A stretch of DNA of 61,422 nt. Origin: Phycisphaerae bacterium (GTDB lineage Bacteria; Planctomycetota; Phycisphaerae; SM23-33). Under the pieces are notes generated by a model. The model saw only the letters and a program-made list of their open reading frames with translations, was not told the origin of the DNA and did not search any database. Where the stretch lies: positions 1 to 61,422 of the forward strand of contig JAFGJE010000042.1 of assembly GCA_016929245.1 (NCBI GenBank), given 5' to 3'. The translations under genes were made by a program, and so were the position numbers. Below are positions 1-61,422 of this stretch, in pieces. Position 1 is the stretch's first letter, and each line of letters starts with the position of its first letter.

Positions 1-84
1 AGTTGTCCCGGGTTTAACGAGGCCACCGGGAACCTCGGCACGCGACCAACGCCTCACCCGTCCGGTCGAATCCAATTCGCCCCC
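1..84 (-). ncRNA. ssrA: tmRNA, 5' portion (truncated by window edge)
   Basis: Reverse complement reads GGGGGCGAAUUGGAUUCGACCGGAC...GCGUGCCGAGGUUCCCGGUGGCCUCGUUAAACCCGGGA. This has the tmRNA 5' signature GGAUUCGAC and the pseudoknot-1 pairings CGAGG/CCUCG and UCCCGG/CCGGGA. Confidence 0.93.
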
Positions 85-110
85 GGAACAAACGTGCGTT
101 CTGTCTTTTT

Positions 111-204
111 TGTCATCCTGAGCGAAGCACAGCGAAGTCGAAGGATCCTACGGGTAGCTACGCGTGAGGTCCTTCGACTTCGCTGCGCTTCGCTCAGGAT
201 GACA
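111..204. repeat. Long palindromic REP-like element, family A, copy 1
   Basis: TGTCATCCTGAGCGAAGC...GCTTCGCTCAGGATGACA near-perfect inverted repeat; homologous copies at 21912, 45654, 53723 and 56691. Confidence 0.9.
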
Positions 205-210
205 GCCTAT

Positions 211-239
211 AGTATATCGGAAAATCCCCCATCCGACAA
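211..239 (-). promoter_or_regulatory. Putative sigma-70 promoter for ssrA
   Basis: Minus strand TTGTCG (239-234), 17-nt spacer, TATACT (216-211), pointing toward the tmRNA. Confidence 0.6.
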
Positions 240-361
240 CGGCTTGACGAAAGATTCGCCTCCCCGACGCCGATTCATGTTTCAGCCTTGTCGAATCAGT
301 TCTTGCTTGCGTTTTGACGCCTGGGTTTGCATTCTATTAGGTCCTACAGGAACGGAGCACC

Positions 362-1939
362 ATGAGCGACACCTACTACGTAACGACGCCGATTTACTAC
401 GTCAACGACGTGCCGCATATCGGACACTCGTACACGACCATCGCCGCGGACGTGCTGGCGCGGTTTTTCCGCGCTGCCGGGCGGGACGTGCACTTCCTGA
501 CCGGCACGGACGAGCACGGGATCAAGATCGTCAAAGCCGCTACGGAAAAAGGCACGACCCCCCAGGCGCTGGCGGACGATGTCGTGACGCATTTCCGGCG
601 GCTTTGGGTGGACCTGAACATCTCCAACGACGATTTCATCCGCACCACCGAACCGCGCCACGAAAACCGCGTCCAGACGCTGATCCGCGAACTGGTCGCC
701 CGCGATGAGATTTACCTCGCCACCTACGAAGGCTGGTACGACGAAACCCAGGAGGAATACGTCACCGAATCGACCGCCCGCGCCAACGATTACAAAAGCG
801 AGATCAGCGGAAAACCCCTCGTCCGCTATAGCGAGGAGAACTGGTTCTTCCGCCTGAAAAAATGGGTTCCCAAACTCATCGAACACATCGAGAAGGTGAA
901 CCCGAAATTCGTGCAGCCGGACGCGCGCCGCAACGAAGTCCTCAGCAAACTCCGCATGGGAATGGAGAGCGGTGAACTGGCGGACCTGTGCATCTCCCGC
1001 AACAAGGAAAAGCTCCCCTGGGGCGTGGAAATGCCCAACGACCCCAACCACGTGGTCTACGTCTGGATCGACGCGCTGAGCAATTACTATTCCGCCCTGG
1101 GCCTGCCGGCGATCGGCGACGAATTCGACAACCGCGACGCGAAATACTGGCCGGCCGACGTGCACCTGATCGGAAAGGACATTCTCTGGTTCCACGCGGT
1201 GTACTGGCCTTGCTTCCTGATGGCGCTGGACATCCCCATGCCGAAGTGCGTTTTCGCGCACGGCTGGTGGACCAGCGAAGGGCAAAAGATGTCCAAAAGC
1301 CTCGGTAACTTCGTCAGCCGGGAGAAAATCGCCGAATATTGCGAAGAATATTCGCGCGACGTCTATCGCTATTACCTGCTGCGCGCGGTGACGTTCGGCT
1401 CGGACGGCGACTTCGCCCACGACATGGTGCAGCAGGTGTACAATTCCGACCTCGCCAACGGTGTGGGCAACCTGCTGAGTCGCACCTTGAAAATGATTTC
1501 AAAGTATTTTGACGGTGAAATACCCGCGCCGGAGGAGGACGTGGAAGACGTCCGCTGGGTGAAGACAGCCGCCGAGGCGCTGCACGACAACGCCGTCGGA
1601 TGGATGGACGCCTTCGCGTTCAGTAAGTATCTCGAAGCGATCAACGCGCTGATCGGCGCGACGAATAAGTTTATTGACGACACCGAGCCGTTCAAACTCG
1701 CCAAGGACGAAGCCCAGCGCAGCCGGCTGGCGACGGTGTTGTACACCTGCGCCGAAGCCGTGCGGATCGTGCTGCTGTACCTCGCGCCGGTCATGCCGGA
1801 CAAGACGACTGCCGGTCTGGAACGGCTGGGTTTGACGACAACGGATGAGAATCTTACCGACGCGGGACGTTGGGGCGGTTTACAGCCCGGCGGAAAAGTA
1901 ACCCCCGGCGATCCCCTGTTCCCGCGCGCCCAGAATTAG
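362..1939 (+). CDS. metG: Methionine--tRNA ligase (short form, no C-terminal tRNA-binding domain)
   Basis: YYVTTPIYYVN..PHIGH (HIGH motif), GTDEHG, YVWIDAL, IGKDIL.FH and KMSKS. Confidence 0.97.
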   Translation: MSDTYYVTTPIYYVNDVPHIGHSYTTIAADVLARFFRAAGRDVHFLTGTDEHGIKIVKAATEKGTTPQALADDVVTHFRRLWVDLNISNDDFIRTTEPRHENRVQTLIRELVARDEIYLATYEGWYDETQEEYVTESTARANDYKSEISGKPLVRYSEENWFFRLKKWVPKLIEHIEKVNPKFVQPDARRNEVLSKLRMGMESGELADLCISRNKEKLPWGVEMPNDPNHVVYVWIDALSNYYSALGLPAIGDEFDNRDAKYWPADVHLIGKDILWFHAVYWPCFLMALDIPMPKCVFAHGWWTSEGQKMSKSLGNFVSREKIAEYCEEYSRDVYRYYLLRAVTFGSDGDFAHDMVQQVYNSDLANGVGNLLSRTLKMISKYFDGEIPAPEEDVEDVRWVKTAAEALHDNAVGWMDAFAFSKYLEAINALIGATNKFIDDTEPFKLAKDEAQRSRLATVLYTCAEAVRIVLLYLAPVMPDKTTAGLERLGLTTTDENLTDAGRWGGLQPGGKVTPGDPLFPRAQN

Positions 1940-2097
1940 TCCACGAATTTCACGAATTTCACGAAAAGATTTTTTGACCACAGAGACACAGAGAACTCAG
2001 AGAAAGAGTAATATTTTAACTCTGTGCCCTCTGTGCCTCTGTGGTAAATATTTTTGTTATGTTTATTTCTATTCGTGATATTCGTGCAATTCGTGGA
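1940..2097. repeat. Nested inverted repeats built from 8-9-mer tandem units (families B and C)
   Basis: Outer arms (CACGAATTT)x3 at 1940-1965 and (TTCGTG..A)x3 at 2072-2097; inner arms (CACAGAG)x3 at 1977-2002 and (CTCTGTG)x3 at 2020-2045. Confidence 0.85.
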
Positions 2098-2110
2098 TAA
2101 GAGACGTTGT

Positions 2111-2512
2111 ATGGACAAGAGCGAAGAACAACCCGCAAAGACGATTGAAGAAGTGATCGTCGAGGATGGGCGGTATCGTGTGGAAGGATTCGGTTTTCTA
2201 CACGAAGGCCTGTCCCGTGCCGTCAAGGACGTGTATGAAGAGCCCGAAGGGCCCGGCCATCACGTCACCGGACAGCAGCTTTGCCAATCCCTGCGCGACC
2301 TGGCGCTGGAACGCTACGGCCTGATGGCCCCGGCGGTGCTGCGGTCGTGGGGCGTGCGCGAGAGCATCGACTTCGGGAACATGGTCTACCTGCTGATCGA
2401 ACACGGCATGATGCGAAAGACGGAGGAGGATTCCGTCGAGGATTTCCGTGACGTGTTCAACCTGGAGCGGGATTTCGACGCCTCCGATTCGATTCGGTTG
2501 AAAAAAGAATGA
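2111..2512 (+). CDS. Minf_1886-like conserved protein
   Basis: DGRY..EGFGFLHEGL...HHVTGQQLC...A.ERYGLMA..VL..WG.....DFG.MVY.LI pattern recalled from this PVC-superphylum family; ATG at 2111 chosen because the upstream extension runs through the repeat. Confidence 0.75.
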   Translation: MDKSEEQPAKTIEEVIVEDGRYRVEGFGFLHEGLSRAVKDVYEEPEGPGHHVTGQQLCQSLRDLALERYGLMAPAVLRSWGVRESIDFGNMVYLLIEHGMMRKTEEDSVEDFRDVFNLERDFDASDSIRLKKE

Positions 2513-2709
2513 AAAAGAACCCCCCAAAACCCGCCGCCGCGAAATCGGCCGACAAAAAAACGCCCCCGCCGCCGCAACCCGTCAACGTCGTGGACGGCGT
2601 GCCCGACGCCGCGGAGAATCCCTCCCGTTGGCGCCTGCCGCTGATACTGGCGATTTTCGCCGGGTGGGCGGCGTTCCTGATCTACTGCCTCCTGGCGGCG
2701 CGAGCCTGA
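2509..2709 (+). CDS. Small single-pass membrane protein
   Basis: ATGA overlap with the previous stop; Pro/Lys-rich N-terminus and hydrophobic C-terminal helix. Confidence 0.65.
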   Translation: MKKNPPKPAAAKSADKKTPPPPQPVNVVDGVPDAAENPSRWRLPLILAIFAGWAAFLIYCLLAARA

Positions 2710-2715
2710 CGCATC

Positions 2716-3681
2716 ATGTTGCATCGAAGCCCGTTCATTCCGATGGCGTTTCTTCTGTTCGGCGCGCTCGTCGCCGGCTGCCAGCAGCAGGAAGCCAAGA
2801 CCGCGCAGTATACGGTTTCCTCCGACGACGAAGTGATCCGGGCCGCCGTGATGGCCGAGTCGCTGGGGTTGCGCCTCGACCGCACCGGCGGGGGAATGTC
2901 ACGGCTGAGCAATTCCTCGAACACCGTCCTGCTGTTCCCCGCGGCTGGGGGGGCGTACGTCAACGGAACCAAAGTCGGCAACCCCGAAGAGGTGATGGTC
3001 TTCACGGGTGAAACCTACGTCACCCGACGCCTGGCGAAGCAGATTCGCGACGAGTTGCGCCCCGCCAAACCGCCGACATCTCCGCCGACGGTCTCTCGTC
3101 AAAACGATTCTCCCCCGCCCCCGGAGGCGAAACTGGGCGTGGTGCTCCTGGACGCCGGGCACGGCGGGGACGACCCCGGCGCGATTGCCCGGACGGGCCG
3201 GCGGGAAAAGGATCTCGTGCTGGCCGTCACGCTGGAATCGGCCCGGCGACTTGCCTCCCGGGGCGTGGACGTGAAATTCACGCGATCTTCGGACGTGTTC
3301 GTCCCGCTGGACGACCGCGTCGCGAAGGCCAATCAACTCCAGCCGGACCTGTTCCTGAGCATCCACGCCGACGCCAGCCCGAACCGCTCCGCGCGCGGTT
3401 CGACGGTATTCGTCCCGCGACGCGAACGGCGAACGTCCCGCTCCCACCAGGCCGGGCGGGCCATCGTCCAGGCGCTGTCGAGTCTGCAAACCCACAGCCG
3501 GGGGTTGCGCACGCATGAAAAAAATCTTCGCGTACTGGAGAACACCACCTGCCCAGCCGTCCTGGTGGAACTGGGATTCCTGACCCATCCCGCCGAAGAA
3601 CAACTCCTCGCCTCCCCCGACTACCAACAACGCCTCGCCGAAGCCATCAGCCAAGCCGTCCTGCAATATCTGCAGAAATAA
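2716..3681 (+). CDS. N-acetylmuramoyl-L-alanine amidase (Amidase_3), lipoprotein
   Basis: Lipobox LVAGC; LLDAGHGG.DPGA, EKD, LFLSIHAD and PAVLVELGFLT motifs. Confidence 0.92.
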   Translation: MLHRSPFIPMAFLLFGALVAGCQQQEAKTAQYTVSSDDEVIRAAVMAESLGLRLDRTGGGMSRLSNSSNTVLLFPAAGGAYVNGTKVGNPEEVMVFTGETYVTRRLAKQIRDELRPAKPPTSPPTVSRQNDSPPPPEAKLGVVLLDAGHGGDDPGAIARTGRREKDLVLAVTLESARRLASRGVDVKFTRSSDVFVPLDDRVAKANQLQPDLFLSIHADASPNRSARGSTVFVPRRERRTSRSHQAGRAIVQALSSLQTHSRGLRTHEKNLRVLENTTCPAVLVELGFLTHPAEEQLLASPDYQQRLAEAISQAVLQYLQK

Positions 3682-3772
3682 CGCTGCATAGGATCGTGGT
3701 TGAAACTTTTCCGGATTTGGGGATAATCTTGGTGGAGATGTTGTTGTTCCATCTCCCCAAAGGAGAATTCGC

Positions 3773-4834
3773 ATGAAAACGTATTGGATGATCCTGGCTG
3801 TGACGGCCTGTTGCATAGGATCGATCGCCGGCTGCAATAAAAAATCCCCCCAGCCGCATGAACCTTCGGATTCGGACGGCCTGCCGGTGATCCACGATAT
3901 CCTGGCGGTGGACGTGGAGGAAAAAATCGCTCCCCCGCCGAGCGACGTTAAACCGGCGCCGCCGCTATCGACCGCCGAACCCGCGAAGAAGGATGCTCCC
4001 CCCGCGGCGCCCCAGCCGGCGGCCAATCCCGCGCCGCGGCCCGAACCGAAAACCGTCGCCACCGCCAAACCCAATCCGCTCAAGGCGGCTTTCAACAAAA
4101 AGGACGTGCTCGCCGTCGCCGAAGACACCCCGCGTCGTCCGGCGCCGAAAACCGGCCCAACCACCCCCAAACCCGCCGACAAACCGAAGGACACTTCGCC
4201 CTCGAAAGAAACGGCCGCCAAAACTCAAAAAACCGCCGGCGCTTCCGACGACAAAAACGCCGATCCCGAACTTAAAGCGGCTCAGGAGGTTGTGGTGGCG
4301 TTGTATCAGGCCGTGGAAACCGCCAATCCCAAGGCATACGAGGCGAATCTCACTTTCAGCAACGCCGACAAGCCGATGGTCGGTATTATGTGGTCGCTGG
4401 TGAAGGAGATGAATGGTTTCGAAAAAGACATGAAAAAAACCTACGGACAGGCCGGTGTCGATGCGGTGAAAAAAAGTCAACTCGCCAGAATGGGAATGGC
4501 GCCGCCGTCCCTGGACGATATTAAAAGCAAGATGGCTGTCAAGATTACCGGAAATAAAGCCAAAGCCACCCTCCCCGGACAATCCCAACCGATACCGCTG
4601 GTGAAAGTGAACGGGAAGTGGAAAGTGCAGCTGGCTATGCCGGACCTGATGCGAACTCCACAGGGGCAAATGGTCGCCAAATCCATTGTGAACGGTGTGA
4701 AAAACGCGCGAAAAAATATCGGCAAACCCGGATACACCCCCCAAAAAATCATGGCAATGGTCAATTCCTCCCTGATGCCCGGACCGGGCGCGATTCCCGC
4801 CAATATGAAATTGCCCAAAGGCGGCAAGCGATAA
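3773..4834 (+). CDS. Lipoprotein with long Pro/Ala/Lys linker and C-terminal globular domain
   Basis: AGGAG RBS; lipobox IAGC; low-complexity linker; C-terminal ..LVKVNGKWKV strand pattern. Confidence 0.75.
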   Translation: MKTYWMILAVTACCIGSIAGCNKKSPQPHEPSDSDGLPVIHDILAVDVEEKIAPPPSDVKPAPPLSTAEPAKKDAPPAAPQPAANPAPRPEPKTVATAKPNPLKAAFNKKDVLAVAEDTPRRPAPKTGPTTPKPADKPKDTSPSKETAAKTQKTAGASDDKNADPELKAAQEVVVALYQAVETANPKAYEANLTFSNADKPMVGIMWSLVKEMNGFEKDMKKTYGQAGVDAVKKSQLARMGMAPPSLDDIKSKMAVKITGNKAKATLPGQSQPIPLVKVNGKWKVQLAMPDLMRTPQGQMVAKSIVNGVKNARKNIGKPGYTPQKIMAMVNSSLMPGPGAIPANMKLPKGGKR

Positions 4835-4852
4835 CGTTATAAAGACATTCCG

Positions 4853-6226
4853 ATGCTGAATCCCGACATTAAAGCGTACCTGAAAGACCACCGCGAAGAG
4901 CACCTTTCCACGTTGTGCGAAATGCTGCGATTCGCTTCGATTTCAGCGGTGAACGATCCCGACGGATGCCGGCCTTGCGCGGAATGGATCGCCGAACATC
5001 TCCGCCGCCTGGGTCTGACAGCCGAGGTGCTGCCCACCGACGGGCAGCCTTGCGTCTTCGGCGAGTTGCACGTCTCCGACGACGCGCCGACGCTGCTGAT
5101 CTACTGTCATTACGACGTGCAGCCGCCCGATCCGCTGGACGAATGGATCACCCCGCCGTTCGACCCGCGGGTGCGAGACGGCTGGTTGTACGCCCGCGGC
5201 GCCAGCGACGACAAGGGGCAGCTCATGATGCACCTGGCGGCCATCGACGCCTACCGGAAAACCGGCGGCGGCGTGCCGATCAATCTCAAGCTGCTCGTTG
5301 AGGGCGAGGAGGAAGTCGGTTCGCCGAACATCGAGCCGTTCCTCGTGAAACACAAGGATCGCCTGCAGGCCGACGCGCTGGTCATCAGCGACGTGGGTTT
5401 TTTCGCGGACGGCTGTCCGTCGATCATGTACGCCCTGCGAGGCTTATGCGCGTTCGACGTGACGTACCACGGCCCGAATCGCGACGTGCACAGCGGCCTG
5501 GAGGGTGGCGTGATTACCAACCCCTTAAACGCCCTGGCGCGACTGACGGCGGCGTTTCACAACGACGACGGCTCGGTGGCGATTCCCGGTTTTTACGACG
5601 ACGTGATCCCCGTCAGCGAAGCGGAACGCGAAAGCTGGAACTCCCTCCCGCACGACGACGAAGCCCGCGCGAAATCCCTCGGCCTGGAGCACCTCGCCGG
5701 GGGCGAGCGGGGATACCACACGCTCGAGCGCAACTGGGTGCGCCCGACGCTGGAATGCAACGGCCTGTCGGGCGGATACGCGGGACCGGGCGCTAAAACC
5801 GTCATCCCCGCCAAGGCGACGGGAAAATTCTCGCTACGCCTGGTCGCCAACCAGGATCCCGACAAAATCCAGGCCGCCATCGATACATTCATTCACGAAC
5901 GAACCCCCAAGGGTATCCGCGCGGAAATCACGGTCCACGCCTCCAACCGCCCGGTCCGCCTGCCGACCGACACCCCCGCGATGCGGGCGGGCAAGGCAGC
6001 GATGGCAGAAGCCTTCGGCGCGGAACCGAAACTCATCTGCTGCGGCGCGTCGATCCCGATCACGGAAATCCTCCAGCGCTTGTTAGGCCTGGACGCCGTG
6101 ATGCTCGGAATCACCCTGCCCGAAGACAACCTCCACTCCCCCAACGAACGATTAAAACTCACCCAGCTTTACCAGGGAGCGGAAATGGCAGCCAGTTTCT
6201 ACGACAATCTTCGAGTGTTGAAGTAG
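4853..6226 (+). CDS. M20 family dipeptidase
   Basis: HYDVQP, ARGASDDKGQ, EGEEEVGS and HSPNE motifs. Confidence 0.93.
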   Translation: MLNPDIKAYLKDHREEHLSTLCEMLRFASISAVNDPDGCRPCAEWIAEHLRRLGLTAEVLPTDGQPCVFGELHVSDDAPTLLIYCHYDVQPPDPLDEWITPPFDPRVRDGWLYARGASDDKGQLMMHLAAIDAYRKTGGGVPINLKLLVEGEEEVGSPNIEPFLVKHKDRLQADALVISDVGFFADGCPSIMYALRGLCAFDVTYHGPNRDVHSGLEGGVITNPLNALARLTAAFHNDDGSVAIPGFYDDVIPVSEAERESWNSLPHDDEARAKSLGLEHLAGGERGYHTLERNWVRPTLECNGLSGGYAGPGAKTVIPAKATGKFSLRLVANQDPDKIQAAIDTFIHERTPKGIRAEITVHASNRPVRLPTDTPAMRAGKAAMAEAFGAEPKLICCGASIPITEILQRLLGLDAVMLGITLPEDNLHSPNERLKLTQLYQGAEMAASFYDNLRVLK

Positions 6227-6302
6227 ACAGTAGTCGGTAGTCAGGAGGAAGAAAAAACTAGTTGTTTTTCCTCCTGACTACCGACTACTGACTACTGACT
6301 AC
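6223..6302. repeat. Inverted repeat of 7-mer tandem units (family D); likely bidirectional terminator
   Basis: GTAGACA GTAGTCG GTAGTCA GGAGGA paired with TCCTCC TGACTAC CGACTAC TGACTAC TGACTAC, between two convergent genes. Confidence 0.8.
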
Positions 6303-6364
6303 AACCGTCCCACTTCCCCCCTCCCTGCCCTCACCCCCGGTTTGTTACTTGGCAGCAAGTCAAA

Positions 6365-7282
6365 TCACGTCCAAAGAACATGGTTATGCCAATCCTGCGT
6401 TAACCCCATTTGCTGAAAAGCATTGGTTGTCGATGGAGGATTTGCAAAAAGTGCCTGAACTCGTGTGCGCCATTCCGCCGCGTATGATGTGATGGTTGGG
6501 CAACGAACCATCAGGTAATTCAAAATCAACAGCGTGACATAAAGCCGATGATTTCCGGGCAGATGAGGCGGTTTCCAGACTTTCGCGGCGGGAAGTTGTG
6601 GTTTTATAGACCAGATGCGATCCCAAAGCCGTGAGTGATGCGCACATAAATTACGCACATACGTTAAATGATGCAGCCAGGATACCCAATCACAAGGTTG
6701 TAATCCATATTTACGCGCGATTGCTTTTTGATCCCCCTTCAGCATCCCCGCTCCCATGAAGGACAACGCGCCAAACGACATGATCTCCATAATCACCCAT
6801 ACGGGCAAATCGGGAAACTCCCTGTAGGTGATTTTAAAATGAGAAACGAATATCTCACTGGAACGTTTTGCTTCCGTATGTAGTTTTTCCAACCAATGTT
6901 TATGATCGAATTTGTGAAAGAAGTTGTTTCGATTCGTGTGGGCAAAAGCGCCGTATCGTTCCCCGAAGTGATAGGCAATAGCGGCCCGGAAATCCAATTC
7001 CACGATTTCCAGCGCCTCGGTGAGAAGGTCTCGTAAGGAACGATCAAACAGATACGCATCCTGTATCTGCTGAAACGAAACACCCGCGGAAAATTGGTGG
7101 CGGGACGATTCAAACGCCAAACAATATCCGCTGAATCGGTAATAATTGACATGTTGCAGAAATTCAACGGCTTTTTGAACGTCGTCAATGATTACGCCGC
7201 GCGATTGAAGAAGGGAAACCTGATCCTGATACGATAGCCAAGGTTTCCGGTAGGAAGGCCTTTGGGATGTTCTTTTACCCAT
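6365..7282 (-). CDS. Abi family (AbiD/AbiF-like) HEPN ribonuclease toxin / phage defence protein
   Basis: K..LSYQDQ..LL.SRG, NYYRFSGY, Y.FDR.LR, P.WV..E.MSFG and the HEPN RxxxxH motif RNLCAH; visibly AT-richer than its neighbours. Confidence 0.92.
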   Translation of the reverse strand: MGKRTSQRPSYRKPWLSYQDQVSLLQSRGVIIDDVQKAVEFLQHVNYYRFSGYCLAFESSRHQFSAGVSFQQIQDAYLFDRSLRDLLTEALEIVELDFRAAIAYHFGERYGAFAHTNRNNFFHKFDHKHWLEKLHTEAKRSSEIFVSHFKITYREFPDLPVWVIMEIMSFGALSFMGAGMLKGDQKAIARKYGLQPCDWVSWLHHLTYVRNLCAHHSRLWDRIWSIKPQLPAAKVWKPPHLPGNHRLYVTLLILNYLMVRCPTITSYAAEWRTRVQALFANPPSTTNAFQQMGLTQDWHNHVLWT

Positions 7283-7304
7283 ATATCACCCCATGGAATC
7301 GCGC

Positions 7305-7364
7305 AAAAAAAAACCTGCCCTTGATGCGCGTCACCCTAACGGGAGAGAGGCGCGGCAGGTATGT
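7305..7364 (-). ncRNA. Candidate abiF-motif RNA (antitoxin / leader with intrinsic terminator)
   Basis: Minus strand ACCUGCC-GCGC-CUCUCU-CCCGUUAGGG-UGAC-GCGC-AUCAAG-GGCAGGU plus U-tract, lying between a TATAAT (7376-7371) and the Abi start codon. Confidence 0.7.
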
Positions 7365-7536
7365 TAATTAATTATATACATTAATGAAAGGGCAAAAACA
7401 ACAGAAAAATTTAAATAAACATCCTTATCTCCCTCCTCTATCCTCCCTCCTTTGGAGAGGAGTTTGTTGCTTGACAGTCTCCCGCCGGACGCCTAGCTTA
7501 TTGGGGTCGTCTTTGACGGCCTTTGGGAGGTTGGTT

Positions 7537-8055
7537 ATGGCGAAATTGTTGAGCGATTCTACGTATGCCGTGCGCGGCCGGCTTGTGGCGGTTGACAATT
7601 CCGGACTTGTCGGGCCCATGTTCACGCTTCGCCTGCCGCCCAACACCGCCGACCTGAACCGCCCGGGCAGCTACATGGACTTAACGCTCCTGGACGTCGG
7701 CAGAAAAACGCTCCAGAAGCGCATCGGCCTGGACGATGAACTGGAGGTCATCCTCCTGGCTGCCACCAGCAAAATCGACGCCGGGACGCGCAACGAGCAG
7801 ACGTTCCAGACCTTCCCCCGCAATCAGTGTCAGCGCGTCAGCCACGCGCGGCGGTCCTTCGAGGGCCTGACGCCCATCAACGGAAAGGTCCTCGCCAACG
7901 ACGAGCGCAACACCCTCGTCGTGGACGCCGGGTGTCCCGTCGGCGTGACGCTGCTGGACCACAAACCCACGCAGACGAAGCTCGTGAAGATCAATTCCTG
8001 GGTCGCCTTCTGGCCGGTCCCGCCGACGCACGGTATTATCCTGGGGAAGGTGTAA
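7537..8055 (+). CDS. Hypothetical protein (beta-rich)
   Basis: GGGAGG RBS before ATG 7537; host-like codon usage. Confidence 0.7.
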   Translation: MAKLLSDSTYAVRGRLVAVDNSGLVGPMFTLRLPPNTADLNRPGSYMDLTLLDVGRKTLQKRIGLDDELEVILLAATSKIDAGTRNEQTFQTFPRNQCQRVSHARRSFEGLTPINGKVLANDERNTLVVDAGCPVGVTLLDHKPTQTKLVKINSWVAFWPVPPTHGIILGKV

Positions 8056-8063
8056 ACTCCCGA

Positions 8064-9026
8064 ATGGCTGTCCAACTCAAATTCGCCGTCACCGTCGGCG
8101 TGATTATCCTCTCCACGCTGGCGGGGTATCTCTTTCGCCGTCGGGGCTTGCTCGCGGAAACCGCGGCCCGGCCGATCATGACCGTCGTGACGCTGGCGGG
8201 GTATCCGGTGGTGGGGTTCCTGGCGATCTGGGAGATTCATCTCCACCCCGCCGACGCCTGGCTGCCTGTGCTGGGATTCATCCAGGCGGGGATACTGGCG
8301 GTCGTCGCGCTGATGTTGGCGCGGGCGGTGAAACTCGCTCCTCTCGACCGCGGCTTGTTCAGTCTTTCCTGCACGGGCGGGAATCACGGGATCACGATGG
8401 CGGGGTTCGTCATCTTCCTGCTGTACGGCGAGGAAGGGCTGGGGCATTCGACGGTTCTGGCGATGTACACCTTCCTCGGCCTGGTGCTGGTGATGTATCC
8501 CATCGGCAAACACTACACCCCGGACGCGGTGAAGCGCCCTCTGCTGCGACTGCTCACGTCGAGCCTGTTCGATTACCGCTCCATCGGCCTGTTCACCTGC
8601 GGCGCGGCGCTGGTGCTGAACCTGTGGGGCGTGAAGCGCCCGGTGATCGTCTCCGACTGGAACCTGGTGGAAATCTGGGTATACGCGCTGATCGTGGCGG
8701 CTTACGTGTCGATCGGCCTGCGGCTGCATATGGGGGACGTGTGGCGACTGGGGCGAATGATCGTCAGCGTGCTGGCGGTGCGACACCTTCTGGCGCCGCT
8801 GCTCGGTGTGAGTTTATTGTTGCTGACGCGGCTGACCCCCTGGCCGATGCGGGATCAGATCGCCAACATCTTTCTGATCCAGTCATCCGTATCCGTGGCG
8901 GTGATGTGCCCGATCGTGGCGAACATGTTTCACATACGGCCTCGCGAAGCGTCGGTGATTTTCGTCGTCAGTTCCGCGTTTTACCTGGCGGTCCTCCTGC
9001 CGTTGGTGTGCTGGATTTTCGGATAA
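8064..9026 (+). CDS. AEC-family-like membrane transporter
   Basis: About 10 hydrophobic helices, GNHG..MAG loop and YVSIGLRL motif; start moved to ATG 8064. Confidence 0.75.
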   Translation: MAVQLKFAVTVGVIILSTLAGYLFRRRGLLAETAARPIMTVVTLAGYPVVGFLAIWEIHLHPADAWLPVLGFIQAGILAVVALMLARAVKLAPLDRGLFSLSCTGGNHGITMAGFVIFLLYGEEGLGHSTVLAMYTFLGLVLVMYPIGKHYTPDAVKRPLLRLLTSSLFDYRSIGLFTCGAALVLNLWGVKRPVIVSDWNLVEIWVYALIVAAYVSIGLRLHMGDVWRLGRMIVSVLAVRHLLAPLLGVSLLLLTRLTPWPMRDQIANIFLIQSSVSVAVMCPIVANMFHIRPREASVIFVVSSAFYLAVLLPLVCWIFG

Positions 9027-9227
9027 AACCAATTCAACTCAATAATGGCCGATACGATTTCTTGTCATTTCTTTGTTAGTAGCCACGGGCGCAAGCCCCC
9101 ACCTTTGCCCACATTTTCTAAAAAGAAATTCACGGTTTTTGCTGATATGGAAGAAACCATCGTATTTGTTTCTATCGCCTGAAAGGCGATGATATACCAG
9201 CCCGTTGGGCTCAAGAAAGGACGAAAT

Positions 9228-9260
9228 CCCCTCCCTACCCTCCCCCGGTGGGGGAGGGAT
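9228..9260. repeat. Short C/G-rich palindrome overlapping the fur stop codon
   Basis: CCCCTCCCTACCCTCCCC-CGGT-GGGGAGGGA hairpin. Confidence 0.5.
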
Positions 9261-9729
9261 TCCCAGTTCCCCGTTTTTCGGCGCACTTCTCGCACAGGCC
9301 GAAGATCACGATCCGGTGCGTTCGCTGGTGGAAGTTGTGCTTGCGGCAGGCGTGGTCGAGTTGTTCGGCGATGTCGGCGTCGGAAAATTCGATGAACCTT
9401 CCGCACCGGTCGCAGACCATGTGTTCGTGATGCTCCCTTCCGACGGTGACTTCGTAGTGCACGTGCACGTCACCGTCGCGGATTTCCCGCAGCAGCCCCG
9501 CTTCCACGAGCAGCCCCAGCGTCCGGTAGACCGTCCCCCGGCTGACGGGACGATCGGCCTGGGCGAGAGCGGCGGCCAGTTCTTCGGCGCGGAAATGATC
9601 CCTGCATTGCAAGGCGCGTTGGAGGATGATGCGTCGCGGCTGGGTGATCCGCTCCCCGCGCCGGCGGAGAAATTGCTGGAATTCCACCCAGGCGTCATGG
9701 TCGTCCGTCGCGTCAGGCAGAGGGTTCAT
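9235..9729 (-). CDS. Fur family transcriptional regulator
   Basis: RITQPR, HF.AEEL, VSRGTVYRTL, HHEHMVCDRCG and GLCEKC. Confidence 0.93.
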   Translation of the reverse strand: MNPLPDATDDHDAWVEFQQFLRRRGERITQPRRIILQRALQCRDHFRAEELAAALAQADRPVSRGTVYRTLGLLVEAGLLREIRDGDVHVHYEVTVGREHHEHMVCDRCGRFIEFSDADIAEQLDHACRKHNFHQRTHRIVIFGLCEKCAEKRGTGNPSPTGGG

Positions 9730-9949
9730 GGTTTTCGTCTCCGAAAAAGGAAAAAAACCATTGAATCGCCCCCGCCGAAATTTGTATAAGATGGGCGCAT
9801 CGTGACTTTTTCCACGACAGTAGCATAACCAAGCCGCCCGGCGGCTACAATGGATTAGGCTCTGGAAAAACACAGTTGTTGGGAATATCAGATATTCCGT
9901 CAATATAACCAGGCCGTTTCAACGGCCGCAGCATAAAGGATAGAAGACT

Positions 9950-10123
9950 ATGGCGTATGTGATTACCGATGCCTGCACCATGTGCGGTTCGTGCAAGGAT
10001 GTCTGCCCCGTCGAGGCGATCAAGGAAGGCGACCCGCAATACACGATCGATGCCGACGAATGCATCGACTGCGGCGCCTGCGTGGGCGAGTGCCCCGTGG
10101 AAGCCATCAAGGAAGGCGACTGA
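9950..10123 (+). CDS. 2[4Fe-4S] clostridial-type ferredoxin (57 aa; absent from the ORF track)
   Basis: Manual translation MAYVITDACTMCGSCKDVCPVEAIKEGDPQYTIDADECIDCGACVGECPVEAIKEGD contains two CxxCxxCxxxCP motifs. Confidence 0.95.
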   Translation: MAYVITDACTMCGSCKDVCPVEAIKEGDPQYTIDADECIDCGACVGECPVEAIKEGD

Positions 10124-10240
10124 TCGCTCCCGGGTTCCCCGCCGGGGAACGTATCAATACGATTGTCGCGCAACAACCGTTTCGGCGACGTAGTTTCGCA
10201 CGAAACCGATGCAAGCGAAGACAACTCGTATGCAGATGAT

Positions 10241-10282
10241 AAAAACTCCGCTTCGCGTTTTGTGACGTGAAGCGGAGTTTTT
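10241..10282. terminator. Bidirectional intrinsic terminator
   Basis: AAAAACTCCGCTTC...GAAGCGGAGTTTTT. Confidence 0.8.
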
Positions 10283-10811
10283 GTATGCTTCCCGCCGCTG
10301 GAATAGTCTGAAACTGTTCAAAAACGCCTCAAAACAATTCCCCGCGTGAATTGACTCGGCTAATCCAAACTCATGGACATTTCGTCAGAAAATCCGCACT
10401 ACCATATGTACATTGGGAATTTTGTAATTGACTTAAATAAAAGCGGTTATCGTTTTTCCTCGCGGAGGAGTTTTCTTTGGCAGGCATGGTTTTTCATAGA
10501 AAAAACCCGAAATGGAGGAGGAAAAATGCAATTAATCGCTGGACATCGCGTTAAGATGTATTATAATATTACAATAAGGAACCCGCAGGCAAAATATAGG
10601 TTATCGTGGAGATTATAGATTATCGGATCGGATTATAGAGACAATCCCATCCCCCAAACTGACGCCACGAAACGTGGATGCGGGTGGTATATATAGCCGG
10701 GGATGGGACGGTCAAAGGTTTGCTTCCGGGCTTTGGGTTGAGAACGCATCGCTTTCCAACGATAATGGAACGCACCGTCCCCGCCATACATTGTAACATC
10801 AGGAGAAGATC

Positions 10812-11579
10812 ATGATTCTCCAAAATCGAAGCAACCATAAACGACAAAACACAGCCTTTACGCTGATCGAGCTGTTAGTCGTCATCGCCATCATATCACT
10901 GTTGGTAGCCATTCTCCTGCCGAGTCTTCAAAAGGCCAAGGATCTGGCGAAGTCGTCGGTTTGCACGACACAGTTACACGCTCAGCACCTTGCCTTTATG
11001 TTTTATGGCGATGATAACGCGGAGAAAATTTTTGACGGATACAGGCAAAATGAAAGTCCTTACAATTATGACGGCGACTGGCCAAGGTATTTGGCTAAAT
11101 ATTTTGATTTGCCGCCGAGAGACTATAACGCGCCTGATGCGCCTTCCTGGGGTTCGACGTGGACAAGAACATCAACGTACAGCGCCTTTACCTGTCCAGG
11201 GGTGGATAATCCGGCGAAATCAACCAGTTATTCCATCAATTACAATCTTCTTGGCAACTACAGCGGCGTCGACTATGACACCTGGCGCAGGCTGTATTGG
11301 CATATGCTGAATGATGAAGGCGCCCACAGCAGTCAAACCCTGCGAATGGGAGATACGGGCGACTTTGTCTATATCGACGTGGGCCTTTGCCGATACTACA
11401 ATTCTTCCGATCAGGAACATGCGTACAAAATGATGAGCAGGCGCCATATGGACGGCGGAAATTATCTTTTCTGTGACGGCCACATCGAGTTGGTGTCCGG
11501 AGAATGGGGGAATTGGATATGGACATGGACGAATTCAAACAACAGCCTCTCCCTCGATTCCACGAAGTGGAATAACTGA
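10812..11579 (+). CDS. Prepilin-type N-terminal cleavage/methylation protein with H-X9-DG motif (DUF1559-like)
   Basis: AFTLIELLVVIAIISLLVAILLPSL N-terminus and RRHMDGGNYLFCDGH C-terminus; AGGAG RBS. Confidence 0.9.
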   Translation: MILQNRSNHKRQNTAFTLIELLVVIAIISLLVAILLPSLQKAKDLAKSSVCTTQLHAQHLAFMFYGDDNAEKIFDGYRQNESPYNYDGDWPRYLAKYFDLPPRDYNAPDAPSWGSTWTRTSTYSAFTCPGVDNPAKSTSYSINYNLLGNYSGVDYDTWRRLYWHMLNDEGAHSSQTLRMGDTGDFVYIDVGLCRYYNSSDQEHAYKMMSRRHMDGGNYLFCDGHIELVSGEWGNWIWTWTNSNNSLSLDSTKWNN

Positions 11580-11858
11580 TCCAACCGCATGACATTCATT
11601 TTATCATGACGGATAAGACATTCAATTGGATAACTTTATTATTCCTGCGCGGTATCGAGTGTATTTGATTTACATTTTTTAATTCAATGAAATATTTTCA
11701 TATTATATGCGTATTACATAATATGAATTATAATCTATACCCGGAAAGATAATGTAATTGAAATGAATGCATAATACGACGAATTATAAATTTCCATAAC
11801 TATTATCATATTATGCGATTGTTTGGATGATTCATAAATATTCACCTGATGAAATATA

Positions 11859-14800
11859 ATGATATTGGAGTCGGATATGAGTAAATACATATATATCATT
11901 CCCGCGTTTTTCCCTTTTCTGTTTTGCTTTGCCTCGCGGGCAACCGAGCAGGTTCCGGCGGATGTTCTGGGATTGAGTGTATCGCTTCGAGCGAAAGAAT
12001 CCCCGGAACATAAACCGCGCGTGTTGCCGAAGGGACAGGCCGTCGCGTTTTCGTTGAAGGATACCCCGGCGGGAGCGTATCGGCTGGCTGTCGAGGTTCT
12101 CTCGGCGGATGAGACCGGCGAAGACGGGAAACATATTCTCGGCGGGTTCAATTATCTGCTTCCCAGGCCGTCGTATACGATGTCGCTCAACGGTAAGGAC
12201 ATCCCGATGAATCTGAGCTGCCGTTCACCGATACGACTCGAAGACGACCCGCGCACGAAAAAGCCCGTGTACGTCGGATGGATGATTTCCAGGGGTTTTT
12301 TAGACCTTAAGCCCGGCAGCCGTCTTACGATTCAATGCAAAAAACACGGTGGATTCGTCCGGCGCATCACGCTGCTGGATGACACGATGTGGGAGGCGGA
12401 GAAGATTCGCTCCTCGGACCTCCCGCCGGCGCGCAGTGACATGGGTTGGGGGCCGACGTTGTTCACCCGCCCGCCTTATACCCGCTGGTACGAAATTAAA
12501 CGCCTCGACGACACGATCAAAGCGATGGAGTATTTCTCCGACGGTTTCGCCAAACCCTACCTGAAGGAGAATCCCTACGCGTCGCTCATCGAGGAAGGAA
12601 AAACGTTCCGCGGGAAAGTCCAGACCTACCGCGACGCCTCCGCCAATAAAGCCTTCGCCATCGACGAGGGCGCGAACCTGGCGAAGCAATGGCAGGATTA
12701 TTATGCGAATGTCAATAAGACGCTTCATAAGACAATCCCGCCGGTTCTTGAGAGTCTTCGTACAAAGTTAGATTTCGAAAAGAGCGGCATCAAATTAAAC
12801 GAATCCTGCTGGCCGGGCCGCGAGGCGATGTACAGCCGCGACGTGGCACGGGAATATATCAACGGCGCGGAGAAGGAACTCCAGCAACTCAACGATCCGA
12901 ACGACCACCGCAAACGGCACATCCTCAACCTGATCACCTTCACGGACAACGCGGCCGAGTTCGCCGAAAATGCTCTTGGAGAAGCATCCAAACCGCAAAC
13001 GACCGTCGAGTTCCCGGATTATTTCGTGGCGGCCCAGAAGGATGATCCCACCCCCATCCTGCCGGCGACGAAGGCGCCGCGCGGTGAAATCTGCCTCAAC
13101 GGCGTGTGGGATTTCGCGATCAACAAAGGTCCGGACAACCCTCCCAAGCCCAACGAATGGCCTCGCGAACAACAGGTTCCGCACGGCGAGTGGGGATTCT
13201 CCATCAACAAAGCCGGCATCCCCGTCGAGAAATGGCTGAAGCAATCCCGCGCCTACTGGGAATGGTATGAAACCAACGTGTGGTATCACACGGAGTTCGA
13301 CGTCCCGTCCGACTGGACGGAACGACGAATGGTCATCGCCTTCGAGGAGGTCGTCTCCTATATTGAAATCTTCGTCAACGGCAGGTACGCCGGCCTGCAT
13401 CGCACGGGATTGATTCCCTTCGAGATCGACGTGACGAAACACCTCGTTCCCGGCGCGAGGAACAACATCCTCGTCTATGTCGTCAACGACACCAAGACAG
13501 CCCGTCCCGGTTCGCACTATCGATACCAGACGCGTCCCAATCTCCATCCCACGCGAACGGAGGAGGGATACTTCGGCGGCATCAACGGCGACGTGTACCT
13601 TCGCGCCACCCCCAAAACGCGCATCGCCGAGACGTACGTGCGCACCTGGGCGGACAAGCGCATTCGCGTCGAAACGACGGTCAGAAACGACACGGACAAA
13701 CCGGTGGACTCATCGGTGACGAACGTCATTCGCCAAGCCGGCAAGGATCTCTTTTCCCTGCCGCCGCAAAAGATTCACCTCCAGCCGGGCGAGGAAAAAA
13801 CCGTCGTCACGGAGGCGACCTGGCCCGAGGCGAAACTCTGGGGCGTCGGCGGTCAATTTGGGAGCCCGGAGAATCTCTATTATCTTGTTTCCCGGATCGG
13901 GGAGATTGACACATCTTACACGGAATTCGGATTCCGTGAATTAACCATTCAAGAACCGAACTTTTATCTCAATGGAATACGGTTTCCGCTCCAGGGGGAC
14001 AATTTCACGGCTGTCAAACGATATCCCGAACGCCGATGCCATTGGTACATCTATCAGTTATTCCGATTGAATCGCGAAGCGAACATCAATTTCACCCGCG
14101 CCCATCAAAGCTGCGTGTTTCCGGATCACGCGGAAATCGCCAATCGAATCGGCATTCTGTTGGAACCGGAAGGCCCATGGTGGACGCTGAATCCACCCAG
14201 CGACATCATCGATCAGCGTAACACGGCCGAAAGACCCCATGGACAATGGTCGCCATATGAAAACCGCTCCTATGACGATCCCGTCTGGCGGAAGAATTGT
14301 CGCGCGTATTATCGGGAGATCGTCAAACGATATCGGAACAATCCGAGCGTCGCCATTTTCTCCACGGAAAACGAGTGTCTGGCCGGCGAAAACGCGGACA
14401 CGATTTACCAATTCAATCAATGGATCAAGCAAGTCGCTCCGCACCTGATCGTCGATTGTCATTCCAATTGCTCCGTCTGGGACGACCGGTTCGAGATCGC
14501 CAATTTCCACGACTATGACGTGTACGTCGCGCGAATGCTGGAATGGGCGGAGGCGTCCGGGCCGAACCACAAACCCGTCATCATCGGCGAATTCTATAAT
14601 TACTCTCTGCCCAAAGTCGTCTTTCACAGTCCCCCCGGCCAGGCGAAGGCGGCCGAATGGGCAATGGCCAAGTGGGTTGAACGACGGTTCGCCGAATACA
14701 TCGAGAAACTCAACGCCGGTCCGATGTATTTCACCTTCGAGGACAATTCCGGCGCGCTGTGGTGCAACGCCTCCCCCGAAACGGACGGTCCCTGGGCGGA

Positions 14801-16691
14801 TCGGGACGGCACGAAAGACTACAACGGCGTGATCTACCCCGATTGGCCCAGCACGTCAGGCCGGGGAGGTTTCAAAGTCGAGCGATTTCTCACGTCGCCG
14901 AACGTCACGGCGATCAATTTCTGCGATCCCGCGCGGATCGCGGCGACGACCACGAAAGTCTTCGACGCCTTCCAAAAGGCGTACAAGGAAATCCCCGGCT
15001 GGTCGAACCGACGCCAGCCGGAACTGATCGTGACGGTTCTTCAAAGCGGTAAACCCGTCCCCGGCGTGAACGTGTTCCTCGTTCCAAAAGACAACCAGGC
15101 GACGGAGCCTGTCGGCGTGGAAGCCGACGCCGAGGGAAAGGCGTGGTTCATCGCGCGCGAGTCGGGCAAATACGCCGTGCAGGTCGGCTACAACGGTAAA
15201 GTGGCCGACAATGAAGTGACGCTCGATACGACGGAGATCGAGAATCGCGGCGGATTCGACTACATCCCCCGCGCGACGATCGACCTGGATCATCCCGATA
15301 AAATGACGGTCGCCTTGCCGGAGAATACTCCGCTGATTCGCCCGAAAGCGTCCCAGGCGGCGAAGAGTCTCCCGCCGGTTCCGAATCTGCAACAGGGAAC
15401 CGAATCCGTCAGCGCCGAAGGATTCATCCGCGACTGGCTGGTGTGCGGGCCCTTTCCCGGCGGCGGCAGGGACGTGGAAGATCAAACCCTCGGATGGAAC
15501 GTGGATTCTCTCGCCCCCACCGGCGGTGAACTCCAAACGACTCCGAAACCCGGAACGACATATCCCGCGGAGTTCCAGGAAACCCAATACGCCTACTGGG
15601 AGCCGGCCAAAATCGACGTCGCCTGGCGGCGGTACGTCTCGCCCGAAGATTTCGTCGATCTGGGAAAGGTGTTTCAGCGGAACGACGTGAAGGGGCTGGA
15701 TTTCGCGCCCGTGCAGTTCGTCGTCGGATACGCCGCCTGCACGATCGACAGCCCGACGGAACGAGACGCGATCATTTCCCTCGGAAGCGACGACGGATAC
15801 AAGCTGTACCTGAATCACGAGCGGATCAAGGCCGATCGCGTCTACCGCGGCGCGAAAAAGGACGAGGATAAAATTCCCGTCCACCTGAAAAAGGGAAAAA
15901 ACCTCCTGATGCTCAAGGTGGAACAGGACGTCGGCGGATACGGTTTTTTTCTGCGCCTGCTGGAGGATCAACCGCTTCGTCTTCCGATCGTCCATGAAAC
16001 GTCGCGTACGAAACTACAAAAGGACGGCTGGATTCGTGACTGGCTGCTCTGCGGACCTTTCGCCAATCCGGGACGGGGGTTGAACGAGAAAACCTGGGCG
16101 TTCGATTACCTCGCCTCCGACGGCGGGGAAGCGAAAATCCAACCCGCGGCGGGGATGAAGTACGTCGCGGAATTCGCCGAGGATTCGACCGTCAGTTGGA
16201 CGCCGGGCAAGGCCGACATCTCCTGGCGCGAGGCGGAAGCGCGGAAGGATGGATTCGTCAATCTCTCCGAAGAATTCGTGACGAAGCAAATCCAGGGACT
16301 CGACTTCCCGCCCGTGGAAAACGTCCTGGGATACGCCGCCGTGTACGTGTATTGCGATCAACCGACGCGGGGACGCCTCGAAATCGACACGGACAACGGT
16401 GTGAAGGTCCGGCTGAATCAAAAACAAATCTTCGACAAGCACGTGCATCGATACAACACCGACCCGGCTTCCCCGAACAAAATGATTTTCGAGGAAGGAA
16501 ATTATTATCAGAACGTCGAGTTGAAACAGGGCGTGAACGTTCTGCTGCTGAAGCTCGACGTCGCCGGCGGGCCGTTCCGGTTCCGCTGCCGATTCATCGA
16601 CGAAAAAGGCGAGTCGATCCCGAATCTGCATGTCGGTACGGAGGCGCCTGAAAACCGAACTCCTGAGGGAATAAAAAACGAAAAATCATAA
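11859..16691 (+). CDS. Secreted multidomain GH2-like glycoside hydrolase with two tandem C-terminal beta-sandwich repeats
   Basis: Signal peptide (start may be ATG 11877); ICLNGVWDF; RNNPSV..FSTENE (acid/base); PVIIGEF (nucleophile); duplicated G[FW]IRDWL.CGPF modules. Confidence 0.8.
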   Translation: MILESDMSKYIYIIPAFFPFLFCFASRATEQVPADVLGLSVSLRAKESPEHKPRVLPKGQAVAFSLKDTPAGAYRLAVEVLSADETGEDGKHILGGFNYLLPRPSYTMSLNGKDIPMNLSCRSPIRLEDDPRTKKPVYVGWMISRGFLDLKPGSRLTIQCKKHGGFVRRITLLDDTMWEAEKIRSSDLPPARSDMGWGPTLFTRPPYTRWYEIKRLDDTIKAMEYFSDGFAKPYLKENPYASLIEEGKTFRGKVQTYRDASANKAFAIDEGANLAKQWQDYYANVNKTLHKTIPPVLESLRTKLDFEKSGIKLNESCWPGREAMYSRDVAREYINGAEKELQQLNDPNDHRKRHILNLITFTDNAAEFAENALGEASKPQTTVEFPDYFVAAQKDDPTPILPATKAPRGEICLNGVWDFAINKGPDNPPKPNEWPREQQVPHGEWGFSINKAGIPVEKWLKQSRAYWEWYETNVWYHTEFDVPSDWTERRMVIAFEEVVSYIEIFVNGRYAGLHRTGLIPFEIDVTKHLVPGARNNILVYVVNDTKTARPGSHYRYQTRPNLHPTRTEEGYFGGINGDVYLRATPKTRIAETYVRTWADKRIRVETTVRNDTDKPVDSSVTNVIRQAGKDLFSLPPQKIHLQPGEEKTVVTEATWPEAKLWGVGGQFGSPENLYYLVSRIGEIDTSYTEFGFRELTIQEPNFYLNGIRFPLQGDNFTAVKRYPERRCHWYIYQLFRLNREANINFTRAHQSCVFPDHAEIANRIGILLEPEGPWWTLNPPSDIIDQRNTAERPHGQWSPYENRSYDDPVWRKNCRAYYREIVKRYRNNPSVAIFSTENECLAGENADTIYQFNQWIKQVAPHLIVDCHSNCSVWDDRFEIANFHDYDVYVARMLEWAEASGPNHKPVIIGEFYNYSLPKVVFHSPPGQAKAAEWAMAKWVERRFAEYIEKLNAGPMYFTFEDNSGALWCNASPETDGPWADRDGTKDYNGVIYPDWPSTSGRGGFKVERFLTSPNVTAINFCDPARIAATTTKVFDAFQKAYKEIPGWSNRRQPELIVTVLQSGKPVPGVNVFLVPKDNQATEPVGVEADAEGKAWFIARESGKYAVQVGYNGKVADNEVTLDTTEIENRGGFDYIPRATIDLDHPDKMTVALPENTPLIRPKASQAAKSLPPVPNLQQGTESVSAEGFIRDWLVCGPFPGGGRDVEDQTLGWNVDSLAPTGGELQTTPKPGTTYPAEFQETQYAYWEPAKIDVAWRRYVSPEDFVDLGKVFQRNDVKGLDFAPVQFVVGYAACTIDSPTERDAIISLGSDDGYKLYLNHERIKADRVYRGAKKDEDKIPVHLKKGKNLLMLKVEQDVGGYGFFLRLLEDQPLRLPIVHETSRTKLQKDGWIRDWLLCGPFANPGRGLNEKTWAFDYLASDGGEAKIQPAAGMKYVAEFAEDSTVSWTPGKADISWREAEARKDGFVNLSEEFVTKQIQGLDFPPVENVLGYAAVYVYCDQPTRGRLEIDTDNGVKVRLNQKQIFDKHVHRYNTDPASPNKMIFEEGNYYQNVELKQGVNVLLLKLDVAGGPFRFRCRFIDEKGESIPNLHVGTEAPENRTPEGIKNEKS

Positions 16692-16777
16692 TCGCCTTTA
16701 TTACAATTGGTTGCGTCACGAAAACGCTTCCAAAAACTGATCTTTTCCGTTTTACTATGGTTTAGGTTTGCAATAGG

Positions 16778-19700
16778 ATGACTCCTCCGGCGTTTTCAAT
16801 ACAACTTCAGAAAGGAAAATGGGCAAGCTTGGTTTCTGCGCCCGTGAAGGCATGGATTGGTTTGGAAAGGAACGCGAGCGTGAAAACACGCGGACATGTG
16901 AAAACGGTTTGGTTCATTTCTTTCTGGGTTGTTTGTGGATGGTGCCTCTCGGCGTCGGCTGCCGACGCGGGTCGGGAATCGTCCACTTCTCCGGTGACGC
17001 TTCGGTTGTGGAACATCCCGTTGAAGGGTTCCACCAATCCGTTGCAACTGGCGACGCGGCGCGTGTTCGAGGCCTTCTGCCGCAAGAATCCCGACATTCA
17101 CGTCAAGGCGCTCATCCCGCTGAAGATTGAAGGCCAAGCCGACGAGGGTCGGGAATTTCTCGCCATCGCCGGCGGGGTCGCGCCGGACGTGTTTTACCTG
17201 TACGGCAGGAAGATCGGCGATTATTACGACCAGGGATTCCTCGAACCGCTGGATTCGTACCTGGAGGCGTACAAGAAGCATAACGGTCGGTCGTATCAGG
17301 GAATCAACGCGCCGTCGAAAGTCTGGGAGCTTTGCCAGATCGACGGGCGGATTTACTGCGTCCCGACGCTGTATTATTCCATGGCGTTGATGTGTCGGCG
17401 GGACTTGTTCGCCCGGGCCGGCCTGCCGATGCGCAGTCCGAAGGACTGGGACGAATTTTATCATTTCGCGCGTCGTCTGACGTGGAATCCTTCCAAGGAA
17501 CCCGACGCGAGACCCGGCGATCCGAACATTTACGGCCTGCAGATGACGACGGGCGTTTCGGCGGGGTGGCACTTTCTGCAATATACCTGGAGCGCCGGGG
17601 GGGAGATTGTGCGCTCCTTTTATCCCAAACCCGGGGACGAAAGCACCGAGCTGATCGAAGTGCCCCCGCCGCCGGTGGATTATCGCGAGCATCACGTGAA
17701 CATCAGCGACGCGGATCGATATTACCCCCGGCTGGAGGAAACTCGAAAATCGCTTCAGGAGAAAGGGATTCCCTCCCAGTATAGCATGACCGACCTGAAA
17801 TGGCGGCTGGTGGTCAACCAGGCCGGGGGAGTGGAGGCGTTGGAGTTTTATCGTCGCCTGATTCACCAAGCCTGGGTTCGCTGTCCGAAGAAGCACGAGA
17901 ACCGCGAATTCGACCTGACTCCGGAGGACCTGAAGCGCGGCTGGGTGAAATGTCCCGTCTGCGGGGAGAAAATCAACCTGTCGTCCCGCGAAGGAAAAAA
18001 GCGGATTTACCGCGGCGTCGTGCAGGCCGGGCAACCGACGGACCGGCAGACGCGGACGGTCTACGCGATGCAGATCGGCACGCTGCAGGAAATCCCGTCG
18101 AATTCGGACATGAAAGTCCTCGTGACCGTGCCGTTCCCCAGCATGCGGGAGGACATCCCCGCGGTGGCGTTCATCGCGGGACATTACCTGGCGATCAACG
18201 CCACCCAGAAGGACCCCCGCGTTCGCGAAGCCGCGTGGAAATACATTCAATTCGTCACCGGACCGGAGGCCCAGGCGATCCGCGTGCGAACGTACATCGA
18301 GAACGGCCTGGCGGAATATATCCGCCCCGCCACGCTCCAGGCGCTGGGATACGAACTGGAGCTGTCGCGCATTCCGCCCGAACGGCGGGAATTGTGGAAG
18401 CGTCTGCGGGAGAATCCGAAAGTCGAACCGTACTGCAAGGGTTTTCAGCACGTGATGACGCGGCAGTTGTCCATGCCCATCGAGGCGATCATCCTCGACC
18501 CGCCGGATGAAGACGGGCGATATCAGCGCGACCCGCGACAACTTCTCGACGCGATCGCGCACGACGCCAACACGCTGAAACTCGACAAACCTCCCGCGGA
18601 AGTGATGGCCAGGCGGGAACGCATCGGATGGATCATCGGCGTTCTCGTCGTGGGATTCCTGATCTTCGCGGTGTGGTTCACGATCCGCTTCGCGGTGCAG
18701 ATGGCCCGGAAGGCCGCCGACCTGGAAGGCTTCGGCGTGCAGGGAACCACGATGCGTCGGTTGTTTATCGTCGTGCTGTTTCTGCTGCCCGCGGTCGGGT
18801 CGGTGCTGCTGTGGGGATACTATCCCCTGGCGCGCGGGACGATCATGGCGTTCCAGGATTACAAGATCATGACCGGATCGAAATGGGTCGGGCTGGAGAA
18901 CTTCATCCTGACCGCCGGTTCGGTGGATTTCTGGCGCTACGTGCTCCAGACGTTCCAATACATGCTGATGAGCCTGGCGATGGGATTTTTCGCGCCGATC
19001 CTCCTGGCGATCCTCCTGACGGAAGTTCCCAAGGGCAAGGTGCTGTATCGCACGCTGTATTACCTGCCGGCCGTCACGACGGGCCTGGTCGTCATGTTCA
19101 TGTGGAAAAACCTCCTGTACGATTCGTCGGACACGGGGCTGATCAACCAGATGATCCTGACGTTCAACGATCGTCCGCCCGGTACGATGATCCTGCTGAA
19201 ACTGCTTCTGGTGGGTATTTTGTCCCTGACGATGTACCTTCTCGTCCGGGCGGTGTTCAGTCCCGGCACGACGAAGCTGGGCCGCCTGATCCCCATGATC
19301 CTCGCCGTGCCGCTGGCGGTCTATCTCGCGGCGCAATTGTGGACCATCGTCACCGGTCCGGGATTGTTCGCCTGGTTCCAGGAACCCTGGGAATTTCAGC
19401 CGCAGAAATTTTTGGGCGATCCGAACCTGGCGATGTTCTGGATCATTGTTCCGGGACTCTGGGCCGGGGTCGGTCCGGGCTGCCTGATTTACCTGGCCGC
19501 GTTGAAGGGCGTACCCCACGAGCAGTACGAAGCGGCGGACCTGGACGGCGCGGGAATCTGGTCGAAGGTCGTCAACGTCACCTTCCCCAATCTGTCGGCC
19601 TTGATGATTATCAACCTTGTCGGCGCGGTCGTCGGGGCGATGAAGGCTTCGCAGCAAATCTTCGTCATGACCGGCGGTGGACCCGAGGATGTCACCATGA

Positions 19701-19867
19701 CCGTGGGTTTGAATATCTGGTTTAACGCGTTCATGTTCCTGAATTTCGGCCTGGCGACGTCGCAGGCGTGGATCTTAGGAGCGATGCTGATCGGATTTAC
19801 CCTCTATCAGCTCCGACTGATGAACAAGATGCAGTTCTCCACCGCCTCGGCGAAAGGAGGGAAATAA
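16778..19867 (+). CDS. Fused extracellular solute-binding protein + carbohydrate ABC permease
   Basis: Signal peptide (GTG 16898 may be the true start); SBP motif GGVAPDVF; C-terminal transmembrane domain with EAA loop YEAADLDGAG. Confidence 0.88.
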   Translation: MTPPAFSIQLQKGKWASLVSAPVKAWIGLERNASVKTRGHVKTVWFISFWVVCGWCLSASAADAGRESSTSPVTLRLWNIPLKGSTNPLQLATRRVFEAFCRKNPDIHVKALIPLKIEGQADEGREFLAIAGGVAPDVFYLYGRKIGDYYDQGFLEPLDSYLEAYKKHNGRSYQGINAPSKVWELCQIDGRIYCVPTLYYSMALMCRRDLFARAGLPMRSPKDWDEFYHFARRLTWNPSKEPDARPGDPNIYGLQMTTGVSAGWHFLQYTWSAGGEIVRSFYPKPGDESTELIEVPPPPVDYREHHVNISDADRYYPRLEETRKSLQEKGIPSQYSMTDLKWRLVVNQAGGVEALEFYRRLIHQAWVRCPKKHENREFDLTPEDLKRGWVKCPVCGEKINLSSREGKKRIYRGVVQAGQPTDRQTRTVYAMQIGTLQEIPSNSDMKVLVTVPFPSMREDIPAVAFIAGHYLAINATQKDPRVREAAWKYIQFVTGPEAQAIRVRTYIENGLAEYIRPATLQALGYELELSRIPPERRELWKRLRENPKVEPYCKGFQHVMTRQLSMPIEAIILDPPDEDGRYQRDPRQLLDAIAHDANTLKLDKPPAEVMARRERIGWIIGVLVVGFLIFAVWFTIRFAVQMARKAADLEGFGVQGTTMRRLFIVVLFLLPAVGSVLLWGYYPLARGTIMAFQDYKIMTGSKWVGLENFILTAGSVDFWRYVLQTFQYMLMSLAMGFFAPILLAILLTEVPKGKVLYRTLYYLPAVTTGLVVMFMWKNLLYDSSDTGLINQMILTFNDRPPGTMILLKLLLVGILSLTMYLLVRAVFSPGTTKLGRLIPMILAVPLAVYLAAQLWTIVTGPGLFAWFQEPWEFQPQKFLGDPNLAMFWIIVPGLWAGVGPGCLIYLAALKGVPHEQYEAADLDGAGIWSKVVNVTFPNLSALMIINLVGAVVGAMKASQQIFVMTGGGPEDVTMTVGLNIWFNAFMFLNFGLATSQAWILGAMLIGFTLYQLRLMNKMQFSTASAKGGK

Positions 19868-19869
19868 TC

Positions 19870-21882
19870 ATGCCGATTATCCCCACCGTCGGACGAAAAT
19901 CCCCTACCATTCGCGCGCTGATCTTCCTGCTGTTCCTGGTCCTGACCCTCGGGGCGGTGACCATGGTCTATCCGTTCGCGCTGATGCTCTCGACCGCCAC
20001 CACCGGAAACGCCGACTGGCAGGAATTTAACCTGATCCCGCGCTATTGGCACGACGACCAGGAACTGTTCCGTAAGTACATCTACGACAAAGCGGACCTT
20101 TCGACCCTCGCGTTCGAGTACGGCCGGGAGAACTGGTACGCCGTGCAGGACATTCGCCCGGAAGACTTCGACGAACTGACGCGAGTTCCGAAGGACGCGC
20201 TCGCGAGAATCGACGAAGACTGGCGGGAATTCCTCGCCGCGGCGCCGGACGACGTGAAACAACTGCACTTCCTGGCGCACGGGGATTCCGACTACACGAC
20301 TCTGGGATTGCAGCCGGCGTATTTTGAATGGCTTCGGGGAAAATACCAGGACGATATCAACAAGGTTAACCGCCTGTATGACGACACCGCCGAGGAATGG
20401 AAGGAATTCGGACTGCCGCGCGGTTCCGGGGGCGGGCTGGAACTGGAACCCCAAAACCCCCGGCACCGGGACTGGCGCGAGTTCGTTCTCTCCCGGCCGC
20501 ACTCTCGTCAACGCGTCATCTCGCTGGATCAAATCACGCTGGGTGAATTGCGGAACCTGTTCGGCACCGTCGAGGGACTGAACAGGCAAAAGGGAACGTC
20601 CTACGGGAGTCTTCTGGACGTGACGTGGGGGGAACTGTCCAAAACCGACTGGGGCCGGGATATTCAGGACAAACTCCTCCGCACGGATTGGCCGATCGAA
20701 CAGCTTCGCCTGACGGACGCCGCGAAAGAACCGTTTGAAACCTTCGCCGCGGAATGGAAAACGCCCTTTCACGGCGCCCCGCCGACCGAAACCATAACAC
20801 GCGGCGTCTGGGTGCAGTTCCTGCGCTCCGGGGATTGCAAGCTGGAATACCTTGAACCCCTCGATCCGCTGACGATGTGGCGGGCGTTTCTGGAGAAGAA
20901 ATACGGCACGCCGGAACGGCTGAATGAAGCCCACGACATGCACTACGACTCGTTCGTCGATGTCCCCCTGCCGAATCGATACGTGGATTATCACACGTTC
21001 CTGCAGCAGAAACGTTCCCTGCGATGGAAATATCTCCTGGGCAACTTCGGCATGGTGCTGGACTTCATCGTTCTGCACGGCGATTCGCTGATCAACACGC
21101 TGATCCTGATCGTTTGCACGGTCGCGACGGCGCTGACGTTCAATCCGATGGCGGCCTACGTGCTGAGCCGCTTCCGCCTGCGCTACGCGCATCACATCCT
21201 GATCTTCCTGCTGGTGACGATGGCGTTTCCCGCGGAAGTGTGCATGATCCCGGGATTTTTGCTGGTCAAGAGTTTCCCCATCGGCGCGATCTGCGTCGGC
21301 GCCGCGGTGCTGCTGTTTTATGTCCTGACGCGCATGTTCATCGTCAAGGTGCGCCTGCCGATGTTCCTGAACATCACGCTGGCCGCCGTCGTGACGGGCC
21401 TGGCGGCCTACTACCTGCCGCCCTTACTCGCCCGCGCGATGGGCAGGGAAGACCTGAACGTCACGCTGATGAACACGTTCTTCGCCCTGGTCTTACCGGG
21501 GATCGCCAACGGATTTTCGATCTTCCTGCTGAAGGGATTTTTCGACTCCCTCCCGCCGGAACTCTACGAAGCCGCGATGCTCGACGGCGCCGGCGAGGTG
21601 CGCATCTTCCTGCGCATCACCATGCCGTTGTGCAAACCCGTGCTGGCGGTCATCGCCCTGGGCGCGTACACCTCCGCGTACGGCACGTTCATGTTCGCGT
21701 TCCTGACCTGCCAGGATCCAAGCATGTGGACGCTGATGGTCTTCCTGTACCAGTTCCAGCAGACGTATTCGATTCCGCTGGTGATGGCGTCGCTGGTGAT
21801 CACCGCGATCCCCACGCTGCTGGTGTTTATTTTCTGTCAGGGAATCATCCTGCGCGGTATCGTGATACCGACGTTTAAATAA
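19870..21882 (+). CDS. Carbohydrate ABC permease (MalG-like) with ~350-aa extracytoplasmic insertion
   Basis: GGAGG RBS; N-terminal TM helix; MAAYVLSRF; FFDSLPPELYEAAMLDGAG EAA motif. Confidence 0.88.
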   Translation: MPIIPTVGRKSPTIRALIFLLFLVLTLGAVTMVYPFALMLSTATTGNADWQEFNLIPRYWHDDQELFRKYIYDKADLSTLAFEYGRENWYAVQDIRPEDFDELTRVPKDALARIDEDWREFLAAAPDDVKQLHFLAHGDSDYTTLGLQPAYFEWLRGKYQDDINKVNRLYDDTAEEWKEFGLPRGSGGGLELEPQNPRHRDWREFVLSRPHSRQRVISLDQITLGELRNLFGTVEGLNRQKGTSYGSLLDVTWGELSKTDWGRDIQDKLLRTDWPIEQLRLTDAAKEPFETFAAEWKTPFHGAPPTETITRGVWVQFLRSGDCKLEYLEPLDPLTMWRAFLEKKYGTPERLNEAHDMHYDSFVDVPLPNRYVDYHTFLQQKRSLRWKYLLGNFGMVLDFIVLHGDSLINTLILIVCTVATALTFNPMAAYVLSRFRLRYAHHILIFLLVTMAFPAEVCMIPGFLLVKSFPIGAICVGAAVLLFYVLTRMFIVKVRLPMFLNITLAAVVTGLAAYYLPPLLARAMGREDLNVTLMNTFFALVLPGIANGFSIFLLKGFFDSLPPELYEAAMLDGAGEVRIFLRITMPLCKPVLAVIALGAYTSAYGTFMFAFLTCQDPSMWTLMVFLYQFQQTYSIPLVMASLVITAIPTLLVFIFCQGIILRGIVIPTFK

Positions 21883-21911
21883 TACTCCGTAACGGGAAAA
21901 AATATGATCGT

Positions 21912-22005
21912 TGTCATCCTGAGCGGAGCGCAGCGAAGTCGAAGGACCTTCCGGGTTTGATGGCGTAAGGTCCTTCGACTTCGCTGCGCTCCGCTCAGGA
22001 TGACA
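21912..22005. repeat. REP-like palindrome, family A, copy 2
   Basis: TGTCATCCTGAGCGGAGCGCAGCGAAGTCGAAGGACCTT...AAGGTCCTTCGACTTCGCTGCGCTCCGCTCAGGATGACA. Confidence 0.92.
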
Positions 22006-22049
22006 GAATCCAACACCATCGTTACAGAATAGTATTTAAGGAACACCCT

Positions 22050-24482
22050 TTGACGCCCGGACGACATTGCATCTGGTCGGCGTCGCCGACGACGGAATGG
22101 AACGAGGGATATCCCATCGGCAACGGCCGACTGGGGGCGATGATCCTGGGCGATCCGCTCGCCGAGCGCGTCGCGCTGAATCACGATCGTCTCTGGCGGC
22201 GATTCTGGAACTATCAGCCGCCGGACACTCTCAAGGATCTGCCCGAACTGCGACGGCTGTACCGCCAGGGGCGCTGGGACGAGGCGCTCGAGCTGCTGCA
22301 CCGGACCATTCCCGTCAGTGGCCGAACGCTGTACGTCAATCCCTTCGTGCCCGTCGGCGATCTGTGTATATTTCCCGCCCACAACGAAACCATCGAAAAC
22401 TACCGACGCCGCCTCGATATGGACACGGGCATCGTAACCGTTTCCTATCGCGTAGACGGCGTCGACTTCCGGCGCGAATATTTCTCCTCCTGGCCGGCGG
22501 GGGTTATGGCGGTTCGACTGTCGGCGTCGCGGGAAGCGAGTCTGTCCGGGGAGGTGAGTCTTTCGCGCCTTCTCGATCCCGATTGCGTCGTGACGGGAAG
22601 CGCCCAGCCGGGTGAAGTCGTCCTGGAAGGTCGATTCGAGGAAGGCGTGCGATTCGCCGCCGTCGTGAAGGTGCATTCGCGCGGCGGCTGCCTGACCGAA
22701 GGCCGACGGGAATACGTCCCCTTGCCCGGCGACATCCCCCCCAAAGATGAAAACGTCATAACGTTCGCTTTCCGAAAGGAGGAAGTGATTCCCGGTAACG
22801 TCGGAGTTTCGACGTGTTACGAATCCGCCGACGAGGTGCTGCTGCTGGTCGCCGTCGCGACGGAGGATGAATCGGCCGATCCCGTTTGCTGGTGCCGGGA
22901 AAAACTCGCCGCCGTACCGACGAATTTTGAAGCGCTTCGCGCGGAGCATGTGGAGGATCATCAGCGGTTTTACCGTCGCGTGTCGCTTTCCCTGACGAAC
23001 GCTTCCAAGAATCCTCCCGCCGAGGAATTGATCCCCCGATGTTCCGCGGAATTATACGAAAAGCAGTTCAACCTGGGGCGTTACCTGGCGATCACGAGCG
23101 GGCGACCCGCGCCGGCCGGCGAACCGGCCGGCGCGCCGATCAATCTGCAAGGCCTATGGAACCAGGACCGCCGTCCCGCGTGGGACTGCGATTATCACCT
23201 CGACCTGAACCTCCAGATGTGCTACTGGCCCTTACCGATGGTGAACCTGCCCGAACTGACGGCGCCGGTGATGGACTGGCTGGATTCTCTCCTGCCGCGG
23301 GCCCGACAACTGGCGAAAGATTTGTTCGGTGCGCGGGGAATCCTGCTCAGCGGTTCCTGCGACCTTCGCGACCTCGGCACGATCGACGATCTCGGATTCG
23401 GCTGGCCGGGGGCGGCCGCCTGGGTGGCGCAGTTTTTGTGGCATCACTGGGAGTACACGCGCGACGAAGCGTTCCTGCGCGACCGGCTGTACCCGCTGCT
23501 CAGGGAAATCGCCTTGTTCCTGAAGGACATGCTCATCGAGGACCGGCAGGGACGATGGGTTTTCCTCCCCGGTATTTCGCCCGAGATGCGAATCAAAACC
23601 CCCAAAGGCATAAGTTCCCAGGCGACGATGTCTTCGATGGATATGGAATTGACGCGCGAAGTGTTTTCGCGTCTGCTGGAAGCCTCCGAGCGTTTCGGTA
23701 TCGACGCCGATCAGCGGGACGGCTGGCGCGAGATTCTCCACCGCGTCCCCCTGCCGACCATCGACGAGAACGGCGTGCTCCAGGAATGGCTGGAACCGCA
23801 CGAACCGGACGATATCGGCCATCGCCATCGCTCGCCGTTCGTGGGCTTCAGTCCGGGCGACCGCGTCACGCGGGAGGAAACGCCCGAATACGCCGCCGCG
23901 ACCCGCAAGCTGCTGGCGGTGCGTCAATCGACCGGCGGGAAAACCAGTTCCGCGTTCGCGATGATTCTCGACGCCCAGATGCACGCGCGATTCTTCGAGG
24001 GCGACGCGGCGCTGGCGTGTCTGGATTTCGTCGCGGAAAACTGGATGATGTGCAACCTGCTGCTCTCGCATATCGACTGGAGGCCGGAACGGAAAACCTT
24101 AAGCTGGTTCCCCGGGCAAAAGATTTTCCAGATCGAAGCCTGTATCGGCGTGGTAGCCGCCGTCTCGGAGATGCTGCTCCAGGACCGCCGCGGGTTGATC
24201 ACTCTCCTGCCGGCGCTGCCCGGCGCCTGGCCCGACGGAACCGTAACGGGTCTGCGCACCCGCGGCGGATTTGAAGTGGACGTCACGTGGAAAAATGGAT
24301 CCTTGCAGGAAGCCCGGATCACGTCGATTCGCGGAGAAACCTGTCGCTTACGGCTAATGGAAAAGGGATTCCCGATTACGATTCATACCGAAGGCCGGAA
24401 TTCCGCCGTCGTGCAAGGCGAAGGGATTTTGGAATTTCCGACCCAGGCGGGAGAAACCTATATCATCCACCCGCGAGGATGA
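22050..24482 (+). CDS. GH95 alpha-L-fucosidase-like hydrolase (no signal peptide)
   Basis: PIGNGRLGAM, NLQGLWN, YHLDLNLQMCYW, SPE, LQEW, HRHRS, FQIE and LLPALP.AW..G.V.GLRTRGG. Confidence 0.88.
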   Translation: MTPGRHCIWSASPTTEWNEGYPIGNGRLGAMILGDPLAERVALNHDRLWRRFWNYQPPDTLKDLPELRRLYRQGRWDEALELLHRTIPVSGRTLYVNPFVPVGDLCIFPAHNETIENYRRRLDMDTGIVTVSYRVDGVDFRREYFSSWPAGVMAVRLSASREASLSGEVSLSRLLDPDCVVTGSAQPGEVVLEGRFEEGVRFAAVVKVHSRGGCLTEGRREYVPLPGDIPPKDENVITFAFRKEEVIPGNVGVSTCYESADEVLLLVAVATEDESADPVCWCREKLAAVPTNFEALRAEHVEDHQRFYRRVSLSLTNASKNPPAEELIPRCSAELYEKQFNLGRYLAITSGRPAPAGEPAGAPINLQGLWNQDRRPAWDCDYHLDLNLQMCYWPLPMVNLPELTAPVMDWLDSLLPRARQLAKDLFGARGILLSGSCDLRDLGTIDDLGFGWPGAAAWVAQFLWHHWEYTRDEAFLRDRLYPLLREIALFLKDMLIEDRQGRWVFLPGISPEMRIKTPKGISSQATMSSMDMELTREVFSRLLEASERFGIDADQRDGWREILHRVPLPTIDENGVLQEWLEPHEPDDIGHRHRSPFVGFSPGDRVTREETPEYAAATRKLLAVRQSTGGKTSSAFAMILDAQMHARFFEGDAALACLDFVAENWMMCNLLLSHIDWRPERKTLSWFPGQKIFQIEACIGVVAAVSEMLLQDRRGLITLLPALPGAWPDGTVTGLRTRGGFEVDVTWKNGSLQEARITSIRGETCRLRLMEKGFPITIHTEGRNSAVVQGEGILEFPTQAGETYIIHPRG

Positions 24483-26451
24483 CTTCAAACGTGAACGGTT
24501 TGAAGTTCCTCAGCGTCACTCGCATTCCCCGCTCGCCCGGCTGGGTTGGGAGGAATTCCCGTCGGTTGTCCATCGAAATTTTTTTGAATGTTTTCGCGTT
24601 GGAGCGGATGCTGATGTCCACCTGCTCGTAGGTGTCGCTGCTCCAGTTCATTAAACCGATGACAAACTCTCCGCTCTTTCGGCGTCGCACCCACGAGGCG
24701 ATCCGGGCCATGGTGTGAATCGTCAGCGGCATGTGGTTGTCGCTGAGCGCATCACAGATCGCCTGGATTTGATAGCGTTTTTCGGATCCCTGGTTGAGCG
24801 TCCAGGGATAATAGCTCATCACCGCGACGCGCCCGCCCAGTTGATTTTTGTGCAGCGTGGTCGAGGCGCCGCGATCCCGGCCTTGATAGTCCTGCAACCG
24901 CGACAAGACCGCGACGGTTTCATCGGCGGGGATCAATTCCCGCGCGGGGATCGTCCAGAACGTGAACGACTGCCGGCAGTCGCGGATCGTTCCCGTCATC
25001 GGGCCGTTGAGGGGATGATCGGTGATCCGCTCGACGGTGTCCTGTTCGTACGTCGCGCCGAGGGATACGCCCGTCAATTCGCCGAGTCCCATTTCGTGAA
25101 GCGTTTCGGCCGCTTCGGCGTCCAGCAACACACCGCCGGCGAGGAGTTGTTCCATGCGTTGTTTTCCCAACGCGCGCGGCATCACGCCGGAAAGAACCGT
25201 CACCATGGCGCCGTTGGGATGAAAACATACGGGAATCCCCAGGTCGCCCGGCGAATACGGCTGATGCATGTCCCGGCTGACGTCGTTGAAAAAATGATCG
25301 ACTTGTCCCGCGCGCCCGGCGGCGATCTGCATTCCGTCCCACGCGGGCCAAACACCGGTCAGTTGACTGTCGCGCAACAACTCCTTGAGATCATTCCAGA
25401 ACGACACGAAGCGTTTCAGATACTCGTGCAACGGTTGGTGTTCTTCCAGGCGGCGTGGATCCTGGCCTAGGGTGTTCCAGGCGCTTCCCGAACAGCCGCT
25501 GAAGAGATACGCCGTCGCCTCCAGCGCGTTGGACCGGGCGGATTTCCGCAACGGCTGATAGGGGAAATTTTCGATTTCGCTCTGAACGACCGTGACGAAT
25601 TCCGGTAGCACCGCCGCCTGCCTGCCGATGTCGCAGGCCTTGCCGTACAGGTCGCGCGGGCGCTCGTCGGTGTAAAATCCCCCGCCAGGCCGCCAGCGAA
25701 CGGGCAGGTTCGTCTCGCCGCGCAGCGCCTCGGCCCATTGCGCGAAACCGTATCCTTCCCAGAACCGGTCGCCCGTCATGAAGCCAAGTTCCGTTTGCGG
25801 ACTGATTTCATGGACGGTTTTTTCGATCCGCGAAAGGAGATTGCGGATCACGTCGGTGTTTCGCTCCATGAACGCCCGGCGTACCGCGGCGCGACGGTTA
25901 ACGTCGGGATCGTCGAAAGCCGCCACCAGACTGGCGTGGCTGAATGTTTCTCCGAACCGGCACGAGAAATCCTCGATGCAAGATTCGCACAGGCAACAGC
26001 CGCGCGTCGGCAAATGTCCGCCGAGGCGCACGTCGTCATCCACCCAGAGAATATCCGCCTTCAAGGCCGCCAGAATTTTGTAGCACCGTCGGACATATTC
26101 CAGCACCTCCGGATCGGCGGGACACGGCGCCCCGCGGCACACCTTCCCGTCCAGTCCCACCTGGCGGCGCAGGTTCGCGTCGGCCATCGCTTCGAGATTC
26201 TCCTCGTGATGCCCCGTCGTCGTGAGATGATTCACGCCCACGCGATATCCCGCCGCCCGGAGTTTCGGCATGACACGGGCGATCTTCTCCGCCACCCGCG
26301 TCAGGTCCTCTTCCCGGCCGGCGCAATGGTACTGGCTGGTGAAGAAGACGATTTCCTCCACCAACCGCGGCGAGGAATCGAGCATCCGCAGAAGCGCATC
26401 GAGATATTCCTCCCGATCCAAAAACGCGTGTCCGACGCGAACGCAGTCCAT
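24463..26451 (-). CDS. Hypothetical glycoside-hydrolase-like protein (TIM barrel plus probable GATase-like domain)
   Basis: TTGHHEE, PCPADP, ILWVDDD.R and SEIENFPY; lies in an operon with GH genes; start set at ATG 26451 to avoid overlap. Confidence 0.6.
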   Translation of the reverse strand: MDCVRVGHAFLDREEYLDALLRMLDSSPRLVEEIVFFTSQYHCAGREEDLTRVAEKIARVMPKLRAAGYRVGVNHLTTTGHHEENLEAMADANLRRQVGLDGKVCRGAPCPADPEVLEYVRRCYKILAALKADILWVDDDVRLGGHLPTRGCCLCESCIEDFSCRFGETFSHASLVAAFDDPDVNRRAAVRRAFMERNTDVIRNLLSRIEKTVHEISPQTELGFMTGDRFWEGYGFAQWAEALRGETNLPVRWRPGGGFYTDERPRDLYGKACDIGRQAAVLPEFVTVVQSEIENFPYQPLRKSARSNALEATAYLFSGCSGSAWNTLGQDPRRLEEHQPLHEYLKRFVSFWNDLKELLRDSQLTGVWPAWDGMQIAAGRAGQVDHFFNDVSRDMHQPYSPGDLGIPVCFHPNGAMVTVLSGVMPRALGKQRMEQLLAGGVLLDAEAAETLHEMGLGELTGVSLGATYEQDTVERITDHPLNGPMTGTIRDCRQSFTFWTIPARELIPADETVAVLSRLQDYQGRDRGASTTLHKNQLGGRVAVMSYYPWTLNQGSEKRYQIQAICDALSDNHMPLTIHTMARIASWVRRRKSGEFVIGLMNWSSDTYEQVDISIRSNAKTFKKISMDNRREFLPTQPGERGMRVTLRNFKPFTFEVILAGG

Positions 26452-26471
26452 GATGAATCCTTCCGATACAA

Positions 26472-29105
26472 TCAAAACATCCGAATTTTTCCCAGGCGAA
26501 CGGGCCCGAGTTCTTTGGGTTGCCGATTCGGCGGCGGCGTCAGGTGCACTTCGTCCCATTGTTCCACAAGGTCAACCGACGGACCGATGAGATAACTTTC
26601 ACCGGCTTTCGTATCCATCCGCACACATCCGTCCGCATCCACGTGTATACTTTCCGTTGGCGTTTTGGTCGGCGGTTGATCCTTCTCCACACGCCGAACG
26701 TACAGTTCCTTCGCGTCGGACCAAGGGGACTCCAGCACCAGTTCTTCGCCGAATTCGCTTTCGATCCACACCCATCCGATGTATCCTTCGCGCTGTTCGG
26801 CGCTGATGAGAAATCCACCTCTTGCCTTGAGCGTAAAAGCAGCCTCCACGCTTTCGTGCAGCGCCGGCGCGACTCGGATCACGCCTTCGTGACTCTGAAG
26901 CAGCATTTCGTTGATCCCCGTCGCGACGATAGGCATGGCTTCATTCGAGAAGTGTCGAAAACCCCATGCCGGAAAGTGGAATTTGTCTTCCTCATTCTCC
27001 GCGTTGCGCACCAGGTTGTAACTGTGGTATCGGTCGCGGTCCCTCGTGAAGACGCTGTACGGGCCGTAGTGGCCGAATCCCTGCGGGTAGAATTGCCAGA
27101 GCTTCACGTGGTTCCGGAGCATCGTGAGGGTTTCCTCCTTCAGGCCCAGCCGCGCGCAGACGACGGCGATGGGACACCAACCCATGCACACGTCCTGCTC
27201 GCCTTCGCCGGTCATCGTCGATTCGTCCTTGACCTTCACGTCGTCCCCAAGGGGATGAAACCGCGCGATCGTCGCGATACCGTTATACATCTTACCGCCG
27301 CGATCCTTCAATCCGACCGCGCCGGAAGGGAACACCATCTGGAGTTCCACATCGGGCATGCCGTAATACTCCGGCACGGGCTGACATCCGAGGCGCGTGC
27401 GGAGATTCCGGTTCTTTTCCGGCCAATATCCCGCGATCGGCACGTCACGCGACAGAAGCTCCCTGCCTTCTCCCGTGCCCGGACCATGCACCGCTCCGCC
27501 GTTTTCAATGCGGTATTCCGATTCGTCCAGCTGCACCCAGGTCGGTTCGGTGAGGCGTTGCACGATGTCAAGCAACCGGGCGGCGTCCAGGTCGTCGGCG
27601 CGGAGAATCTCCATCGCCTCGACGACCGCGGGGAACAGCACGCGGATCATCGCCAGGTCGCTGATGACGTCCGGGCAGAGTCCCGATCCTTCCAGCGGCG
27701 AGCCGGGTTCGACGTGGTATTTTCCATCCTCGCCGAGGGAAATGAGGCTCAGGAGAAAACGCGTGACTTCCCGCATGACGGGGTAGGCTTTGGCTCGCAG
27801 GAATGTCTCGTCGCGAGTGAACTGCCAGTGTCGCCAGAAGTCCATCGCGATCTGCGCCGACGGGGTGTGGTTCTCGTTGACCTTCTGGTCCTGCCAGCCG
27901 CGTCGCTCGGACACGTCGGCGTAGAACGCGCCGGGACGTCCCAGCACGCGGGCGTAGTCCATCGCCAGCGGTAATTGCCCGGCGCGGAATTTCAGATACG
28001 GCAGCGCCAGCTCCGCGTGATTCGCCGCGTGCAGCGGCCAGGCGTGCCATTGCATATTCCAGTGGAAATAAAAGGTCCAGGGGACGAAATCATGGTTCCA
28101 TCCCCAGATGCCGTTGCAGAAGTGCGGCGGGTACGCGCCGCGACACGAGGAGCCGGCGAAGTACAGAACCACGTGCCAGAGGTTCGCGAGGTAATCTTCC
28201 GACAGGTGCACCGTCGAACGCGACCAGAACTCGCGCCAATCCTTGGCGTGGTCGGCCGCGATGGCTTTTTCGCCCTTTTTCGTCGCGTCGGAAAGACGGC
28301 GGAGGACTTTCGCCCGCGGATCCGGATGGTTTTCGCTCGTGACAGCCGCGATGTAGATCGTGTAACCGAGCTTCGCTGACGGCGAAACGTTCGCCCGTCC
28401 CGCGCGGCTGTGCAGGCGCTCGACGGCCGATGCGTTGCCGGCGTCGGGCACGAGCTTCATACCAACGACGAGATTCAGCGTGCGGAATTTCTGGTGGATG
28501 ACCACGCAATCATCTTCCATGCTCATTTCCGTACCGTCGATATGCAGCGTCGGATCGCGCCGCACGAGGCTGTACCAGTGTCCGAACTCCCGGCTGCCGA
28601 ATCGGGCGAACTCCGCGGACTGCGCGACCGGTTCCGTCGCTTCGGTTTCCACGCGCAGAACCATCGCCTGGTCTGGGTGACTGGCGTACGCGCGAATCGA
28701 AACGCCGCCGAAAACGCTGTCGGCTTGCAGGTACGCGGTCGCGTCGGCGAGGCTCACGCGGCCCTGGAAATCCTTCAGATAGATCGTCTCCATCAGCGGC
28801 AAACCAAGGTCCACCGTCAGCCGCCCGCAACTGCGCAGTGCGGTCTGAAGGTCTTCTTCCTTCGCGCCCCAGTTGCGGACATGACCGTCCGGGCCGTCGT
28901 CCCAGGCGTCCACCTTATTCACCGACAGGCACAGCCGGTTGTTTTCCACCCACAGCAAGCCGCCCAAGTCGCCGTTGCCGATGGGCAAACCTTCCATCGG
29001 GTCGTTCGGCGGCGAAAGATAAACGATGTCATGCCGCGAAACACGTTGCGGGAAGGGAAGATTCCAGCGACGCTCCTTCAAATTCCATGCACTTTTCATA
29101 GACAA
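26472..29105 (-). CDS. GH95/GH65-like (alpha/alpha)6-barrel glycoside hydrolase
   Basis: GLPIGNGDLG, FHWNMQ, AYPVMRE, SPLE and INEMLLQSHEGVIRV.PA...LKARGGF. Confidence 0.75.
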   Translation of the reverse strand: MSMKSAWNLKERRWNLPFPQRVSRHDIVYLSPPNDPMEGLPIGNGDLGGLLWVENNRLCLSVNKVDAWDDGPDGHVRNWGAKEEDLQTALRSCGRLTVDLGLPLMETIYLKDFQGRVSLADATAYLQADSVFGGVSIRAYASHPDQAMVLRVETEATEPVAQSAEFARFGSREFGHWYSLVRRDPTLHIDGTEMSMEDDCVVIHQKFRTLNLVVGMKLVPDAGNASAVERLHSRAGRANVSPSAKLGYTIYIAAVTSENHPDPRAKVLRRLSDATKKGEKAIAADHAKDWREFWSRSTVHLSEDYLANLWHVVLYFAGSSCRGAYPPHFCNGIWGWNHDFVPWTFYFHWNMQWHAWPLHAANHAELALPYLKFRAGQLPLAMDYARVLGRPGAFYADVSERRGWQDQKVNENHTPSAQIAMDFWRHWQFTRDETFLRAKAYPVMREVTRFLLSLISLGEDGKYHVEPGSPLEGSGLCPDVISDLAMIRVLFPAVVEAMEILRADDLDAARLLDIVQRLTEPTWVQLDESEYRIENGGAVHGPGTGEGRELLSRDVPIAGYWPEKNRNLRTRLGCQPVPEYYGMPDVELQMVFPSGAVGLKDRGGKMYNGIATIARFHPLGDDVKVKDESTMTGEGEQDVCMGWCPIAVVCARLGLKEETLTMLRNHVKLWQFYPQGFGHYGPYSVFTRDRDRYHSYNLVRNAENEEDKFHFPAWGFRHFSNEAMPIVATGINEMLLQSHEGVIRVAPALHESVEAAFTLKARGGFLISAEQREGYIGWVWIESEFGEELVLESPWSDAKELYVRRVEKDQPPTKTPTESIHVDADGCVRMDTKAGESYLIGPSVDLVEQWDEVHLTPPPNRQPKELGPVRLGKIRMF

Positions 29106-29166
29106 AACGTCTCCATCGCATCAGGCTATTTTGAACTCCCCGTAGGGGGATTGTTTGCGTTACTAT

Positions 29167-31599
29167 TTATACCATTTCATACCAATAAAAGGCCGCCGAG
29201 CGCGCTTCAGGCAGATTCACGCGCAGGCCTTTTACCCGCATGTCCTTTCCGGACGGATTCAGGCGTAGCTTCCCATTCGAGGAGCGAATCTTATATCGCG
29301 CGTTGTCCCGCAGATCAAAAAGTTTCAGATCCGCGAAGGGATACGGGCATCGCTCGCGGCGATAGACCACGACCGCGCCGCGGTTTTCCTTCGGCAGGTG
29401 AAGCTGATAGGCCATGTATACGTCTTCCGCGAGGCTGTGACTGGTTAAGGGATAGAAATCGCCGTAATGGTAAGGGCGCAGGTCGAACGCTTCCCGCATC
29501 CGGTCGCGCAGCCATTCGATGGGGAACGTTTTTCCCTCCACGCCGTTGTGGCTGGAGACGAATCCGCTCGCGACGGCGCTTTGCGCGTCGTAAGTGTCGC
29601 CGCCCTTGATCGCGCCGGTGCTGTGCAGCGGAATCCACCGCGACAATCCCAGGTGCTGCGCCTGCGTGCCGACGGGATCGTACGCCGGACTGCACTGCAG
29701 GTCGCTCTGCCAGAGCGGAACGCTCCGTAAGGTCGTTTCCAGGTCGATTCGCCTGCCGCCGCTGCAGCAGTTGTCGATGATCAATCCCGGATGCCGCCGG
29801 AGCAATTCGTCCCAGAACGCGTACAGGCCTTCAATGTGGCGGATTTCCGACATGCCGACGCGGTCGGGTTTGTCCACCTTCCGCCAGTAGGGCAGCGGGT
29901 CGATGTTCGAGTCGTGCCGGTACAGGTCGATCCCTTCCTCGGCGATCATGTTCGAGATCGTGTCGGTGACCCACCGGCGGGCGCGGGGATTTCCGAAGTC
30001 CACCAGCCGGGTGTCATTTCCGCCCAGGCGAATCTGCCAGCCGGGATGCGCGCGATCCAGATCGCTTCCGCGGATCGACCGTTCCGGATCGAACCACAGC
30101 AGCAGTTTCTTGCCCAGCGTGTGCAGATGATCCCTCAGCGGACGCAGGCCGTTGGGATACAGTTTGCGGTTCAAACGCCAGTTGCCGGCCTCCTTCACCC
30201 AGTCGCTCATTTCCACGCAGTCGCCGTACCAGCCGGCGTCGATCCAGAAATAATCATACGGAACCTTGTATTTCCGGAGTCGTTCGATTTTTTTGAAATG
30301 CACCTCCTCCGCGACCATTCCCCAGTTGCCGACGGAAATGGGCGAAAGGAGTTGCTTTCCGTTCGGACACGGCGTGTAGTGCTTCAGGATCAACCGACGC
30401 AATAGATTCTGCGCCCGCGTGCGCTCGCCGCGCCAGAACATCATCAGAATGCGCGGCGTGCGGATCGATTCTCCGGGGTGCAGGCGCAGGCGCGTTGTTT
30501 CCATCCCCGCCGTGACGCGCACAGAGGTTTTTTCGTCCCTCCGGAACGTCGCCGCCCATTGTCCGCTCCAGCCGACGGCGAGGATCACGCCGCTTTCCTG
30601 GGCTTGCAGGTTCATAAAGGGAAGGCTTCGCGTGGACGATCTTCCTTGCGTGCCGGAGAGTTGAAATTGCCGATTCGGCGAAAGCGGCGTTTCGAGGGGA
30701 GCGAAATCGTCCACCGCGCAGTCGCTGCCCCTGGCGTGAAAGAGGGTGAATTCCTCCTCCCTGCCCGCCCGGGCGAAGGCGGCGTCCAGCGCCTGGATCT
30801 GCCGAAGGAGGGGCGTGTCCTTTTTACCGCGATTCTCGAAATGCAGCATCCACTCGACGGCGGGGAAATCGTTGTAGACGATCGCGTCGCACCGGATATG
30901 CAGGCGCGTTTTGGGATCGTCGAACGTCAGCGTGCAGGCGGTTCGATGTTTGTCGAGTGTTTTTCGCGTACAACGTCGTTTCCAGCCGCGAAGGAACGAA
31001 TCGCTTGTGGCGTTTCCATAGACGAAGGAAAACGGCGGGGAGGATTGTTTCCCGATGTGCAACCCGGACGCGGGCAGCGTGTCCAGCCGGACGCATCGGC
31101 CGTCCCGGAGCACCGCGCGGGCGTCGGCCCAGTCGGCGTGGCTGAAATCGGGGGAACCGACGACTTCCAAAATAAAATTTGCGGCGCCGTGCAAGGGAAC
31201 GCGAATTTCACGCGGTTCTTCCCCTCCGTGGAACGGTCCGAAGCGCCGGTCTTTCCGGCCGTTCACTTTGACGATAAAGGTCATGTCCGTCCGCTGGTTG
31301 GCGACGGCGGGGTTCTGGTCCCGCCCGATCCGGGCGAGAAATTGTTTTCCCGGCGCGGGTAGCGTCACCGTCATGCGGAACGGCGCATGCACCGCCAGCC
31401 CGCGGCGAAAGGTGCGCCGGCCGATCGTCATGGGGCCGTTTTCGATGGACGCGTTCCGCGTCAACCTGCCCCAGCCGTGCCGTTGCACCTCCAGGCTGCC
31501 GATCGCGGAATCACCTTGAGAATGTTGATTCGATATGCCGAAGGCTTTTTTCAACCAGTCGGCCCGGAAAGCAAATTCTTCGCGCGTGGGTTTGTTCAT
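29167..31599 (-). CDS. GH36 alpha-galactosidase with N-terminal NPCBM domain
   Basis: GLAVHA and HADWADA (NPCBM); WIDAGWY, LLWFDPE and IDNCCSGGRRID (GH36). Confidence 0.85.
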   Translation of the reverse strand: MNKPTREEFAFRADWLKKAFGISNQHSQGDSAIGSLEVQRHGWGRLTRNASIENGPMTIGRRTFRRGLAVHAPFRMTVTLPAPGKQFLARIGRDQNPAVANQRTDMTFIVKVNGRKDRRFGPFHGGEEPREIRVPLHGAANFILEVVGSPDFSHADWADARAVLRDGRCVRLDTLPASGLHIGKQSSPPFSFVYGNATSDSFLRGWKRRCTRKTLDKHRTACTLTFDDPKTRLHIRCDAIVYNDFPAVEWMLHFENRGKKDTPLLRQIQALDAAFARAGREEEFTLFHARGSDCAVDDFAPLETPLSPNRQFQLSGTQGRSSTRSLPFMNLQAQESGVILAVGWSGQWAATFRRDEKTSVRVTAGMETTRLRLHPGESIRTPRILMMFWRGERTRAQNLLRRLILKHYTPCPNGKQLLSPISVGNWGMVAEEVHFKKIERLRKYKVPYDYFWIDAGWYGDCVEMSDWVKEAGNWRLNRKLYPNGLRPLRDHLHTLGKKLLLWFDPERSIRGSDLDRAHPGWQIRLGGNDTRLVDFGNPRARRWVTDTISNMIAEEGIDLYRHDSNIDPLPYWRKVDKPDRVGMSEIRHIEGLYAFWDELLRRHPGLIIDNCCSGGRRIDLETTLRSVPLWQSDLQCSPAYDPVGTQAQHLGLSRWIPLHSTGAIKGGDTYDAQSAVASGFVSSHNGVEGKTFPIEWLRDRMREAFDLRPYHYGDFYPLTSHSLAEDVYMAYQLHLPKENRGAVVVYRRERCPYPFADLKLFDLRDNARYKIRSSNGKLRLNPSGKDMRVKGLRVNLPEARSAAFYWYEMV

Positions 31600-31609
31600 G
31601 TCCGTTCTC

Positions 31610-34600
31610 TCAACTCACATAGTCTATCTTCTTCAACATCGTGTTGAATTTCTTCGGAAGCGGTTTAACCGGTCCTTTGGCGAGTCTCGCGGCGTAGTTG
31701 ATCATATTCAGCAGCAGCCGGTCGGCGGCTGGGTGCGCATCGACGTTTTCCAGGATGTTCAGCGAATTCGTGATGAATTTTCCCTTCCCGAAGGGGTATT
31801 GAGCCATCATCACGCCCGATGCGTATCCACCAGGACAGCAGTAACCGGTGGCGAAGGCGGCGACGATCACGTCTTCGGGTTCGTCCTGCTTCTCGAACAG
31901 CGCGCGGGAAATGACCGGACCGTAGTACTCCCAATCCATGATTCCCTTCGCCTGCAGGCCTTCAAAAATCGGATGGGCTTTCGCGACGCATTCCTTGTGA
32001 TACAACCAGTCGCCGAACTGGTAGACGCGTCCTTTGTTTTCCAGCGGCAGCCAACCCAGCGCCTGCCGGCCGGCCTTCAGGGCGGTGTCCTCCAGGACGA
32101 CGTTTCCCTTCGCGTCGAATATTCGCACGCGGCTGACGGAAGGCGCGTTGATTTTCCCGAAGCAGAAACGGATGTCGATCTTTCCCTTCGATGCGGAAAC
32201 GTTGAATGTCTTCAGGACGGCTCGATGAGGCCCGCCGGCTTCGGCGAGAATGTCGAAATCCCGCAGGACGTGCCGGTCGTTGATCTTCACGTCAAACAAT
32301 CGCTGGTCTTTGGCGTTGCAGAAACCTTCGCACATGCCCAGTTCGACTTCGTACTCTCCCCGCGGCAGGTCGGACAAGGCGTAATGAATGCTGCCGTAGA
32401 ATTCCTTGGAGAAGACAGCCTCTTCTTCTTTCGGCACGTTCGGCACGTCGAATTCCCGCCAGGAGACACCGTAATTTCCCCACAATCCACCGCCGCTTTT
32501 TCGCTCGAAGGTTCCGAGTTTCGCCTGGGCGGACGTGTTGGTGAACGCCCTGGGCGATAAAAAGACCGCGACGCTTCCCCGGGCGAGCTTCTCCGCCAGC
32601 ACGCGCCAACCATCCGTGTCCTTGTTCAGGGCGATGGAATCGCCGACGAGAATCACTTCACGGTTCTTCGATTTCGTCCTGCCGAACGGCTTGCGCTTGA
32701 CGCCTTGTTTCGTGAGCCATTTCTCAATATTGGAATCCAGGCCCCAGATCGCAATCGCGAATTTCACCTTCGGAAGGTCGGCCGGGTCGGCGATGTGGAA
32801 TTTCAGCTTACCGCCGAACGGCGCTCCGCCGCGTTCCATGTACGCGCCGAACTCATACTCACCCGCCGGACCGCTCAGCTTCACCTCGCCGCAAAAGACG
32901 CTTACCGCCAGCGGCCCGTCCCGGCCGTCGGAAACGGCGGGGATATTCGCGGTGACTTTCTTCTCCCAGATCGTTCCGGATTTCCCGCTGACGCGCAGCG
33001 TCACGGGATATTCGCCCGGCGGGAGCGCGTCTTCATTGGCGAGGACGGCTTCGAGCTTGAATTTCCGTCCGGAATATCCGTGCGTCGGATCGACGAACAG
33101 GCACCATCGCAGCGGCGCCCAGCCGTCACACAGCGCTTCGGCGGCGCCGGGTTTCCATTCCCGGAAAAACGTCCATAAGCCTTCGCCCGTAATCGCGTGA
33201 TCGAGCATACCCGTCAAGTTGAATCCGCAGATCTTCGGATTCGAGCGGATCAGGTCGAAACCCAACAACCGCCGGCGGATGTGCAGCCGTTGACTGTCCT
33301 GCAGCATGTCTTGCAGGAAGGGATAAACGCCGTCAAATCCCCAGCGTTTCCAGTCCGCCTGGAGTTTTTCCGCTATGGAACGAAACAGCTTCACGTCGGA
33401 CAAGTCCTCTCGCGCGTGCATCTGCTCGTACCAGCGACAGCCGCGAACCACGTCCAGCAGGCTGCCCACGCCGTATTCCGAGAGGAACACCGGCTTGGTG
33501 TCCCTGCCGAGGTTCCGCAGGAAATCGATCGTCATCGGCGGATGCGGCGTGCCGGGGTAGACATGCACGTCGCCGGCGTATTTGAAGTATCCGCCGTGAT
33601 TGGCGTCGCCGGCGTTGGGTTCGCCCACCGTGTCGGGAGCGTCCTGGCCCCATTCGTATTCCCACGTGTCGCCGCCGGGATTGCTCAACGAGCCGATTTC
33701 AGGATGGCAGTCCCATCGCCCGCTCGACAGCAGCACCAGGCGCGTGTCGTCCAGCTCGCGCACCATCGTCAGCGCGTCGACCGCCCGGCGGAAGACCGGG
33801 CCGTCGGACGTTTCGTTCAGCAGGCCCCAAATCGTGATCGAGGGATGATTGCGGTCGCGCAGGATCATCTCGCGGATCGAACGGTCGAACCTTTCCGCCA
33901 TGCAGGGCGAATCCGCGAGACACCAGCCGGCGAAACATTCTTCGTAGACCATCAAGCCGATTTCATCGCAGAAATCCATCTGCTCCGAATAGCCCATCCC
34001 CGCGATGAAGCGCACGCAGTTGTACCCGGAAGCCTTGGTCATCAGCAGGTCGCGGCGTATCAGATCCGGATCCACCGGCACGAGCTGGCCGACGGGCATG
34101 TGGTTTCCGGTGTGCGTCGAACGCAGAAGGATCCGCCTGCCGTTCAGCCGGAAGTATCCCCGCTCCACGCGAAAATCGCGGAATCCGCAACGGACCATGT
34201 GCTCGTGGGAACCTTTTCCCGTTTCCAGTTTCGCGATCACGCGATAGAGATACGGATCGTCCAGGTTCCACAGGTGCGGCGGATCAACCTTCAGGACATG
34301 TTCATATATGCTTTGGCCGACTGGAAAATCCGATTCGACGCGCAGGGATTTTAGGATATCCCCACCGTTTGCCGGTCCGATGGAAACCGCGAGGCTTCCT
34401 CGAACCGACTCGTTCGTATCGTTTCGCGCCGTCACGGAAATGCGCACGTCCCCCGTTGTAGCGCAAGGCCGGACGAAGACATCCGAAATGCGCACCGCCG
34501 GGACGACGTGCAGCGTGACGTGGGTCGGAATTCCGCCGGCGTTGTACGATCGGCCGGGCTGATACTCTCTCGCTTCTTTGTTGCGGTGCGGGATTTCCGT

Positions 34601-34993
34601 CAGCTTGAACCCGTCGATCGGTTCATCCGTCGGATTCAGCACGCGAACCGCCAGCAGGTTGTCGCCCGACTTGACCGCCGAGGTGATATCCAGCGTGAAA
34701 GGCGTCTCCCCGCCTTCGTGCCCGCCGACGTGCCGGCCGTTGACCCACACGTCGGCAAGGTAATCGACCATGCCGAACGTCAGCAGACACCGTTGCTCCA
34801 CGCCGGCGATTTCCGCGGGACGAAACGTCCGCCAGTACCACGCGACCCCGAAATAATCAGGATACACCTGCTGAATGATCCCCGGCACGGGAGCGCCCCG
34901 GGCGTCGAGGTGAATGGTTCGCTCCCAATGTTCCTCCCGGCCTATATTTTTTGCGTCACGCGCGATACGCCAGGTTCCGTTCAGACATTGCAT
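31610..34993 (-). CDS. GH2 glycoside hydrolase with inserted malectin-like domain
   Basis: HEGGETPF, RDRNHPSITIWGLLNE and PVFLSEYG; RLFDVKIN...DFDILAEAGG (malectin). Confidence 0.87.
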   Translation of the reverse strand: MQCLNGTWRIARDAKNIGREEHWERTIHLDARGAPVPGIIQQVYPDYFGVAWYWRTFRPAEIAGVEQRCLLTFGMVDYLADVWVNGRHVGGHEGGETPFTLDITSAVKSGDNLLAVRVLNPTDEPIDGFKLTEIPHRNKEAREYQPGRSYNAGGIPTHVTLHVVPAVRISDVFVRPCATTGDVRISVTARNDTNESVRGSLAVSIGPANGGDILKSLRVESDFPVGQSIYEHVLKVDPPHLWNLDDPYLYRVIAKLETGKGSHEHMVRCGFRDFRVERGYFRLNGRRILLRSTHTGNHMPVGQLVPVDPDLIRRDLLMTKASGYNCVRFIAGMGYSEQMDFCDEIGLMVYEECFAGWCLADSPCMAERFDRSIREMILRDRNHPSITIWGLLNETSDGPVFRRAVDALTMVRELDDTRLVLLSSGRWDCHPEIGSLSNPGGDTWEYEWGQDAPDTVGEPNAGDANHGGYFKYAGDVHVYPGTPHPPMTIDFLRNLGRDTKPVFLSEYGVGSLLDVVRGCRWYEQMHAREDLSDVKLFRSIAEKLQADWKRWGFDGVYPFLQDMLQDSQRLHIRRRLLGFDLIRSNPKICGFNLTGMLDHAITGEGLWTFFREWKPGAAEALCDGWAPLRWCLFVDPTHGYSGRKFKLEAVLANEDALPPGEYPVTLRVSGKSGTIWEKKVTANIPAVSDGRDGPLAVSVFCGEVKLSGPAGEYEFGAYMERGGAPFGGKLKFHIADPADLPKVKFAIAIWGLDSNIEKWLTKQGVKRKPFGRTKSKNREVILVGDSIALNKDTDGWRVLAEKLARGSVAVFLSPRAFTNTSAQAKLGTFERKSGGGLWGNYGVSWREFDVPNVPKEEEAVFSKEFYGSIHYALSDLPRGEYEVELGMCEGFCNAKDQRLFDVKINDRHVLRDFDILAEAGGPHRAVLKTFNVSASKGKIDIRFCFGKINAPSVSRVRIFDAKGNVVLEDTALKAGRQALGWLPLENKGRVYQFGDWLYHKECVAKAHPIFEGLQAKGIMDWEYYGPVISRALFEKQDEPEDVIVAAFATGYCCPGGYASGVMMAQYPFGKGKFITNSLNILENVDAHPAADRLLLNMINYAARLAKGPVKPLPKKFNTMLKKIDYVS

Positions 34994-35069
34994 ACATGTC
35001 TCCGATTCGAAAGATTTCCTTGCACGTTTTTTTGCACGTGTTACTTAAAGGCATGATGGTTTCGACATG

Positions 35070-36128
35070 TTATCGCCGCACGCGTCCGCCGCCGGCGCCC
35101 TGAACAAGAGTCTGGACTTCCGCTTCGGAAACCAGCGCGAAATCGCCGGGGATCGTGTGTTTCAGGCAGGCGCAGGCGGCCGCGAATTCCACGCCTTCGC
35201 TGACGGGCATGTTTTTTTGAAACGCGTAAATCAATCCTGCCGTCAGGGCGTCCCCGCCGCCGACGCGGTCCACCACGTGAATCGTATACTCCCGGCTGAT
35301 GCAACAGGTTTCACCGTCGAAAAGCATCGCGGCGATGGTCGTTTCCGAGGCGCTGTCGCCGGAGCGCAACGTGACGGCCACCTGCTTCAGGTTGTAACGG
35401 CGATGCAGGTCCCGTGCGACCGCTTCGGCGCGGGCTGGTTCCGATGCGCCTTGCTCCGGTTCCGCGGCGCCGAGGATCAAACGGCCATGCTCTTCGTTGG
35501 CGATTAACACGTCCACGGAATCCATCAGCGGACAGAGCACTTCCCGCGCCCGTGCGACAGGCCACATTTGGCTTCGATAATTCACGTCGCAACTGACGGT
35601 CAAGCCGAAATCCTTGGCGGCGGCGCAGGCTTCGCGGACGACGGCCGGGAGGTGCTCGCCCAGCGCGGGCGCCGTTCCACATACGTGAAACCAACTCTTT
35701 CCGGGGAGAATTCTCTTCCAGTCGATATCGCCGGGACGCAGTTCGGCGAACGAACTACCCGCCCGATCATACACAACCTTGGAGGATCGCTGCGACGCGC
35801 CGGTTTCGACATACAAAAGCCCCAACCGATTGCCCCGGCGAAGTACATAATCCGTATTCGGCCCGAACTGGCGAATAAATCCAAGGCACGCCAGGCCGAT
35901 CTCGTGATCCGGTACAGCCGAGACCACGTGCGTCGGAACCCCCAGGCCCGACAAACAAACCGCGACGTTCGCTTCCGCGCCGGTATACCCCGCGACGTAC
36001 TCGCGCGCCTGGACGAATCGCTCGTGTCGCTTCGTGTCCAGCCGAAGCAGCAATTCCCCGAAGCAAACCACGCCGCCGTTTTTCCGACTGACCTTTGGTT
36101 TGTTCGATGTCGTTCGTTTTGCCATCAT
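35070..36128 (-). CDS. kdgK: 2-dehydro-3-deoxygluconokinase (PfkB family)
   Basis: FGELLLRL, GAEANVA, VVYDRAGS, DVNYR and DRVGGGD; adjacent to eda. Confidence 0.85.
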   Translation of the reverse strand: MMAKRTTSNKPKVSRKNGGVVCFGELLLRLDTKRHERFVQAREYVAGYTGAEANVAVCLSGLGVPTHVVSAVPDHEIGLACLGFIRQFGPNTDYVLRRGNRLGLLYVETGASQRSSKVVYDRAGSSFAELRPGDIDWKRILPGKSWFHVCGTAPALGEHLPAVVREACAAAKDFGLTVSCDVNYRSQMWPVARAREVLCPLMDSVDVLIANEEHGRLILGAAEPEQGASEPARAEAVARDLHRRYNLKQVAVTLRSGDSASETTIAAMLFDGETCCISREYTIHVVDRVGGGDALTAGLIYAFQKNMPVSEGVEFAAACACLKHTIPGDFALVSEAEVQTLVQGAGGGRVRR

Positions 36129-36152
36129 GAAACACTCCCGGATCGGTTGAGT

Positions 36153-36800
36153 TTATGTCCCGCGGAAATCCCGGACGGCTTGGACGTACTGTTTCGCGAT
36201 CTTCGTGATCCCCTCGAACCTGCCCCTCGCGAAGCCTTCGGCGTCCATGTTCTGCCCCGCGAGAGTGACGACCTTCGCGCCGGCGGTGAAATACTCTTTC
36301 ATCACGTCGGTCGTGATCCCGCCGCACGCGGCGAGGAATTTCACCCGCGGGAACGGCGCGATAAGGTCCGCGAAGTAGGCCATGTTCACATTGGACGGGA
36401 AAACCTTGATCAAGTCCACGCCGAATCGCAGCGCCTCCATGATTTCCGTGGGCGTCACCGCGCCGGGCACGACCGGCACGCCGTAGCGATGTCCGACTTC
36501 GATGACCTCCGTCGCCAGGCCGGGCGAGACGAGAAACTGCGCGCCGGCGAGAATCGCCGCCCGCGCCGTTTCGGCGTCGAGCACGGTTCCCGCGCCCAGC
36601 AGCGCCTCGGCAGGCAGTTCCGCGCGTCCTTTTTCGATCAGCTTCAGCGCCCCGGGCATGGTCATGGTGTATTCCACCACGTCCAGGCCGCCTTCGATCA
36701 ACGCCAGACTCGCGGGAATCAGGTTCTCCACCAGGTCCGTCCGGAACACCGGCAGCACGCCGCGGTCGATCACACGTTGCACGATTTGATTTTTTTCCAT
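36153..36800 (-). CDS. eda: KDPG/KHG aldolase
   Basis: GAGTVLD, GAQFLVSP, PGAVTPTEI and IKVFP. Confidence 0.88.
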   Translation of the reverse strand: MEKNQIVQRVIDRGVLPVFRTDLVENLIPASLALIEGGLDVVEYTMTMPGALKLIEKGRAELPAEALLGAGTVLDAETARAAILAGAQFLVSPGLATEVIEVGHRYGVPVVPGAVTPTEIMEALRFGVDLIKVFPSNVNMAYFADLIAPFPRVKFLAACGGITTDVMKEYFTAGAKVVTLAGQNMDAEGFARGRFEGITKIAKQYVQAVRDFRGT

Positions 36801-36827
36801 GATTCTCTCGATTCAACGCCGAAAATG

Positions 36828-37919
36828 TTACCGATTCGCCAATTCGGAATTCACTTCCCCCAAATCCAGTCCGTACGTCTCCGCGATCTCGGTGAGACTC
36901 TTGATGATGTCCTCCGTCAGCGGAATGCCGTTGGCTTCGTAATCTACCCGCTTGTCCCATTCCATTTCCCCGGGCAGGTAAATCCGCTCGGATCCCTTGG
37001 CCTTGGGCGCCCGACGAATGGAGCGGATCATGTCGTCCGCGCGACGGCGATACACGTCCATCGGTGCGATCACGCCGACGTTGATTGCGATAAACGCATG
37101 TCCATGCCCGGTGGGCCGTTCGGTTTTATCGAACAGCCAACTGCCGACTTCCGTCAGACAATTCGCACCGCTGACCAGCGCAGAGAGCGTTTCAATCATC
37201 AGCGCCAAACCGTATCCCTTATGTCCCGCCATCGGCAGCAGCGACGCGGAGTGCGGATACACGCTCGTGTCGGTCGTCGGAATCCCCTCACCGTCCACGA
37301 TCCAGTTGTCGGGAATGCCCTTGCCCCGCGCCAAGGCCTGGTAAATTTTACTTCCCGCGACGGTGCTCATCGCGACGTCCAGGAGGATCGGTTTTTCCTC
37401 GCCGGCGGGAATCGCCACCGCCAGCGGATTCGTGCCCGTGATGTGACTCCGCGCGCCCGGGGCGGTCATGCTCGGAATGTCGTTGCTCATCGACAGGCCG
37501 ATCATGCCTTCCTCGGCCGCCATCAGGGCGTAGAATCCCGCGGCCCCGAAGTGGCAACTGTTCCGCGCACCCGCGTAAGCAATGCCGACCTGCCCGGCTT
37601 TGTCGATGGCGGTTTGCATCGCCAGATACGCCGACGGCATGGCCATTCCGTTGTGCCCGTCCACAATCGCCCAGCCCGGACCTTCCGAAACGATTTCCGG
37701 CCTGGCGTGGGGATCGAGTCCTTTCGTCGCGATGCGTTTGAGATAGTTGTGCAGGTTTCGCACGCCGTGCGTGGAGACGCCCATCAGATCGGTCGTCACC
37801 AGAACCTTCGTCGTGATTTCGGCCGCGTCTCGCCCCATACCCGCTTCCATGAGGGCCTGGACGCAAAATGCCGATAAATCACTCGCCGAAACGCGAATCG
37901 GATTTTTCTGTTCCGCCAT
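36828..37919 (-). CDS. Ldh_2 family oxidoreductase (malate/L-lactate/sulfolactate dehydrogenase type)
   Basis: GVSTHG, NSCHFGAAG, GTNPLA, LDVAMS, GHKGYGL and YLPGE; alternative GTG start at 37997. Confidence 0.88.
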   Translation of the reverse strand: MAEQKNPIRVSASDLSAFCVQALMEAGMGRDAAEITTKVLVTTDLMGVSTHGVRNLHNYLKRIATKGLDPHARPEIVSEGPGWAIVDGHNGMAMPSAYLAMQTAIDKAGQVGIAYAGARNSCHFGAAGFYALMAAEEGMIGLSMSNDIPSMTAPGARSHITGTNPLAVAIPAGEEKPILLDVAMSTVAGSKIYQALARGKGIPDNWIVDGEGIPTTDTSVYPHSASLLPMAGHKGYGLALMIETLSALVSGANCLTEVGSWLFDKTERPTGHGHAFIAINVGVIAPMDVYRRRADDMIRSIRRAPKAKGSERIYLPGEMEWDKRVDYEANGIPLTEDIIKSLTEIAETYGLDLGEVNSELANR

Positions 37920-37993
37920 GTGTGTGTCTTTCTGATCTGTGGACGCGATATACGTCGCCAAGGTTGGTCTCTCTGTCCGGATGGGAATCGTTG

Positions 37994-40378
37994 TCACGAT
38001 TTTGGTTTGATTCGCCCCAGCGTCTCGCCCAGCGCGACGACGGTGTCCACCCCGGCGGTGATTTCCACCAGCGTGCCGTCGCGCGGGGCTTCCACCTCCA
38101 GAACTGCTTTGTCGGTTTCCACCTCCACCACGCAGTCGCCCTTCACGAAACTCTCGCCCACCCGCCTGACCCAGCGGACGACTTTCGCCTCGGTGATCGT
38201 CAAATCCACGTTGGGCATCAGCAACGGAATCGTGCCGTTCGTGGGGGCGGGTTTTGGCGTCGTGGATATCACAGCCGTGGATTTGGTTGTCGGCGGGGGC
38301 GTCGTAGGAACGGCGGTGATCGGTGAAACCGATGTCGCAGTTTGGCCGGTGACTTTGATTCGATACGGTACAGGAGCGATGCCGGTGATGACGTTCTCCA
38401 CACCGGCGATGATTTTGTTCGCGTCGACGCGCATGGCGTCTTCCAGAACCGTGGCGAAGGGATACGGCACGGGCTCGAAGTTCAGCCGCCCGATCGGCGC
38501 GTCGAGTTCGTCGAACGCCAGTTCCATCATGGCGGCTGTCAGCTCCGCGCCCACGCCGAACGGCGCCCAGTCCTCGTCCACGATCAACAGGCGATGCGTT
38601 TTGGCGAGACTCGCGGCGACCGTGTCCACATCGAGCGGCATGATGGTTCGCAGGTCGATCACTTCACAGGAGATGCATCGCCCCTGAAGCAGTTCCGCGG
38701 CCTCCAGGCAGCGATGCACCATCAGGCTGCACGCGACCAGCGTCATGTCAGCGCCTTCGCGTACAATTCTCGCTTTTCCAAAAGGTACGAGGGCGTCGCC
38801 ATCGGGCACGTCGCCTTTGGTCGAAAAGAGCACCTTGTGCTCCATGAACAGCACGGGATCGGACGCGCGAAGGGCGTTTTTCATCATGCCCTTGGCGTCG
38901 GCGGGGGTGGAGGGAACCGCGACGATCAGGCCCGGAACATGGCTCCACATCGAGTAATACGCGCCGCTGTGATGCGCCCCGGAATTTTTCACCACGCCGA
39001 TCGGCGCCCGCAGCACCATCGGAACGGACACTTTCCCGTTGCTGAGGTATCGCAGTTTCGTCGCCTGGTGGACGATCTGGCTGCCGGCCTCGAAAAGAAA
39101 ATCCGCGAACATCAAATCCGCGATCGCCCGGCAGCCGGTCGCCGACGCGCCGACGGACGCGCCGGTAAACGCCAGTTCGGAAATCGGCGTGTCGATCACC
39201 CTTTCGCCGCCGAATTCCTGCCAGAGGTTTTTCGTGTGCGCGAAACACCCGCCCCGCTCGCCCACGCCTTCGCCCAGGTAGACGATGTTCGGATCGCGGC
39301 GCATCTCCTCGGCGATCCCGTCGCGCACGGCTTCGATCCAGTTTTGTGTCTTCGTCGCCGACGTCGTGACCGCCGGTGTGGGGGGATTCAGCGGCGTCGC
39401 CAGCAGGTAATCGTGCAGCGTCGCGGGATCGGGATGTGGCGAGGCTTCGGCGAACTCGACCGCCTCCGCCACTTCCTTGCGAACGGATTCCTCGACGGCG
39501 TTGAGTTCCCCCGCGGTGGCGATTTTCTCTTTCAGCAGCAGGGATCGAAACGCCCGCACGGCGTCGCGCTTCCGCCAGGATTCCACTTCGTCCATCGTGC
39601 GATAGTGCCCGGCGATGGGTTCGCCCTCGCCGTGGCCGCAGAGACGGTAGGTTTTGAGCTCCAGAAAGGTCGGTCCTTCGCCGCGTCGTGCGCGATCCAC
39701 GGCGTCTTTGGCCGCCTGCCAGACGGCCAATACGTCATACCCTTCCACCGCCTGACCCGATACGCCCAGGCCTACCGCGCGTTGGTAGATATCCGTCTCA
39801 ACCGTCGCGACGGAAATCGGCGTGGACGTGGCGTAGAGATTGTTTTCGCAGACGAACACGACGGGCAGCTTCCGCGCCCCGGCGAAGTTGATGCTCTCCA
39901 GCACCGCGCCGTGATTGGACGCGCCGTCGCCGAAGAACGCGACGGCGACGTTGTCCGTGCCGCGGAGTTTGGCGCTCAAGGCCGCTCCCGTCGCCAACGG
40001 CGCGCCGGCGGCGACGATCCCGTTGGTGCCCAGCAAGCCCGCCTCCGGCGCGATGACATGCATACTCCCGCCCCGCCCGCCGCCGGGACCGTCCGCCCGA
40101 CCGTTCAGTTCCGCCAGCAGGTTCTTCGCGGGAACTCCCTTCGCCAGCGCGTGTCCGTCGCCGCGATGCGTCGAGGCGACCCAGTCGTCCCGCCGCAGAT
40201 GGGCGCACACGCCGACGGCGGAGGCTTCCTCGCCGACGTACATGTGCACGAACCCCGGCAAGCGGCTGTCGCGGTAGAGTTCCTGCACCGTCTCCTCGAA
40301 GCGTCGCACGAGATACAATTTCTCATACAACCCCAGGAGTCGCGGTTTGTCGAGTTCTTTCGGGATGCGGGACATCAA
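37994..40378 (-). CDS. Fused ThDP-dependent 2-oxoacid/acetoin dehydrogenase E1 alpha+beta with C-terminal lipoyl domain
   Basis: GFVHMYVGEE; GDGA..CENN (ThDP motif); DTPISE and EVIDLRT (beta subunit); VETDKA (lipoyl lysine). Confidence 0.9.
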   Translation of the reverse strand: MMSRIPKELDKPRLLGLYEKLYLVRRFEETVQELYRDSRLPGFVHMYVGEEASAVGVCAHLRRDDWVASTHRGDGHALAKGVPAKNLLAELNGRADGPGGGRGGSMHVIAPEAGLLGTNGIVAAGAPLATGAALSAKLRGTDNVAVAFFGDGASNHGAVLESINFAGARKLPVVFVCENNLYATSTPISVATVETDIYQRAVGLGVSGQAVEGYDVLAVWQAAKDAVDRARRGEGPTFLELKTYRLCGHGEGEPIAGHYRTMDEVESWRKRDAVRAFRSLLLKEKIATAGELNAVEESVRKEVAEAVEFAEASPHPDPATLHDYLLATPLNPPTPAVTTSATKTQNWIEAVRDGIAEEMRRDPNIVYLGEGVGERGGCFAHTKNLWQEFGGERVIDTPISELAFTGASVGASATGCRAIADLMFADFLFEAGSQIVHQATKLRYLSNGKVSVPMVLRAPIGVVKNSGAHHSGAYYSMWSHVPGLIVAVPSTPADAKGMMKNALRASDPVLFMEHKVLFSTKGDVPDGDALVPFGKARIVREGADMTLVACSLMVHRCLEAAELLQGRCISCEVIDLRTIMPLDVDTVAASLAKTHRLLIVDEDWAPFGVGAELTAAMMELAFDELDAPIGRLNFEPVPYPFATVLEDAMRVDANKIIAGVENVITGIAPVPYRIKVTGQTATSVSPITAVPTTPPPTTKSTAVISTTPKPAPTNGTIPLLMPNVDLTITEAKVVRWVRRVGESFVKGDCVVEVETDKAVLEVEAPRDGTLVEITAGVDTVVALGETLGRIKPKS

Positions 40379-40390
40379 AATATTCTTCTC

Positions 40391-41356
40391 TCACGTCTTC
40401 ACGCCGTTGACGACATACGGCTGAACCTGCCCTTGCAGGCAACGGACGACCGTTTTGGCGGCGTCTTCCCGCAGTTTCTTCACCGCGCGAGGACTGGCGG
40501 AGGCGATATGGTTCGTGATGATCACGTTGTCCATCTTCAGCAGCGGGGAATCGGCGGGGATCGGTTCGGGATTCGTCACGTCCAGCGCCGCGCCGGCGAC
40601 CTTCCCGGCCCGCAACGCCGCCACGAGATCGTCGGTCTGAACCAGATCGCCGCGTGACAGATTCACGATCAGCACGCGATCCTTCATCTTCGCGATGGTT
40701 CCGGAGTTGATCATTCCCCGGGTTTGATCCGTGCTCGGACAATGCAGCGTGATTAAATCGCTTTGCGCGTAAATCTCCTCCAGCGTCGCGGGGGTCGCGC
40801 CGCGTTTCTGGATCTCGTCCGATTCGGCGACGGGATCGAACACGAGCACTTCAGGCCGAAACGCCGTCAGCCGCGCGACGACTTCCCGACCGATTCGCCC
40901 GAAACCGACCACGCCGATCGTCATGTCCTTCAGGGCCCAGAGACGATTCAGGTCGACGGGAACTTTCCACGTGCCCTCCTTCACATGACGAAGGATGAAA
41001 TACAGGTCGCGCGTCAACGCGAGAATCATCGCCAGCGTGTGGTCGGCTACCTCGTCGATGCAGTAGTCCGGAATGTTGCAGACGGGGATGCTTTTCTTCG
41101 CCGCCGCCCGCAGGTCCACGTTGTCCACGCCGATGCCGTAACGGACGATCACGCGGTTCTTTTCCATCGCGTCGATCACGTCGGCGTTGACGCGGGCGAA
41201 CTGCGTGATCACGCAATCGGCGTCCCGCGTGAGATCGATCAACTCCTCGGTCGTCCCGCACTGTCCCCCTTCCACGGCGCAGCCGAGGGGTTCGAGGATC
41301 CCCTTTTCAATCTCGATGTCCGAAAACGCGTAATCGGTAATGACAACTTTGGGCAT
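40391..41356 (-). CDS. D-2-hydroxyacid dehydrogenase (CtBP-like)
   Basis: RYGIGVDNVD, PDYCIDEVADH, GFGRIG and NLSRG. Confidence 0.9.
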   Translation of the reverse strand: MPKVVITDYAFSDIEIEKGILEPLGCAVEGGQCGTTEELIDLTRDADCVITQFARVNADVIDAMEKNRVIVRYGIGVDNVDLRAAAKKSIPVCNIPDYCIDEVADHTLAMILALTRDLYFILRHVKEGTWKVPVDLNRLWALKDMTIGVVGFGRIGREVVARLTAFRPEVLVFDPVAESDEIQKRGATPATLEEIYAQSDLITLHCPSTDQTRGMINSGTIAKMKDRVLIVNLSRGDLVQTDDLVAALRAGKVAGAALDVTNPEPIPADSPLLKMDNVIITNHIASASPRAVKKLREDAAKTVVRCLQGQVQPYVVNGVKT

Positions 41357-41434
41357 ATTCTCTACTCCGTATCCTTGTTTGGGCGCCGTGGTTCGCGAAG
41401 CGCGGCGCAGCAACCACATTCCTCGTATATTTTT

Positions 41435-42220
41435 TTATTCCTTCACAAACGAATTCCGCAGCGTCCCGATCCCTTCGATTTCCACCTCGTACGTGTCGCC
41501 GGGTTGCAGCCAGACCGGCGGTTCCTGCGCGAAACCGCATCCCGCGGGCGTGCCGGTAAATAAAACCGTACCCGGCAGGAGCGTCATCGAACGCGACAGG
41601 TAGCTGATGAGATACGGTACGGAGAAAATCAAAAGACTCGTGCGGGCCTGCTGCATCACCTTGCCGTTGAGTCTGCCGGTGATCCGGATGTCCGACGGAT
41701 CCAGGTCCGTCTCGATCCACGGGCCGATCGGCCCGAAGGTGTCGAACGATTTACCGCGCGCCCATTGACCGTCCCCGTTCTGGCAGTCGCGGGCGCTGAC
41801 GTCGTGCCCGCAGGTGTACCCCAGCACGTGCTGAAGCGCTTCGGTTTCGGAGACATGCCGGGCCGCCTTCTTGAGCACCACGACCAACTCGGCTTCGTAA
41901 TCCACCCGTTTCGGCGCGACCGCCGGGATCACGACCGGGTCTTCCGGATTCGCCAGGCAGCTGGTCGCCTTGATGAAGAGCAACGGTTTTTCCGGCAGGT
42001 CCGCGCCGCCTTCCTCCGCGTGGGCTTTGTAATTCCTGCCGATGCAGAGAATATTCGGCGGTTCGACGGGGGCAAGAAGTTTTACCTGCGCCGCGGGAAA
42101 GGAATTGCCTATTTCCTTCCACTGGCGTAAGATGTCGCCGGTAATCGGGAAAAACGATTCGTCCCGAAGACAGCCGTGGGTAATACTGCCGTCGGGCAGT
42201 TTTGCTCTGGCGATACGCAT
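41435..42220 (-). CDS. Fumarylacetoacetate hydrolase family protein
   Basis: CIGRNY..H, DYEAEL, DVSARD, KSFDTF.P.GP and TGTPAG. Confidence 0.93.
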   Translation of the reverse strand: MRIARAKLPDGSITHGCLRDESFFPITGDILRQWKEIGNSFPAAQVKLLAPVEPPNILCIGRNYKAHAEEGGADLPEKPLLFIKATSCLANPEDPVVIPAVAPKRVDYEAELVVVLKKAARHVSETEALQHVLGYTCGHDVSARDCQNGDGQWARGKSFDTFGPIGPWIETDLDPSDIRITGRLNGKVMQQARTSLLIFSVPYLISYLSRSMTLLPGTVLFTGTPAGCGFAQEPPVWLQPGDTYEVEIEGIGTLRNSFVKE

Positions 42221-42384
42221 GTGGGTTACTCCGTATTCGTCGAAAATGGCAGGTGGGAACCTGGGCTACGCATATATGTGTAAGTAATCGAAAGAATTAG
42301 CAATTCGATAAGCAGGTTGATGTATTCATTCGCCGTAAAAACAAGTTGTAAGTTTCTTGACTTTTGATAATATAATAATACAAT

Positions 42385-43068
42385 ATGAATGATAAAACTG
42401 TCAAGCGGAAAAATCTGAGTGAGGAAGTCGCTTCTCGGATCAAGAGTTACATCATCGAGAATTCGCTCCGTATGGGGGACCGTTTGCCCACGGAGTTTGA
42501 ATTCGCGGAGTTGTTCGGCGTCAGCCGGGTGATTATTCGAGAAGCGACCAAGGCGCTTGGGTTTTTAGGCATACTGAATTCCGCCCCGAAGCGAGGACTG
42601 ACCGTCGGGGAAGTGGACATGAAGCGTGTGACGCAGTACCTGGGATTCCACTTCGCCCTGAACGATTATCCCCGCGAGAAACTTCTCAAAACGCGGATGA
42701 TTCTGGAAGTCGGCGCGTTGGGCGAAGTGATCGAGAAAATGGCGCGGGATCCGGAGATTTATTCGCGCTTTCGCGGAATCATTTCCACCCTGGAAACCTC
42801 CCGTGACGCGGACGAGTTTATCCGTCACGATATGGAGTTTCACCGGGCGCTCATAGAAGCGAGTGACATTGATCCGCTGGTGGCGTTTAATGATTTACTG
42901 GACGTGTTTTTCCGTCGCTTCCGCGAGGAGATTCTGGAAGTGCAGGGCGACTGGAAGGTAAACGTTCAGGGACATCGGAACATTATCGACGCGCTGCGGG
43001 ACGGCAAGCTAACGGAAGCGCAGGAATTGATCCGCCTGCATCTGTCAAATTATAAGAAGGCTGACTAA
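42385..43068 (+). CDS. GntR/FadR family regulator (FCD domain)
   Basis: GDRLPTE..FAELFGVSR..IREA and D.EFH..L. Confidence 0.92.
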   Translation: MNDKTVKRKNLSEEVASRIKSYIIENSLRMGDRLPTEFEFAELFGVSRVIIREATKALGFLGILNSAPKRGLTVGEVDMKRVTQYLGFHFALNDYPREKLLKTRMILEVGALGEVIEKMARDPEIYSRFRGIISTLETSRDADEFIRHDMEFHRALIEASDIDPLVAFNDLLDVFFRRFREEILEVQGDWKVNVQGHRNIIDALRDGKLTEAQELIRLHLSNYKKAD

Positions 43069-43087
43069 CCCAAACGGACCGGAATAC

Positions 43088-43166
43088 GTCCACGAATTAC
43101 ACGAATTTTTCGAAGGAGAAAATAATACGAAAAAGCCACTTCGTGTAATTCGTGAAATTCGTGGAC
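43088..43166. repeat. Family B inverted repeat, copy 2
   Basis: GTCCACGAATTACACGAATTTTTCGAA ... TTCGTGTAATTCGTGAAATTCGTGGAC. Confidence 0.85.
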
Positions 43167-43195
43167 TCTTTTTGAATCAATAAGGATTTGTTTTC

Positions 43196-43981
43196 ATGAT
43201 GCAGGTGGATTTATCGGGCAAGGTCGCGTTGGTCACGGGGGCGGCGAGGAACATCGGCAAATCCATCGCGGATCTGTTCGCCGGCAGCGGCGCGACGGTG
43301 TATTACGCCGATCTCGACCTTCCGGCGCTCCAATCCGCCGCGGCGGGGCAGTCCAACGCGCGGGCCGTCGAAATGGACATCACCCGCCAGGATCAGATCG
43401 ACGCCGCCATCCGGACGATCCTTTCCGAATCGGGACGGCTGGATATTCTCGTGAACAACGCCGGGGTGAACACCGCCAAATATCGCGTACCCATCGACGA
43501 ATTTCCGAAGGAGGAATGGGATCGCCTCCTGGAGGTGGACTTGACGGGCCTGTACATGGTCTCCAAATCCGCCGCCCAGCCGATGCTTCGGCAGGGATCG
43601 GGACGGATCATCAATATCACCTCCGTCGTGGGACTGGTACCGCTTCGCCTGCAATGCGCCTTCGCCGCCGCCAAGGCCGGGGTGGTGAACCTCACCAAAG
43701 CGATGGCGCTGGAACTGGCGCCCCGCGGGGTGCTCGTCAACGCCATCGCGCCGGGATCGATCCTCACCGAAGGCACGAAATCGCTGTTTTACGGCCAAAA
43801 CGGGCAGTTCAACGACCGCATGCGGGAGATGCTCTCGCACATTCCCCTCGGGAAACCGGGTGAATCGAATGACATCGGGTACGCGGCCTTGTTCCTGGCG
43901 GCCCCGGAAAGCAAGTACATCAACGGCCACGTCCTGACCGTCGACGGCGGATGGACGGCTGGATATACGAGAGATTTTTAA
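43196..43981 (+). CDS. SDR family oxidoreductase
   Basis: TGAARNIG and NNAG; atypical FAAAK in place of YxxxK. Confidence 0.9.
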   Translation: MMQVDLSGKVALVTGAARNIGKSIADLFAGSGATVYYADLDLPALQSAAAGQSNARAVEMDITRQDQIDAAIRTILSESGRLDILVNNAGVNTAKYRVPIDEFPKEEWDRLLEVDLTGLYMVSKSAAQPMLRQGSGRIINITSVVGLVPLRLQCAFAAAKAGVVNLTKAMALELAPRGVLVNAIAPGSILTEGTKSLFYGQNGQFNDRMREMLSHIPLGKPGESNDIGYAALFLAAPESKYINGHVLTVDGGWTAGYTRDF

Positions 43982-43990
43982 GGTTCGCAC

Positions 43991-44794
43991 ATGCAACCCA
44001 TCCATCCTGACGATCTCAAGAACACCGTAGTTCCCGCCGGTGCGATTACCCTCTGGTGGCTGGGACAGGGAAGTTTCCTGTGTAAAAGTCCGGGTGGAAA
44101 GATTGTCGCCGTCGATCCGTATCTGAGCAATTCCTGCAAAGCCATCGGCGATAAGGCCGGGTACGACATGGACCGTCGGATTCCCCCGCCGCTGGCGCCG
44201 TCGGACCTCGCGGGGATCGACCTGTACGCGATCACGCACAGTCACCAGGATCATCTCGATCCTGAAACGCTGCAAGGTTATCGCGCCGCCGGCGGATCAG
44301 GCCCGTATCTCGCCCCCGCGGAGACGCGCGAAAAACTGCAATCCCTCGGTGTCCCAGCCGAACAAATCGTGATGACCTGGCCGAACCACGTGCATCGCGT
44401 CGGCGACGTTTCGCTGCGGGCGACGTTCGCCATTCCCCTCGGCGGCGACGACCTGACGCACGTGGGGTATCTGATCTCCATCGACAACGGGCCCACGATC
44501 TGGATTTCCGGGGACACGGGATATCATGAACTGATCGCCGCGACGGTCGCGGAACAACGGCCTGACGTTATTTTCCCGGTGATCAACGGCACGTTCCGCA
44601 ACATGACCCCCGCCGACGCGGCGAGGCTGACGGAGGTCATTCAGCCGAAGATCGTCATCCCCTGCCATTACGATTTATTCCCCGCCAACGCCGTGTCGCC
44701 GGAACTGCTGCGAAGCAACCTGCGCCTGCTGGGTTTGGCGGATCGATATCAAACGCTCGAACAGGGCGAACCGTTTACCTATCAACGCGCGTGA
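43991..44794 (+). CDS. Metallo-beta-lactamase-fold hydrolase (UlaG-like lactonase)
   Basis: WLGQ, DPYLS, THSHQDHLD, SGDT and PCHYDLF. Confidence 0.88.
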   Translation: MQPIHPDDLKNTVVPAGAITLWWLGQGSFLCKSPGGKIVAVDPYLSNSCKAIGDKAGYDMDRRIPPPLAPSDLAGIDLYAITHSHQDHLDPETLQGYRAAGGSGPYLAPAETREKLQSLGVPAEQIVMTWPNHVHRVGDVSLRATFAIPLGGDDLTHVGYLISIDNGPTIWISGDTGYHELIAATVAEQRPDVIFPVINGTFRNMTPADAARLTEVIQPKIVIPCHYDLFPANAVSPELLRSNLRLLGLADRYQTLEQGEPFTYQRA

Positions 44795-44806
44795 GGAGTT
44801 TCTTCT

Positions 44807-45634
44807 ATGTCGGATATGCGAATGCGGGACAAGCGGGTGTTGGTCGTCGGGTCGGGCACGGGCATCGGCAGGGGAATCGCCGATCGGTTCGTGCGGGAAG
44901 GCGCCGAGGTTGTATATCACTACGGCCGCAGCGCCGACGGCGCCAAGGCGTCCGTCGAAACCGCGCGGCAGGCGGGTCGGCGCGCCGAAGCCTTCCAGGC
45001 CGACCTGCGCGACGCACAACAGGCGAAAGACCTGGCCGCCAGGGCCCTCGATTTCCTCGGCGGGATGGACGTGCTGGTCTACAACGCCGGGATCACGATG
45101 AACCGCCCGTTCGAGAACGTCACCGTCGAACAGTTCGACGCGCTCTACGCCGTGAACGTCCGTAGCCCGTTTTTCGTCACGCAGGCGGTCGTGCCGACGA
45201 TGATCGCCCAGGGGACGGGGAGTATCATCAACATCACGTCGATTCACGCCCTGGCGGGTTTGCAGGAGCATTCCGTCTACGCAGGAACGCGCGGGGCGAT
45301 CGTGTCGTACACGCGGTCGCTGGCGATGGAGTTGGCGCCCAAGGGGGTTCGCGTCAACGCCGTCGCGCCGGGTTCCATCGCCGTGGAAAACTACGCCGTC
45401 GTCGTGCCGGATTTCGACCCCAAGGCCGCCGGGAAAAATATTCCCGTCGGCAGGATCGGATCCCCCGCGGACATCGCCGGGGCGGTGGTGTTCCTGGCGT
45501 CCGACGAAGCGAAGTTCATCGTCGGGCAGACGCTGGTCGTCGACGGTGGAACGACCTCCTTCATGGCCATCGGCCTGGGCGTCGGCGAACCCATGAACGC
45601 GGAGTTCGGAAAAGGATACGTACCGGGGGTGTAA
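44807..45634 (+). CDS. SDR family oxidoreductase
   Basis: GSGTGIG and YNAG; atypical YAGTR (Lys to Arg). Confidence 0.9.
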   Translation: MSDMRMRDKRVLVVGSGTGIGRGIADRFVREGAEVVYHYGRSADGAKASVETARQAGRRAEAFQADLRDAQQAKDLAARALDFLGGMDVLVYNAGITMNRPFENVTVEQFDALYAVNVRSPFFVTQAVVPTMIAQGTGSIINITSIHALAGLQEHSVYAGTRGAIVSYTRSLAMELAPKGVRVNAVAPGSIAVENYAVVVPDFDPKAAGKNIPVGRIGSPADIAGAVVFLASDEAKFIVGQTLVVDGGTTSFMAIGLGVGEPMNAEFGKGYVPGV

Positions 45635-45653
45635 CTTTTGCACACCTACTATC

Positions 45654-45728
45654 TGTCATCCTGAGCCCCTAAAGGATAAACTTCGCTCGAAGACTCGCGA
45701 AGTTTATCCTTTAGGGGCTCAGGATGAC
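45654..45728. repeat. REP-like palindrome, family A variant (same termini, different arms)
   Basis: TGTCATCCTGAGC-CCCTAAAGGATAAACTTCGC...GCGAAGTTTATCCTTTAGGG-GCTCAGGATGAC. Confidence 0.85.
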
Positions 45729-45864
45729 GGTTATCAATCTCCCGCGCAGATCGAAAAGTATTGTTCTTGCATTGTTTTTCGGGTATATTAGTATATGGAG
45801 GAGCGTGTACGAGTCGTATGTGCGTGACTTGCCCGGCCAAGCGAGGCCAACCGGAGTACCCGTC

Positions 45865-46503
45865 ATGACGACCCTCGGAACCAGCGCGTTGGACAGCCAT
45901 GTTCTGGTGCTGAACAAGCACTACGCGGCCGTCCGTGTCGTCGCGGCTCGCCGGGCGCTGACGCTGTTGTATCGGCAGATCGCCGAAATCGTTTCCGTGG
46001 AAGACGATTCGTGGCAAAGCTACGATTTCGAGTCCTGGCGGGAAATCAGCGAATTTCGCAGCCAATACGAGCGCGACCGCCATGAGTGGATTCGCTGCGT
46101 GCGTTTCGAGATCGCCGTGCCGCGCATCGTGCGGCTGCTGTTCTACGACCGCCTGCCCAAACGCCCCGTGAAATTCAACCGGCGCAACATTTTCGCCCGC
46201 GATCACAATCGATGCCAGTACTGCGGGAAAAAATACCCCGTTTCGGAACTCAGCCTCGACCACATTATTCCGCGCAGCCGGGGCGGACACGCCGACTGGG
46301 ACAACATCGTCTGCTGCTGCGTGACGTGCAACGTGAAAAAAGGCGGAAGAACCCCCTCCGAAGCGCACATGAAACTCATCACCCCGCCGCTTCGCCCGAA
46401 GCGATCTCCGCAGATCACGCTGCGACTGACCAGCGAGAAATACGCGTCCTGGCGGCAGTTCCTCGACGCGGCCTACTGGAACGTCGAGCTGCGCGATTCG
46501 TGA
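45865..46503 (+). CDS. HNH endonuclease
   Basis: VLVLN..Y, RRNIFARD..CQYCG, LDHIIPRSRGG, W.N.V.CC..CN..K. Confidence 0.9.
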   Translation: MTTLGTSALDSHVLVLNKHYAAVRVVAARRALTLLYRQIAEIVSVEDDSWQSYDFESWREISEFRSQYERDRHEWIRCVRFEIAVPRIVRLLFYDRLPKRPVKFNRRNIFARDHNRCQYCGKKYPVSELSLDHIIPRSRGGHADWDNIVCCCVTCNVKKGGRTPSEAHMKLITPPLRPKRSPQITLRLTSEKYASWRQFLDAAYWNVELRDS

Positions 46504-46545
46504 AAGCCTTCCTCCTCTTTTTGAAAACAATCCTGCTCCGGGAAT

Positions 46546-48327
46546 TTATTCCGAAACGGACTGCGCCACGGAATTCGCTTGCCTCTGCCGGTCGGCGGAC
46601 AGGTATTTCCGGAGAATCCGGATCAATTGCTCCCGGTCAATGGGTTTCGGAAGAAACCCGCGGGCGCCGGCTTGGTAGCATTTCTCCGGATCCCCGACCA
46701 TCGCGTTGGCGGTCAGCGCGATGACGGGCATATCCGGTTTGACGTCCCGAATGCGTCGGGTGGCTTCGTACCCGTTCATCACCGGCATCTGGATATCCAT
46801 GAACACCAGGTCAAAATGACGGTCCCGCGCCGCGGCGAGCGCTTCCTGTCCGTTTTGCGTCAGGGTCACCCGCATTCCCATATGTTCGAGCAAAGCCTTG
46901 ATCAGCACCTGATTGGTCGGGCTGTCTTCCGCGACGAGAATGTCCGCGTCAAAGACCGAATTCGCCTCATTTTCTTTTGGATATTCCGTCAACTCGACCC
47001 GGCTGGGGGAGGAATCCGCTTGCGACGTTCCTTCGAAATCAACCGGCAGGAGGATGCTGAACGTCGAACCTTCCCCCGGCCGACTGGTCACGCTGATGGT
47101 CCCGCCGAGTAATCCGACCAGTTGCCGCGTGATCGCCAGTCCCAGACCCGTCCCTCCGAATTTCCGCGTCGTCTCCGCGTCGGCCTGGGCGAAGGCTTCG
47201 AAAATCCGTTCGAGTTTCTCCTGCTCGATCCCGATGCCCGTGTCTTCCACGTCAAAACGCACGCTCCGGGGGATTTCCGTATCGTCCTCGACCAGGGAGA
47301 TTTTTATGGTAATCCGTCCGGTTTCCGTGAATTTAATCGCGTTGTTCACCAGATTAATCAGGCATTGCCGGACACGAATCGGATCGGTTTGCATGGCTGC
47401 GGGAAGGTTGTCGGCGGTAATGACTTCAAACGTAATTCCCTTGCTTTGCGCCGACGGACGCAGGAGCAGGTTCAGATTCTCAATCATCTCCCGCATGGAA
47501 CATTCGACGATCTTCACGTGGAGTTTTCCGGCTTCGATCCGGGAGAAATCGAGAAGATCATCCATGATCGTCAGAAGATTTTTGCCGGCCATGCAAATGA
47601 TGTCCATGTACTGCTTTTGCGTCGGGGTGAACTCGGCTTCGGCGGAGAGCATTTCTCCAAACCCGATGATCGCGTTCATCGGCGTTCGGATTTCATGGCT
47701 CATATTCGCCAGGAATCGGCCTTTCGCTTCATTGGCGCTTCTGGCTTCTTCCAAAGCCTGTCGAAGTCGAAGGGTCTGTTTCTCGACGAGGGATTCCAAC
47801 TCTTCCTGTTTCATCCGCGCCCGCCGGGAAAGAGACCATTTTTCCGTGATGGCGATGGCGAGTTGATACACCTCGATCGCGTCGAAGGGTTTTTTGAGGA
47901 TCAGCAGTTTTTCCGTCTTCCCCAGCTTCTTTAATATCTCCTTTAAGGAATAGTCCGAATAGGCGGTGCAAATCACCATCTGAAGTTCGGGATCGACCTG
48001 CCAGATGCGCTGGATCGTTTCGATGCCGTCCCATCCGGGGGGCATGCGAACGTCCACGAACGCCATCGCGTAAGGCCTATGTTCCTTCAGCGCCCGTTGA
48101 ACCATTTCCAGCCCTTCCTGCCCCTGGAAGGCGAAATCCAGTTCAAAGGCTTCCTTGTATTCCACCGTCGGGGTTCTGCCCAGGATCACCGCCTCGGCCT
48201 GATCCAGCGCATCGGTATCCAGGAGCCTGGAATTCCCGTCGAGGACGGAACGAAAATCCTTGTGAATCATTTCCGTATCGTCAAGGATCAGGATGCGCCG
48301 ATTTTTTTCCTGTGGGAATGGAATCAT
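46546..48327 (-). CDS. Hybrid sensor kinase (REC-HisKA-HATPase-REC)
   Basis: FVDVRMPPGWDG, FLANMSHEIRTPMN, GGTGLGL and FMDIQMPVMNG. Confidence 0.93.
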   Translation of the reverse strand: MIPFPQEKNRRILILDDTEMIHKDFRSVLDGNSRLLDTDALDQAEAVILGRTPTVEYKEAFELDFAFQGQEGLEMVQRALKEHRPYAMAFVDVRMPPGWDGIETIQRIWQVDPELQMVICTAYSDYSLKEILKKLGKTEKLLILKKPFDAIEVYQLAIAITEKWSLSRRARMKQEELESLVEKQTLRLRQALEEARSANEAKGRFLANMSHEIRTPMNAIIGFGEMLSAEAEFTPTQKQYMDIICMAGKNLLTIMDDLLDFSRIEAGKLHVKIVECSMREMIENLNLLLRPSAQSKGITFEVITADNLPAAMQTDPIRVRQCLINLVNNAIKFTETGRITIKISLVEDDTEIPRSVRFDVEDTGIGIEQEKLERIFEAFAQADAETTRKFGGTGLGLAITRQLVGLLGGTISVTSRPGEGSTFSILLPVDFEGTSQADSSPSRVELTEYPKENEANSVFDADILVAEDSPTNQVLIKALLEHMGMRVTLTQNGQEALAAARDRHFDLVFMDIQMPVMNGYEATRRIRDVKPDMPVIALTANAMVGDPEKCYQAGARGFLPKPIDREQLIRILRKYLSADRQRQANSVAQSVSE

Positions 48328-49967
48328 TGCAGAACCTTTTCGGCAAGAAAGGGGATTTCCAGGACAAACGTCGCGCCCCGTCCCGGACCGTCGCTGTGAA
48401 CACTCAGGGTTCCCCCCAGTTCCTTGGCGACCAGCGCTCCGCTATGCAGGCCGAATCCGTGGCCGTCTTCCCGCGTGGTAAAACCTCGCGTGAAGATTTT
48501 GGTCAGGTGTTCCCCGGGAATTCCGATCCCGTTGTCCGTCACTTCCATACACAATCGTTCTTCGTCCTTGGGGTAACACCGTAGGGTCAAATGCTTTTCC
48601 CGGTCGTGGTTTTCCACCATGGCCTGCTTGGCGTTGTTGATGAAATTCACGAGAATCTGCAGAATCCGCTGCCGATCGGAACAGATTTCCGGCAGATCCG
48701 CCAGATCAAGATGCACATTCACATGATGCCTTTCCAGCGCCTGCCTGCAGATTTCCACCGCGTCGCGGATGACATCCCGGATATCCATGGAAACCCTCAC
48801 GCCGCCGCTCTTGGCGTACACCTGCTGCGTTCGGACGATTTCCTTAATATGATTGATGCTCTTGGTTAAAAAATCGACTTCCCGCGTGACTTCTTCCCGT
48901 TCGGCGTCGATGCACCGGGCCGCTTCCGAGAGATACAGGGGGATTTTCATTCCCCTCTCGTCCCGGGTGATAAAATCTCCCAGGTCGTCAAGATGCTCTT
49001 CGACGATATCGGCCACCCGACGCAATCCCTGCGCCTTGGAATTCGAGGTGGTTTCCTTGATCCCGCCCAGGGAGATATTGATGCTGTTCAGGATGTTTCC
49101 GACATTATGGAGAATATCGGTCGCCACTTCCGCCATGCCCGCGCGACGCGAGGCGGCGATCAACTGCACGTGCAGATCGCGAAGCTCTTTTTCCTTCTGG
49201 ATTCGCTCCGTGACGTCCTGCCCGATGGACAGCAGTCCCGTGACGTTCCCGTCGTTATCCGTCAGCGTCTTATCATACCATTCAATATCAATCAGCCGGC
49301 CGTCCTTGGCGACGATCGGATTGATCGCGCCGTGCGTCTGCGTACCGCCGATCGCTTTTTCAAACAAATGGCGGATAGGGTCTCTGCTTCGGGAAGGTAG
49401 AAACAGGGAAAACCAATCCTGTCCCTTGACTTCTTCCAGGCAATATCCGGAGAGTTCTTCCATATAGGGATTGAAACTGACGATCTTTCCTTCGGAATCC
49501 AACACCAGCATGATCGCCTGGGCCGTCTCAATAATGCTCTGGGAAAAATTCCGCTCCTGCTTCAACTGATCCTCGGCCCTTTTCTTCTCCGTAAAATCCT
49601 CCACCATCTCGATAAATCCCGCCAGTTTTTTGTCCGGGCCGAAATACGGAACGGCGCGGTTTCGGGCGTTAAATCGAGAGCCGTCGTCGAGCACGCCTTC
49701 GGTTTCCACCTCCGCCATTCTGCCCGTTTCCATCGCCGGGATTCCCGGACAATGCGGACAGATCGCGTCCCGTTTTTCAAATTCATGATAGCAGGGAAGA
49801 CCGACGAACGATTCGACCGTCCGTTTGAACAGTCGGGCGAACGTCGCGTTGACGTGAATGATCCTGTGGTTCGTGTCCATCACGGCGATCCCCAGGGACG
49901 TATTTTCCATCAACGCCTCCAGCGCTTCATACGGCTTTTTCCGTTCGGACGTTTGTTCCGTGTCCAT
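48324..49967 (-). CDS. Cytoplasmic PAS-PAS histidine kinase
   Basis: Two PAS-like segments (first contains C-x7-ICPHC); H-box ILHNVGN; DNGIG and GHGFGL; AAGGA RBS before ATG 49967. Confidence 0.9.
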   Translation of the reverse strand: MDTEQTSERKKPYEALEALMENTSLGIAVMDTNHRIIHVNATFARLFKRTVESFVGLPCYHEFEKRDAICPHCPGIPAMETGRMAEVETEGVLDDGSRFNARNRAVPYFGPDKKLAGFIEMVEDFTEKKRAEDQLKQERNFSQSIIETAQAIMLVLDSEGKIVSFNPYMEELSGYCLEEVKGQDWFSLFLPSRSRDPIRHLFEKAIGGTQTHGAINPIVAKDGRLIDIEWYDKTLTDNDGNVTGLLSIGQDVTERIQKEKELRDLHVQLIAASRRAGMAEVATDILHNVGNILNSINISLGGIKETTSNSKAQGLRRVADIVEEHLDDLGDFITRDERGMKIPLYLSEAARCIDAEREEVTREVDFLTKSINHIKEIVRTQQVYAKSGGVRVSMDIRDVIRDAVEICRQALERHHVNVHLDLADLPEICSDRQRILQILVNFINNAKQAMVENHDREKHLTLRCYPKDEERLCMEVTDNGIGIPGEHLTKIFTRGFTTREDGHGFGLHSGALVAKELGGTLSVHSDGPGRGATFVLEIPFLAEKVLQ

Positions 49968-50316
49968 AACACATTCCTTCCCAGGAAAAAAGGATGGATT
50001 GTGGTACTGTACTTCCCGCACGGCAGGATCGACCCGAAAAAACCACACATAAACAAACCACCGTACATAACCTTATCGAACTTCGATATAAGATCGGAAC
50101 CTAATAAGGGTTACGCATCCTTCGGGTAATGATGCCGTATATATTGTATCCCAATGAAAGTGTCCCGCGACCCCGAGGATACACACCCGTAACGATTTAT
50201 CGGAAAAAGGAATAAGAATATTCAAATGCGAATTGGTGAAAACGCCTGTCCTGCAAGACGCATCGCCGAATGAGTATCCGGGTGGAGACAGATGGGGGAT
50301 TGGGAATCAGGAGAAA

Positions 50317-51582
50317 TTACGTCCTCTTGACGGCGATGGCGGTCAGGTCGTCCGCCTGCGGAAGACCGGCGGAAAAGCGGGTGACCGTGGCCTGGAGATC
50401 GTCGATCATGTCGCGCGTCGAGCGATCGCGGCCGGCGCGAATCGCTTCGAGCATCCTGTCGACGCCGAACATGTTTCGCTCTTCGTCCATCGCCTCGAAC
50501 ACCCCGTCGGTGGTGACCACCGCCATGTCCCCCGGGGAAAACCGGAACTGGAGGACGTCGTCAAACTCGGCCTCTTCCATCACGCCCAGCGGCAGGCCCG
50601 TCGCGGCGATCTGGTCGAACGCATCCTCGGCGCGACGATAAAACAGCAAAGGCCCGTGCCCCGCGGAGGCGTACGTCAGAATCCCAGCCGCGGGATCGAG
50701 TATGCCCAAAAAGCAGGTCACGAACGTCCCGCCGCCCAAGTCATGGGCCAGCAACTGGTTGGCGGTTCGCAAAATGCCCGCCACGCTGGTCGAGTCGGCC
50801 TGGGTCAGTTGCGCGCTGGCGCGGAGCATCGCGCGGGTTTCGGCGATGACCAGCGCCGGACCGATCCCGTGCCCCGTCGCGTCAGCCACCACAAACGCCC
50901 AATGCCCGTTGGGCAGCGGAATGAAGTCGAACGTGTCGCCGCCGGTTTCGTCGGCAGGTTCGCTTAATCCCGCCACGTCGAAACCGGGAATGTCCGGAGC
51001 TTTTTCAGGCAGCAGGCTTCGTTGAATGTCGCGGGCAATCTGCATCGCCCGTTCCATTTTCTGCTTCTGCAGGTAATGCTCGATCAGCCTCGCCCGCTGA
51101 AGAACCACCCCCGCCTGGGCGCCGAGCATCTCCGCGAGTTCCACGTCGTACAGCAGAAAATCACCCTTTCGCTTGTTGAGCACCTGCAAAACGCCGACGA
51201 GTTTCCCCTCATATCCCCGCAGCGGGACGGACATGATATTGCGCGTCCGGAATCCGGTGTCCTTGTCCACCTGCGGGTTGAATCGAGGATCGGCGTAGGC
51301 GTCGGGCACGAGGAGGGTCTGTCCCGTGCGGACCGTCTCGCCGCAGAATCCCTTGTCGGCAGGGACGCGCAGCTCCTTCACGCCCGTGGCGATCCGCGCG
51401 ACCAGCTCATTGCGGGTTTCCTCGTAGAGAAACAACGTCGCCCGCTCGACATCCAGCAGTTCCAGCGAGTGGTGGATAATCAGCGGCAGCAGGTCGTCCA
51501 GCTCGTGCGTGGCGACCATCGCCCGACTGATCTGGAGCACCTTCTGAAGGTCCCGCAGGGTTTTATCATTGGAATCGTTCAT
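50317..51582 (-). CDS. GAF + SpoIIE/RsbU-type PP2C phosphatase
   Basis: GAF (DAYADPRFN..VD..TGF.TR); GGD, ADATGHG, TDG and DDLT. Confidence 0.92.
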   Translation of the reverse strand: MNDSNDKTLRDLQKVLQISRAMVATHELDDLLPLIIHHSLELLDVERATLFLYEETRNELVARIATGVKELRVPADKGFCGETVRTGQTLLVPDAYADPRFNPQVDKDTGFRTRNIMSVPLRGYEGKLVGVLQVLNKRKGDFLLYDVELAEMLGAQAGVVLQRARLIEHYLQKQKMERAMQIARDIQRSLLPEKAPDIPGFDVAGLSEPADETGGDTFDFIPLPNGHWAFVVADATGHGIGPALVIAETRAMLRASAQLTQADSTSVAGILRTANQLLAHDLGGGTFVTCFLGILDPAAGILTYASAGHGPLLFYRRAEDAFDQIAATGLPLGVMEEAEFDDVLQFRFSPGDMAVVTTDGVFEAMDEERNMFGVDRMLEAIRAGRDRSTRDMIDDLQATVTRFSAGLPQADDLTAIAVKRT

Positions 51583-51697
51583 GAATTTGTATGGGAAGCA
51601 CCCAAACGAACCTTTTCCTTTCAACGAATGGTTTCATACACCCACAAAGGCGAAGCTGTCAAGTCTCAGCACCAAAATACGTAACCGCGATGTTCCC

Positions 51698-51751
51698 AAC
51701 AGCGCCGAGCGGCAAGCCGACGCCCGTGTCGGCTTGCCGTTCGGCGCTGTT
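51698..51751. repeat. Long GC-rich hairpin (terminator or REP-like)
   Basis: AACAGCGCCGAGCGGCAAGCCGAC...GTCGGCTTGCCGTTCGGCGCTGTT, just downstream of surE. Confidence 0.65.
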
Positions 51752-51780
51752 TTCCCAAATGCATATCACTCGCAAAACCG

Positions 51781-52560
51781 TCAGAAAGACGATAACCAGT
51801 CCGCGGGAAAATCGCGGAGTTTTTCTTGATCGGTCAGGCTGATCCGCAACGGCGTGACGGTGATGTATCCCTCGCGCAGCAGCACCACGTCGGAGGAATG
51901 GTGCGGTTCGTGGAAATCATACTCCTCGCCGATGCGATATCGATCCCCCGCCGGGGTGGATTCCTCCAGCACGTACCGATCCAGCACCTCGGCGTCCGAC
52001 TGCTCGCAGACGCGAACGCCGCGCGGGGCGCCGTCACGAAGCAAGGGGATATTCACGTTCACCAGTTCCCCCGGAGGCAACCCGCGCTGAAGCAACCCGT
52101 CGAGAACCCTACGACAATGTTTCGCCGCCTCCTGAAACGCCTCCGGGTTCCCCCGCCCGTTCTCCATCGCCAGGGAAAACGCCACCGACGGAATCCCGAA
52201 CATCGCTCCCTCGGCAGCCGCCGCGACGGTACCGGAATAAAACACGTTCACGCCCACGTTCGCGCCGGCGTTGATTCCGCTGAGCACCACGTCGGGTGTT
52301 TGGGGTAAGAGATTTCGCACCGCCAGGCGCACGCAGTCGGCGGGCCTGCCGTCGATCGCCATCCCCTCGATTCCGCCGACATTCATAAGAGCGACGCGCT
52401 TCACCGTCAACGGCTGATGCAGCGTGATCGAATGCGCCATCGCCGACTGCGGCGAATCCGGCGCCGCGATCGCGACATCGCCCAGATCACGCACCGCGCC
52501 CACCAACGCGGACAATCCCGGCGCGGTGATCCCGTCATCATTGCTCAACAAAAGAAACAT
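51781..52560 (-). CDS. surE: 5'/3'-nucleotidase SurE
   Basis: LLSNDDG, G.PADCV, SGINAGANVG..VFYSGTVAAA.EG and ITVTPL. Confidence 0.94.
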   Translation of the reverse strand: MFLLLSNDDGITAPGLSALVGAVRDLGDVAIAAPDSPQSAMAHSITLHQPLTVKRVALMNVGGIEGMAIDGRPADCVRLAVRNLLPQTPDVVLSGINAGANVGVNVFYSGTVAAAAEGAMFGIPSVAFSLAMENGRGNPEAFQEAAKHCRRVLDGLLQRGLPPGELVNVNIPLLRDGAPRGVRVCEQSDAEVLDRYVLEESTPAGDRYRIGEEYDFHEPHHSSDVVLLREGYITVTPLRISLTDQEKLRDFPADWLSSF

Positions 52561-52679
52561 GTCTGAAAGTGTACCCGTAAAGGAATCCAGGAAAAAGAAG
52601 CAACTCGAATCCCCTAAAGAAGATCGTTCCTCTCTCCCATGAGGGGCTGTCACTTCCGTGACGGGCAATTCCTATCATC

Positions 52680-53603
52680 TCAATTCCCCCGATCCAGGAA
52701 TTCCCAAATCGCCTCCGCCTGATCGTAATACGGTGATTGCCCGTCGGGAGACGCTCCCTCCGCCGCGGCGAGATTCTGCATCGTACCGTCATCCTCCACC
52801 GTCTCCACACCGCCGTGCCCGAACAGGACGTTGTATTTATCACCGTGACAGAGGCGACGAATGACGCGCTTCGCGCCCGGGCCGACCGGGGACGCTTCGT
52901 AATCCCGCATCCAGAACGCGTCGGCCAGCAAAGCGCTTTGGGCGGGATCGAACACGCCCGAAGATGTGCGATACGTTCGTTCCGAATGCACGTAAGGAAC
53001 CATCTGCCGCGTCGCGCCCGCGCCGGTTCCCGTCGATACGTATTCCCAGTGTCCCCCGGCGGCGAAACGATAGATCGCCAGAACATGCGGGCCGCCTTTG
53101 ACGCCGGTGCGCAGTTGGCGCGCGTCACGGAACAGATCTTCACTGGGAGGAAACCGCAGGCAGTACGTGCTGAACTGATCGGAATAGGGGAAAAAACTCG
53201 CCGTCCCGTCGCGCAACGCCCCGTCGGCCCCCGGACAGATCAATCCCCCTGCCGGGATGTAGTTCGTGGAAACCAGCATCCCCAGGTTCACATGCGCCAT
53301 CTCATCGGGAAACCGTCCGAACAGATCGGGATCGGCGGGATTTCGCGATCCACCCCAATGACCCGACAAAAGCAGGTCGGGCTGGGCGACGCTGCTGAAG
53401 GAAAACGGCGGGAAACGACAATCGAAATCGGCCGCGTAAAACCAGATCGCGGCGCTGAGACTCTTGGCGCCGGCCTGGCAGACCGCCAAACGAGCGGCGC
53501 TTCGGGCGGATTGAACCGCCGGGACGAGAATGGACACCAGAAGACCGAGAATCGCGATGACGACCATCACTTCCAGTAAGGTGAATCCCCGTCCTCTACG
53601 CAT
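52680..53603 (-). CDS. Prepilin-type N-terminal methylation protein with degenerate H-X9-DG motif
   Basis: GFTLLEVMVVIAILGLLVSILVPAV and CHGDKYNVLFGHGGV. Confidence 0.82.
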   Translation of the reverse strand: MRRGRGFTLLEVMVVIAILGLLVSILVPAVQSARSAARLAVCQAGAKSLSAAIWFYAADFDCRFPPFSFSSVAQPDLLLSGHWGGSRNPADPDLFGRFPDEMAHVNLGMLVSTNYIPAGGLICPGADGALRDGTASFFPYSDQFSTYCLRFPPSEDLFRDARQLRTGVKGGPHVLAIYRFAAGGHWEYVSTGTGAGATRQMVPYVHSERTYRTSSGVFDPAQSALLADAFWMRDYEASPVGPGAKRVIRRLCHGDKYNVLFGHGGVETVEDDGTMQNLAAAEGASPDGQSPYYDQAEAIWEFLDRGN

Positions 53604-53722
53604 GTCTGCGACACCTCCCGACACCTTGATTTTCAAGGCGGAATCCCATTATCGGGGGATTGACGGTAAGTGTCAACTGTGTGGCACGGAAAGTTTTTCA
53701 ATTGCGCACGGTTTTCATGATA

Positions 53723-53818
53723 TTGTCATCCTGAGCGGAGCGCAGCGAAGTCGAAGGACCTCACGGGTAGCTAGACGTAAGGTCCTTCGACTTCGCTGCG
53801 CTCCGCTCAGGATGACAA
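53723..53818. repeat. REP-like palindrome, family A, copy 4
   Basis: Same arms as copy 2. Confidence 0.92.
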
Positions 53819-53821
53819 CTT

Positions 53822-54829
53822 TTATCCGATCCGCGAAAGCATCTCCTTCGTGACGGGGTAGTGCAAATTTTCCCCCGCCGTGAAGGCTTCGATTTCGTCG
53901 GCGACGAACGTTCCGATCCTTCGGTAATTCTGGTTGAGAATCCCCGCCTCGTGCGGCGTCAGCCAGACGTTCGGGAGAGAGCGTAAGGGGTTGTCCAGCG
54001 TCGGCGGTTCGGTGGGATCGGTCACGTCGATGCAGGCAAGGAACCTTCCCTTGCGAAGTTCCTCGATCATCTCCTCTTCGTGGACGATCGCGGCCCGGGC
54101 GGTGTTGATGAACACACCCCCGTCGCGCAGAAGCTGAAAATGCCTACCTCGGATCATCCGGGCCGTCTCGGCTGTGCTCGGCGCGTGCAGGCTGACCACC
54201 AGCGACCGCTCGAAGAGTTCCTCCAGCGTTTCGACCTTCTGAACGCCGAGTTCCTCCGCCTGCTCCTTCGAGCAATATGGATCGTACAGAATCACGTCGC
54301 ACGTGAAATTCTTCAGCAACCGGATCACCTCCTTGCCGACGAAGCTCGCGCCGATCACGCCGATGGTTTCCCGGTAGATTTCCTGCGGGCCGCGACAGAA
54401 ACTCACGCCTTCCCGCCATTGGCCGTCGCGGATCGCCACGCCCGCCTGAAACACCCGCTTGGGCGCCAGCAGGATCAATCCGAGGGTGAATTCCGCCACT
54501 CCGAAGGAGATCGCCGCGGCGGAACTGGTCACGCGAACTCCCTTCGCCCACAGCGCGTCGGACACGACGGGCTTGACGCTCCCCGCCGCGTGCGTCACCA
54601 ACTTCAGTTTCCCCGCCGTCGTCATGACATTCGCGTCCAGGTTGGCGGTGCCCCAGGAGGTGATGACGATATCCGCCTGGCCGATGTGGGCTTTGAGAAA
54701 CTTCGCGTCCGCCTCGTCCGGCGTCGGCGCGTCGATGACGTTACAGACCGCCGCGATGCGGGCCGCGTCGGCTTCGTGAAAGATTTTGGATCGATACTGC
54801 CGCGCCGCGGCGTAGAACACGTTGTACAT
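53822..54829 (-). CDS. D-2-hydroxyacid dehydrogenase family protein
   Basis: HAAGSVK, VAEF, GASFVG, FINTARA and LTPH. Confidence 0.88.
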   Translation of the reverse strand: MYNVFYAAARQYRSKIFHEADAARIAAVCNVIDAPTPDEADAKFLKAHIGQADIVITSWGTANLDANVMTTAGKLKLVTHAAGSVKPVVSDALWAKGVRVTSSAAAISFGVAEFTLGLILLAPKRVFQAGVAIRDGQWREGVSFCRGPQEIYRETIGVIGASFVGKEVIRLLKNFTCDVILYDPYCSKEQAEELGVQKVETLEELFERSLVVSLHAPSTAETARMIRGRHFQLLRDGGVFINTARAAIVHEEEMIEELRKGRFLACIDVTDPTEPPTLDNPLRSLPNVWLTPHEAGILNQNYRRIGTFVADEIEAFTAGENLHYPVTKEMLSRIG

Positions 54830-54842
54830 GGTGATATTTCCT

Positions 54843-55763
54843 TTACGGGCTTGGGTATTTCGATTCTCGATACGATCGGGCGAATTCCACCCCGTCGTGA
54901 CGAACATTCAGGGAAGGAAGTTCCGCGATATCGACGCGTCGGCCTTGCTGTTCCTGGGAACATTTCGCCGCCAGCGCCGCCTGTTCCACTTCCATCAGCA
55001 CGTTAAAGTCCGTCGGCGGCGAGGAGGATTTCCCCGCCAAATACGGCATAACCGCCTTTAGAAACGAGTGATAGATTTTCGTGTTATCCACGACAAACGA
55101 CTTGACGGTTTTTTCGGCGATTAACGTCGCGTGAAAAGGTAACCACGCCCCTGCTTGTCCGATGACGAGAATCGCCGCCTTGCCGTCGAACCATTCCAGG
55201 CGAATCTGCTTCTGCACGTTTTGGCCGAGGAATTGAACCGATGTCAACCCGCCGCCCAGCGCACCGCAAGCCAGCGCGTACGCATGCACGCCGTAATTGA
55301 AGTCGTCCACCGCACACCCGGCCAGGACGGTGTGCAGCGTTCCCGCTTCCCGCGGATCGGACGAGAGAAACTGCCTGACTTCCCCGCAATAATACAGCAA
55401 CGATCCACCGGTGATTCTCGCTCCCTGATGAATCCAACCGGCAAGGATTTGCAAATCCCGCCAACACCCCGCCATCGGTTTGTCGACCAGCACCGCCTTG
55501 TCGGCCTGCATGAAGATTTTCGCCATGGAAACGTGCTTGTCCCAATCGCAGCCGTGCAGGATTCCGCAATTCACGTCCCGCGCGAGCGAAACGGGATCGT
55601 CGTACCGTTTCAAATCAAACTTCGCCGCGAACTCCCGCACGTAAGAGTCCGGATGCACACCCCCCCCGTCAAACACACCCACGACATCATGCCCCATGTC
55701 CCGGAGAATCGGGATCCAGTTCTCCGGATGCGACGTGTCAATATCCACAATTCCAATACGCAT
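54843..55763 (-). CDS. Gfo/Idh/MocA family oxidoreductase
   Basis: RIGIVDIDTSH, VLVDKPM and YGVH. Confidence 0.78.
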   Translation of the reverse strand: MRIGIVDIDTSHPENWIPILRDMGHDVVGVFDGGGVHPDSYVREFAAKFDLKRYDDPVSLARDVNCGILHGCDWDKHVSMAKIFMQADKAVLVDKPMAGCWRDLQILAGWIHQGARITGGSLLYYCGEVRQFLSSDPREAGTLHTVLAGCAVDDFNYGVHAYALACGALGGGLTSVQFLGQNVQKQIRLEWFDGKAAILVIGQAGAWLPFHATLIAEKTVKSFVVDNTKIYHSFLKAVMPYLAGKSSSPPTDFNVLMEVEQAALAAKCSQEQQGRRVDIAELPSLNVRHDGVEFARSYRESKYPSP

Positions 55764-55900
55764 GATTCTCTTCGACTCTTTATATATTATCATAATCCTG
55801 TTTTTAATTTATAAAAATGACATAATCTATGATATATTTATCATTATCGTGGTATATGTTTTTTCGCTGAACCCGTCAGACCCGACAAAATAGGCGATGC

Positions 55901-56680
55901 ATGATCAAACCGGATGACAAGCTTTCCTACACCTGGCCGCTGGAGCAACGGGCGGTTTCCTGCCGCATGATCGCGCTGCTGGTGACGCGACGCACCGTGC
56001 AGAAAAACACCCCCTGGCACAGCCATACGCATTGGCAACTGGAAATCACCACTTCAGGAAAGATTCAATTTGAAACTCCCCGGCAGGAAGGTAGGCCGCA
56101 AAACGGCGAATTCATCCTGCTCCCGCCGAACTGCCAGCATCGTTTTGTCTATCCACACAAACAGGCCGGCTGGGTGTCGATCTGCTTCCAGGCGGAGGGA
56201 TTCACCGGCGTCCCGTCGGAGATGTTTTCCCCCTGCCGATTCAGCCGGCTTCTGGTTTCGACGGCGACGCGGAAAACCTTCGCTCCCCATCACAAAGCCG
56301 AAATGGAAGGACTGCTCTGCTCGCTCCTGGCGCATTGTTATCCGGATCGATTCGCCGCCGACAAATCCGCCCTTCTGCGCCGTATCGACGAGTTTCTCCT
56401 CACCCAGCCGGGCCGGTTCGCCACCGTCGAGGACGTCGCCGCCGCCGTCGGGTACAGCGCCAACCATCTCAGCACCCTTCTGCGACGACAGACGGGAGAG
56501 GGCCTGAAACGCTATATCGACCTCGCCCGTAACCGGCACGCGCGAGATCTCCTGCGATGCACCACCCTGCCGATCTCGCAAATCGCCAGGCAGGTCGGCT
56601 GCGAGAATATCCACGCCTTTTCGCGGTTCTTCCTGCGAATGAACCGGCAACGACCGAGACAATTCCGAAATGCACAGTAA
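55901..56680 (+). CDS. AraC family regulator (cupin + HTH)
   Basis: WHSHTHWQL cupin and C-terminal I..IA..VG......FSRFF. Confidence 0.9.
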   Translation: MIKPDDKLSYTWPLEQRAVSCRMIALLVTRRTVQKNTPWHSHTHWQLEITTSGKIQFETPRQEGRPQNGEFILLPPNCQHRFVYPHKQAGWVSICFQAEGFTGVPSEMFSPCRFSRLLVSTATRKTFAPHHKAEMEGLLCSLLAHCYPDRFAADKSALLRRIDEFLLTQPGRFATVEDVAAAVGYSANHLSTLLRRQTGEGLKRYIDLARNRHARDLLRCTTLPISQIARQVGCENIHAFSRFFLRMNRQRPRQFRNAQ

Positions 56681-56690
56681 TCAAAAACGT

Positions 56691-56790
56691 TGTCATCCTG
56701 AGCGCAGGCCCGCAGGGCCGAAGTCGAAGGACCTTACGGGTGGCTAGGCGTGAGGTCCTTCGACTTCGCTGCGCTCCGCTCAGGATGACA
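56691..56790. repeat. REP-like palindrome, family A, copy 5
   Basis: Family A arms with a small extra hairpin (GGCCC-GCA-GGGCC) in the left arm; between convergent araC and aroF. Confidence 0.9.
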
Positions 56791-56801
56791 ATATGTGAAG
56801 G

Positions 56802-57821
56802 TTACATCTCCCTTCCGATCGCCTGGGCGATTTTCCGCAGTGAAGGCATCAGTTGCATCAAGGCCGCGGGGGTAATGGACTGCGCGCCGTCGCTCAAGGC
56901 GTGCTCCGGGTCGCAGTGACACTCGACGATCAACCCGTCCGCGCCGGCAGCCACCGACGCCCGGCACATCGCCGGCACGAGATGCGCATGGCCCGTCCCG
57001 TGAGAAGGGTCCACCAGCACCGGCAGGTGCGTTCGTTCGTGGAGTTCCGCGACAGCCGCCAGGGGCAGCGTGTTGCGCACGTATTCCTCGTAGGTCCGAA
57101 TCCCGCGTTCGCAGAGGATGACGTTGGGATTGCCCGCGTTGATGATGTACTCCGCCGCCAGCAGCCATTCGTCAAGCTGGCTGCTCAGGCCTCGCTTCAG
57201 CAGGACGGGCTTTTTCGCTTCCCCGACCGCCTCCAGGAGGGCGTAATGCTGCATGTTCCGCGCGCCGATCTGGAGCACGTCGGCGTGTTCGCAAACCTGC
57301 TCGACGGTCTCGACGCTGACGACTTCCGTGAACACCGCCAGGCCGGTTCGCTTGCGGGCTTCGCTGAGCAGTTTCAATCCTTCCTCGCGCAGGCCCTGGA
57401 AACTGTACGGACTGGTGCGGGGTTTGTACGCCCCGCCGCGCAGACCGATGCAGCCGGCCTGTCGGACCGCTTCGGCGGTGCGGAAAATCTGGTCGGCGTT
57501 TTCCACCGCGCAAGGACCGGCCACCACGCCCACCTTCCTCCCGCCGAGGGGGAATTTCTCCGGGCCGACCGCGATCCGCGAACGCTCCTGTTTGACTTCC
57601 GTGGACGCCATCTTGTACGGCGCGAGGATCGGCACGATTTTCTCGACCATCGGCGCGTTTTCAATCGCGCTTTTATCCACCGACCGTTTGTCGCCGATCG
57701 CGGCGATGACCGTGCGGTCCGTACCGTAAATCGGGTGCTCCTTCAGGCCGTACTCCCGAACGAGATCGATCACATGCTGAACCTGCTCCTTGGAGGCCCC
57801 GGGTTTCATAACGACAATCAT
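56802..57821 (-). CDS. aroF: 3-deoxy-7-phosphoheptulonate synthase (type I-beta, N-terminal regulatory domain)
   Basis: [37 protein letters not shown] and DPSHGTG. Confidence 0.95.
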
Positions 57822-57934
57822 GCAAATGCTCCTGCTGCGTGTAAAAAAACTCCACGAATTTTATGGTCCCTTGAAACGATTCCACGAAAAATCGGAACCA
57901 GCCTGCAATCTCCTGGAAACAGGCATTTCCTGCT

Positions 57935-58480
57935 TTATATATGAATCGTCTCGCCGGTGGTGCGGGATTTGTTTTCCTGGAGTTTGTCTTCCTGGGATTT
58001 GTCTTCTTTGGGTTTGTTCTCTTTGGGTTTTTCCTCTTCTTTGGGTTTGTCTTTTCGGGCGGGATCGATGGCCGGGCTTTGGATGTCCAGGGAGTGAATT
58101 TTCCACCCCCCGTTTTGCCAGACCAAACCCAGCCGCAGCGTTCCCTCGTCCTTCGCCCAGATCACCTTGTACAAATAGTCCCCTTCGGTGCGCCCTTCAA
58201 AAGTTCGAATTCGATATTGCACCAGGCTGTGCTTCTCCGGGGCGCCGAGATATTCGTGCAGTCCCTTGGCGAGCTTGGATACATCGTCCCGGCGATTGGC
58301 CTGCCGGAAGCTCTCGGTGGTGTAATTCTCATACAACGAATCCACCTGGCCGGCGTCGAGCAGCTTCAGCACGACATCCGTCGTCGCGTCGGCCTGCTGA
58401 TTTTTTCTCGACGTCGAACAGCCGCTCGCTACTCCCGCCGCGACGACGCCGATCACGATCCAACACCAGGTGCGTACCAT
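57935..58480 (-). CDS. Lipoprotein with charged C-terminal 5-residue repeats
   Basis: Lipobox ASGC; tail KPKEE-EKPKE-NKPKE-DKSQE-DKLQE. Confidence 0.72.
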   Translation of the reverse strand: MVRTWCWIVIGVVAAGVASGCSTSRKNQQADATTDVVLKLLDAGQVDSLYENYTTESFRQANRRDDVSKLAKGLHEYLGAPEKHSLVQYRIRTFEGRTEGDYLYKVIWAKDEGTLRLGLVWQNGGWKIHSLDIQSPAIDPARKDKPKEEEKPKENKPKEDKSQEDKLQENKSRTTGETIHI

Positions 58481-58672
58481 CGTTCCATCCTCAATAACCG
58501 GATTTTTGAATCAATCCCACAATCCAAAGCGTGTTATACAGGAAATACCAAAATTGCCATGCGGGTACAACAAAAACCACACGATCACATACACAAAAAA
58601 CCTTTGGAAGAAATCGAATTCCCTCACCAGGCGTTTCCACACAATCGGTTTTCTGCCATTGAATCCATCCGT

Positions 58673-58713
58673 GTGGATAATTTTGTCCACTTTTCATGGA
58701 TAATATTCTCCAT
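58673..58713. promoter_or_regulatory. Two tandem 18-bp palindromes, putative enhancer (bEBP) sites
   Basis: GTGGATAATTTTGTCCAC (58673-58690) and ATGGATAATATTCTCCAT (58696-58713); both TGGA-N8-TCCA, offset by 23 bp. Confidence 0.6.
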
Positions 58714-58840
58714 TTTCTCCATGTTCCCTCCAAAGAGCAGCCACAATTCCAACAGAGTCGCCAAAAGCGAATGTTCTATATCATTTTATAAAAAAAGGAC
58801 TTATAGAATAAATTATTAATATTGACTCTTGGTTCATTGA

Positions 58841-58856
58841 TGGCACACGGGTTGCA
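58841..58856 (+). promoter_or_regulatory. Sigma-54 (-24/-12) promoter
   Basis: TGGCAC-ACGGG-TTGCA matches the TGGCAC-N5-TTGCW consensus with exact spacing; predicted +1 near 58867. Confidence 0.82.
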
Positions 58857-58866
58857 ATATAGTAAA

Positions 58867-59470
58867 CCAGTGAGGACCGGCAAGGAGGCCGTGACAAGTT
58901 AGGAGCGACTACGAAGCCGGTTGTGGCTGGGAACAGTGGCTCCGGGCGAATCAGGCACTCCGACAAAGCCGCACGTCGGACCTGAGGGAACGTCGGTGAG
59001 GCAGGAGACCCCGCCGGTCTGGAAAAACCGTTTAGGGTTTTACGGGCCTTCTACGCGGTGGAACGGTTTCACCATCGGCCGACGCGAACAGGATTTTGTT
59101 CGAGTGCCTGAAACGGCAAGGCGATTCGCGAGCCTCCCACCGGTTCACCGGCGCCGACTCAACAATCCGCCGATCCCGCGCGTGAACATTATTTCATAAT
59201 GTAACACATTCGTCGGAGGCAGGGCCGAAAGAATGCCGCGCGAAATGGAGATCGCACACGCCCGGATGATAACGTTCCGGGGTTCCGGGAAATGGAGGGA
59301 CCGGAATCCCGGCCTAACGCCCAACCGCTCGGGGGGGTCGCTCCCGCCCTTCGCTTCGCCGAAGACGTGTGCAAAATGAATGTCGTGGGTTTACAACCGT
59401 TTCCCGTTCGTGCTCGGCGGGAAACGAAATGAACCCACGACAGGATTTTTGCCCGTGGTCCTCCAGGACA
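58867..59470 (+). ncRNA. Candidate structured GGA-rich sRNA (CsrB/RsmZ-like); 3' end uncertain
   Basis: No credible ORF; about 20 GGA motifs by hand count, several in hairpin loops; long-range helix TCAGGCACTC/GAGTGCCTGA. Confidence 0.55.
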
Positions 59471-59590
59471 ACGTCAACCCAACGATACCGTCGCCATCTC
59501 GGGTAACCACTCGCCGGTCAACCACCGGCCTGGGCCCGGCGCGTCCAAAACGACCGCCGGGCCTGTCTCGTATCCGGGGAACCAACCAAC

Positions 59591-59629
59591 AAAACGGGCC
59601 TCCGACGGATTCTGTCCGCCGGAGGCCCG
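59591..59629 (-). terminator. Intrinsic terminator of the PEP-CTERM gene
   Basis: CGGGCCTCCG...CGGAGGCCCG stem with a U-tract on the minus strand. Confidence 0.75.
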
Positions 59630-59654
59630 GTACATTTCCGCCACAGGAAGGAAG

Positions 59655-60947
59655 TTATCGTCGCTTACGCAGGATCGCCAACGCGCCGACGCCCAGCAGG
59701 CTCAGCGTCGCCGGTTCGGGAACGGGGCCGCCCCCAGCCGTCGCGCCGTAATTGTTCGCCCAAAGGGTATAATCCGCGGGAGTCACCGAAGAATCCAGAT
59801 TGAAATCCCCTTCCTCCCATTCGTCACCCGTACCGTAATTATTGGCCCATACCGTATAATCCGCCGGAGAAACCGAACCATCGAGAGTCGCATCGCCTAC
59901 AAGCGACGGCAAATAGGTCAGCGTCAGTTCATCCGTCGCCCAGTATCCGTCGTCGGCAAGGATCATCAGGCCGACCGTATTGTCACCGAAGGCCAATCCC
60001 AGCGCCGCCAGCTCCGCTGCCGTCACCGACGCCGACGCGCCGGTCTTGTCGTCGTATTCGCCGTCGCCGTCCAGATCCCAGAGATAATCCGTGATCGTGT
60101 CGCTCTGCGGATCGTAGGAACCGGAGGCGTTCAGCGTTCCGTTGACGTACGAGCCGTGGACGGCCGTGTCCGAACCGGCGTCGGCATGCAGCTGCAACGT
60201 CGGCGAACCGGTCACGGTGGCGGTAATGTTGGAATCAAAATCCGTCGCCATCGTGTAATCACAGGTAATTCCGTACTCCTGCGAATACTCGTTCATATAG
60301 ATCGTCTGTTGCATCGCCTGATTTGTCGTCAACACCGGCGACATGCCCGAACCGCTCACCGAACCGGTCAGGTCGTTGGTCGGAGGAGGATCGTTATAAT
60401 CAGAAATATCCAATGTCAGCGGATTCAGGCCGGGAAGTCCAACCCAACCGAACAGTAAATAGTACTGGACATCCACATCCAGAGAACCATAGGCCAGCGC
60501 CTGGAAATCCTCAATCACATAGCTTCCTCCCGTAACGGGCGCCGAACCGGGAACATTGTTATCTTTCACATTCAGATCTCGTACTCTCGCCCGGGCGCGG
60601 GCGTCGCCCCAGACGGGAAGATCCATATAAAACCACTTGGAATATCCAATCGTGCTGTCACCGTAGATGTCCACGTCGTTCATCTGAATGTGACTATACG
60701 AATTCGAGGGGGTAACCCACAACGCCGCCGCCATCGTTCCACTAACACCGCTGCTGCCGGACCATGAGTCGATGTAATCTTCCGGATCCGTCGAATCACC
60801 TTCATATTGCGTCGCGGTGAAATACACCGACGAACCGGACTGGATCTGAAAATTGAACGCGTACGGATCATCCGCCGTCGCCATGGCGCTTACGAAAAGC
60901 AGGCAAACCGCCGCCCAGATACTCGCGCCGAATCGTAATCGATGCAT
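59655..60947 (-). CDS. PEP-CTERM surface protein with PKD-like and dockerin-like repeats
   Basis: Signal peptide; LNASGSYDP...Y.WDLDGDG; two GD..LD.SV.PADYT.WANNYG repeats; VPEPATLSLLGVGALAILRKRR. Confidence 0.92.
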   Translation of the reverse strand: MHRLRFGASIWAAVCLLFVSAMATADDPYAFNFQIQSGSSVYFTATQYEGDSTDPEDYIDSWSGSSGVSGTMAAALWVTPSNSYSHIQMNDVDIYGDSTIGYSKWFYMDLPVWGDARARARVRDLNVKDNNVPGSAPVTGGSYVIEDFQALAYGSLDVDVQYYLLFGWVGLPGLNPLTLDISDYNDPPPTNDLTGSVSGSGMSPVLTTNQAMQQTIYMNEYSQEYGITCDYTMATDFDSNITATVTGSPTLQLHADAGSDTAVHGSYVNGTLNASGSYDPQSDTITDYLWDLDGDGEYDDKTGASASVTAAELAALGLAFGDNTVGLMILADDGYWATDELTLTYLPSLVGDATLDGSVSPADYTVWANNYGTGDEWEEGDFNLDSSVTPADYTLWANNYGATAGGGPVPEPATLSLLGVGALAILRKRR

Positions 60948-61360
60948 GATGTTTCTCCTTCCATTCACTTGGTTAACAAGGCCCTGCAACCCTTACACCG
61001 GGCGCTTACTTACGCGAAAAACAAGATATGTCTCGCGAAGATCCTTTTTTATCGACTAGAGAGCATACCGACACCCGCCGAAGGTCTTTCACGGTTCTTT
61101 CTAGGAAAGTGCCCGTCTGGAAGAATACCCCACAGGCCGAAAGAGAGAATTTTCGCTCCAGACCACATCCCTTTTTCGCATAGATATTCCCACTCTGCTT
61201 CACCCCGCGTAGCGGCTTCGCAGAGCAAAGAGCACGAATCGCAGAGCAGGATTCCCAAACCCCAGTGCCTCAAAAAAAAGGTTCATATCCCATTTGCGGT
61301 GAGTTTATTATGGTAATCACGAGTCTATACCTGTAGAAACAGGGATTCTATTATCTTCGT

Positions 61361-61416
61361 AGTCCCGGAGGGACGATAGCGTTTAGCCGGGGCGTGAGCG
61401 CCGCGAAGCCCCGGTG
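61361..61416. repeat. Possible further REP-like element at the window edge
   Basis: Short hairpins GTCCC-GGA-GGGAC and CCGGGGC...GCCCCGG; only one copy is visible. Confidence 0.35.
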
Positions 61417-61422
61417 GATCGC

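Follow-up and report, generated by a model that had tools for sequence, protein, structure and literature searches.

The window, by which we mean the whole 61,422-nucleotide stretch of DNA analysed here, probably carries a stand-alone gene for a structured noncoding RNA whose transcription requires sigma-54 and a dedicated enhancer-binding activator. We favor a stand-alone RNA gene because the same unit sits between different genes in this genome and in the only other genome of the genus that was compared (G001), contains no conserved reading frame, and displays compensatory changes in its hairpins. An earlier note on this DNA had proposed the locus as a candidate sigma-54-controlled Csr sponge. 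The sigma-54-driven RNA gene without an open reading frame survives our analysis, whereas the CsrB/Rsm-like sponge does not, as loop GGA triplets are not enriched over shuffled sequences. The features of the locus are collected in Table 1.

Table 1 Features of the predicted sigma-54-dependent RNA gene, in window coordinates.
Feature	Position	Strand	Remarks
Enhancer-like palindrome 1, TGGATAATTTTGTCCA	58674..58689	.	Putative sigma-54 activator site; neither it nor palindrome 2 recurs in the genome; equal promoter distance in G001
Enhancer-like palindrome 2, TGGATAATATTCTCCA	58697..58712	.	Starts 23 bp after palindrome 1; identical spacing in G001
A+T-rich enhancer-promoter spacer, 128 nt	58713..58840	.	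Length kept in G001, sequence not
Sigma-54 promoter TGGCACacgggTTGCA (-24 GG, -12 GC)	58841..58856	+	Exact consensus; G001 homologue TGGCATagaggTTGCA
Conserved 5' module	58867..58910	+	Best-conserved transcript stretch in G001 alignments
Lineage-specific expansion 1	58911..59202	+	~290 nt here versus ~68 nt in G001
Conserved core block	59203..59361	+	114/166 identical to G001
12-bp hairpin, 12-nt loop with AUGGAGGGA	59277..59312	+	AUGGAGGGA identical in G001; RNAalifold pairs
Lineage-specific expansion 2, long stem-loop	59362..59488	+	127 nt here versus ~26 nt in G001
Conserved 3' block	59489..59532	+	74/97 identical to G001
G+C-rich terminator-like hairpin	59533..59563	+	12 pairs, of which one is changed on both sides (G-C to A-U)

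The gene occupies an intergenic space (58481 to 59654) with a minus-strand gene on either side and without a credible open reading frame, in agreement with the earlier view that no believable protein gene lies here. The plus-strand promoter, previously called near-consensus, is present and in fact matches exactly, with the -24 GG and -12 GC at consensus spacing. No other exact sigma-54 consensus match occurs in the window, against an expectation of 0.03, and just 3 of 100 shuffled sequences contained one or more; exact matches number 7 genome-wide. The genome also encodes the machinery to use it. An rpoN gene is found, as had been anticipated (PF04552, 202 bits), and matches to PF00158 (Sigma54_activat) above 200 bits number 9 here and 7 in G001.

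Two palindromes of the form TGGATAAT-N2-TNTCCA lie upstream of the promoter and occur nowhere else in the genome. They start 167 and 144 bp ahead of it, within the 100-200 bp range of activator sites, and in G001 both are again present, 23 bp apart, with palindrome 1 at 167 bp from the promoter. A scan of 401 genomes of the class for the tandem pattern returned 2 (this genome and G001), while the control gave 0 matches. The intervening spacer is 128 nt long in both genomes and similarly A+T-rich (0.67 and 0.64), with poor sequence alignment. From this arrangement we take the pair to be the candidate binding site of a sigma-54 activator. The tandem palindromes (58674-58712) are absent from the earlier note, though its start coordinate, 58673, falls at palindrome 1.

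The window and G001 have in common the palindromes, the promoter, their spacing, three blocks of the RNA, and the terminator hairpin. The neighbors of the unit differ: in G001 it lies between uvrA and a gene of LacI type, in the window between DUF4019-like and PEP-CTERM genes. An 881-nt DNA query against 41 genomes (this one and 40 relatives) matched these two alone, and no paralogue of the RNA was found within the genome itself. Scans for RNA homologues returned 0 matches and 3 chance matches in two metagenome searches and 7 chance matches in genome contigs. When the core block was built into a covariance model and run on 92 family genomes, only weak matches (≤24.8 bits) resulted, none accompanied by the promoter or the motifs. 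Allowing at most 3 mismatches, a search of 92 family genomes located the block-1 pattern at 12 places; the 10 outside the two genomes of the genus lack an upstream promoter and are no commoner than matches to a reversed-pattern control. A sigma-54-like match downstream of uvrA in another genome (G084; 30 loci searched) sits within a repeated palindrome beside other open reading frames and is not a homologue. None of 4227 Rfam models matched the RNA (best E 0.35), which also answers the earlier concern that the locus might belong to a known unrelated family. By these searches the RNA appears to be restricted to the genus.

Such confinement could also mark a decaying remnant, namely the orphaned leader of a lost operon whose promoter and blocks look alike merely because the two species are close, and the large insertions or deletions separating the two copies and the weak terminator in the window point the same way. 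We nevertheless regard decay as improbable, given that the palindromes, the promoter, the exact spacing, and three RNA blocks have been kept while the 128-nt spacer diverged, that changes in the stems preserve pairing, and that the entire unit is found in two different gene contexts.

Judging from the position of the promoter, transcription of the RNA gene would start at about 58867, with a predicted 3' end at about 59565-59575, yielding an RNA of ~0.7 kb here versus ~0.39 kb in G001. The 5' module comprises the hairpin CGGC-AAGGAG-GCCG (58878-58891) and AGGAGCGAC (58901-58909), with two GGA triplets spaced 18 nt apart. Expansion 1 contains three of the GGA hairpins listed in the earlier note along with a non-conserved 92-codon open frame, and expansion 2 folds into a stem-loop whose arms (59371-59391 and 59432-59452) form an inverted repeat. 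Within the core block, GUCGCUCC (59337-59344) is complementary to GGAGCGAC (58902-58909) in the 5' module. The 3' block features a 15-nt stretch, UCUCGGGUAACCACU (59497-59511), that is identical in both genomes, followed by a small hairpin at 59513-59529. A U-rich tail after the terminator hairpin is present in G001 but only weak in the window, where a terminator scan did not call the hairpin, a good U tract being missing. No repeated motifs were found in the RNA.

Both RNAs are more stable than their shuffles, with z scores of -5.0 for the window (20 shuffles) and -3.2 for G001 (100 shuffles). Both the core hairpin and the terminator show compensatory changes. Of the 11 RNAalifold pairs in the core hairpin compared with G001, 6 are unchanged, 4 differ on one side, and 1 differs on both. 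The pair 59287/59302 (columns 92/107) exists in three states: G-C in the window, G-U in G001, and A-U in contigs of relatives from two other runs, where G59287A and C59302U occur together. The long-range helix between 58902-58909 and 59337-59344 appears in the minimum-energy fold of G001 but not in that of the window. The sample amounts to two complete copies plus two partial variants, which makes the covariation thin and leaves the global fold uncertain; what covariation a single genus can offer falls far short of what a claim to a complex fold would need.

A protein product is very unlikely. A short frame such as 58921-59199 (92 codons) or 59233-59379 (48 codons) could in principle be translated, making the locus a small-protein gene or a dual-function RNA, and Shine-Dalgarno-like AAGGAGG and AGGAG motifs do lie near the RNA 5' end; the start codons, however, stand 2 or 14 nt from these motifs. 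A six-frame tblastx comparison of the window with G001 returned only short, stop-broken fragments and no conserved reading frame, and the gaps in the alignment are mostly not multiples of three. The conserved small open reading frame that the earlier note had named as counter-evidence is accordingly not seen between the two genomes, and the 92-codon frame falls inside the expansion peculiar to the window. Its GC content by codon position is flat (0.60/0.57/0.62), unlike that of four neighboring genes, and a Pfam search of the frames at the locus gave no match.

Hints of expression come from an RNA library of a close relative (X2), in which contigs cover 59024-59172 and 59246-59455. The hint is weak because DNA carry-over is possible and the contigs are strandless. 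Coverage of the flanking genes in this library consists only of short pieces of 34-54 nt, and missing coverage there proves nothing. The same holds for two metatranscriptome runs from the study that is the likely source of the genome (X4 and X5), which gave 0 coverage on the RNA.

The sponge reading rested on GGA content. The counts themselves are correct, with 10 GGA versus 2 TCC in 58867-59106 and 20 GGA in 58867-59470, and all seven hairpins listed in its support exist where they had been placed. The label 'GGA-loop-rich' fails, as neither total nor loop GGA exceeds dinucleotide shuffles. Total GGA amounts to 10 versus 7.9±1.9 in 58867-59106 (fraction of shuffles reaching the observed value 0.20), 20 versus 16.5±2.9 in the 604 nt of 58867-59470 (0.155), and 25 versus 20.0±3.2 in a third range (0.085). 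Hairpin loops of the window hold 13 GGA versus 9.1±2.5 when local hairpins are counted (0.093) and 2 versus 0.8 in the minimum-energy fold (0.20). For the G001 RNA, total GGA is 11 in 391 nt versus 11.6±2.3, and loop GGA is 7 versus 6.6 in local hairpins (0.49) and 1 versus 0.6 in the minimum-energy fold; its loop tests as a whole gave fractions of 0.47-0.76. Escherichia coli CsrB, put through identical tests as a control, clearly exceeds its shuffles, with 22 GGA in 369 nt versus 14.7±2.4 (0.003), 15 versus 6.6 in local hairpin loops, and 9 versus 1.6 in minimum-energy-fold loops, neither loop count being reached in any of 300 shuffles. Genome-wide, 300-nt windows contain 6.8±2.9 GGA; the locus contains 5-10, and a count of 10 is attained by 17% of all windows. 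For this genome, such a GGA density is average. All of the 16 300-nt windows richest in GGA across the genome fall within open frames of at least 238 codons, leaving no CsrB-like region elsewhere among them. A CsrB-type multi-site sponge is not supported, because the GGA content is ordinary.

A more modest version of the idea is that a few conserved GGA hairpins titrate CsrA and stand in for FliW. The csrA homologue sought by the earlier note is present in this genome (PF02599, 86.2 bits, G000:C17:44836-44991), as it is in G001 and in 22 of the 25 family genomes searched, this one included. FliW was found in none of these 25 genomes. It did turn up in 6 of 7 sister-family genomes and in 7 of 9 from other families of the class, and where it occurs outside the family it usually lies a few hundred bases from csrA. 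Flagellin genes are present, and Hfq (PF17209) was not found in the genome, which is 92.6% complete. With csrA present and FliW and Hfq not found, a low-valency CsrA decoy is possible. Its candidate sites would be the AUGGAGGGA loop (59292-59300) and the 5' GGA pair at 58884 and 58902. Conservation extends to three GGA hairpin loops, two of them separated by the 18 nt that is the optimal GGA spacing for a CsrA dimer, and the C-AAGGAG-G hexaloop resembles the CsrA selection consensus. Against these points stand the lack of total or loop GGA enrichment in both copies (window fractions 0.085-0.20), which CsrB displays, and the average GGA density. Of the 7 GGA hairpins listed in the earlier note, G001 retains just 3, with the other 4 absent or changed, and a relative ~94% alike over a 149-nt stretch has lost the GGA at 59091-59093. 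Within the RNA, each 5' GGA motif has a conserved stretch complementary to it. No Csr/Rsm model of Rfam matches the RNA, which occurs in a single genus while FliW is missing family-wide. We consider CsrA antagonism by this RNA unlikely.

That a family keeping CsrA and flagellin, seemingly without FliW, controls CsrA through young, lineage-specific, low-valency decoy RNAs is a similarly unlikely proposal; here the sites would be the invariant loop carrying AUGGAGGGA together with the 5' GGA pair and its 18-nt spacing. If true, a decoy under sigma-54 and enhancer control would allow an environmental signal sensed by the activator to release CsrA targets. Since CsrA is kept and FliW was not found in the family, the question is raised of how CsrA is controlled there. 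This side observation may matter more than the RNA, which is a weak candidate for a CsrA regulator.

Returning to the sigma-54-dependent RNA gene, we propose that one of the ~9 encoded activators would bind both palindromes at 58674-58712 and, by looping over the A+T-rich spacer of 128 bp, reach the sigma-54 RNA polymerase at the promoter (58841-58856). Initiation would occur near 58867 and termination at the hairpin 59533-59563. The predicted product has a conserved core of four parts (the 5' module, the 12-bp hairpin with its AUGGAGGGA loop, the 15-nt 3'-proximal stretch, and the terminator hairpin), into which two lineage-specific stem-loop expansions appear to have been inserted. It is most likely a regulatory RNA that would act in trans through a few conserved exposed stretches, by target pairing or by low-valency binding of a partner. 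We prefer this mode because the RNA lacks a repeated protein-binding motif. No targets of the conserved 15-nt stretch were found with up to 2 mismatches. Hfq, the protein that usually assists pairing RNAs, was not found in this genome and may be absent.

CsrB/CsrC and RsmX/Y/Z are sponge RNAs of CsrA/RsmA. The locus resembles them in being a stand-alone RNA gene without an open reading frame, equipped with its own promoter and terminator, with some GGA triplets in loops and csrA in the genome. It differs in that total and loop GGA lie at background, far below CsrB, in that its RNA of ~0.7 kb is roughly twice the length of CsrB, and in that no Rfam Csr/Rsm model matches. Moreover, it has a sigma-54 promoter and no GacA/UvrY-type box nearby; that motif matched the window at 3 mismatches 3 times (5.2 expected), never near the promoter.

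The locus can also be compared with CrcZ/CrcY of Pseudomonas, sigma-54/CbrB-driven RNAs that antagonize Hfq/Crc (PMC5113210, PMC4063720). Both systems feature a regulatory RNA of several hundred nucleotides, a sigma-54 promoter, and an enhancer-binding activator. There is no sequence or Rfam similarity between them, however, and neither copy of the locus RNA contains the A-rich AAnAAnAA motif or an (ARN)x3 motif of the CrcZ-type Hfq sponge, in a genome in which Hfq was not found.

GlmY is a sigma-54-dependent small RNA. The same is true of Qrr1-5 and NrsZ (10.1101/2021.07.01.450815, PMC4253122). The locus shares with all of these a stand-alone RNA gene, a -24/-12 promoter, upstream activator sites, and presumed action in trans. 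Its RNA belongs to a different family, is 4 to 7 times longer, carries lineage-specific expansions, has no known chaperone, and comes from a host that lies outside the groups from which they have been reported.

OLE, GOLLD, ROOL, HEARO, and raiA are large structured bacterial RNAs without an assigned function, taken here as members of Rfam. The locus RNA is similar to them in its size (0.4-0.7 kb), its conserved core with variable stem-loop insertions, and its better-than-shuffle fold, and differs in matching 0 of 4227 Rfam models and in being genus-restricted. Sigma-54-dependent regulatory RNAs have been characterized in a few proteobacterial systems, and our literature search found none in Planctomycetota. 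With its dedicated enhancer, its exact promoter, and a large structured RNA bearing lineage-specific expansions, the locus would be a clean example of this class, and it illustrates the speed at which such RNA genes arise, move, and grow.

The sigma-54 consensus, TGGCAC-N5-TTGCW, is matched exactly only once in the window (0.03 matches in shuffled sequence, with any match in 3 of 100 shuffles), at the site where an earlier note had placed a promoter. Seven exact matches, this one included, occur in the 4.16-Mb genome that contains the window, which also encodes the rpoN whose presence the note had left to be confirmed and holds nine strong matches to Sigma54_activat. Ahead of the promoter lie two near-identical palindromes with starts 23 bp apart, separated from it by an A+T-rich spacer and without further copies elsewhere in the genome. 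The note missed this pair; palindrome 1 is the hairpin that stands at the note's start coordinate and was also picked up by the terminator scan. The usual enhancer layout for a sigma-54 activator places the sites upstream of the promoter across a spacer, and the palindrome pair, spacer, and promoter, judged by sequence, constitute this arrangement. Elsewhere in the genome, two diverging consensus promoters ~290 bp apart (C57:6883, minus strand; C57:7170, plus strand) sit ~3.7 kb from an activator gene (C57:10911-11408), and another promoter (C106:6363, minus strand) sits ~2 kb from an activator match (C106:8375-8875). Unlike these, the promoter of the RNA has no activator gene on its own contig.

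Features of the RNA locus and its surroundings (window coordinates unless stated)
Feature	Position	Strand	Remarks
181-codon gene	57935-58480	-	weak DUF4019 match
Intergenic space holding the RNA unit	58481-59654		1174 bp, between two minus-strand genes
Palindrome 1, TGGATAATTTTGTCCA	58674		167 bp ahead of promoter
Palindrome 2, TGGATAATATTCTCCA	58697		144 bp ahead of promoter
Sigma-54 promoter, TGGCACacgggTTGCA	58841-58856	+	exact consensus match
Block 1	58867-58910	+	5' 44 nt; conserved better than the rest of its alignment (168 identities in 250 columns)
Block 2	59203-59361	+	114/166 identical
Hairpin with 12-nt loop	59277-59312	+	loop AUGGAGGGA identical in same-genus genome
Block 3	59489-59584	+	74/97 identical
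Terminator-like hairpin	59533-59563	+	one G-C to A-U exchange
444-codon PEP-CTERM gene	59655-60989	-	
RNA unit in same-genus genome	L004 (contig C189), about 2075 down to 1490	-	

A DNA search of 40 relatives returned a match in the single same-genus genome alone. There, both palindromes keep their 23-bp spacing, the distance from palindrome 1 to the promoter (TGGCATagaggTTGCA) is 167 bp, unchanged from the window, and the 128-nt spacer is equal in length and diverged in sequence. Three transcript blocks align, separated by ~290 and 127 nt in the window versus ~68 and 26 nt in the relative. The flanks differ: the relative's unit adjoins a convergent uvrA and a divergent LacI-type gene, whereas the uvrA orthologue of the window's genome lies mid-contig on C120 and is followed on the same strand by a different gene of 491 codons. 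Since it recurs between different flanking genes, the unit from palindromes to terminator behaves as one independent gene. Its position has thus changed between the two species, although their UvrA proteins share 93% identity across 438 residues. The best-supported reading is a stand-alone structured regulatory RNA gene that requires sigma-54 together with an activator, is of recent origin, shifts between gene contexts, and gains length through inserted stem-loops. Just past the RNA's terminator-like hairpin, a 15-bp G+C-rich hairpin at 59595-59629 (minus strand), followed by TTTTGTTGGT on that strand, is likely the terminator of the PEP-CTERM gene. In a further genome, two palindromic-repeat copies (…ACACATGCTTCTGC-R-AGCAGAAGCATGGCACCC…) follow a 208-codon ORF (G084 contig C207, L044 2500-2640, minus strand); we rejected the sigma-54-like signal there, as these copies mimic a -24 element by chance.

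The locus lacks a believable protein gene, as the note had held. Comparison of the two copies by tblastx yielded nothing longer than short pieces broken by stops in any of the six frames, and most gaps in the nucleotide alignments have lengths not divisible by three. The longest frame (92 codons, 58921-59199) falls entirely inside an expansion present in the window alone. GC by codon position is flat in the short frames (e.g., 0.60/0.57/0.62), as against 0.56-0.68, 0.40-0.47, and 0.66-0.81 in four neighboring genes, and the three frames tested have no Pfam match. With no frame conserved between the copies, a small protein or dual-function RNA is highly improbable.

Each RNA folds more stably than its dinucleotide shuffles (z -5.0, 20 shuffles; z -3.2, 100 shuffles), although the structural comparison rests on two full copies, too few to fix the global fold. 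Among 11 RNAalifold pairs in the 12-nt-loop hairpin, six are unchanged, four change on one side, and one on both. In contigs from each of two further public runs, whose source organisms are relatives 91-96% alike, G59287A is accompanied by C59302U; the two positions pair with each other in this hairpin (alignment columns 92 and 107). These linked substitutions show the pair as G-C in the window, G-U in the same-genus genome, and A-U in the two runs. On the covariation that the note wished to check, these few sequences show compensatory changes in this and the terminator-like hairpin; a possible long-range helix, in which GGAGCGAC (58902-58909) complements GUCGCUCC (59337-59344) in both genomes, is invariant, so the comparison weighs neither for nor against it. 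It enters the minimum-energy fold of the relative's RNA and is absent from the window's. That the locus is a decaying remnant seems very unlikely beside these changes. Two contigs of a metatranscriptome run, from a close relative, cover 59024-59172 (153 nt, 7 differences, 2 gaps) and 59246-59455 (249 nt, 6 differences, 2 gaps); they hint at expression, carrying no strand or end information and coming from a library type that may contain DNA. Neither copy matches any of 4227 Rfam models (best E 0.35, far under every gathering score). A tmRNA gene 5' part lies at window 1-84 (minus strand; RF00023, 50.7 bits), truncated by the contig end.

The note had proposed a GGA-loop-rich sponge for CsrA. 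Its hand counts are correct, but neither total nor loop GGA is enriched over dinucleotide shuffles. Totals in the window are 10 vs 7.9 (58867-59106), 20 vs 16.5 (58867-59470), and 25 vs 20.0, with fractions of 0.20, 0.155, and 0.085 of shuffles at least as high; the relative's RNA has 11 in 391 nt vs 11.6 expected. Local hairpin-loop GGA numbers 13 vs 9.1±2.5 (0.093) in the window and 7 vs 6.6±2.1 (0.49) in the relative, and minimum-energy-fold loops hold 2 vs 0.8 (0.20) and 1 vs 0.6 (0.47). In contrast, E. coli CsrB (NC_000913.3), run through the identical script as a positive control, lies far above shuffles in total (22 vs 14.7; 0.003), local-loop (15 vs 6.6), minimum-energy-loop (9 vs 1.6), and unpaired GGA (16 vs 4.4; 0 of 300 for each of the last three), so the test has power. 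Genome background is 6.8±2.9 GGA per 300-nt window, with 17% of windows reaching 10; the RNA locus has 5-10. Of seven GGA hairpins listed in the note, the relative keeps three, namely the 5' hexaloop, the AGGAGC site, and the large hairpin loop; a further three fall in sequence that it lacks or that does not align, and in the last the GGA has been lost there. One low-depth contig weakly indicates that hairpin 59085-59102 lost its GGA and two stem pairs in a ~94%-alike relative. Because no motif recurs within either copy, a sponge with many binding sites is improbable.

A weaker form, in which the RNA would be a CsrA decoy, stays alive because csrA is kept and FliW and Hfq were not found. The csrA gene, another of the note's checks, is present in both genomes carrying the RNA; the search covered 25 genomes of the family, the window's counted, and found it in 22. 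FliW, a protein antagonist of CsrA, is found in 0 of these 25 (PF02623), the window's included, in 6/7 sister-family genomes, and in 7/9 from the class's remaining families, usually with csrA only a few hundred bases away (e.g., G030:C10:231411-232123). Both genomes with the RNA have flagellin genes, and the family seems to have lost the antagonist while keeping CsrA and flagellin; PMC13443453 describes the CsrA-FliW system as ancestral, with several independent losses. Hfq (PF17209) has no match in the window's genome, which is 92.6% complete, and CsrA alone was found among the global RNA-binding regulators looked for there. Two conserved 5' GGA triplets 18 nt apart, one inside a C-AAGGAG-G hexaloop, resemble CsrA sites. 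The RNA was nevertheless seen in a single genus while FliW is missing family-wide, and we regard a decoy as unlikely. No GacA/UvrY-type box lies near the locus.

We consider it probable that the locus encodes a true non-coding RNA that depends on sigma-54 and acts in trans; what the readings discussed leave falls to something else. Such an RNA may act through a few conserved exposed stretches contacting targets or a partner, candidates being the 5' module, the AUGGAGGGA loop, and a 15-nt stretch, UCUCGGGUAACCACU, that precedes the terminator. Sigma-54 promoters, as proposed here, also drive the regulatory RNAs Qrr and NrsZ (10.1101/2021.07.01.450815, PMC4253122) and CrcZ (PMC5113210, PMC4063720); the CrcZ-type A-rich motif is absent here, and literature searches on such RNAs listed none for the window's lineage. 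The kind of RNA is therefore already known, whereas the window RNA is a new family, far larger than Qrr, NrsZ, or CrcZ, in a lineage where we found no precedent.
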